Assembly: GCF_006345805.1 (NCBI RefSeq) | Contig: NW_021834831.1 | Coordinates: 1-45,531, forward strand | DNA from: Octopus sinensis | Lineage: Eukaryota | Direction of reading: 5' to 3' | Length of the DNA: 45,531 bases | Part shown: piece after piece, positions 1-45,531 of the stretch | How positions within the stretch are numbered: the first letter of the stretch is position 1 | Layout: each line of letters opens with the position of its first letter | Notes under the pieces: generated by a model | Databases searched by the model: none | What the model saw: only the letters and a program-made list of their open reading frames with translations | What the model was told of the DNA's origin: nothing | Program-made: the position numbers and the translations under genes

Positions 1-212
1 GACAAAAAGAGGGATGAAACTCGAATCGAAAGGAAACGCGCTGCATTTGAAAAATCTACATAGGAGGTTCTGGACGTCTCTTTGACAGAATTAAATTCGT
101 TGTCCTACTGTTTTCACTCTGTAGCAGTGAATCATTGATTCTCAGTCGCATATATTTTGGTACAGCTTCATTGTTTGTATGCTGCGATTCAGACAGAATT
201 CTATGTACTATA

Positions 213-443
213 GACACAAGGCCTGAAATTTTATGTGGTGGTGAGTCGGGATTGAGTGGGGCGGTGTGTGTTGGGGTTAGTCGATTACATCGACTTATGA
301 GCTCCACTGGTACTTATTTTATCAACTGCGAAAGGATGGTAGGTCAAAGTCGGCCTCAGCAAGATTTTAACCCAGAACGTACAGCCGGAAGTAATTCCGC
401 AAACCATTTTGTCCGGCGTGCTAAGGATCCAGTCAGCTCAACG
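213..443 (-). mobile_element. tRNA-derived SINE family A, diverged copy
   Basis: Reverse complement matches the younger copies at 19966 and 23673 (A-box head, GAGTTCAAATT B-box, GTCGACTTTGCCTTTCATCC...GATAAA.TAAGTACCAG core). Confidence 0.8.
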
Positions 444-479
444 CTTTATTTTCAGGATTTAATCCCTTCTACTTTAAGC

Positions 480-680
480 ATAATGCTTAAAATTTTATGG
501 GCGGAGATGGCTAGTCGATTATATTGACACCGGTGCGCAAATGGCACTTATTTTATCGACCCCGGAAGGATGTAAGGCAAAATCGACTTCTGCGGGATTT
601 GAACTCAGAACGTAAAGCCGGAAGAAATGCCGCTAAGCATTCTGTCCGTCATGCTAATGATTACGTCAGCTAGAAGCCTT
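480..680 (-). mobile_element. SINE family A, diverged copy
   Basis: cttattttatcgaccccggaaggatgtaaggcaaaatcgac...tttgaactcagaacgtaa is the reverse complement of the family A core and B-box. Confidence 0.8.
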
Positions 681-989
681 ATTTTCAGAATATAATGCTG
701 TGATAAAACGGACAACACTTCGAAGCTAGTTTGACTAATACCACAAACATCGAGTCATTCTTAACTAAGATCTACACGAAGAGGCCAGAATTATATTAAG
801 TTAGGATAGGTACAAGTGAACTGCCTCAAATCCATTTTTGGGGGTAGGTTTAAACCCAAACATGACCTGTGGATAAACCATCTAGAAATAAATATCAAAA
901 ATAGATTCCAATGAATAGGAAATCTCAGTGACGTAGCTAGGAGTGTTTGTCTCCCATGGAAACATTGAGTGTGTCACCCCTAGGGCCGG

Positions 990-1044
990 ATCTGTCTGTC
1001 TCTCTCTCGTCTCTCTCTGTCTCTCTCTCTCTCTCTCTAGTATA

Positions 1045-1095
<51 letters not shown>

Positions 1096-1098
1096 TAT
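990..1098. repeat. (CT)n + (TA)n microsatellite
   Basis: Directly visible. Confidence 0.95.
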
Positions 1099-1099
1099 G

Positions 1100-1555
1100 G
1101 CCTGGCCCTCTCAAGGTATGGACGACAATTCTTTTTGCTCCGCTCGTCGTTCATAAAAAAATCCACGTTCGCAATACTTTTTTTCGTTCGGCGTTAACAG
1201 CCCTCCTTATCTTGTTTTTCCTTGTCCTGTCTTTTACTGTTTATGATTTGTACTGTCGTTACTGTCCTGTTTTTGTTACCATCTTTTACCCCTCTGCGGA
1301 AAGATCTCAGAATTTTAATTGATTTGCTTTTCGCAGGAAGGAAAGTTTCTTGTCGAAGATACGTCTCGCTTTCACCTTCGAAACGTAGAGTAGATGAAAC
1401 CATAGCGACTGAAGAAGGGGTTTTTCTTTGTGTTAATTGTCCTGTACTCTATTTTTTTGTTGTTTAAAAAAATGTCCAGTTCCTTTGGTTTGTGTCTATG
1501 TTTTCGTTTCTCATTGTGTTCGACGTCTTTTTGGTGTCCTGTACTCATATATGCG
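1100..1555 (+). mobile_element. Non-coding dispersed repeat, possibly a PLE pseudo-LTR remnant
   Basis: 1376-1550 is homologous to the reverse complement of 5245-5430; 1185-1300 is homologous to the reverse complement of 1660-1740. Contains CGAAACG and CTGAAGA motifs and is bounded by TA-rich microsatellites. Confidence 0.5.
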
Positions 1556-1656
1556 TGTATATGTACATGTAGAGGTAGGTACGTACATATATGTTTATAT
1601 ATATGCATATGTTTTATTTTATTTATTAATATATTATATATATATATATATATATC

Positions 1657-1745
1657 GATAAACGTCGCGGAGGGTCAAAGTTGGTAACAAAAACAAGATA
1701 GTGAAAACAGACAGGGAGGGCTGCTAAGCCAAGACGAGTTGAATT
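1657..1745 (-). mobile_element. Inverted partial copy of the 1100-1555 repeat family
   Basis: Shared cagccctcc and tgtttttgttacca...ccctc.gcg in opposite orientation. Confidence 0.55.
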
Positions 1746-2326
1746 GGCGAACGCGGCGAAACAAGCTCTGACAGGTGACACACATTCCTGGTGACAATTT
1801 ATGCTTGGAAGATTTGGCTATCCGTTAGGTTTAAGCAATTGTTTTTCGTTACATCAGTAAGAACTAGATTTGTCTTTTACGTTAAAACATTGATAAAAAA
1901 TTGTTGCACATCTATGTATAAAATACTCGTATATACAGGGAAAAGACAAAAAAATTGCTTGCGATGAATTTTTGCCACCATCAAAGAAATCAGACATATT
2001 TTCAGGGCATTAACAATAAATTTCCCTTATCTAAGTAGCTTATAGTAAAGCTATAGGCCTTCACCAATTATCGGAATAATCTTATAGCCTTAGTGGCTTG
2101 ACAAACTTAGTGAAAGACATTCTTTTTACTCTAAAATATTCTTTCCCATAATTCAGTGCAATTGGAAGACATTACCCTTGTTAATCTCAATAGACGCTTC
2201 TATCTAGAATTTCTCTTCCAGTTTGCTCCAATAGAAACATATGTATTTTGAATGTAACTTACATTCATGTACTGTTTATTTTACCCGCGTTCCCACGTAA
2301 ATATGCACTTTATATCGCAGCACATT

Positions 2327-2410
<84 letters not shown>

Positions 2411-3312
2411 ATATATATACAATACTATATTGTATTATGTTATATTATATATTACTCGCTTGAATTCTGAAGAGTTCTACTTGGGATTGTTACCATATCC
2501 AAATGAATAAATGTCGTGTCGAAAGAGGTTGACAAATTTTCTCTCATATGATGCAACTGATAAAGAATGTCAATGCTAGGTTCTCCCCACTCACTCTCTC
2601 CTTCACATTACAATTTCTATATCCTATTTTATTCGTTCACTATATTTATAAAGAATGTCTGGGCCACGCCCCATAACACGTCACTTACAAGCTGCATGCA
2701 TAGAAACGTTAAACTACGTCTTTAAAGGATTACTACACGATGCTTTTATGAGCTCCTCGTGTACAAAACTCATATTTCTTGCCACAGAGGTTCATCTTAG
2801 TTTATCATGTGATCTTCAACAGCATAACGCTGTTTGCTCATTTGTTGTTTGTTTTATTGTTTTGTTATGTTTTTTTTTCCTTGTGTAAACAGGAACTAGC
2901 AAATCACCAAAATCTTCAGTTTTTCTCCATTAATTTTTTTCTTCTTTCTTTATACAACAAACGGTAAACCACTTGAAATCCTTCGAAGTGTTATGCATTC
3001 CTTATGTCATTTATTAAGTTATCAAATTTTGGTAATATCCCAAGGCTTCAATGTTATCACTTCCCATGTGATGTTCCATAACCAAAATTTATAATAAGGA
3101 ATACTTGAATATATAAAACATTTAGCTATCTGCATTTCTAAGAGAGGGAAATAAATGGCTTTTAACATTTTCATGTGCGTGTTTTAATCGATAAAACACT
3201 TCCCCCAATGAAAGATAAATGTTCACGATTTGAGGAAGTGTTAAAGGATCCGCTGTTCAGTGAAAGAAGCCGAGGAGAAAGCGTTTAAAATTAATCTTTA
3301 AATTGTGTGACT

Positions 3313-3315
3313 ATG

Positions 3316-3406
<91 letters not shown>

Positions 3407-3447
3407 GTCTATCTATCTGTCTATCTATCTATCTATCTATCTATCTG

Positions 3448-3533
<86 letters not shown>

Positions 3534-3535
3534 CA
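3313..3535. repeat. (TATC)n microsatellite
   Basis: Directly visible; source of the YLSI ORFs. Confidence 0.97.
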
Positions 3536-3555
3536 TACATACATATATATAATAT

Positions 3556-3945
3556 ACTCTTTACTCTTTTACTTGTTTCAGTCATTTGACTGCGGCCATA
3601 CTGGAGCACCGTATCGACCCCAGGACTTATTCTTTGTAAGCCTAGTACTTATTCTATCGGTCTCTTTTGCCGAGCCGCTGAGTTACGGGGACGTAAGCAC
3701 ACCAGCATCTGTTGTCAAGCGATGTTGGGTGGGGGACAAACACAGACACACAAACATATACACACACATACATATATACATACATATATACGACGGGCTT
3801 CTTTCAGTTTCCGTCTACCAAATCCACTCACAAGGCCCGAGGCTATAGTAGAAGACACTTGCCCAAGGTGCCACGCAGTGGGACTGAACCTGGAACCACG
3901 TGACTCGTAAGCAAGCTACTTAACACACAGCCACTCCTACACCTA
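3556..3945 (-). mobile_element. tRNA-derived SINE family B (CORE-like, octopus OR-type), full length
   Basis: Head GGAGTGGCTGTGT..TAAG / GGTTCAGTCCC, CACCTTGGGCAAGTGTCTT, internal TA/TG microsatellite and tail CAGTCAAATGACTGAAACAAGTAAAAGAGT; many copies in the window. Confidence 0.9.
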
Positions 3946-4189
3946 CACCTATATATATATATATATATATATATAAACATACATATGTATATATATATAT
4001 ATATATATACTTGTATGTGCAACCTATGCCTGCATGGAAAACGGACGTTAAATGATGATGATGATGATGATGATGATGATATATGTATGATATATTGGTT
4101 TTCAAATTTTGGCACAAAGCCAGCAAATTCAGGAGAGGGCTTAAGTCGATTACAATAAACTTGTCGGAGAGTAACCAGTACATTGGCAG

Positions 4190-4450
4190 TTTGCTTTTCT
4201 CAGCCTGACGAATAAAGGATCCTTGGCTGGGAGCTGATAACACCAAGTTGCCACTGGAGAAGGTGTCACAGCATGTGGAATCTCAGGTGAGGAGCCTACC
4301 GAACAGAACGGGAAAAATTGTCGTCACCCGGCCTTTTTCTGTCCCCTCGAGATTGCCCCGCTAGTCGAGCTGGGAAGGGAAGCCTGCGGCGTCTAGGCTT
4401 CTTATATGTTGCATACGTATATGCATATAATATATATATATATATAATAT

Positions 4451-4482
<32 letters not shown>

Positions 4483-5045
4483 ATATATATATATATATAT
4501 TCTCCATGGCGCAAGCCTGGGCGATAGAAACGAAGACACTGGGCTGCCCAGACACCAGAATCTTCCTCTCGCCCCCCCCCCCGACATAATCCAAAGGAAT
4601 GCAGTGCAGTACGTTTGGAGTCTGGTTGGCTGCAGGAGTTGCCGGAAAGGGGTCGAGATTCGACACCCTACCGCCTTCGGGGCTCCACTCCGGATTTTCT
4701 GTCTGGGTTTACTCCCATAGCCTTTCCCTCTCCCAAGAGCATCCGCAAGGCAGCGGAGCGAGGGTTTGGAGTCAGAGTTTTCCTTCTCCTAGACTGGCTG
4801 CCAACCAAGGCTAACGAGCCCAGTCTGCCCACCCGGTTATGCCGCCAAGCACCCGGTCGTTCCACACAGCAGGCTCAGTGAGAACAGGGGGTACCGCGTG
4901 AAGGTGCTGCTGTGGACACAGTAGTGCAGGAGAGGCCATAAGCAAGAACTTTCCGCAAGGCGCAGCCAGGTAGAAGTTCTGCAGCGATCATTACACCTGG
5001 AGAGGAGAGGCTATGAGTGGACGCAATCACTTTCCTTTGCCCCCC

Positions 5046-5048
<3 letters not shown>
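4190..5048 (-). mobile_element. GC-rich RTE-clade LINE 5' UTR-like fragment, interrupted by (TA)n at about 4425-4500
   Basis: Motifs CAGCCAGTCTAGGAGAAGGAAAACTCTG and GGGAGTAAACCC...AAATCCGGAGTGGAGCCCC resemble RTE 5' UTRs as recalled; no ORF. Assignment of 4190-4405 to the same element is weaker. Confidence 0.6.
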
Positions 5049-5099
<51 letters not shown>

Positions 5100-5244
5100 T
5101 ATATACATATATATTCAGATAAAACTTACTTGGAAAAGAATACGTGGTGTTCAATCATATAATAATATAAATAATATATAAATATATGCATATATACATA
5201 CATATCTGTACATACCTACATATATAAGCATATATACATGCATA

Positions 5245-5700
5245 TATGGGTACAGAACATTAAAAAACGTTAAACACAATGAGAAACGAAAACATAAACG
5301 CGAAAACATAGAAAACGAACTCTTTTTCGAACAACGAAAAATACAAATAGAGAAACGAGACATGCAACGTAAAGAATATTCCCCTTCATCAGTTGTCCCT
5401 GTTTCATCTACTCCGCTTTCCGAAGGTAAGAACATGTGTGTGCGGGGCGGGGAGCACATGGTCGTAATAATATGGTAGCATGAACCACGCCTTCATTAAA
5501 TGTTTTAGGCCACAGTCTATTTGCTATGAAAGAAAGACATCCGCACAGTCGTGCTACTCTTAATACCAAAGGTTTGACAGCGGAAAGGAAAGGGAAAAGG
5601 ACTGCTCTCACGTTCAAGTGAGCAGAGCAGAGGAACCCGAAATGAAAGCAACTCGCTCCCAACGATAAAACCCTCGTTGCTCGTTCCAGGACTCGGGCTC
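5245..5700 (-). mobile_element. Second copy of the 1100-1555 repeat family
   Basis: Reverse complement reads accttcggaaagcggagtagatgaaacagggacaactgatgaagggg versus accttcgaaacgtagagtagatgaaaccatagcgactgaagaagggg at 1375; the boundary near 5700 is uncertain. Confidence 0.55.
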
Positions 5701-6059
5701 ACTATTATCTTATTATTACCTTAACATCAGGTAAACTTAATAGATATATTGATGCATGTGCTTTAGTGTTGGTGTCAATAAAATGTGTTGATGTATGTAT
5801 GCATGTATACACAAACATACACACACACATACATACACACACGCACTCACACTCACTCACACACACTCACACATACACAGGGTGACAGCGCTGAGCGGTG
5901 ATGTGCATAAATACAAACTTGTTACCAATTCAAATGTGTTTTGGACATATTCAAACCTGTAATAAAGCCATTCATTGTAGTTTGTCTTGGAGAAAATTTC
6001 TTGCTGTAGGCAGAGAGATGTAAATACACCGAGTCAGCTCATGCCGTCAACTAACTGAA

Positions 6060-6107
6060 CTGTGGGATGCATGCATTTCGGAGTGGTAAGCTCCTCTTCA
6101 GGCACAG
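6060..6107 (-). ncRNA. Type I hammerhead ribozyme motif
   Basis: Minus strand: CUGUG-C CUGAAGA GGAG cuuacca CUCC GAAA UGCAUGCA UC^ C-CACAG. Core intact, 4-bp stem II, palindromic stem III, 5-bp stem I with a C.C mismatch next to the core. Confidence 0.8.
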
Positions 6108-6479
6108 AGACCGAAAAGGTAGACGCTGCAAAGTGACACGAGAAACAGGCCCCTCTTATGATATTCCAATCATCGTTCAATTATCGGTTGCAACTCCAAA
6201 GTTAATGAAAGAAATCATCTCTTTTCAATCCTAGAAACAGATGTAACGCCTTACCGTCTTATTATAATGAGGAAGAGAACGATGGGCAGTAAATACATGA
6301 ATCACACGGTCTGCAACGCTGGGTTAAAATCACTAAGTCAAAATAGAAAATATGAAATGGGAAGCAAAAGAAATAAAATGAGACCATCTATGGTGTATTA
6401 GGGCTAAATTTGACAATATTCATCAGAGGAAAAGAAAACACAATGCCCCATCAACAAAAAGTAATATTTTTAAAAAATC

Positions 6480-7240
6480 AAAAATTATCACTAGCTTATG
6501 GTTAGGAGATTGCAGTTTACTCGAAGAAACCACTCTTAGCTTCCACCACAGCCTCAAGAGAGCACCAAAACCTGGCGTATGCTTTCCTCAGTGTGCCCCT
6601 GGAAAGATCTTTGAACAACTCCTTGACCTTAGCCACAGTGTTTGTGTTGCAGGCAGAGCGGTTGGTGTATTTCTCAGTAAGAGGTTCGGATTAGAATCTA
6701 GGAAATTAGGCGGTCAGAAATTGAAGCTCGTGAAATTGTAGAAATTCTCCGACAACCACTTCTGACTCTGTCCGGAGATATGGCAAGGAGCCGAATCATG
6801 CCGCCACACATATGACCTTTCAGTAGCAACCCACTCTAGCCAGTGATTAACCACAATCTCCAGTAGCTTTACATAGCCGTCTGAATTGAGCTTAAAGCCC
6901 TGTTCAAAGATGTGGGGAGAGATTCCCAAAGATCATCACAGTTTGGGGAAACTCAAGTTTTCACGATGTCCATGTCACATCTTACAGCCTTTACGGTGTT
7001 CACAGAGCACTGAGAAGCAGTTATGATGTTAACATTTTGATACCTGGCGCGAACCATCATTACACATAACTTTTTACCAATATTCAACTGGTTTTCAGTC
7101 TTCCATGCCAGCTAAGTTTTTCTCAACTACAGTTTTAATCTTCATGTTCTCCCACGCTGTTGACTATTCGGCAATACATCAAACTGTTCCTGAAAATAAT
7201 GAGACATAAATATCATCAAATTTATCCCGAACACCTTCTA
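6480..7240 (-). mobile_element. Degenerate Tc1/mariner (maT/DD37D-like) DNA transposon
   Basis: ORF 6714-6929 contains YVKLLE..V..W...YVWRHDSAPCH..QKWL, followed by *PPNFLDSNP (WPPNSPDLNP relic) and LEAVVEAKSGFFE; stops and deletions present. Confidence 0.75.
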
Positions 7241-7279
7241 CCCCTGGGAAGGTATGTATTTGATAGTGCTTCAAATAGA

Positions 7280-7600
7280 AAGATCAACTGATAGACGATT
7301 TTAATAAATCGGCAGAAACATTTAGGAAAATATTAAGCGGTGGTTTGCGAAGAAATGGACTTCGATTTTGTAGATCAAGCTTGATTGTTGGTAACAACCA
7401 AATTTCAAGAACATAAATTGTTGATTTAACAAACAGGACGATGTAGATCCTTTTTTAGTCACCTCGACATCCGAAATGCTCACGGGCTTTTTCGAGACTG
7501 ACTTTTATTACTTCGATTGAGAATTTAATGACGCAGAAGGAAATCAGGGTCGTAAATAGCCTAATAAAACCTATCGGCTGCAAATTGATTGCCCTTATGG
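7280..7600 (-). pseudogene. Possible highly decayed Penelope-like RT fragment
   Basis: Frame-shifted relics TLISFCV, FLKFGCYQQ, PLNIF and RLSVDLF occur in the order expected for a PLE RT (SFDV, F..YQQ, ANIF, RYVDDIF); weak. Confidence 0.3.
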
Positions 7601-7670
7601 GTTCCGTTTTCATTTGATCGTACCTATATGCATTAATAAATTTTTATGATGTCGATAATATATTATATCG

Positions 7671-8026
7671 TAGCACTCCGTCGGTTACGACGACGAGGGT
7701 TCCAGTTGATCCGATCAACGGAACAGCCTGCTTGTGAAATTAACGTGCAAGTACTCCATAGACATGTGTACCCTTATTGTAGTTCTCGGGGAGATTCAGC
7801 GTGACACAAAGTATGACAAGGCTGGCCCTTTGAAATACAGGTACAGTTGAAACAGGAAGAAAGGATGAAAGTTGTGGTGAAAGAGTACAGCAGGGCTCGC
7901 CACCACCCCGTGCCAGAGCTTCGTGGAACTTTAGGTGTTTTCGCTCAATAACCACTCACAACGCCCAGTCTGGGAATCGAAGCCACGACCCTACGACTGC
8001 GAGTCCTCTGCTCTAACCACTGAGCC
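7671..8026 (-). mobile_element. tRNA-derived SINE family C, full length
   Basis: Head TGGCTCAGTGGTTAGAGC...GCTTCGATTCCC (A and B boxes); its 3' part recurs at 40115-40195 and its middle at 38225-38270. Confidence 0.85.
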
Positions 8027-8096
<70 letters not shown>

Positions 8097-8876
8097 TCCC
8101 GCCGTTCTTTTATTTAAATTTTTAAAAGGCTTAATAAAAAATAATAACTAATTAATCAATGATGTATTCACCCTTGTTGTTTGCAACTTCTTCCCAACGT
8201 TCAACACGATTTTCAATACCTTGTTGATAGAAATCAACCGATTTCAACTCGAAAAACTGATCCAACCAAGCTCTCAATTCTGCATCAGTACTGAACGAAA
8301 TTCCGCACATAGCATTTGAAAGAGATCGAAAGAGGCGGAGATCCGTTGGTGCCAAATCAGGAGAGTACGGCGGGTGTGGCAGCACTTCCCAGCCATGCGT
8401 TTGAATGGCTTCTTTGGTCATATTGGCGATATGAGGGCGGGCGTCGTCGTGCAGCAGAAGAACTCCATGCTGACGATTAGGTCTTCCTCTTGAATAGCCG
8501 GGTTGAGTCGTTCCATCTGTTGAACATAGAGTTCCGCGTTGACCGTTTGGTTCCGTTCAAGCAATTCGTAATGGATAATCCCTTCCCAGTCCCACCATAC
8601 GCACAACATCGTTTTATGCGGATGAAGATCTTGTTCCACGCGCGGTTTCGCTTGTTTACCGGGGCTAAGCCATTCCTTACGCTGCTTCATAATAATGTAC
8701 AGGCACCATTTTTCGTTGCCAGTAACAATTCGGTAAAGAAATCGTTGCTTGTATCCATGAGTTGAGCGGTGACGAGCAAGCAAACCAGCGGAGATTGTGG
8801 CTCGTTGATTTTTGTTTTTGTCACTTAAAGCATGCGGAACCCATGCTCCATATTTCTGAACCTTTCCCATCGAGTG
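8097..8876 (-). pseudogene. mariner (DD34D) transposase, 5'-truncated and frameshifted
   Basis: WVPHALS, RIVTGNEKW, KTMLCVWW, HDDARPH (shifted frame) and HPPYSPDLAPTD motifs; stop at 8152-8154. Confidence 0.92.
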
Positions 8877-9081
8877 AGAGTTAGAGCTTCCAACGAACAA
8901 ACAACGACAGAGTGGACGTACAGAGTGAACAATCGATGAAGACAAACATTAAGGACCGTTAGGCCAAACGAATTGTAATGAGTAACGCCTGGGAGAATAT
9001 TTTTCAAGGAAATAGAATAATTAGAAGATAAGAAAATAGTAGAAGAAAAAATTCTGGATCCGAGATAAATGACATCCAACC

Positions 9082-9648
9082 CTCAGTGGTTAGAGCAGAG
9101 GACTCGCAGTCGTAGGGTCGTGGCTTCGATTCCCAGACTGGGCGTTGTGAGTGGTTATTGAGCGAAAACACCTAAACATATATATTCTTGCTGTTCTTTC
9201 TCTGATGACGGTCTAAGGAAACTAGAAACCAATCCTCACACGTTTTCTGTCTACCGAAAAATATATATGGCTCAGTGGTTAGAGCAGAGGACTCGCAGTC
9301 GTAGGGTCGTGGCTTCGATTCCCAGACTGGGCGTTGTGAGTGGTTATTGAGTGAAAACACCTAAACATATATATTCTTGCTGTTCTTTCTCTGATGACGA
9401 TCTAAGGAAACTAGAAACCAATCCTCACTACACGTTTTCTGTCTACCGAAAAATATATATGGCTCAGTGGTTAGAGCAGAGGACTCGCAGTCGTAGGGTC
9501 GTGGCTTCGATTCCCAGGCTGGGCGTTGTGAGTGGTTATTGAGCGAAAACACCTAAATATATATATTCTTGCTGTTCTTTCTCTGATGACGGTCTAAGGA
9601 AACTAGAAACCAATCCTCACTACACGTTTTCTGTCTACAGAAAAATAT
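9082..9648 (+). repeat. Three-unit tandem array (189/192 bp): SINE-C tRNA-like head + about 95-bp spacer
   Basis: Units start at 9082, 9271 and 9463 and are nearly identical. Confidence 0.95.
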
Positions 9649-10442
9649 AACTTATGGTGTAAACACTTTATTTTTCACAGCGTGATTAGAATTGCAGGTT
9701 TATTGAGAAAAGTATATTCTTCATTTTAATATGTATGTGTGGGTGTGCGCACGCACGTCCGCATATGCATATATGCATATATGTACGTGTAGGTGTGCAT
9801 AAATACAAACACTTACATATATACATACACACACGCATACACACATTCGCATACACACACATACCTACATAGATACATACACAAACATTTTTACCTTTTC
9901 AAACGTTCTACTGGTGACAAACGACTTCCCCTTCCGGTGCCGAACTATACCTATCCCGGAACCTGAAAATAAAGCAATGACATTGATTCTTGTTTTATTT
10001 TTAGTTCTGATTTTCTTTGTGCTCTTCTCTTGGAGAAGGAATAAGATGTACTTCTTATTGAATACCTGGTCGCTTGAAATACTGTTAATGAAAATAAATG
10101 AAACTGAAGAGGTATGCAGCTACTGACACCTTAGAAATTATGTGGCTATTGATATAGAACAAAATACATATTAAATTAATCAGTCAAAATTTGCCTACGA
10201 CAAAGAAATCAACGTGATTGTTGATGCATTATGCTAACAGTAAAAAGAACATTTAGTGGAAAGTCTACACGAATTCTATCAGCATAGAAGAAAGAAAAGA
10301 AATGTTAAATATATTTCTTTCAATTCTTGATAATGAGACTGTGAAGTTCTAGAAATTTCGGATATGGATTTAGGATTTGCACTCTTGCAACCCAAGAGCA
10401 AAAACCTAATATGAAAATATGAAAAATACAAAGAAAAATGAA

Positions 10443-10506
10443 GCACACACGCTCACACACACACACACACACACACGCTCTCTCTCTCTCTCTCACACAC
10501 ACACAC

Positions 10507-10546
<40 letters not shown>

Positions 10547-10750
10547 ACGCACACAGAGGCATACACACTTGCACACGCACACACACATATGTATGCGCAT
10601 ATATGTACGCACACACATATATGTACGTTCAAACACATGTATATATATATATACACACACATATATATACACATACATATATATATATACGTACATACAT
10701 GTGTGTGAGTGTGTGTGTGTGCGTGTGTGGTGTGTGTGTGTGTGTGTGTA
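10443..10750. repeat. (CA)n/(CT)n/(TA)n/(TG)n compound microsatellite
   Basis: Directly visible. Confidence 0.95.
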
Positions 10751-11239
10751 GAAACACGTACTGAGACATACACACTTGCAAACATCTTGATATAGAAAAG
10801 GAACACCTGTAAACTTTGATTTATTACAAAAGAAAAAACTTACAGAAATCACTACAGAAATGAAATTAATATGGTCATGTTATTTTATTGAATTTTATAG
10901 AATTTTATTGAATTTTATTGAAAAAAAATATCTTGTTTCATCGTCGTTCCTTTTTTTTCTTCAGTTTCAATTCATTTATTTTTCATTTAAGTACATATTT
11001 CATTTCTGTGTTTTATTGGGATTTATTTAATGTAATTAAATAGTTCATGAAACTATATTTGGTATGGCGGTTCCCTTTCCAAAAAGCGATAACCATCATC
11101 ACATGACGTATTGATGGTTATAGCTTCAGGGCCGGCACAAAGAAATGAAACGGAAAGCGAGATGTTTCATTACCTATTGAACAACAGGGTTCAGAAAAAC
11201 CGAATCTGGCGTCGAGCCAACGAATGAACAACTAGACTT

Positions 11240-11575
11240 AAACTGATTTACTAGATGCAACAACCAAATCTCCCTCAAATCACGCTTTACTGTTTTAAAA
11301 GAGGGTAAATTGAATAGCTTTGTAGTACACACAATGTTTCGGTGTACAACAAAAAGATGAAATTGTCCTAGCGGAAAGTGCTGTTTGATTTTAGGCAAAA
11401 CAGCAACATCAAAAGGATCCGGTAGTGGTCCAACAAGGGAATATCGATAAGCAGCCAAATGTCCTGCTATGACCATCCCATCTGGTTTTCTTTTGGAAAA
11501 AAAAACATGGGATGGTCTGTGCAAGAATGCCTTCGGTTGTAGGTTTGTTTGACTTCAGCCTAAACAACAACTACA
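11240..11575 (+). mobile_element. Old SINE-like repeat (family D) remnant
   Basis: ctagatgcaacaaccaaatctccctcaaat motif also at about 18935, 26320 and (reverse) 42135; tail ending taaacaacaac resembles 12795-12855. Confidence 0.5.
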
Positions 11576-11874
11576 AAATCAACAATAACAACAGATGTGG
11601 CAATAACAACATCAACTGATGAGGTTTAATGATGGCTCTGAGGTCAAGAGATAAGAAAAGGCTCACAAAACTAGCTTTTTAGTGACAGGAAGTAGTTTGA
11701 CACTTCTCACTGTAAATGTTCATTGCAAGCATCCGGAAAGAATGTTTAAGGAAACACTCCATTAAATGCTGTTACATGGATGAATCCGGATTTGTTGAAG
11801 AGTTGCTGTTCCAAACAACACATTCACTGCAATAACAAAACAACAGCATTGTTATTATTATTAACCTAAAAAAA

Positions 11875-12330
11875 AAAGCTGCGTGCTTTCAGAATCATCA
11901 GCACGCCGAGCATAATGCATAGTGGCATTTCATCCGTCTTTACGTTCCGAGTTCAAATCCCACCGAGGTCAACTATGCTTGTCTTCCTTTTAGGATCGAT
12001 AAAATAAGTCCCAGTTAAGCAATGGGGGTCGACGTACATGACTAGTCCCCTCCCCCAAAATTCCGGGCCTTGTGCCTTCAGTAGAAATAATGAGTATTAT
12101 TATTAACCTAAAAAACGAGCGAGCTGGTAGAATCATTAGCACGCCGGATGGAAAGCTTGTGGTATTTTGCCTGTCGCTACGTTTTGAGTTCAAATTCCAC
12201 CGAGGTCGACTTAGCCTTTCATCTTTGCGGCATCGATAAAATAAGTGCCAGTTAAGCAATGGGGTCGACGCAATCGACTCCTCCCCCACTTCCCTCGAAA
12301 TTTCTGGCCTTGTGCCAAAATTTGTATCCA
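11875..12330 (+). mobile_element. Two head-to-tail older SINE family A copies
   Basis: Each has agaatc.t.agcacgcc...gagttcaaat.ccaccgaggtc...gataaaataagt.ccagttaagcaatgggg; both are preceded by ttattattaacctaaaaaa. Confidence 0.85.
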
Positions 12331-13429
12331 TCTTTAGCAATTCATAGAACTGTACAAAGCAAGGGAAATTTCTTTTACAAAATGCTATTTGTTTTGGTTA
12401 ATCATATTTCCTTCTTCCATGTGGTTATCGTAGATGACTGCGTAGTCAAATGAGAAAAGATAATAAATATAGCGAAATTTTGCAGTTGATAGCACAGTAA
12501 TATTTAGTTGCTTCCAGTGATGCAGTGAGGGGTTTTCATAAATAAATGCACTTTTAACAGGGTCAAATTAATCAACTTATATGAGAAAGCAGAGGAACAA
12601 TTGAATCCTTTCGACCCATCCTTCTACGCTTCGGGTTGCTTCCTGTGTCAACATGAAAGCACGAGCTTGCAAGGGAGCATCTTCGCAGTCGATCTAAATG
12701 CTAGAAATAGCAAGCAAGTCAAATGGAATGTCACATTGAGCAATATGACATTTATACACAACCTGAAAAGAAAAAAAGCAGGATATTCGTGACTAAAGCA
12801 CTTTTGATCATAGGCATGTAAGTTTAGGGTTGCTGATCTGGGGCTGTACAACAACATTTCACGCAACAAGATTATACCAAAACTATCATTTTGCCTTTGT
12901 AATAGGCAAGGGCGACCTTTTACGAGAAGAAGGCCGCATGGCTCATCATGCGGACTGCATTACTAAGAAGAAAAGAAAAAAAAGGTTATCTTTTGTTAGG
13001 CGTACCATTTACAAAGTACTGCAGGTCGCAGTTTGCCCATAGTTGCTTTATCGCCATTTTCAAATCGACATGATGATGTTTGTGCCAAATTAGCCAAAAT
13101 AAAGCAAAAACGAAAATAATTAATCATGAAAATAAGACAATATTTGCCTTTTGGCCGTCTCCATTCCTAGACTCTTGATGAACAATTACACAGGCCAACA
13201 GCAAAAAAGGAAAAAAAAAAAAAAAAAAGAAAGTGGTGTCAAAAGATTTGTGTCTGAAATAAGGTACGTTTGACACACAGACATTCAGAATTCAAAAGTG
13301 ACATCCACTTATTACCATCTTGTCAAGATTTTAAGATACTGGATCCAGAGAATTCCAATGCTTTTTGAAAGAAACAGCTTCTGAGGAACAAGGCATCACA
13401 TACAAATATACATAGAATTTTTTTTTTCA

Positions 13430-14320
13430 ACAAAACCAGGATGCTTTCGTAAAATTCTACAGAAAAATGAGTAAACATTTCAAAATTTTTACAGATCATC
13501 ATTGTTTATGCCTAATTTCCCATGAATATGCGTTTGAATAATTTTCTGGAGTGCTGAATCTCAAGAAGATCATTGCCAAGTTCCAGCAATAGTCTGGCAT
13601 CATATGCAACTCCCATCCGTCTTGATACTTTTGTTCCACTGATTTTATTTCATGATGCAAAAGCTCTCCTTGCTCGTCACTTGTGTTACCAAGACTTTTT
13701 AGAGAATTTATCAACGTGACTGTGAAATAATTCAGCTTTATGCTCGTATTTGCTCCCAACGTACGAAACTTCTCCAGCATATCGTTGACTATTTCGGCAT
13801 AGTTGGATGTGTTTTTTGCCGCCCAGAGTCATTTACAACTTATTATAAATGAATTCCATGTTGCTGCTTCAATGCAAATCATTAAATACACAAGATCTCC
13901 ATCTTTCATCAATTTTCTGATTTGAGGCCCATCAATTACTCCAGCTTTTATCTTTCCTCTGCTCAGACCGGGAAATGTGCTGCAGATATAAAACACTACT
14001 CATCCTTTATCCAGAGCTTTTACAAACTGCTTCGTAATGTCAAGTTTGAAATGAAGTGGAGGTAAGATGTTTGAACTAAAGGTTCTTGAAGCACGTTAAA
14101 AGAACCTGGAACAAACATTTTTGATGCCACCATTCTTTGATTACCCAACGTTTTTCTCTGACTCTGCTGTCCCACATACTTAAAAAGCATGGATATTTCA
14201 CAAGTAAGCAATGCATTTTTCCGAAAACTGAAGAAGACTGCGAAAATTGGTGGTTTTGTGTATCTTGATATCTAGACGTGATGGTAAAAATTGATTCCAT
14301 TTTTGGATTCAGTATATCAA
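13430..14320 (-). pseudogene. Degenerate DNA transposase, Chapaev3/CMC-like
   Basis: Relics KYPCFLSMWDSR, LHFKL..TKQFVKALDK, KIKAGVIDGPQIRKLMKD and SDEQGELLHHEIK..EQKYQ..W..MMPDYCW; multiple frameshifts. Superfamily label is from recall. Confidence 0.65.
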
Positions 14321-14321
14321 A

Positions 14322-14347
14322 TACTACTACTACTACTACTACTAATG

Positions 14348-14445
<98 letters not shown>

Positions 14446-14662
14446 TTATTATTATTATTATTATTATTGTTGTTGTTGTTATTGTTATTGTTATTGTTGT
14501 TGTTTTTGTTGTTGATGTTGTTGTTGTTGTTGTTGTTCTTCTTCTTCTTCTTGTTATTGTTATTGTTATTATTATTATTATTATATTATTATTATTATAT
14601 TATTATTATTATTATTATTATTATCATCATCATCATCATCATTATTATTACTATTATTATTA

Positions 14663-14720
<58 letters not shown>

Positions 14721-14983
14721 GTTGTTGTTTTTATTATTATTATTATTATTATTGTTATTATTATTATTATTATAAGCTAAGATTCTGAGATTGGTATTTG
14801 GATATTAAATGTCTTCCACGATAATTAACAACCAAGTATCAAAGCTTATAATACGCGGAAAGTGACCCTAAGAGTCCACTGATTGCAGGCTGCTGTCGGC
14901 TCTCACAGAATCTACCGGCACAAACAAGACCGAACGTTCTGAGAAGTACAAGAATAACAACAACAACTATAATAATAATAATA

Positions 14984-15050
<67 letters not shown>

Positions 15051-15184
15051 ATATTATTATTATTATTTTATTATTATTATTATTATTATTGTTGTTGTTG
15101 TTATTGTTATTGTTATTGTTGTTGTTTTTGTTGTTGATGTTGTTGTTGTTGTTGTTCTTCTTCTTCTTCTTCTTGTTATTGTTA

Positions 15185-15220
<36 letters not shown>

Positions 15221-15253
15221 TATTATTATTATTATTATTTATTATTATTATTA

Positions 15254-15310
<57 letters not shown>

Positions 15311-15581
15311 TATTATTATTATTTTATTATTATTATTGTTGTTGTTTTTATTATTATTATTATTATTGTTATTATTATTATTATTATAAGCTAAGATTCT
15401 GAGATTGGTATTTGGATATTAAATGTCTTCCACGATAATTAACAACCAAGTATCAAAGCTTATAATACGCGGAAAGTGACCCTAAGAGTCCACTGATTGC
15501 AGGCTGCTGTCGGCTCTCACAGAATCTACCGGCACAAACAAGACCGAACGTTCTGAGAAGTACAAGAATAACAACAACAAC

Positions 15582-15612
<31 letters not shown>

Positions 15613-15635
15613 TAATATAATAATAATAATAATAA
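14322..15635. repeat. Compound trinucleotide microsatellite within a about 614-bp tandem duplication
   Basis: Unique about 190-bp block at 14774 repeated at 15388; (AAT)(ATT)(GTT)(CTT) pattern duplicated. Confidence 0.92.
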
Positions 15636-16191
15636 ATGCCCTGATGCAGTACCAGGCAGTGGCTCTCATGGCTTCTGATCTTAACTGATTGGAAGTGTTA
15701 TCATGTACATTGTTTTGTCTTGGTATAAAATATGGGCTACAGCAAATATTCTGCTCAATACCACAGATTTGCTTGTCAGTTGTTTGACCTTAACCAGTTG
15801 ACCATGTCCCTTAGTGGCTGATGATATGTGCATCTCTGATCACGAGCAGAAGTATTTGGGGAGCATCATAGCCATGTGTTGAGAGGGATTCTTTGGGGTT
15901 TGAATAAATCACCTCTGGAAACATGGGTGTTACGTTCAACATCCTTAAACAACCCTTATTCAGGGACCGTTTGAGCGGGATGGGCTACTCAACCTGAAGA
16001 AAATTCTAACTGGGCCCCACCTGCAAGGTCATGTGCTGTTTATCTTGATATGAGATCACCATATCGCGCACATATGTTTGTGATGCATGTGCCTGGTGTA
16101 CCTTTATCAGACGGGTAGTCATGATGGGTATATTGGGCTTCGTATATTTTACCCCAGTGTCACTTTGATGGCATGAACTGCTCTCTCACTC
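15636..16191. mobile_element. About 555-bp non-coding element embedded in (AAT)n
   Basis: Complex sequence with sharp boundaries, flanked on both sides by in-phase-orientation (AAT)n; no ORF or TIR seen. Confidence 0.6.
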
Positions 16192-16235
<44 letters not shown>

Positions 16236-16799
16236 AAATCAGGTAAAAACATCCAGACAGCAAAATACTTGTTGGGTTGTGTTATAAATGATCCTGGAGT
16301 CAAAAAATGAATCCAATGGCTCTTTGTAACAATCCAAAAACAATTCTACAAAATATGTTTTGCTAATAACAAAATGACAGGCAAGGCGGCGACGACAATT
16401 TTTAAATAATAATTTAAATCTTGCTAGAAGCATTGACTATTTAAGTTTTAAGTATGAATTTATTGCTGCTTCTTTATACAATAAACTGTTAAATCTAATC
16501 TAAAATGGACATTTGTTTAATACCAGGAATTTTGCGCATTTTCATTTTTATATCCCTCAGAAGCACATCTGTATGCGATTTAGCGTCTTTGGGAAATGTC
16601 TAAATCTGAGTAACAGCGAGACAGCGCTAGAAAAATGCTTCAGTTTCTGATTTAAGGGGGGAAAAAAAATGGAACTTTATGACATCTATTGAGTACTTTT
16701 CCTGGTATTTATAAATACAACCACACACACACACACATTAATGTTGATTTTTATGATAAGTTATATTAACTTATATTAATAGTTATCGCCAAGCTAATA

Positions 16800-16951
16800 T
16801 GGCAGTTTCCGTCCCTTAATCCACTCATAAGGCCTTGGTTGACGCGGGGCTATAATAGAGGACACTTGTTCAAAGAATCACATAGAGAGACTATACCCGA
16901 AACGATATGGCTGGGAAACAAATGTCTTAGTACACAGCCAACGCTTGCGCC
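16800..16951 (-). mobile_element. SINE family B 5' fragment
   Basis: cagtttccgtc...aatccactcataaggccttggt...gacacttg matches family B in reverse. Confidence 0.75.
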
Positions 16952-17317
16952 TATTCTTACCAAACAACCATGTCTGCTTGTTCTGCAAGCAGACGGGAAA
17001 AAATAGGGATCTTAGAACCATTTGTAGAATGTTTAATTCAGTATAACACTGGCGTCTTTTGAGGAGCTTTCCCAGGACGCTATACCGCGGCAAATTTGGC
17101 ATATAAACAAAACACTTAGTCTATATATGTGCGACTGATGATGCTTCCATTATCAGAGCTGCTTTTAATTCGCTACGCCGCAGCACATCAGCAAATGGAC
17201 TTCAATCTATTTGCATGTAAGTCATTGACCTGTGATTCATCTTGTTTTGAGATGATCCGAGTACGTAATATTGATAAGGTGTTGATAAGCCGCAACAATG
17301 GCGAAATATCGACGCGT

Positions 17318-17742
17318 AGGCGTAACTGTGCAGAAAGAAGCTTCCTTCCTAACCACATAGTTCCAGGTTCAATCCCACTGTGTGGCACATTGGGCAAGTA
17401 TCTTCTATAGCCTCGGACCGACCAAAGCCTTGTGAGACGGAAACTGAAAGAAGCCCGTCATGTATATACGTGTGTGTGTTTGTGCCTGTGTGTGAGTGTG
17501 TGTATGTTTGTACGCGTGGTTTCGTGTCTGTGTTTTACCCCCACCATCGCTTAAAAACCGATGTTTGTGTGTTTACATCCCGTAACATAGCGGTTCGGCA
17601 AAAGAGACCGATAGAATAACTAGGCTTAGAAAGAATAAGTCCCCGGGGGCGATTTCTTCGATTAAAACCCTTTCGGGAGGTGTCCCAGCATGGTCACGGT
17701 TAAGTGACTGAAACAAGTAAAAGAACAAAAGAATAAAAGAAT
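17318..17742 (+). mobile_element. SINE family B, diverged full copy
   Basis: Head, ttgggcaagtatcttc, internal TG repeat and tgactgaaacaagtaaaaga tail. Confidence 0.88.
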
Positions 17743-17845
17743 CTACCATTCTCGGCGAGTTCGAGACGAGCTGTCTTGCCTGGTCTGCGACATTCAGGTA
17801 TTCTCTAACACTCGGCATTGTATAGGGAGCTTTCCTCGGACGCAA

Positions 17846-18359
17846 AATTTTTTCCCACGTGAGCTCCGGATCCTAGTAATGAATTTATTTGCATACAGCC
17901 GATCAGAGATCAACTTGGCCTTGTTGTCCAGTTAACAAACACACTCTACCGAGTAAACGCAAGACGATGAACGGTGTTGTAAGTCGACCGATCGCCAAGT
18001 TGTGACTGATTTTAGAAGGAGATTTTAGAAGGATTTTGTTAGGGTCCCATATGGAAAAGATCTGGATGGAGAAAATGTGGGTAGAGGGTGATGTGCTAGA
18101 AACCCTCTCCCCTTACTGTTTTACAAAGTAAACAGCAACACAAATAGCCACGCAGAGGCAGCTATGGTTGCAAGAAGAACAAGAAAAACAAGCATTACTG
18201 AAAGAGAACAGTAGCAATGTCATTCCTTGCCCAAGCGACTTTATCTTATCGCCCTTCACTTGTTATGCGCTCATAAATTAGTTTGATAGTTGAGCTTTGA
18301 TTGGCTGTATGCAAATGATTTCATAACTGGGGTCCGGAACTCTCGTGGGGGAAAAAATT
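17846..18359. repeat. About 70-bp inverted repeat pair (17846-17915 / 18288-18359), probable DNA-transposon relic
   Basis: aattttttcccacgtgagctccggatcc...tttgcatacagccgatcagagatcaact pairs with the right arm. Confidence 0.7.
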
Positions 18360-19004
18360 GGCTCACCGGACGCTATAACGCAGCAAATTTGATGTATAAA
18401 CAAAACACACACTTTGCATGTACGGCGACCAATAATGCTTACATTGCTAGAGTGAGGTCTTAGTTCGCAATTTGATATGTACACCATAGTTATCAACTTG
18501 TAAAGTTCTGTAATGCTGAGCTCTAGACTACGTTCCAATCCTTAAACTGAGCTATCTGGAGAAGCAAATTTCTCTGCAATCTCGTTCGTAAAACTAAGCT
18601 ATAACGCACATACACACAGCGAGAAAGAGAGTGGTAAGTGTACAAATAAGAGAAAACAGAAGTCAGTACATAAAGTAGTATACAATTCTATTATTTTATT
18701 TATAGCTAGCTATAAAACCAGCTCATTGACTGAAGGCCCCAGGACACTTATCAAACACCTCTTGACCCCTGACTCACTGATATTGTTTCACTTATAGCTT
18801 TGCGCCTATAAATAAAATAATATCAATCTGTATATGTGTACATATGCTCGTACATATACACTCATACTTACACGCACCTGTAGGTCCACCGAAACACACT
18901 GAGATAAGGAGGCCTTCATGTAGTCCCCAAATTGGCTAGAAATAGTAGTCAAATTTCCTTCAACAAACACATTATTGCTTTAAAAGAAGGATACATTATT
19001 TTCT

Positions 19005-19215
19005 TTTTGATCTTTCATCCTTCAGTTGTTTCAGTCATTGGTCTGCGACCACGCTGGGGCATCAGCTTGAAGATTTTTTTTTCGAACGAATCGACCCCAG
19101 TACATATTTTCTAAAAGCTTGGTACTTATACGATCGGTGTCTTTTGCTAAACTGCTACGTTAGGTGGACGTAAACAAACCAAGTGGTGGTGGAGACTCAA
19201 AGACACACATAAACA
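19005..19215 (-). mobile_element. SINE family B 3' half
   Basis: tgtttcagtcatt...aatcgaccccagtac...ggacgtaaaca. Confidence 0.75.
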
Positions 19216-19538
19216 CACTCACATACACACACTCACACACACACACTCACACACACACCACACACTCACACATGTATGTGTATATATATGTGTGTGTGTG
19301 TTAGCATGTGTTTATACACACACAACACAAACAGCCATATGTATAAATTAAAACAAGGATTCAAAATCCTTTTGAAGGGATGTTGGCAACCAAGTTCCCC
19401 GGTTTTATCCAGTTTATCAGTGAAAAAAACCAAAGATGTTAGTTTCGCATTCATAGACATGGATATATTACCATTTTTGTATGAGAAAAATAAAACGGAC
19501 AAATTGAAATATAGACATTAATTTATCAGAACATAATA

Positions 19539-19679
19539 TTAGGTTGTCCCAAAAGTTCGTAAACACTTGCGAAAATTGAATTTTTACTCGCCAAGTACTA
19601 ACAAAAACAACAAAAATTATTCCTCAAAATAAAGACCATTATTTTCCAAGACTTTCTACGAACTTTTGGGACAACCTTA
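19539..19679. mobile_element. 141-bp mariner-type MITE
   Basis: Perfect 21-bp TIR core AGGTTGTCCCAAAAGTTCGTA / TACGAACTTTTGGGACAACCT, with TA at 19537-38 and 19680-81. Confidence 0.9.
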
Positions 19680-19965
19680 TATATTGGTTGCTGAAAGGCA
19701 CATAACTGAGTCTAACAAGGGTTAAACAACGCATTGGAATGTAGATCCTTTCTATCAAATTCTTCCCCTGACGAAATGCCCAATTAAAGATATTAAAAAA
19801 AAAAAATTCAATTTGATTTCTAAAGTTGAATTAGTTGGGCATGGTATAGGTACAATGGATTTGATAGTGTTCAGAATTGAATGTGTTCTCATAAATTAAT
19901 GTCTATATATCAGTTTCTCTGGGTTTCTTTTTTTTTGTTCTCATGCAAAAATGATATATATATAA

Positions 19966-20182
19966 GGCGAGCTGGCAGAAACGTTAGCACGCTGGGCGAA
20001 ATGCTTAGCGGTATTTCGTCTGCCGTTACGTTCTGAGTTCAAATTCCGCCTAGGTCGACTTTGCCTTTCGTCCCTTCGGGGTCGATAAATTAAGTACCAG
20101 TTACGCACTAGGGTATATGTAATCAACTTAATCTCTTTGTCTGTCCTTGCTTGTCCCCTTGTGTTTGGCCCCTTGTGGGCAA
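19966..20182 (+). mobile_element. SINE family A monomer (young subtype)
   Basis: GGCGAGCTGGCAGAAACGTTAGCAC...AATAAAGACATA; imperfect flanking duplication aaaaatga.atatata. Confidence 0.92.
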
Positions 20183-20212
20183 TAAAGACATAAAAATGAG
20201 ATATATAGTATA

Positions 20213-20700
20213 TAAGGTTTTCAAAAATATTTCATCGTTCTCGATACAATCAAGGAGATCTCGTGCAAATGAAACCCGAGTGTCTTTTTGGTCAGCTCAA
20301 AGCAATTTTGGCTCAAACTTAGCAGACACACGTCTCATCCCCATATCTTCAGTGATAATAGACTGAACTGAGCCGTAACTAATCAGCACGTCCTCTGATA
20401 TCTCACGGATGGTTATTCGATGATTTCTCCTCGCATCTGCACGCACATCTGCGATATTTTTCCCAGTCCTGCCGGTTCCGGGTCTCCCACAACGTTCGTC
20501 AATATCGACATTTTTTCGGCCATCTTGGAAACGTCTGAACCACTCGTACACTTGTGTGCGGCTCATACACTCCTCTCCATACACTTTCTGTAACTTTGCG
20601 TAGGCCTCTGAGCAAGTATCGCCATGAAAACTTTCTCTGTCATGGTCAATACGACGATCACACGCTACACACCTTCCTTCCAAACAGTGCTGTAAAAAGC
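20213..20700 (-). pseudogene. mariner transposase N-terminal HTH fragment
   Basis: MSRTQVYEWFRRFQDG, ERCGRP, RITIREISEDV.ISYGSVQSIITEDMGMRRVSAKFEPKLL; catalytic domain absent. Confidence 0.9.
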
Positions 20701-21354
20701 GGAAGTGAGCTACAACGCTAAAACTTAGTGCTCATGCACAAGGTGACAAATTACAAACACCATACCTTTGTAATTCTAACGTCTTTTTAGCTTTTTTTTT
20801 TCCTTTCCTTAATTTTTGCTACCGACGAAAAGTTTTTGACAACCCAGATTCTTAAAATGAATTTATTGTCTTCCTGTATGAAACGATCATATACCTACAT
20901 GGATAAAAATAATTTCAATCCATATTAACATCTAATCTCTTCCATTTACATAAAATATGATTGAATTTGTTGAATTTTGTTTCATAAGTTAAATCATATA
21001 CTTAATATACTTATATAACTTTTCATATCTATGCTAATTTACACCAGTAAATTAATGTAAAGTATGAAGAAACAACGTTAGAAATCTTTTGGAAACTACT
21101 CCAGTTAAAGGACGAATTCACATTCAACCCTTTTAAAAATATATATATCTACGGATATATATATATATATTGTCTTACGCCCAAAAAAGCCGACCCATGG
21201 AATAACAACGCACCACACACCTTGTGAATGTTCGATATACAGTATATACATGTATGTATGTATGTATGTATGTATGTATGTATGTATGCATGTATGTATG
21301 TATATATATAGAGAGAGAGAGAGGGGAGAAAGAGAGAGAGAAAGTGAGAGAGAG

Positions 21355-22277
21355 AGAGATACAATTGTATAGAATATAATTATACTTAAGGGGCACAGAA
21401 ATTACCATGCCTATATGCTGAAAATAGACGTCAAATACGTCCAAACACTAGATATTCACACAGATTGAAAGCGGGAAAGCCAACTGACTAAAAATCCATA
21501 AAATAATTCAGATAGTCTTGGATTGATCAATTTCTGGATTAGTTTGGTAACTTTTCTTTCATCAGGAAAACATTTTGAACGAATCCAGATATTGATCAAT
21601 CCAAGACTATCTGAATTATTTTATGGATTTTTAGACAGTCTGCCTTCCAGCTTTCAACATATGTATACCGTAAATCCTTAAGTATTGTCCGCCCTTGAGT
21701 ATAATACGCAGGGGATTTTTAGGGGGCTGTACCTCTGAAAAACCTTGTATAATACGCACTCCTTCTCTAACTTGAGTCGTGTGTAATTATGCCAGTAGCA
21801 CCTAGTCGAACAAACACTTCCGCGCATGCATAATACAATAATGGTGATGTTCTTAACTGTTATATGGGAATGTAAATATGTTTGCAAATTGTTTTTGTTA
21901 CATGTTATTCTGTGTTCTAAATACTTTTATTTGCTTATTGCAAGTTATGGATGATTCTTTTATGATTTCATTGATTTCAGGCTTAGTTTAAGGTATTTTC
22001 ACGCCCGACATCACAAAATGCGTCTGAATAAACATTGCCAACAGCAAATAGAGACTCGGACATTGCTTAGAAAATATTTTTCATCTTTAACCTCGTATAT
22101 AGTACATACTAGGGATTTTGACCTTTAAATTTTTGGGGGAAAAATGCGGATTATACTCGAGGATTTACGGTATGTGGAGTGAATATCTGCAGTGGTTGGA
22201 CGTCTATCTTCAGCATATATCTATGGTAGCTTCTGTGCTCCTAAGTATAATTGTATCCTATACAATTATGTATCTCT
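21355..22277. repeat. Long inverted repeat (about 185-bp arms) with the right arm split by a MITE
   Basis: 21488-21540 pairs with 21582-21634 (1 mismatch in 53); the outer left arm 21360-21460 pairs with 22173-22275. Confidence 0.85.
21668..22170. mobile_element. pogo/Tc2-type non-autonomous element
   Basis: TIRs CCGTAAATCCT.AGTAT..TCCGC / GCGGATTATACTCGAGGATTTACGG, flanked by TA on both sides. Confidence 0.88.
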
Positions 22278-22410
22278 ATTCTTTTGTTTCAGTCATTTGA
22301 CTATGGCCATGCTGGAGCACCGCCTTAATTGAAAGAAATCGAGCCCAGGACTTATACTTTGTAGCCTGGTGCTTATTCTATCGGTCTCTTTTGCCGAACC
22401 GCTAAGTTAT
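22278..22410 (-). mobile_element. SINE family B 3' fragment
   Basis: tgtttcagtcatttgact..ggccatgctggagcaccgcc...gccgaaccgctaagtta. Confidence 0.85.
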
Positions 22411-22504
22411 GTATGTATTCCACCTAAAAGGTTTTTTTTATATGCTGGCCACTGATAAAATTATTTAATTTTAATGATTTTATCTTTTATGTTTATTTAT
22501 ATAT

Positions 22505-22633
22505 GAGTGGCTGTGTGGTAAGAAGCTTGCTTCCCAACCATATGGTTCCGGGTTCAGTCCCACTTCTACTATAGCCTCGGGCCGACCAAAGTCTTGTGAG
22601 TCGATTTAGTAGACAGAAACTGAAAGAAGCCCG

Positions 22634-22666
<33 letters not shown>

Positions 22667-23300
22667 TTCAGTAAAGATTTAGATTCAGTTGAATATGGTA
22701 CTTAAGTTAAAGGCAGCAGAATTTGGCATGGTATTATCCATATAATTCAAAATGGGGTGATTACAATCAAAATAAGCAGCAAGGATATCCAGATGAATGT
22801 TGTTGATGAAACTTGTTCTTTGTCTACCTACTTGCCCTCTTTGTGATTTTGGTTAATAGAATAACTATACAAATGAATACTTTAAATTTAACTAAATTCT
22901 AAATGTTTATGCAGCTGAAGATTGCTCTACATTTTAAAACTGATGTAATATTTGCATTGTTCAATTAAATGGAGTCGCATGAAACGATAGTACTGCATTA
23001 CCTCTGGATATCCTTGTTGCTTATTTTGATAATATATATATATATATATTTATATATATGTATTTTTGTGTTTGTGTTTGCCCCCCCACCCCACACACAC
23101 GCACTTTCGCTTGACAACCGATATTGGTGTGTTTACATCACCGTAACTTAGCGGACAGAATAAGTACTTGGAGACCAATAGAATAAGTACTAGGCTTACA
23201 AAAAAAAAAAAAAAGAATCCTAGGGTCGATGTGTTCGATTAAAGATGGTACCCCAGCATGCCAGCAGTCAAGTAACTGAAACAAGTAAAAGAATAAAATA
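22505..23300 (+). mobile_element. SINE family B split by a about 365-bp insertion in its central (TA)n
   Basis: 5' half 22505-22636, 3' half 23060-23298, foreign DNA at 22664-23030. Confidence 0.8.
22909..22998 (+). ncRNA. Type I hammerhead ribozyme motif with long stem II
   Basis: AUGCAG CUGAAGA [U UGC...GCA U] GAAA C gaua GUA^ CUGCAT: perfect 6-bp stem I, intact core, 2-bp stem III; first pair of stem II is U.U. Confidence 0.78.
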
Positions 23301-23409
23301 TATATATATATATTTATATATTATCAGTAAATCATAAATCCGAAAAAAAAGCACACTCTAAGTTATAGAGTAGTAGAGCATATAGATAAAGATCTCTCAC
23401 TCTCTCTCA

Positions 23410-23440
<31 letters not shown>

Positions 23441-23449
23441 CACACATAC

Positions 23450-24510
23450 ACGCGAAGTGCATTCCAGAAGTTTTTAGAATATTTTTTCGGACAGGCATTA
23501 TAAATGTCATAGATTACTGTAATTTCAGTCTATCATTACTATGCATCTAAAGAGCTGACCTGCTAACTTTTGTTATCCCAGTTGTTAGGAGACGGCTGCA
23601 AACAACACTTTGAAGCCACTCTACAAAACATTACTTATCACAGCTGACTAGTTTTCAGAATGCAGTCGAGACTGGCAGCGAACTGGCAGAAACGTTAGCA
23701 CGCCGGGCGAAATGCGTAGCCGTATTTCGTCTGCCGTTACGTTCTGAGTTCAAATTCCGCCGAGGTCGACTTTGCCTTTCATCCTTTCGGGGTCGATAAA
23801 TTAAGTACCAGTTACGCACTGGGGTCGATGTAATCGACCTAATCCGTTTGTCTGTCCTTGTTTGTACCCTCTGTGTGTAGCCCCTTGTGGGTAGTAAAGA
23901 AATAGGTATTTCGTTTGCCACTACGTTCTGAGTTCAAATTCCGCCGAGGTCGACTTTGCCTTTCATCCTTTCGGGGTCGATAAATTAAGTACCAGTTACG
24001 CACTGGAGTCGATGTAATCGACCTAATCCGTTTGTCTATCCTCGTTTGTCCCCTCTGTGTGTAGCCCCTTGTGGGTAGTAAAGAAATAGGTATTTCGTTT
24101 GCCACTACGTTCTGAGTTCAAATTCCGCCGAGGTCGACTTTGCCTTTCATCCTTTCGGGGTCGATAAATTAAGTAACAGTTACGCACTGGGGTCGATGTA
24201 ATCGACTTAATCCGTTTGTCTGTCCTTGTTTGTCCGCTCTATGTGTAGCCCCTTGTGGGCAGTAAAGAAATAAGAATGCAGTCGAGACGTGAAATAATAT
24301 GGAAGCTCGCTATGCAATAAAATTTTCGTGTTACATTAGACAAAAACGCTACAGAAACTTAAAAAGTGCTCTGGTCTGTTTATGGATTAACTTGTATGAG
24401 CCGTACGTTTTTCGCAGGCACTTGAGGTGAGACAGAGATGGACATCAAAATTGTCTCTCACCCTCCCTACTGTCCAGACTTTTCTCCCTGTGACTTCTAG
24501 TTTTTCTCAA
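23450..24510 (+). mobile_element. Internally deleted mariner element hosting the SINE trimer
   Basis: After the SINE: MEARYAIKF, NATET and YGLTCMSR relics, then IKIVSHPPYCPDFSPCDF (YSPDLAPCDF relic). Confidence 0.7.
23673..24272 (+). mobile_element. SINE family A trimer inside one 16-bp TSD
   Basis: One full unit plus two 184-bp head-truncated units; AGAATGCAGTCGAGAC at 23657-23672 and 24273-24288. Confidence 0.95.
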
Positions 24511-24717
24511 GGGTCGTCTCATCAGAATAAGGGACCTCCTAAGCAAATCAATGAGCACTATATTGGTAATTTATTGATACAGCAAGCTACATCAAATGCA
24601 GATCAAAACTGGGGCCCAAGACCTGTGAGAAGATCCCTGGCAAACTGCCCAGTGTGCTTATGTCTAAAGACAGCCGTGCTCAGGATCATCACCACGGTTA
24701 GCAAGAAGGCACTCTCA

Positions 24718-25082
24718 GCAAGCTGGCAGAAACGTTAGCACGCCGGGCAAAATACGTAGCCGCATTTCGTCTGTCGTTACGTTGTGAGTTCAATTTCCGC
24801 CAAGGTCGACTTTGCCTTTCATCCTTTCGGGGTCGATAAATTAAGTACCAGTCACGCACTGGGGTCGATGTAATCGACTTAATACCTATGTCTGTCCTTG
24901 TTTGTCCCCTCTATGTTTAGCCCCTTGTGGGTAATAAAGAAATAGGTATTTTTTCTGCCGTTACGTTCTGAGTTCAAATTCCGCCGAGGTCGACTTTGCA
25001 TGTCATCCTTTCGAGATCGATAAATTAAGTACCAGTTACGCACTGGGGTCAATGTTTAGCCCCTTGTGGGCAATAAAGAAAT
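24718..25082 (+). mobile_element. SINE family A dimer inside one 15-bp TSD
   Basis: AAGAAGGCAC(T/C)CTCA at 24703-24717 and 25083-25097; same internal junction as the trimer. Confidence 0.92.
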
Positions 25083-25122
25083 AAGAAGGCACCCTCATAT
25101 CGTTAGTGAAACCGATATGTTT

Positions 25123-25560
25123 TGATCCATCCGTTTTTCTCTGTCCACAATTCCGGAGAGGGCCGTAGAAGCAGGATCCTCAGGCCCCTTCTCCATAAGG
25201 CTCTTTGAGTACCAACCGTTATTACACTTTCCAGTTGAATTCCCAAGCGTGACCAATTGAGACTTTGGATATTATCCAGTCATTCCGTTCTTGGTCTCTT
25301 CCTGGTTCTCCTACCGGTTGGTTCAGCTTGGAGAATCCGTCTTGCTATTCTTTTCCTGCAATGTTCTAATTCCATGTGCGTTGTACCAGAACTGTAACCT
25401 TTCAATGAGGAGAAATAACTGCTTGATATGGGAGACTCTAGGATCACTGGGCTACGTGCCCTGTCGTGTAACTTAAGTTCGGAGACTCTTCAGAGGAACC
25501 CTGATTTTGGCTGCTTGCATATATGATCGTATTCTTTCGGTCATCACAAAACATTCACAA
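25123..25560 (-). mobile_element. RTE-clade (Expander/Rex3-like) LINE 3' fragment
   Basis: Decayed MTERIRS and RRILQAEPTGRRTRKRPRTE*LDNI (GRR.RGRPR.RW.D relic); ends aaaacggatggat. Confidence 0.75.
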
Positions 25561-25643
25561 CCATAGCTAGGGCCGGCCCGTTGCCAGACTTTGGTGCCCG
25601 GGGTGCTTCAGAATATTCTAAGTAAGCACTGACTTGTATTCCA

Positions 25644-26025
25644 GGAAGATTTTTGTAAACGGAATTTTCTACATCTGAGGGTACACCATTGAATAGTGAA
25701 GGGGGAAGTACCGTCCAGTGAACCCACTTAGCAGCGGGCATAATTTAAGAAGAAAAGTAAGTCAAACTCCAAGGAACATACTGCGGGAAGATTTTTGTAA
25801 ACGGTATAGTCCAAATCTGAGGGTGCACCATTGAAATAAGGAGGAGGGCACTGCTTTTCAGAGCATTCCCTTAGCGACGGGCATGGTTTAAGTAGAAAAG
25901 TTAGTCAGACTTCAAGAAACGTACTGCATGAAGACAGTTCTAACTGTATTTTCTAAATCTGAGGGTGCAATATTGAATAGTGAGAGGTAAGTGCCTTCCA
26001 GTGCATTCCCTTACCGACGGGCATA
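25644..26025. repeat. About 142-bp diverged minisatellite, about 2.7 units
   Basis: ggaagatttttgtaaacgg at 25644 and 25786, third unit near 25929; shared atctgagggt.ca..attgaa and ctta.c..cgggcat. Confidence 0.88.
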
Positions 26026-26443
26026 TAGGTGAGGACAGACGCAAAAGCCAAATTGTAGTCATATTTTCAAAATAACGAAATCCAAAAAATGGAAACAAGA
26101 TGTTACAAGTTCAAGATTTAAACTTAGAGATACCCTCGACTATATAAAACTTGGCGACACCCAGTTTAAAAAAATCACCCCAGGTTTCGAAGAAATTGTA
26201 ATTATATATGCCTTTTAATTACTTTGAGACTTCCCTGGCTTGTCAGCTTTAAATGGTTGCGAGTTAAAATTTTACCTAAATCCAACGCTGGGTGGTTGGT
26301 CTTAAACTCAATTACGGATGAAATAGCAGCCAAATCTCCTTTCAGCAACATTATATACTATATAAAAGATGCTAAGAGCTGATGATGTAGTCCCGGATAT
26401 ATTATAATCACGCACGCACAACCCCCCCTATATATGCACACAT

Positions 26444-26474
<31 letters not shown>

Positions 26475-26496
26475 GCTATATATCTTTATACATAAA

Positions 26497-26527
<31 letters not shown>

Positions 26528-26611
26528 ATACACGCACAGAGAGAGAAGGGGAGGGAGCGAGAGAGAGAGAAAGACAGAGAGAGAGATATAAACACGCAAG
26601 TACACGAAGGT

Positions 26612-26650
<39 letters not shown>

Positions 26651-26879
26651 CATACACACCTAAGCAACTAATGCCACATATAGAAATACACACGCACAAA
26701 CACAGAAACACATAAATATTCATATTCACGGATGCATTCACTTAAGTACATTCACGCATACATATAAACACACACACACACGTTATTTTTTTTAGAAAGT
26801 GTAATAAATATATAGTTTTGTAGTGTTGTAGTGGTAGAGTAGGCTGGCGTTGAGGAGTGAATTATTGTCGAAGTAAAGA

Positions 26880-27386
26880 CATGGGGAAATATGGAGGGAA
26901 AGAGAAGCATTTAGAGTGAACAACGAAGAGGAAGAGAAAAAAGAAAGAGTCTGAGAGAGGAGGGAAAGCTTAAGAGGAAAGGAATAGAGACAGGAAACAC
27001 ATACGTTTGGAGAGAGAAGGAGGAAGGAGAGAGAAAGGGACAGAGATAAATGAAAGAAGAAAATAGGGTGAACAATGACAAAGGAAGACTAAGAGAGATA
27101 TTGAATTACACATAGTGGGGAAGAGAGAGAAAGAGTGAGAGAGTAAACGCGTGAGAGAGAGTGTGTGAGAATAGAGAGAGTGTGGAGAGAGTGAGGGAGG
27201 GAGACAGGGTAGAGTGATAAAGAGTGGAGAGAGAGAGGGAGACAGAGTAGAGAGATAGAGCGTGGAGAGAGAGAGAGATGGGGAGGGAGACAGAGTAGAG
27301 AGAGTGTAGAGAGAGAGGGAGACAGAGCAGAGAGATAGAGAGTGGAGAGGGAGAGAGATGGAGATAGGGTAGAGAGATAAAGAGTG

Positions 27387-27420
<34 letters not shown>

Positions 27421-28033
27421 ATGAGAGAGAGAGAGAGAAAGAGAGAGTGAGGGGAGAGCGAGAAACAGACAAACAGATTGGCAGACAGACAAGAAAGACA
27501 GACATTCAAAGCAGGACATGAAATCACACACAGGAAGAGGATGAGTGGCAGACAGAAGAGAGCAAGAGAGAAAAAGGAAGAGGAGAGAAAGAGAAACAGA
27601 CAGACAGACAGACAGATAGATAGATAGATAGACAGACTGAGGGTAGGAGAGAGAGAGAGATGAATTGACAGAGACGCAAAAGCCAGTGGTTATTAGGCAC
27701 ACTTACATAGAAAATCTACTTACGCACACGCATACACGCAGACGTACACACATACACACACAGAGTAATACAGAGAGATAGAGAAACGGAGGGAACGAGA
27801 GTGAGAGAGACAGAGACAGAGAAAGAGAGAGAGAGAGGAGGGGGACCTCTACATAAAGAAAGAAAGGGGATTGAAACAAAGACAATGCATACGTACACAT
27901 GCAGACGTTTATAAGAAAAAATTTAAGGACATGGACGTAGATGATGCAGCAGGGAGGGTGAGAAGGTAAAGAAAGAGAGAGAGCCAAATAGATAGACAGA
28001 CAGACATACAGACAGATAGACAGACAGACAGAC

Positions 28034-28085
<52 letters not shown>

Positions 28086-28140
28086 TAACTGAGCGTTAGA
28101 GAGTAAGAGACAGGGAGATAGAGAGGGAAAGAGATGGAAG
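26880..28140 (+). repeat. Purine-rich (GA)n/(GACA)n/(GATA)n low-complexity domain
   Basis: Directly visible. Confidence 0.9.
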
Positions 28141-28386
28141 TTACGTAGATGGATTTTGAAGCCCGAAATAAAGTTGTCATTTACTTAGTCGATAGAGGAA
28201 CTTCTACTAAGAAACAAGCATCAAACAAAACAAATAAAGAAAGGCGATAATTAATACGTGGCCGTTGCTTGTTAGTGAGATTAATTAACAAAACACATGA
28301 CCGACTGATGGGGGGGAATACGAGGAGTGGTGGTGGTGGTGGCGGCGGTGGTATTGGTGGAGGAGAAGAGGAAGAGGAGACACACA

Positions 28387-28425
<39 letters not shown>

Positions 28426-28609
28426 TCTAGCTCTCTCAAACTGAAAGGAAACCAGATCCTCTCCTTGCAAGCCACTTAAAACAAATCACTCACACACGTC
28501 CGTAGCTTGTTTCAAGAAGGGGAAAAAGAAAAAAAAAAAAAAGTAAAGGAAGAAGGAAGGAAAATATATAAAATAACCTAACCTATGCAATTATTACGAT
28601 AGCAATATC

Positions 28610-30060
<1,451 letters not shown>

Positions 30061-30172
30061 ATATATATACATATGTGACATTAATAAAAATCTGTAAATG
30101 TATAACCATCCAGTACCTTATTTTTTCTTATACATAATACCTGTACATCACATCGAAACCTTCTAATATATA

Positions 30173-30279
<107 letters not shown>

Positions 30280-30426
30280 CATATACATATATACATACAC
30301 ACACACACACATATATATAATATATATATATACACATATATATATATATCTGTATGTATGTATGAAGAGCGTTGGCTCGAAAAGTAAAAGACTTTCTCCC
30401 TTCTCGAACTATAACTAATACGTCTG

Positions 30427-30459
<33 letters not shown>

Positions 30460-30545
30460 TATATATATATAGGTATGTATATATAATATATATATATTAA
30501 ATGTATATATATACATATTTGTATGCATATGTATATGTATATATA

Positions 30546-30847
30546 TACTCTTTTACTTGTTTCAGTCATTTGACTGCGGCCATGCTGGAGCACCGCCTTT
30601 AGTCGAGCAATCGACCCCGGGACTTATTCTATCGGTCTCTTGTGCCGAACCGCCAAGTGACGGGGACGTAAACACACCAGCATCGGTTGTCAAGCAATGC
30701 TAGGGGGACAAACACAGACACACAAACACACACATACATATATATATACACATATACGACAGGCTTCTTTCAGTTTCCGTCTACCAAATCCACTCACAAG
30801 GCATTGGTCGGCCCGGGGCTATAGCAGAAGACACTTGCCTAAGATGC

Positions 30848-30851
<4 letters not shown>
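30546..30851 (-). mobile_element. SINE family B, head-truncated
   Basis: Closely matches 3556-3873. Confidence 0.9.
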
Positions 30852-30893
<42 letters not shown>

Positions 30894-30987
30894 CATATAT
30901 ACATAATATATATATATACATACATACACACGCACACGCGCGCATGCGCACAGACACATATATCGTCTTTTACATCTACGTACATGA

Positions 30988-31200
30988 AGGTGCGTGGCTT
31001 AGTGGTAAGAGCGTTGCACAAATGATCGTAAGATTGTGGTTTCGATTCCTGGACTGGACTGGACGACGAGTTGTGTTCTTGAGCAAAATACTTCATTTCA
31101 CATTGCTCCAGTTCAATCAGCTAACGAAAATGAGTAATCCTGCGATGGACTGCCGTCCCATCCAGGTGGGAAATATATACGAGTCTATGTGACTCGGGAA
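30988..31200 (+). mobile_element. tRNA-derived SINE family E
   Basis: GTGGCTTAGTGGTAAGAGC A-box, GTTTCGATTCC B-box, CORE-like GTGTTCTTGAGCAAAATACTT, then CCTGCGATGGACTG.CGTCCCATCCAGG. Confidence 0.8.
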
Positions 31201-31206
31201 AGATTC

Positions 31207-31648
31207 TTTTATTCTTTTACTTGTATCACTCATTTGACTGCAGCCACGCAGGAAGTATTCTTTGTAAGCCTAGTACTTATTCTGTCGTTTTACTTTGCCG
31301 AACCGCTAATTTACGGGGACGTAAACACACTAGCATCGGTCGTCAAGCGATGGTGGGAGGACAAACACACACGTATACATGTACTTATATATATATATAT
31401 GTATGTATGTATATACATACATACATACATATATACATACATACATACATACATATATGTATATATATATATATAATACAAAATGGGACAAGAACGCAAA
31501 CGGCTTCTTTCAATTTCTGTCTACCAAATCCACTCACAAGGCTTTGGTCGGCCCGAGGCTATAACACTTGCCGAAGGTATCACGCAGTGGAACTGAACCC
31601 GGAACCATGTGGTTGGGACGTAACCTTTTTACCATACAGCCACTCCTC
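31207..31648 (-). mobile_element. SINE family B
   Basis: Tail, internal microsatellite and head all recognisable. Confidence 0.88.
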
Positions 31649-31668
31649 TCTCTCTTTCTCTCTCTCTC

Positions 31669-31703
<35 letters not shown>

Positions 31704-31928
31704 AAACTACATATTATCTGTTCGCGTGCACCTACACACACACACCACACACACATACACAAACACACATACACACACGTGCGCACACATACACATACAC
31801 ACAAGCATTTATTCATTTGCATACTCTCGTATGCACGCATAAACACACACACACACAAACACCACCGTCCATATGTACATATGCGCATTTGTACACATAC
31901 ACACGCAGGAAACAATGTGTGTGTATCA

Positions 31929-32148
31929 TACATACATACATAAATACATACATAAATACATACATACATACATACATACATACATACATGCATGCATGCA
32001 TACATACATACATACATACATACATACATACATACATACATACATACATGCATGCATGCATGCATACATACATACATACATACATACATACATACATACA
32101 TACATACATAAATACATACATACATACATACATACATACATACATACA
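31929..32148. repeat. (TACA)n microsatellite
   Basis: Directly visible. Confidence 0.97.
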
Positions 32149-32236
32149 TGGGCAAACTGCAAAATGGGAAGGCTCCTGGAAAGGATCTAATTGTTGTATA
32201 TTGGTACAAGAAGTTGACATTTTATAGAAACCATAT

Positions 32237-32424
32237 AGGCGTAGGAGTGGGTGTGTGGTAAGTAGCTTCCTTACCAACCACATGGTTCCGGGTTCAGTCC
32301 CACTGCATGGCACCTTGGGCAAGTGTCTTCTACTATAGCCTCGGGCCGGCCAAAGCCTTGTGAGTGGATTTGGTAGACGGAAACTGAAAGAAGCCCGTTG
32401 TATATATGTATATATATATATATT

Positions 32425-32470
<46 letters not shown>

Positions 32471-32690
32471 TGTGTGTATATGTTTGTGTGTTTGTGTTTG
32501 TCCCCCCAACATCGCTTGACAACCGATGCTGGTGTGTTTATGCCCCCGTAACTTCGCGGTTCGGCAAAACAGACCAATAGAATAAGTACTAGGCTGACAA
32601 AGAATAAGTCCTGGGGTCGTCGACTAAAGGCGGTGCTCCAGCATGGCCACAGTCAAATGACTGAAACAAGTAAAAGAGTAAAAGAGTAAA
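32237..32690 (+). mobile_element. SINE family B, full length, young
   Basis: GGCGTAGGAGTGG...CAAGTAAAAGAGTAAAAGAGTAAA. Confidence 0.93.
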
Positions 32691-35105
32691 CCAATTGATA
32701 TGCATGTTCAAAAGGACTATGGAAGAACAAACTGATATACCACATTGGCTTGCTACAGCAAGGACAAGTCTCGTTGCCAAAAATGAAATCATCGAGATGG
32801 CAGGAAGCTACAGGCCCGTTACTTGCCTAAGCATTATGTACAAGCCGTACACAAGTAGCCTCAACCAATTCCTTCACGAGGAATCGAACAACATTGTGAC
32901 TTATGAACAGGCTGGTGGAAAGAAGGGAGTGTGGGGATGTGCCGAACAACTTTTAATAAAAGAAAACTGTACTGTCTGAAGTTAGAAAACAACGCAGAAA
33001 CCTTGTGACAGTATGGCTTGTCTATATGAAGGCATTCGACTCTATTTGTCATTCATGGCTGTTGGAGTGCCAACATCTGGCAAAGGGACCTCCTTCTTTA
33101 ATTGCTGCAAAAGAGAGACTCACAAAGACATGGACAACTATTCTTACCCTTACTACTGAGAAAAGAATAATTGTTTCTGATAGTATAAGCATTACAAAGG
33201 GAATATTCCATTATCGTTCCTACTGCAGAAAACAAATGGTTACATGCTAGGATCTTCAACTGCCAGAAATATCAATGTAACTCATAATTTCTTTGTAGAC
33301 GACCTGAAGATTTATGCTAAAAGTGTTAAGAATGCCAAAAAAACAACTGGAATTATTAACATTTTCAACTAATATAGGCATGGAATTTGGCCAAAAGGAA
33401 TGTTCATATTTGGTTATAGAACGAGGAAAATTAGTCCCTCGAACTCAATACCTATGCATCAACGGTCTTTCTATCTCCCCCATTCCTCACAAAAAATGTT
33501 ACAAGTACCTAGGCATAGACGAAAATGTATCATATGAAGGCACTGTGAATAAAAATAGAATGACCCGATAATATTACACCAGACTCAGGAAAATATGGCA
33601 GTTGGAACTCTCCTCTTACAACAAAACAATATTCCACAATGCATTTACAGTACCAGGGCTCAAACCAACATTTGGGATACTTGATTGATCTGTAGAGGAA
33701 ATCCACTCGATAGATATAAAACCCCACAAAATCCTGACAATAACTGAGAACATCCACAGAAACAGTGATGTTGACAGGCTCTACCTAAGAAGAAATGAAG
33801 GTGGTAGAGGCCTGATAATCAGTGCAGACGGCATTCGAACGCCGTATGGTATCACTCAGGCAGCACCTGCTAAACAACAACAGCAAAAATAAATATTAAT
33901 GCAGTGCTGAAAAGCGAAGTGAGCAACATTGTACGCGTTGGCAGTGAACGCCTCAAGCAACATTCTCTTCCTAATGATCTCCTATACAGCCCCCAAACAG
34001 CTGGGCTCTCTTACCTCAGAGAAGACCTGGATGGAAAGCACTCAGCGTACAAAAAAAAAATGTTTATGCATGGTTATGCTGCCCGGAAGCTTGAAGGTGA
34101 CAGTAGAATTGACACGAAGCGCAGCCTCTCTTGGACACAAGACCACTACATCACATCACATTTTGAAGGCTATGCGTTTGCAATCCAAGAACAAGAGATT
34201 GCCACAAAGTACCTGGAGAGCAAGCGAGAAAGTGACGCTCTTGTAATCCCAAGTGGCAACCACATGTGTAGGCTATATCTTGTTTTCGTGGAAGACATTA
34301 CGCTTGTGATTAGCAGCTGTCCTAAAATGTCTTCACGGTACCATCTCTCAATGTGGTACGATGTAGTTGCTAAAACAATTTACAATGCCATCTGCAATAA
34401 AGACTGTCCTGAAATTAACTTAGAAAATCCCTCTGCTATGGAATACATTCATGACCAACCAACTCAAGGAATTCTGGTGGAATATTTGCGTCAAAACTTC
34501 TGTCAAATGTAAGCGTAACAAGCCGGATATTGTTGTTTGGGACTAGGGGCAATGGTATATACCACACATACATACATACATACATACATACATACATACA
34601 TACATACATACATACATACATACATACATACCGGATGTTAACATAAAGCTGAAGATCAGTGAAAAAGAGAATATTTACGCTGAACTATTGAAAAATATGC
34701 AGTTACTCTATCCAGATTACAAGTTCAGGTTCATACCTGTAATTATTGGGGTCCTGGGATACGTAACACACTGCTTAAATACCAATCTTGAGAAATTAAG
34801 TTTCTCAAAACCAGAAAGGAGAAAGCTAATTCGAAGACTACAGATCCAATCCATCACTAGAACTGTAAAAATTTGTAAAACTTCCCAGAAGTTTATCATT
34901 TAAATGTATATGAGCATGTCTTGATATGCAACTATATGCATGAGAATACATGCATAAGTAAAACATAGAAATTTGCAGATATACATACATACATACAAGT
35001 AATAATGCCCTGTTGTTGATGTTAAAATTCTAATGAAGGAGCCTTGGATCTAGGTTAGAAACTGGCTCTTTCTCTATTCGCAAGAAATCTTGAAATAAAA
35101 CTGGA
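32691..35105 (+). mobile_element. 5'-truncated non-LTR retrotransposon with RT and restriction-like endonuclease (R4/Dong-like), pseudogenised
   Basis: YRPVTCLSIMYK, EQAGGKKG..GC.EQLLI, KAFDSICHSWL, FVDDLKIY, YKYLGI, GGRGL, AIQEQEIATKY, CRL..EDI...ISSC, KPDIVVW and PVIIGVLG motifs in order; frameshifts; (TACA)n inserted at about 34565-34630; stop at 34901-34903, then 3' UTR. Confidence 0.9.
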
Positions 35106-35303
35106 CAATGACATACATGCATACATACATGTGTGTGTGTGTGCGCGTGTTTGTGTGTGAGCGCTCCCGCGCGCGTAACGCACTGTTCCGTGTTGGTAAG
35201 ATCAACAACAAAGTCCTCCATCTGGTGAGAGATAAATATGATTTAACAGACATGTTTTTATGCGCTACTATTCTCTCATTCTATTTTTTTTTAGTTCTTT
35301 TTG

Positions 35304-35380
35304 ATATGTCATTTGTGCCTGATGAATATGTTAAGCTATTTCTCAACATATGAAGCTATAAGTAGCACATAAAAACATAT
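35304..35380 (+). ncRNA. Extended type I hammerhead ribozyme motif (A15.1G variant)
   Basis: AUAUGU cauu UGUGC CUGAUGA AUAUGUU aagcuauuucuc AACAUAU GAAG CU aua AG UA^ GCACA uaaaa ACAUAU: 7-bp stem II and bipartite stem I with an internal loop; GAAG replaces GAAA. Confidence 0.8.
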
Positions 35381-35509
35381 ATAGTGTCTATCGTAAGTGT
35401 TTTAGTGTGTGTGTGTACGTGCGTGCGTGTGTGTGTACGTGCGTGTGTGCGTGCGTGTGTGTGTGTGCGTGCGTATGTGTGTGTGTGGCTGGGGTACCTT
35501 TGTATCAAT

Positions 35510-35720
35510 GCCTATCCCCCATAACCACTAGTCAACCGGTGTTGCTGTGTTTACGTCCCCTAACTTAGCGTTTCGACAAAAGTAGGCGATAGAATAAGTA
35601 GCAGGCTTTTTAAAATATTTAGTATTGGGGGGGGGGCATCGATTCGTTCGACTAAAATTCATCGAGGTGGTGGTGCTCCAGCATGGCCATAGTCAAAATA
35701 ACCGAAGCAAGTAAAAAGAA
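35510..35720 (+). mobile_element. SINE family B 3' half
   Basis: tttacgtcccc taacttagcg...gtgctccagcatggcc. Confidence 0.8.
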
Positions 35721-35926
35721 AAACGACAACTTGAATATTGCCTGGGATTGATATCCTCGTTGACAGCTCACAAGTGCGTTATTGTAGCCATGTCGTTGGG
35801 AAGCAAATATCTCGGGTCCAAGTGGAACTTGTGCTTTCGGTACTCAGTGATCGCATCCTTCACGCCGCTACATTCTCGAATTATCTCATCTTGAATGTGT
35901 TTTCGTAATGATATTCCAAGCATAGA

Positions 35927-36187
35927 TCTTATTAGAGACAGAGCAATGTAGATTATTGATTACCCTTCAAAAAATTAGCTTTTATTCTTTATATGAGAGT
36001 TAATTCCTTCCGTTTAAATGGCGCACTAGGTCAAGAGGGTACATGACTTCAGACATTCTTAGGTGATATGCAACCAAACCGTTAGGTAATCAGCCATACA
36101 TCACGACCGAGCCACAGTAGTTTCATGTGATCAGTCTTCTAAGCAGGCAAGTCAAGATGCAGTCATCGCGTAGTGCAATCTTCTAGA
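35927..36187. repeat. Chimeric local duplication of 39145-39233 (inverted) and 41363-41538 (direct)
   Basis: 89 bp with 1 mismatch plus 176 bp with 4 mismatches, overlapping at GTTT. Confidence 0.92.
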
Positions 36188-36684
36188 TTGCGTCTTAGCC
36201 AATCGATGTTTTGTCCTCTTCGTAGTACCCCACGTCTCAATTGTTTATAACGTCGCAGATATACGTACATGAATAAATTCTAAACAATAACCCAACCCCA
36301 AATTTAATCAATAAAACGGTCGTGAGCTCTTACGTAGTCAGAGTCAAGCGAAAACCCTTCGTAGTATGATGCCAAAAAAATATAATTACATGGAATTATT
36401 TTGATTGTAAGCTTTTCGCAAAAATTAGACCGCTAAAGGGTACTACTTCATACTAGTAAATGAGGAAACCGTAAGCCGAAATTTTGGTGATTATACTCAT
36501 TATCTGTGTGTGTGAGAATGTGTGCGTGTGTATGTGTATGTGTGTGTGTGTGTGTCTGTGTGTCTGTCTGTGCGTGCGCGCGCATTCAGTATAATTACAC
36601 GAAACAGCAAGGATCAAAATAGCTAAGTCAAATGAATCTACACGCACATTCACATGTAAATAAATATACATAAATATGTGTATA

Positions 36685-36744
<60 letters not shown>

Positions 36745-37055
36745 TATGGTTCTGTCCAAGTGTCGAAACAGCAGTGATAACCGTGTGGCAGCCGATCATG
36801 GGAATATATTTGTTATGCTTAATTGTGGATTTATTTTATATCTTAATCTCGGTATTTTGAGTTGTCTTTCATTCTTGTAAAGCGGGAAGTGTTTGTGGTT
36901 TCATAGTTTGTGAAGAGATCACATACATTGGTATAGTTTGGTTTTCTTCATATGTAATCTAATTAGGATTTAATGATGATTAGATATTTATGTCTAAGTC
37001 TTCGGAGGTTCTGTTACACACACAAATATATGAAGTGGTATATCAAAATCTGGGT

Positions 37056-37098
<43 letters not shown>

Positions 37099-37767
37099 CG
37101 TAATATTATTTGGAATCACTATATTTAGGAAATATCAACAGTAGCATTTCTTCGTGTAATTCGTGCAATGTTCTTTTTGTATACTGCCCATGGAAATAAG
37201 ATTAAATTTGTGAAAAAGTACTTATTTTAAAAACCAAACTATAAATATATTATCCGGACATAAATTGAATGTTCCTGCGGTATTACCGACGTACATTATA
37301 CGTAGATACATTCCTGTCATCACGAGACGTAAAGTAGCTATGAAGAAGATTATTGCTTCTTTATACGCGTATTCTATCTAAATGCAAAATAAGTGTATAT
37401 AAACAGCAAGCTGTAAAACTTGAAAAAACGCTGAAATACATGCCTCTTTATAGTGAAAATTAATTGATCATCATAATTTCAAAATTAAATTTAGGAAGGG
37501 GATATTATATTAGTGATAGGAGAGATTGTTTTTCAAATGTAATATCAATATTTTTCTGTGCACCGTTTAGAAAAGGGCCTCATAAAATAGAATAACCTGA
37601 ATATTAAAGCGTTATTATCAAATAATGAAATGGAAAATATATAAAATTTGCATATAACTATTTCAACTAATACATATATATACATGTACATGCAAACGTA
37701 CATACAAATATTTGTGTATATGTATATATGTGTGTATGTGTGTGTTTCTGTGTGTGTGTATGTGTTT

Positions 37768-37801
<34 letters not shown>

Positions 37802-37812
37802 CCGTGTGTGTG

Positions 37813-37844
<32 letters not shown>

Positions 37845-37884
37845 CATACATGCAAGCGCGCGCACACACATATGCGTATATATC

Positions 37885-38075
37885 TTTTATCCTTTACTTC
37901 TTTCAGTCGTTAGACTACGGCCATGCTGGGGCACCGCAGTGAAGAATTTTAGGTGAACGTATCGACCTCTAGTACCTACTTTGTAAACCTGGCACTTTTT
38001 CCTTTGGCGAACCGCTAGGTTTAAAGGGTGTAAACCACACCAACACCGGTTCCAAGTAGGGTGCAAACACAAACA
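37885..38075 (-). mobile_element. SINE family B 3' half, diverged
   Basis: tttcagtcgttagactacggccatgctggggcaccgc. Confidence 0.75.
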
Positions 38076-38095
38076 CGCATGTATATATAATATAT

Positions 38096-38270
38096 ATCAC
38101 CGTGATCACCGTGACCGACCAGGCTATCAGATGTTGCTTCACATCGCTGGTCACAATGCGCTTCGTATTGTTTTAGCCTTCAAATGACGCCACCCCGCTG
38201 GCTAAGCGAGCAGGCCATCAGAAGGAAGAGTGAGAAAAAGTTGTGGCGAAAGAGTGCAGCAGGGATCATC
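38096..38270 (-). mobile_element. SINE-C-related element with a different 3' tail
   Basis: aaagttgtggcgaaagagtgcagcaggg matches 7868-7895, but the adjacent tail differs from 7671-7860. Confidence 0.6.
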
Positions 38271-38914
38271 AATGTCTTTTATTCAGGATCTAGTCTGTAC
38301 CAAATTCTGTTGGCACTCCAAATTAAAGCATATTATCTTTGATAGTTTGGTAAAAAAAAAAATTGACCTAAAATAAGGGTGTGTTTGGCTTGTAGGTAAT
38401 TTTGAATTTATAATTAGGTCATGAATAGATAATGTGGAAATTTGAATATCATTTTATTTTCTTTATAGAATTAACATTGCTCTTGATGTCATATTTGTTT
38501 TGCCTGGGCTCTATTCCTACTGAGTGAGAGCATCTTCAATTTAGGGGTGTTTTCCTACGTCTGACGGGTTAGTCTTGCTTTAAGTATAAATGTAATTAAT
38601 TGCCAACCACAAGAAAATGAAATGAAGAGTTGTTGTTTTACCTTTTATCTTTTACCTATTTCAGGCGGACTGCCGCCATTCTGGGGCCCTGCCTTAAAGA
38701 ATTTTTAGTCGAATAAATCGACTCCAGTACTTATTTTTTTAAGGCTTGGTATTCATTCTGTTGGTTTCATCTACCAACGTTGAATTATTTATAATTATAG
38801 ATCTGTTCGATTGTTGCTGATCAGGGATTAAACTACGACGACAACAACAACAACAACACAAGCTGTAATAATCCAGACTACTGCAAACAACCTAGTAATG
38901 GTCGTACTTCCATA

Positions 38915-39125
38915 AGCGGAGAGCTGGCAGAATCGTTAGCACGCTGGGTAAAATGCTAAGCGGCATTTCATTCGTCATTACGTTCTGAGTTCAAATTCCG
39001 CCGAGATCCACTTTCCTATTCATCATTTCAGAGTCGATAAAATAAGTACCAGTTAAGCACTCGACTATCGACTATCCCCCTTCCCCGAAATTGTTGGCCT
39101 TGTGTCAAAATATGAAACCAATATT
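38915..39125 (+). mobile_element. SINE family A (older subtype)
   Basis: gagctggcagaatcgttagcacgc...ttctgagttcaaattccgccgag. Confidence 0.88.
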
Positions 39126-39829
39126 CGTTCTTGTACTTGAAGTCAAACGGAAGGAATTAACTCTCATATAAAGAATAAAAGCTAATTTTTTGAAGGGTAA
39201 TCAATAATCGACATTGCTCTGTCTCTAATAAGAATGATTGAGAGGAAAAATACCCGGGGACAACTCTGCAGAAACACAAATTGTAAAACTTAAAACATTA
39301 TAAAGAGTTTCTGTCTGTTTCTTATTCAGGCAGCACCTGAAACATTTTCTTTCTTTTTTTCGCCCTACACCCGAGACGTGTAGGAGAAACTTGGTTTCAC
39401 TTTAGGCTGTTTGTGAGGGGCACAGCACTCTTTCATATATACGAACAGTTTTACTTGAGATTTCTACAGTAGAGAAAAACTGAAATCTTCTTGAAGCTTC
39501 GAACTCGAAACTGGAGTCTGTGTGTTGCAGCTTTGCCAAGTCCTCTTGAGAGATCCTCGGGGATGTGGAACCTTGTAATTCTGGCTGAAGGTTTTATTTG
39601 CATGTTAACCCATGTTTCTTTGATGTGCGTGGGTGATTGTGCTTTCATGCTGTTGAAAAATACAAAGGAGGCTGTTGGAGAAGTTTCGCTAAACTGGAGA
39701 CTGGGACCGAATTCTTACAATAGAATGAACTCTGCTAAAATATTCTCCAGGACCAAGTCGTAACGTTAAACCGACGATGGATTTGGGCAATCATCCCAAA
39801 ATTCTGTCTGTCTACCAAATTTGTTCTAC

Positions 39830-39985
39830 AGTGCAAATCCTCAAATTTGGGAGAAGGGGTTGGTCAATTATATTGACCTTAGTACTTAATTAGTACTTTA
39901 TTTCAAGGAATTGAACTCAAAACGTAAAGAACTGTCAATAAATTCGGTGAAGCATTTCATCCAACTCTGCAACGGTTCAATGGAT
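39830..39985 (-). mobile_element. SINE family A, deleted and diverged
   Basis: ggaattgaactcaaaacgtaa and tagtactttattt. Confidence 0.6.
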
Positions 39986-40114
39986 CTACTTCTGTTCTTT
40001 TCTTCTTTTTAATCAAAAGGTGAGAGACAAAAATATTTGGTTAGCTTTAAACTTAAAATGAAAAGTTATTTTCAATTATAGATTAATCAGAATGCAGTAC
40101 CAACAACAGCAACT

Positions 40115-40195
40115 AGCACTCTGTCGTTTATGAGGACGAGGGTTCCAGTTGATCCGATCAGCGGAACAGCCTGCTCGTGCAAGTGGTTGAGCACT
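40115..40195 (-). mobile_element. SINE family C 3' fragment
   Basis: gacgagggttccagttgatccgatca.cggaacagcctgct matches 7691-7732. Confidence 0.85.
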
Positions 40196-40371
40196 TGGTT
40201 CATTGAAGTAGGAGAAACTTGGTGCTACACATATCGGTTGTGTATGTATGACATCGAATCGATATGTAAAGGTTAAAGGAGAGAGAATGAGGATATTTGC
40301 TAGATCATTGGTTCTCGGCCGGCATCCACATGATCCTTGGTGTCCATATAAGATTTTGTTGTCAAAAATTT

Positions 40372-40535
40372 AGGCACAGGCATCTCTGTGTGGAAAGAAT
40401 TTTGCTTCCCAAACACATGGTTCATGGTTCAGTCTCACTGCGCGGCACCTTGGGCAAGTGTCTTTTACTATAGCCTCGGGCCGACCAAAGCCTTGTCAGT
40501 GGATTTGGCTGACGGAAACGGAAAGAAACCCGTCG

Positions 40536-40596
<61 letters not shown>

Positions 40597-40826
40597 ACCT
40601 ATGTCTGCGTGCTTTTGTATTTGTGTTTGTCCCCTCATCACCGCTTGACTACCGGCGTTGGTGTTTATATCCCCGTAACGTAGCAGTTCGGCAAAAGACA
40701 CCGATAAAATAAGTACTAAGCATACAAAGAATAAGTCTTGGAGTCGATTTCTTCGACTAAAAAAAACCTGCATGGCCTCAGTCAAATGACTGAAACAAGT
40801 AAAAGAATAAATAAATAAAAGAATAA
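40372..40826 (+). mobile_element. SINE family B, full length
   Basis: Head, caccttgggcaagtgtctt, internal TA/TG repeat and tail. Confidence 0.9.
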
Positions 40827-42941
40827 ATTGGTTACACTTCTGCAACATGCAAAATATTTTATCAATTTTTTATACAATTCCTAATAATATTTAGGAATAA
40901 AATTATAATATAGGATTATTTTAAACATCGAATGGTTTACATGGATTCTTCCAAGTACAATAGGAAAAAGGGGTCCAAAGGTAAAAGATGATTGAGAACC
41001 ACTGAGTAAGAAGTAGCCTGTACTTTGCACTTTGTGCAATACACTACACTCAAAACATGTCTCAATAACTTTATCTTACTTAAGCATAATACAGATATCA
41101 CACGCATTTCTCCCAAAGCAGACATCACATTTCTGTTAAGGCAAACATCACGTTTCTCTCTCGTAATTATCAAAGAAGACATTATATTTGTCTCTAGACG
41201 TAATCAAGGAAATCATCACATTTTTCTCCAAACAATTATTGTTGTATTAGTATTTAACAATTTGAGGAAGAACTAGAGAATACTTTAAAAAGTTTTGATG
41301 TCATTTAGTATAGAACATTCTAAGAAGAATGGTACCACAATTAGGTAGAGTTAGTTCAATTTGTTTAAATGGCGCACTAGGTCAAGAGGGTACATGACTT
41401 CAGACATTCTTAGGTGATATGCAACCAAACCGTTAGGTAACCGGCCATACATCACGACTGAGCCACAGTAGTTTCATGTGATCAGTCTTCTAAGCAGGCA
41501 AGTCAAGATGCAGTCATCGCGTGGTGCAATCTTCTAGAATCTTCTTAAAAAGTCACCTTTGGCGCCAACGCGTTTTCGCAGAGTTTTAAGAGCGGCAGAC
41601 TCGTTGACACGTCTTACCGCTTGCCAGGCAGAATGGTGAGGCAGCTGCGTGATGTGTCTCCATTTTTACTAAAGCCAGACTATCTAGGAAGACGGTTAAG
41701 ATAGAAGGCAGATAGATGACAGGAATCTCCGTCGTCACGAATATAGCACAATTGTTTCCAATTACGTTGGGTCGGCCACATGTTGCTGTATCGGTAAGCT
41801 TGCAGTATGTCTCTCCAAATATGCAATTATTGCAGTGTAACTCTATATGCAATAATATAATCTTCTGCTAAATGCTTGCAGGTATTGTCACTTATTACTT
41901 CATGCAGTTCAAGAAACACATTTTCCTTCTTCAGTTCAACCAGCCATCACCAGAGACCACCCAACAAACACATGACATTATTTTTCCAAAGAGCAACTCT
42001 GACTGAGCACACTCTATGTCTAAAAACATTAGTCATGGTCTCTTCTCTTTTATTTTAGACATTTTATATCTGGGACTAAATTATCTGACCTCGCTAGTTT
42101 TTTTTTTTTTTAAAGATAGAGTGTATAATTTAAGAGAGATTCGGCTGTTATTTCTAGCAGAACAAGCCACCTCATAGTACGATTTAAAGTAAGTTGAAAT
42201 GGAACGAACGAGAATGCTTGGAAAAATAGCTCACGCTTCGGTACTTCAGGAGTTCGTCGGCAGATAATACGGCAGTCACCAAGACATATTTAAATATTGA
42301 TTTTTATTTTTTGAATATAAGCACAAGGCATCGAATTTAGCGGAGGAGGGACATATGACTACGTAATATTCATGACTTTTGGAAGTGGTGGTAGTGGTGG
42401 TGGTGGTGGTGATGGTGGTGGTGGTTGAATGGGGGGGGGGTAAGCATTGGAAATCAAAATTAAGTAGAATTGTTATAACCAGTGAGCGAAGAGTATTTTA
42501 TGTGTAGACTATGGCACTCACAAGGCATGTCTAGTTATTAATATCCAAATACAGCATTAACAACTAGTGTGAAATTATAGTAGTGGCTGAGACACATACC
42601 ATAGGAATGATGCTTCTATGTATAAAAGCAACGAAGTAACAAGTAACATTTCAGTGTATTGATGTGTATTTTATGGAAGGTTGAGGATACCATAAAATAT
42701 TTCAGCAACAAGTCTATGAATATATTTGCTCTCTGAATCTCGTGTTACTCTCAAATATGCTAGCTCGTTCTCCTTCTTAATCGCCACCTTCACCAGTTTC
42801 TCTTTGTATATATATATAAGTGCATACAAGTATGTATATACTTTACGCACTTGCATACACATCTTACATACAAAAAAAAAAAACACACTCACACACACAT
42901 AAATACATGTGTGTAAAATATCTATCTGTTTTACTATCAAA

Positions 42942-42942
<1 letters not shown>

Positions 42943-42987
<45 letters not shown>

Positions 42988-43157
42988 GTTTACATATTGG
43001 CATACATATACATACATAGATGCGTGCATGTATGTAGGTATGTATATATGTATGTATTTATGTATGTATTTATGTATGTATGCACGCATGCATGCATGCA
43101 TACATACATACATATATACATAGGCACGCAGACACAGACACAGAAAAGCATGCATAT

Positions 43158-43192
<35 letters not shown>

Positions 43193-43263
43193 TATATATA
43201 TAGACACACATATATATATATACATACTATATATATATATATATAGATATATATATATATATA

Positions 43264-43323
<60 letters not shown>

Positions 43324-43475
43324 TATAGAGGTAGATAGATAGATAGATAGATATATATATACATATATATACATATGTATACATGCACATACATAATATA
43401 CATGTACACAATCTAAACATTTGAGAGTTTAGTTATTCATGCGTGCACACTCACACACAGATGCAGACATATAGA

Positions 43476-43532
<57 letters not shown>

Positions 43533-43700
43533 GCACGTACATACTTATGTCTGTGTGTGTGTGCACGTGTGCGTGTGTGTACGTATATATTTCTGTATTT
43601 ATGAGTGAATGTGCACGTATAAATGCATATACGTATGTGTATGCATGTATGTATGTATGCATGTATGTATGTATTATATAAGTATTTATGTATATGTGTT
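42943..43700. repeat. Compound CT/TA/TATG/CA microsatellite block
   Basis: Directly visible. Confidence 0.93.
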
Positions 43701-43704
43701 TATG

Positions 43705-43890
43705 TGTGTATTTGTGTCTGTGTCACTCGCCACATTACAACTGGTGTATTTACGTCCCCCACGAGCTAGAAGTTCGGCAAAAGTGACGATAGAATAAATA
43801 GCAGAATTAAGAAAGAAGTTGAGTGGATTCGATCGAATTAACCCTTCGAGGCTGAGCCTCCAGTATATGAAACAAGTAAAAGAGTAAAAG
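43705..43890 (+). mobile_element. SINE family B 3' half, diverged
   Basis: tttacgtcccc...gttcggcaaaag...gaaacaagtaaaagagtaaaag. Confidence 0.78.
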
Positions 43891-44017
43891 TATACATACA
43901 TGTGTGTATGTGTGCGCATGTGCATGCATGCGTGCATGCGTGCTTGTGTTTGCCTATAGATGGATAGATTAATATGTATATTATATATATATTTATATAT
44001 ATATATATTATATATAT

Positions 44018-44102
<85 letters not shown>

Positions 44103-44112
44103 TATAACACAT

Positions 44113-44522
44113 AGGCGTAGGAGTGGATGTGTGGTAAGTAGCTTGCTTACAACCACATGGTTCCGGGTTCAAGTCGCACCGCGTGGCACCTTGGGCAAGT
44201 GTTTTCTACTATAGCCCCGGGCTGACTAAAGCCTTGTGAGTGGATTTGGTAGGCGGAAACTGAAAGAAGCCCGTCGTATACAGGTATATATATGCGTGTA
44301 TGTTTGTGTAAATGTGTGTCTGTGTTTGTACCCCCCCCCCCCGCCCGCCACATCACTTGACAACCGACGCTGGTGTGTTTACGTCCACGTAACTTAGCAG
44401 TTCAGCAAAAGAGAGCGATAGAATAAGTACTAGGCTTACAAAGAATAAATCCTGGGGCCGATTTGCTCGACTAAAGGCGGTGCTCCAGCATGGCCGCAGT
44501 CAAATGACTGAAACAAGTAAAG
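44113..44522 (+). mobile_element. SINE family B, full length
   Basis: Closely matches 32237-32690. Confidence 0.93.
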
Positions 44523-44574
44523 ATTCAAAGATTCAATGATATCCACATATAGTTTGTGTGTATGTATTCTTATC

Positions 44575-44980
44575 TTTCATCTTTTATCTTTCTACTTGTG
44601 TCAGTCATTTGACTACGGCCATACGGGAGCACCGCTTTGAAGAATTTTAGTCTAATGGATCGACCCCGATTCCTTTCTTTTAAGCCTGGAAATTATTCTA
44701 TCCGTCTCTTTGCTTACCACTAAGTTACAGTGTCATAAGCACACTAACACCATTGTCAAGGGGTGGTGAGGGACAAACAGAGGTGCAAAGACACACATAT
44801 TTATATATAGATTTATGTAACGGGCTTCTTTCGGTTTCCGTCTGTCAAATCCACTCTCAAGGATTTAGTCTTCCCGAGGCTTTAGTAGACGATACTTCCC
44901 AGGATGCCACGTGGTGGGACTAAGCCCGGTACCTAGTGGCTAGGAACCAAACTTCTTGCCACATAGCCAAGCCTATGCCT
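44575..44980 (-). mobile_element. SINE family B, older full copy
   Basis: Tail, body and head in reverse orientation. Confidence 0.85.
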
Positions 44981-45099
44981 GCTGTGTGTGTGTGTGTGTG
45001 TGTGGTGCGTATGTGTAAATGTGTATGTTTGTATATGTGTACATAAGTATATCATTAAAAAATCTAGCACTGAGAGATGGAAGGAACAAGAGTAAAGAC

Positions 45100-45188
45100 G
45101 CTTACAAAGAATAAATCCTGGGGCCGATTTGCTCGACTAAAGGCGGTGCTCCAGCATGGCCGCAGTCAAATGACTGAAACAAGTAAAG
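45100..45188 (+). repeat. Exact 89-bp copy of SINE tail 44434-44522
   Basis: Identical by eye, including the variant aataaatcctggggccgat. Confidence 0.9.
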
Positions 45189-45279
45189 CGGACAAGCGAA
45201 AACCCCTAATCAATTTCCAAACAAATATCACCAGAATTTCGATATATATATATATATATATAATATATATATATACTGA

Positions 45280-45531
45280 GACCCCCTTCGGTCATGACTG
45301 ACCATGGGATTGCACCTAGGAAGTGACCCTCCCAGGCACAAATTCGGGCAAGGTTTTATTATGGACGACCAGCAGTCGCCCATGCATACCAGCCCCCACC
45401 CTCTCTACGCCACCGATGTTATCCAAGAGAAAGGCAAGGGTCGATACAGATTAGCACCTGTGACGTCGCAACTCCTTTCTACAGCTTAGTGAACTGGAGT
45501 AACGTGAAATAAAGTGTCTTGGTCAAGAACG
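45280..45531 (-). mobile_element. SINE with CORE-like segment and RTE-5'UTR-derived body (Ceph-SINE-like), runs off the window
   Basis: Reverse complement TTCTTGACCAAGACACTTTATTTCACGTTACTCCAGTTCA resembles family E at 31077-31117; the body is similar to 4501-4640. Confidence 0.7.

Follow-up and report, generated by a model that had tools for sequence, protein, structure and literature searches.

The closest described systems are the PLEs of the Hydra clade (PMC8557442, 2021), among them Hydra-1_Obim and Penelope-13_HM, which carry a type I hammerhead near the 3' end, terminate about 30-48 or 88-153 nt past the cut and insert into (TA)n targets. The same source lists 26 of 27 Hydra families as (TA)n inserters, one of them from Octopus bimaculoides. 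Targeting of (TA)n is common to Hydra, Naiad and Neptune (PMC8557442), and a (TA)n site is therefore not diagnostic of the Hydra clade. PLE insertions often show an inverted 5'-truncated copy at the 5' end together with a one-sided extension (PMC8557442, PMC3846280); Penelope-13_HM is itself listed with such an inverted copy (PMC8557442), the arrangement that we also infer for the locus described below. Near-palindromic, dimer-type stem III has been described for PLE hammerheads, single motifs of which did not cleave (PMC4209133). In octopus, PLEs account for 6.83% of the O. vulgaris genome and comprise 190 families (PMC13282606 supplement).

Two further groups share part of this anatomy. The Penelope/Poseidon elements of Adineta vaga and Anolis (PMC3846280, PMC11167929) display a head-to-head inverted pLTR, a one-sided tail, AT-rich targets and two internal reverse transcriptase (RT) starts; a purified PLE begins reverse transcription in vitro at two internal sites that bound the tail (PMC11167929). 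Metazoan non-LTR retrozymes, which have been argued to derive from PLE pLTRs, are non-coding, 150-450 bp long and equipped with a type I hammerhead (PMC7229834; bioRxiv 10.64898/2026.07.22.740005).

Against this background, we analysed a window of 45,531 nt from Octopus sinensis (contig NW_021834831.1, positions 1 to 45,531), for which an earlier note had reported an insert of about 365 bp carrying a hammerhead at the TA tract of a SINE. The position given there is correct: a 366-bp insert (22665-23030) is set between two TA tracts, a site of the kind targeted by the Hydra clade (Table 1). We read it as a dead single-event PLE insertion in which an inverted stub lies head-to-head with a 5'-truncated direct copy, and assign this reading a probability of roughly two in three. 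Its main features are already in print for PLEs, down to octopus families.

Table 1. Coordinates of the features at the insert and at the second cassette, numbered from the first base of the window
Feature	Position	Strand	Remarks
Candidate target-site duplication(s), 11-mer	22494-22504, 23047-23057, 23311-23321	+	one each ahead of the SINE 5' half, within the right TA tract and past the 3' tail
tRNA-like SINE, 5' half	22505-22635	+	lacks the first few nt and 24 nt internally; 3.8% from consensus
Left (TA)n tract	22636-22664	n/a	at the SINE internal microsatellite position
Putative inverted stub	22665-22793	-	+11 to +139/140 from predicted cut; copy status verifiable for 22766-22793 alone
Inverted repeat, 5' arm	22766-22793	-	27/28 complementary to 23003-23030
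Putative direct 5'-truncated copy	22794-23030	+	115 nt AT-rich leader, hammerhead, 38 nt past cut
Type I hammerhead motif	22909-22998	+	descriptor scan, both strands
Stem I, 6 bp	22909-22914 / 22993-22998	+	
Hammerhead core	22915-22921	+	
Stem II region, 59 nt	22922-22980	+	
GAAA of hammerhead	22981-22984	+	
Inverted repeat, 3' arm	23003-23030	+	ends one base short of right TA tract
Right (TA)n tract	23032-23059	n/a	one interruption
SINE 3' half, same family	23060-23297	+	13.6% from consensus; local duplication; poly-A expansion
Second, unrelated cassette	35171-35404	+	hammerhead and antisense arm; ends +40 at (GT)n tract
Antisense arm of second cassette	35250-35269 vs 35361-35380		18/20
Second hammerhead	35314-35369	+	GAAG for GAAA; clean 7-bp stem II; cut after 35364

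The ribozyme motif has the complete type I core, with CUGANGA, GAAA, UH and helices I-III in type I order, and cleavage is predicted between 22992 and 22993. It is the only strict match on either strand of the window, and no match arose in 100 block-shuffled windows; a relaxed descriptor allowing one mismatch in GAAA gave two real matches against a shuffle mean of 0.05, both controls being somewhat generous because the descriptor limits were set after the motif had been seen. The core can thus be regarded as intact, as first described. The same cannot be said of the unusually long (59-nt) imperfect stem II reported alongside it: the region folds at -9.4 kcal/mol, a value reached by 124 of 1000 shuffles, and a long helix is accordingly unsupported. 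Stem II consists of a 3-bp base and a further stretch of about 51 nt whose folding is no better than that of shuffles, being either the remnant of a long hairpin that has decayed or sequence inserted into loop 2. Stem II is shorter in every Hydra entry of PMC8557442, where loop 2 does not exceed 10 nt; in a plant element flagged in that source the loop is about 35 nt. Stem III is minimal, comprising one further C-G pair with a 4-nt loop after GAAA, and its region is near-palindromic (6/8).

The core flanks are the same as in the Hydra clade (PMC8557442). By eye, 14 of the 25 Hydra-clade families in File S2 of that source share the T/T flank at the base of stem II, eight of these also sharing the first three stem II pairs, and the register that contains this flank and these pairs is iso-energetic with the minimum free energy fold (-9.4 kcal/mol); the ribozyme arms of Hydra-1_Obim differ from those of the insert. 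In a folding model that omits tertiary contacts, stem I is closed by pairing of bases +13 to +16, and the active fold occupies 0.04-0.05 of the ensemble for the isolated ribozyme, 0.0007 for the direct copy and 3e-5 for the entire insert. Little or no cleavage is predicted for this ribozyme, which stands alone and has a single pair in stem III. Rfam returned no match at the gathering threshold and no hammerhead family among 13, 13 and the best 150 of 169 weak matches, which were mostly microsatellites against miRNA models.

The second defining feature is the inverted repeat, whose arms are separated by 209 nt, the 3' arm beginning 10 nt past the predicted cut. Its score of 53, against a maximum of 30 among 300 shuffles, bears out the near-perfect reverse complement noticed earlier at this position. 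The homology is confined to the 28 nt, since 165 of 200 shuffles extend as well inward and 102 of 200 as well outward; an inward extension of the arm to the cut, plausible by eye, was dropped on the former count. Read on the minus strand from 22793 to 22665, the sequence starts at +11, matches the direct copy through its last base (+38) and then runs for about 100 nt that are absent from the direct copy. The inverted arm therefore ends at precisely the point at which the direct copy borders on the TA tract, whereas the inverted copy continues, a boundary that matches the published PLE anatomy of an inverted stub plus tail (PMC8557442, PMC3846280). Only 28 of the 129 nt of the stub are verifiable as a copy, and the other 101 nt (22665-22765) would be the tail. 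The junction within the insert has no clear palindrome.

The ends of the insert can be compared with those of described families. Distances from the cut to the consensus end were computed from Files S1 and S2 of PMC8557442 for 24 of 25 Hydra-clade families, leaving out Penelope-18, with its motif listed at the 5' end, and, for Penelope-13, the minus-strand row. They fall at 30-48 nt in 10 of the 24, at 88-153 nt in 11, at 63-70 nt in two and at 355 nt in one. The cut of the insert lies 38 nt from its end, near the 3' end as in EN+ PLEs and inside the shorter group; if the stub is one copy it extends from +11 to +140, the latter point falling in the longer group. The agreement lends support without being proof: where a consensus ends is decided by its curators, and more than half of the interval 0-155 nt falls within one range or the other. 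The overlap (28 bp) and the implied tail (102 nt) depart from the inverted pLTR of about 180-210 bp in the Adineta vaga and Anolis elements and from the published tail of 30-40 bp (PMC8557442, PMC11167929, PMC3846280).

These features would be accounted for by a single insertion event. Following published PLE biology, a GIY-YIG endonuclease would nick the (TA)n tract and the RT would copy the 3' end of the element twice, from two internal starts about 100 nt apart. One cDNA would start near +140 and stop at +11; the other would start at +38 and run 237 nt through the ribozyme into the 3' UTR, and the two would be joined in opposite orientation. The 28-bp repeat would then be the mere overlap of two cDNAs, not a device, and the role of the SINE would be limited to supplying TA repeats.

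The searches for relatives and for coding sequence tell against this picture. There is no second copy of the insert within the window, none in bacterial and archaeal genomes (GTDB), and no informative match for the cassette motifs in searches of the supplements of PMC8557442 and PMC13282606. Pfam was run on 246 segments, comprising 242 complexity-filtered stop-free stretches of at least 50 residues and four frames of the insert. Linkage to RT or GIY-YIG frames had been put forward as a check; this screen found no trace of either in or beside the insert, and recovered mariner transposase pieces and a weak RT match in a LINE 10 kb away, at 32674. The result is compatible with a PLE origin because a 237-nt 3' stub need not reach the ORF. 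No ORF remains in the insert, and with it has gone the coding sequence that would show the marks of the Hydra clade (RWK and DKT motifs, a CxCX5C linker and no CCHH); an origin from Neptune or Poseidon is conceivable too. A coding origin of the plus-strand frame at 22664-22846 was rejected after a word search and Pfam gave nothing; four phmmer matches (down to E 3e-13) were to unrelated Ig-like repeat proteins, with four to six stretches summed, and the best single stretch scored 35 bits, or about E 10 by our own scaling to the library. The inverted stub was likewise rejected as coding, with no Pfam family in three frames and no homologue. A tRNA scan of the sequence was empty, and a bacterial promoter scan, not relevant here, was below chance. 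The earlier proposal of inverted PLE pseudo-LTRs thus remains the best-fitting reading by virtue of the ribozyme build, the (TA)n site and the arm boundary, although a second copy and a coding link are both missing.

Other accounts of the insert have to be weighed against this. It could be a non-autonomous hammerhead element of about 366 nt, retrozyme-like or a mini-PLE, that is mobilised whole by a PLE and has the 28-bp stem built in to silence the ribozyme in the monomer or circle. The whole insert does fold well (z -3.6, equalled by 0 of 100 shuffles), the modelled active fold falls from the isolated ribozyme to the full insert as given above and drops to 1.5e-8 in the second cassette, where the arm covers the cut, and the single mismatch between the arms is a G-U pair on the plus strand. 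Its size is also within the retrozyme range, and retrozyme circles are highly self-paired (PMC7229834). Yet the folding signal stems from the repeat itself, the ribozyme region alone having a z of 0.53, and any transition yields a G-U pair on one strand. Retrozymes are moreover defined by tandem units (PMC7229834; bioRxiv 10.64898/2026.07.22.740005), whereas the insert is a single unit with an inverted arm, and an arm that ends at the insert boundary is directly explained by a one-off overlap; we consider a built-in stem unlikely. Still less probable is that the plus strand from 22665 to 23002 is one continuous element to which fold-back or repair synthesis, with 22766-22793 as template, added the final 28 nt of the insert, either at insertion or later. 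Such a short and nearly perfect inversion beside a junction is consistent with template switching, and a plus-strand frame of 60 codons with one stop runs across the supposed junction of stub and direct copy. That frame has no credible relatives, however, its only matches being the Ig-repeat artefacts; in the model, +13 to +16 already serve stem I, and the +38 end matches the published short-end group. Finally, the hammerhead could be a chance motif in unrelated AT-rich DNA with a small inversion, which we regard as very improbable: the empty Rfam result, the unremarkable folding of stem II and of the ribozyme region and the post hoc descriptor limits are offset by the absence of strict matches in shuffled windows and by the agreement of the T/T flank, stem II base and near-palindromic stem III, all outside the descriptor, with published PLE hammerheads.

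A separate question, which concerns the flanks only, is whether the insert split one SINE copy. The flanking element, which we take to be a tRNA-like SINE of 'family B', has its halves co-oriented, collinear with eight other copies and meeting at the insertion site, as a nested insertion would leave them, and to this extent the earlier description of a single split SINE stands. Of ten SINE 5' halves in the window, nine are paired with a 3' half in the same orientation, the spacer being a microsatellite of 40-130 nt in eight copies versus 473 nt here. The ages of the two halves do not fit the same description: they differ from the consensus of the other copies at 5/130 (3.8%) and 24/177 (13.6%) positions (Fisher p=0.005; about 12% and p=0.019 with the local duplication of the 3' half set aside), whereas the halves agree in all eight comparison pairs (p 0.42-1.0). 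The flanks may therefore be composite, deriving from two SINE copies of unequal age that became joined at TA tracts, whether by deletion or recombination, by a conversion that affected the 5' half, or by capture of a 5' half from a donor site with the inverted stub, flanking-DNA capture by PLEs being published (PMC3846280). SINE 3' halves lacking a 5' half are in addition common in the window (about seven loci among 17 3'-half matches). The 11-mer, of which three of the six copies in the window lie at this cassette, can be read both ways. The inner pair extends to 24 nt, so that an interrupted TA run is repeated on both sides of the 3' half, and would be the duplication of a separate 5'-truncated copy; the outer pair, directly before the 5' half and past the 3' tail, would be the target-site duplication of one SINE. 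Older-type bases also occur in both halves at the cleanest diagnostic columns (two of three on the left; two of five on the right, where the other three are weak). The earlier note would have given up the split if the halves were independent insertions; the divergence mismatch goes part of the way there, and the bracketing 11-bp repeat and the older-type bases speak against it. We regard one split SINE and a composite as about equally likely, placing the latter marginally below even. On either reading the insert is at SINE-internal TA on both sides. A minus-strand 3' fragment of the same SINE family (22284-22412) faces 23171-23295 of the 3' half, with which it encloses the entire cassette as an inverted pair (73%).

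The suggestion that SINE microsatellites act as landing pads adds nothing to the known (TA)n preference, which suffices; a large insert is present in one of nine paired copies. The 5' flanks of the SINEs are microsatellite or TA-rich in five of eight copies. One more SINE copy, on the minus strand, has about 27 foreign nt at its internal TA tract (31473-31502). This stretch shares 14 of 15 nt with 22742-22756 of the inverted stub, a match that 8 of 100 shuffles equal; if real, it could reflect a shared terminus and a shorter tail. Among the titles and abstract openings surveyed, none linked SINE-internal TA tracts to PLE insertion or inverted junctions to the hammerhead cut site.

A second, unrelated cassette had been likened to the first for its antisense arrangement at 35252. 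Its arm is real (score 31 against a shuffle maximum of 27) and lies near the cut, but the geometry differs: it reaches from -4 to +16, straddling the cut, with no extension toward the +40 end at (GT)n beyond what 135 of 200 shuffles show. The parallel thus goes no further than an antisense arm close to the cut. To yield an arm running over the cut the template must be uncleaved, which agrees with PMC11167929. The cassette precedes a SINE 3' half that lacks any 5' half. Just upstream lies a broken non-LTR retrotransposon (32674-35110; Pfam RVT_1 E 0.007; three homologues, 54-68%), which ends at (CATA)n and has a further (ACAT)n tract inside (34566-34631).

Several other elements of the window adjoin TA or other repeats. 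At 9082-9649, three 192-bp tandem units (97% alike) are each built of the head of a tRNA-like SINE and a partial hammerhead-like core, with a short TA run after each of the two; the core has CTGATGA and then GAAAC, with neither a valid stem III nor a cut, and the array may represent another family whose cassette, at a SINE TA run, has decayed. Related elements at 1099-1630 (plus strand) and about 5200-5500 (minus strand), 82% identical over 66 bp and adjoining (TA)n tracts, have GAAAC shortly upstream of a CTGANGA half-core. Three motifs from these elements were unmatched in the Craig 2021 supplement; the elements are possible PLE 3' ends. A GC-rich stretch of 549 bp (4500-5048) between two long (TA)n tracts has no other copy in the window and, on the minus strand, resembles an RTE-type element in its 5' region. 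Mariner transposase fragments occupy 8155-8948 and 20300-20731 on the minus strand (Pfam Transposase_1 E 8e-24; HTH_48 E 2e-9), a MITE-like, long near-perfect inverted repeat surrounds a short spacer at 21465-21657 (45 nt at 96%), and at 23722-24272 a second SINE-like family is represented by three copies of 184 bp in tandem (95%).

The insert as it stands adds another to the PLE-type hammerhead stubs known from TA repeats, and its value is that of a pointer. The age mismatch of the SINE halves implies that 'split SINEs' at TA tracts may be composites. The function of the hammerhead in EN+ PLEs is called unclear in PMC8557442, and its cleavage proved dispensable in vitro (PMC11167929). The antisense arms of the two unrelated cassettes both begin at the foot of stem I, no more than 11 nt from the cut (+11 and -4). 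One explanation, which we advance as a distinctly unlikely one, is that the ribozyme itself sets the stop of the inverted cDNA, the folded or cleaved hammerhead acting as an RT stop and as the template-switch point that creates the inverted ends of PLEs; it is proposed for families whose start sites lie about 100 nt apart and, here, for a 59-nt stem II. Should inverted junctions cluster at the ribozyme genome-wide, across about 190 PLE families, the role of the hammerhead would be testable by junction counts, and, if the idea is true, PLE hammerheads would acquire a role readable from genomic junctions alone.

Follow-up and report, generated by a model that had tools for sequence, protein, structure and literature searches.

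The antisense segment at 35252-35269 of the window (the whole stretch of 45,531 nucleotides of Octopus sinensis DNA analyzed here) probably belongs to an insertion, small and old, of the 3' end of a Penelope-like element (PLE) family, the part that bears the hammerhead (pseudo-LTR, or pLTR); in it, two 5'-truncated copies would stand head to head in a microsatellite. The inverted arm (35180-35270, − strand) would keep the 3' tail and end a few bases past the cleavage site, whereas the direct arm (35284-35392) would keep the whole hammerhead and lack the last 55 to 65 nt, that is, the tail; the 18-nt antisense would be the overlap between the two arms. Such an insertion would have been mobilized by a PLE reverse transcriptase (RT) and GIY-YIG endonuclease, with priming at both ends of the break and dimer cleavage by the family ribozyme. 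If the locus were transcribed, the inverted arm would block the hammerhead fold as a by-product.

Layout of the locus

The window consists of microsatellite-rich animal DNA (97 tandem-repeat rows), with short interspersed repeats, mariner remnants, and a decayed LINE. A second copy of the hammerhead family was not found within it, nor was a host gene detected; Pfam matched 4 of the 91 window ORF fragments scanned, out of 134 candidate fragments (three mariner domains and one sub-threshold match). The parts of the locus are listed below, depth being the summed depth of contigs from public sequencing runs placed on it.

35106-35179 (no strand): left flank, mixed microsatellite, presumed target; depth near single-copy at 35150-35169
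35180-35246 (−): tail, the 3' terminal part of the inverted arm, from paralog contig depth, joints, and loose ends
35247-35270 (−): inverted arm over the hammerhead 3' strand, 5'-truncated near 35270; contains the 17/18 antisense 35252-35269
35271-35283 (no strand): head-to-head junction between the arms; low depth (227 in run X1 at 35270-35279)
35284-35304 (+): U-rich family sequence 5' of the hammerhead, the putative 5'-truncated start of the direct arm
35305-35318 (+): 5' strand of stem I, made up of a distal part (35305-35309), an internal loop, and a proximal part (35314-35318)
35319-35325 (+): core C3-A9; the single family variant listed is at N7 (35323)
35326-35351 (+): stem II and loop II; 7 bp, A-U closing pair
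35352-35364 (+): G12-A13-A14, position 15.1, short stem III/loop III, and cleavage triplet; predicted cut after 35364
35365-35392 (+): 3' strand of stem I (35365-35379), followed by the AT-rich 3' terminus of the direct arm, without tail
35396-35487 (no strand): right flank, (TG)n-type microsatellite, presumed target; single-copy depth at 35400-35420

The inner boundary of the inverted arm is uncertain within 35270-35279. Paralog pieces begin at 35284 or span 35284-35363 in four of four runs, and they stop at 35388-35392. In the paralog contigs, the family sequence corresponding to 35180-35246 sits 3' of the hammerhead, on the hammerhead strand. A 5-bp direct repeat is present at 35174-35178 and 35392-35396, the two presumptive ends of the insertion, and is a weak and doubtful candidate for a target-site duplication.

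The hammerhead motif and its family

The + strand at 35305-35379 has the layout of a type I hammerhead, in agreement with the first-pass annotation, which had described a hammerhead with a bipartite stem I and an internal loop. Stem I comprises 5 bp at 35314-35318/35365-35369, a 4x5 internal loop, and a further 5 bp at 35305-35309/35375-35379. The core boxes C3-U4-G5-A6-N7-G8-A9 (35319-35325) and G12-A13-A14 (35352-35354) are present, stem II (35326-35332/35345-35351) is Watson-Crick paired at 7 of 7 positions, stems I and II close on the core, and the cleavage triplet at 35362-35364 fits N-U-H. Stem II is closed directly by A35326-U35351, without a G10.1-C11.1 pair and without an extra base after A9. 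The missing pair and extra nucleotide are typical of the stem II base of PLE minimal hammerheads, which counts against the PLE assignment, and in the strict sense the window copy is not a metazoan PLE minimal hammerhead. Rfam gave no gathering hits in the window, and none of its 13 weak matches in 35000-35600 was to a hammerhead.

Part of 35150-35420 is contained in 5 of 24 listed public runs, of which the contigs of four were used, one per organism label (960, 666, 716, and 494 contig records placed on the locus). In run X1, summed depth, which is not copy number, was 32.7 in the flanks, approximately 87,000 at 35220-35229, and 6,000 to 9,000 over the 5' half of the hammerhead. At 35350-35359 it reached approximately 40,900, 22,100, 5,100, and 2,900 in the four runs, again not to be read as copy number. 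Between these parts, at 35260-35269, it was 86.5, 8.5, 18.9, and 11, i.e., 1 to 5 times the single-copy level, with the qualification that paralogs with identical letters are placed on 35361-35378 instead. Two high-copy blocks are thus separated by a nearly locus-specific stretch. The first-pass annotation had asked whether the antisense segment is conserved across family copies; with this in-place depth against thousands at 35350-35359, the segment appears to be largely peculiar to the window copy.

The family differs from the window copy at two positions of the cleavage region. Position 35355 is A in 93 to 96% of family depth in the four runs (38,416 of 40,555 in X1) and G in the window, where the A15.1-U16.1 pair is consequently missing. 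The family letter makes G15.1 a lesion of the window locus, and the earlier suspicion that this copy may be impaired on that account is supported by it. The pair is usually essential, mutants being at least 10-fold slower (PMC3088659, in the text available). Position 35360 is T in approximately 95 to 98% of family depth in the four runs and A in the window. If it carries the family letters, the segment 35355-35363 pairs with itself at 8 of its 9 positions (duplex, −4.9 kcal/mol), which fits the short, palindromic helix III that allows dimer cleavage of animal type I hammerheads as described in PMC4209133. The same segment of the window copy forms four Watson-Crick and two G-U self-pairs (duplex, −1.7 kcal/mol); the A at 35360 breaks the palindrome of loop III on which dimer cleavage would be expected to depend. 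The window copy therefore likely carries two disabling changes (35355 and 35360) and would be inactive; by its G at 15.1 we file it as a decayed member of the type I hammerhead class. The lesion at 35360 adds to what the first-pass annotation had noticed, as does the placing of the antisense at the end of a longer inverted arm (see below).

Variation within the family is unevenly spread. Among the variants listed, outside of which fall four, including any 3' of 35360, none lies at 35319-35322, 35324-35325, or 35352-35354, and the core varies, besides 35355, only at N7 (35323). Variants in stem II would keep G-U pairs at 35346 and 35347, and those at 35328 and 35330 would not all keep the pair. 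Loop II is hypervariable among the variants listed, with substitutions at 35333-35338 and indels at 35329-35336, which argues against a conserved loop I-loop II contact. In two runs, 35340 is preceded by the same 30-letter consensus, which was drawn from 35 and 23 contigs with an agreement of 0.66 to 0.69 and looks self-complementary; loose ends are found before 35337 too. The letters suggest a subfamily in which a long hairpin replaces loop II. Judged by its sequence, the family likely encodes a real ribozyme. Among the titles listed by a literature search on octopus hammerhead ribozymes, none describes the family, and "hammerhead" and "ribozyme" occur 0 times in the main text, as available, of a 2026 repeat annotation of O. 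vulgaris (PMC13282606). Repeat libraries (the supplements of PMC13282606 and PMC8557442, and Repbase/Dfam) may already contain it.

Antisense pairing and predicted folding

The antisense match reported by the first-pass annotation was reproduced: 35252-35269 pairs with 35361-35378 at 17 of 18 positions, the mismatch being 35263 against 35367. This exceeds chance, since in dinucleotide shuffles of the upstream 145 nt the best 18-mer antisense score was at most 15 (0 of 300 reached 17), and real control tiles of the window that scored at least 17 (9 of 195) were all simple repeats, with 2 to 7 distinct 3-mers versus 13 in the segment found here. That the two pairings exclude each other, as also claimed, is supported by fold prediction: with the antisense included, ViennaRNA gave a pair probability of 1.0 to the antisense and 0.0 to stem I, and the evaluated energies were −19.7 kcal/mol for the antisense pairing versus −6.5 kcal/mol for the hammerhead. 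When 35300-35382 was folded alone, stem I and stem II had predicted probabilities of 0.71 and 0.81, respectively. In several longer antisense-free fragments a local alternative hairpin competes, and stem I fell to 0.02 to 0.38 versus 0.53 to 0.71 in two tight fragments. Complete sequestration by the antisense is predicted with the family letters too. The antisense would thus be predicted to block the hammerhead fold if the locus were transcribed, and nothing suggests that it is under selection; any inverted duplication predicts the same fold.

Evidence for a probable inverted arm

Within the window, homology between the arms does not extend significantly past the 18-mer (61% of 3000 shuffles reach an equally high score), and the contiguity of tail and hammerhead therefore rests on paralog contigs. 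There, 15 of the 24 joints are listed, and 11 of these 15 lead from 35224-35252 onto 35325-35392 on the opposite strand. The shorter side of these joints measures 24 to 51 letters, so the inverted part in the paralogs exceeds 18 nt. Loose ends behind 35245/35246 resemble, by eye, the reverse complement of 35360-35390, most clearly in run X5; their consensus behind 35246 was drawn from 60, 41, 48, and 34 contigs, with an agreement of only 0.55 to 0.59. Loose ends before 35182 are (AT)n-like. In the paralogs the tail runs into the reverse complement of the hammerhead 3' half, and 35180-35246 and the 18-mer are for this reason likely one inverted copy. On the simplest reading, the order of the family on the hammerhead strand would be hammerhead, AT-rich linker, reverse complement of 35180-35246, and (AT)n-like end. 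Base 35270 is complementary to the family T at 35360 and not to the window A, so that the change in the direct arm likely postdates the insertion. Further two-arm copies, with other breakpoints, are suggested by four skip joints on the same strand (35232-35261 to 35337/35350).

These features agree with what is described for PLEs. In the paralog contigs the hammerhead belongs to a dispersed repeat and lies near its 3' end, as in a pLTR, and the joints (15 of 24 listed) show an inverted 5'-truncated copy adjoining the 5' side, with the tail on one arm. PLE insertions are heavily 5' truncated, often with an inverted 5'-truncated copy adjoining the 5' end; they carry a tail of 30 to 40 bp, often at one end only, and hammerheads in the pLTR, and some clades have a microsatellite bias (PMC8557442, in part). 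The tail is optional on one of two inverted pLTRs, and head-to-head junctions are the most frequent (PMC3846280, in part). The tail of approximately 55 to 65 nt at the locus, against the 30 to 40 bp reported, counts against the assignment. No PLE ORF was detected in the window, Pfam searches of 9 and 91 ORF fragments found no GIY-YIG domain, and the only RT signal in the window is one weak RVT_1 match, in the neighboring LINE; an RT/GIY-YIG ORF is not expected in a truncated copy. Since neither a reverse transcriptase nor an endonuclease of a PLE turned up, the assignment to PLEs rests on architecture, by which we class the module as a terminal repeat of PLE type, whether autonomous or not.

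At 35350 there is an ATG that overlaps G12; in the window copy, the frame it opens meets a stop at 35359-35361. The frame from 35350 is stop-free through the inverted arm for approximately 30 codons, and 11% of shuffles are equally open. Three protein searches gave no real homologue of the inverted-arm peptide: none scored among 11 candidates in one, none was found in another, and one, P0002, was found in the third. P0002 was rejected as a homologue, being a NACHT and helical-repeat protein that matched via its repeats.

A contig from organism D covers the stretch as a single piece (six other letters, four gaps; depth, 5.6) and is an apparent orthologue of the locus. Four of the six changes were placed (35264 G>A, 35284 T>C, 35306 A>T, and 35333 A>C), and by implication G35355 and A35360 are kept. 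Two of these four affect paired positions, 35264 breaking an antisense pair and 35306 a pair of distal stem I. In this one contig, where compensatory changes are possible, such pair breaking is only suggestive as an argument against a selected antisense.

Alternative explanations

The first-pass annotation had proposed either a conformational off-switch or a remnant of inverted pseudo-LTR formation. The remnant is supported by the paralog joints and the contiguity of the tail; the switch is not supported, given the two lesions and an antisense that is not in place across the family. That the 18-mer was kept by selection to silence the ribozyme in a read-through transcript would accord with the complete sequestration predicted (1.0 versus 0.0 for stem I, also with family letters), with the blocking by complementary sequences described for plant retrozyme and viroid circles (PMC7229834, in part), and with a locus apparently common to organisms A and D. 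A switch under selection, however, would require a functional ribozyme together with an antisense that is conserved; the ribozyme to be controlled has the lesions at 35355 and 35360, and the antisense, not seen in place across the family, has one mismatch already and another in organism D. With no evident switching trigger, and a fold that any inverted duplication predicts, a switch is not supported and we consider it very unlikely. A chance resemblance in AT-rich DNA, to which the lack of an Rfam hammerhead match and the core mismatch at 15.1 might point, is hardly credible given that 0 of 300 shuffles reach 17/18, that the family majority restores the core, and that the variation listed spares it.

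Two other origins of the arrangement were weighed. In a tail-to-tail fold-back, a plus-strand tail (35180-35246) would have primed itself and copied the hammerhead 3' strand backwards, leaving three pieces (tail forward, arm reverse, hammerhead forward). Sense self-priming would yield tail-to-tail repeats (PMC3846280, in part), an AT-rich motif resembling the direct-arm end terminates the loose ends before 35182, and opposite-strand joints land variably (mostly at 35368-35392) from the near-fixed 35243-35246. Variable landing is, however, also explained by indels in the AT-rich linker, and the loose ends before 35182 match nothing in the stretch. Such an origin, moreover, predicts that the commonest joint leads from the direct-arm end back to 35182, which was found in 0 of the 15 joints listed (24 in all), and it requires most copies to be fold-backs; we regard it as unlikely. 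The locus might instead be one monomer, approximately 210 nt long, of non-LTR retrozyme or MITE-like type, with a built-in antisense giving a rod-like circular RNA. Its size would lie within the 150- to 450-bp range of animal retrozymes (PMC7229834, in part), and it has a type I hammerhead, a short helix III, and no ORF, but a tandem copy is absent, the middle of the unit (35260-35283) is not common to the family, and animal retrozyme circles usually leave the hammerhead unblocked (same source), all of which makes a monomer highly improbable.

Other candidates were tried and rejected. The module is not part of the upstream LINE, which seems to end near 35105, depth being near single-copy at 35150-35169. 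A-to-I editing as the source of A-to-G changes (35355, and 35263 on the minus strand) would account for 2 of approximately 6 locus-specific changes, which is no signal. Exact-motif scans of metagenomes returned 0 loci and 1 locus, the latter judged a chance match, with no hammerhead core beside it, and a viral scan returned 2 loci, of which the one examined was judged chance.

Neighborhood of the locus

At 32674-35105 (+) lies a decayed, 5'-truncated non-LTR retrotransposon with remnants of RT (weak RVT_1; E value, 0.0069), zinc knuckle, and restriction-like endonuclease, interrupted by an (ACAT)n array at 34566-34631. Its C-terminal zinc-knuckle and restriction-like endonuclease motifs suggest the R4/Dong kind; the element and the hammerhead module are separate. 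Another hammerhead-like motif, unrelated to the first, is found at 6060-6112 (−; C3 at 6101), with intact core boxes, a mismatch at position 1.1, a 4-bp stem II closed by G-C, and a helix III that is a perfect 8-nt palindrome; it likely represents the solo terminal repeat of a different PLE family. Tc1/mariner transposase remnants lie on the − strand at 8155-8948 and 20300-20731 (Pfam DDE_3, Transposase_1, and HTH_48), and 6500-7100 (−), where Pfam gave no match, is by its motifs presumably another.

Tandem duplications are also present. One of approximately 680 bp (14348-15635; 96% identity) surrounds arrays of (AAT)n/(ATT)n, has inverted pieces inside it, and could be a further insertion of PLE type. 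At 9082-9649, three 192-bp units in tandem (97% identity) have a head that by eye looks tRNA-like, and a 105-bp copy, inverted and nearly identical, lies beyond the mariner remnant at 7930-8034. A 184-bp interspersed-repeat unit is arrayed in 3 copies at 23722-24272 (95%), and a 143-bp unit in 2.7 copies at 25642-26025 (76%).

Significance and comparison with known systems

On this reading the locus is one more truncated PLE-type insertion, and its modest value is the family, whose many natural variants would permit a covariation model and a test of dimer cleavage. It also carries a caution: antisense sequence next to a hammerhead in a genome is what the geometry of PLE insertion would lead one to expect, and does not by itself make a riboswitch. 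More would follow if this were an undescribed high-copy family with a two-part stem I and a freely varying, sometimes long-hairpin, loop II that routinely builds arms (short, inverted, and stopping just past the cleavage site) as antisense locks in host read-through transcripts, locked copies being preferentially retained. We give this little credence; if locked copies were enriched in transcribed regions, it would mean host-level selection against self-cleavage.

Among known systems, each compared in the text available, animal non-LTR retrozymes share with the locus the non-coding type I hammerhead repeat and are proposed to depend on PLEs (PMC7229834; Li et al. 2026, bioRxiv 10.64898/2026.07.22.740005). 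Retrozymes, however, form head-to-tail tandem arrays (Cervera and de la Pena 2020, PMC7229834) of 150- to 450-bp hammerhead units, whereas the locus is a single head-to-head unit. In the green anole Poseidon element PAc, the ORF begins inside the hammerhead and two reverse-transcription start sites bound the tail (Frangieh et al. 2024, PMC11167929). The locus is similar in its ATG within the hammerhead, overlapping G12, with a frame open in the inverted arm, and differs in that this frame, open by chance in 11% of shuffles and without a protein homologue, is weak evidence.

The hammerheads of PLEs (Cervera and de la Pena 2014, PMC4209133) have the same type I topology, long helix II (7 bp), and 5-bp proximal helix I, and the same palindromic helix III/loop III as the family majority; they too occur mostly as solo copies. 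Unlike them, the locus has an A-U pair closing helix II, no extra base after A9, and a second 5-bp segment of helix I past the internal loop, and the window copy has lost A15.1 and the palindrome. Compared with endonuclease-bearing PLEs (Arkhipova et al. 2013, PMC3846280; Craig et al. 2021, PMC8557442), the locus has no ORF between the arms, a longer tail, and no clear target-site duplication, and its partner RT/GIY-YIG element was not found. It nevertheless has the same inverted arm on the 5' side and the same head-to-head junction as these elements, and it shares with them the tail on one arm, the hammerhead near the 3' end, the presumed microsatellite target, and the heavy truncation.
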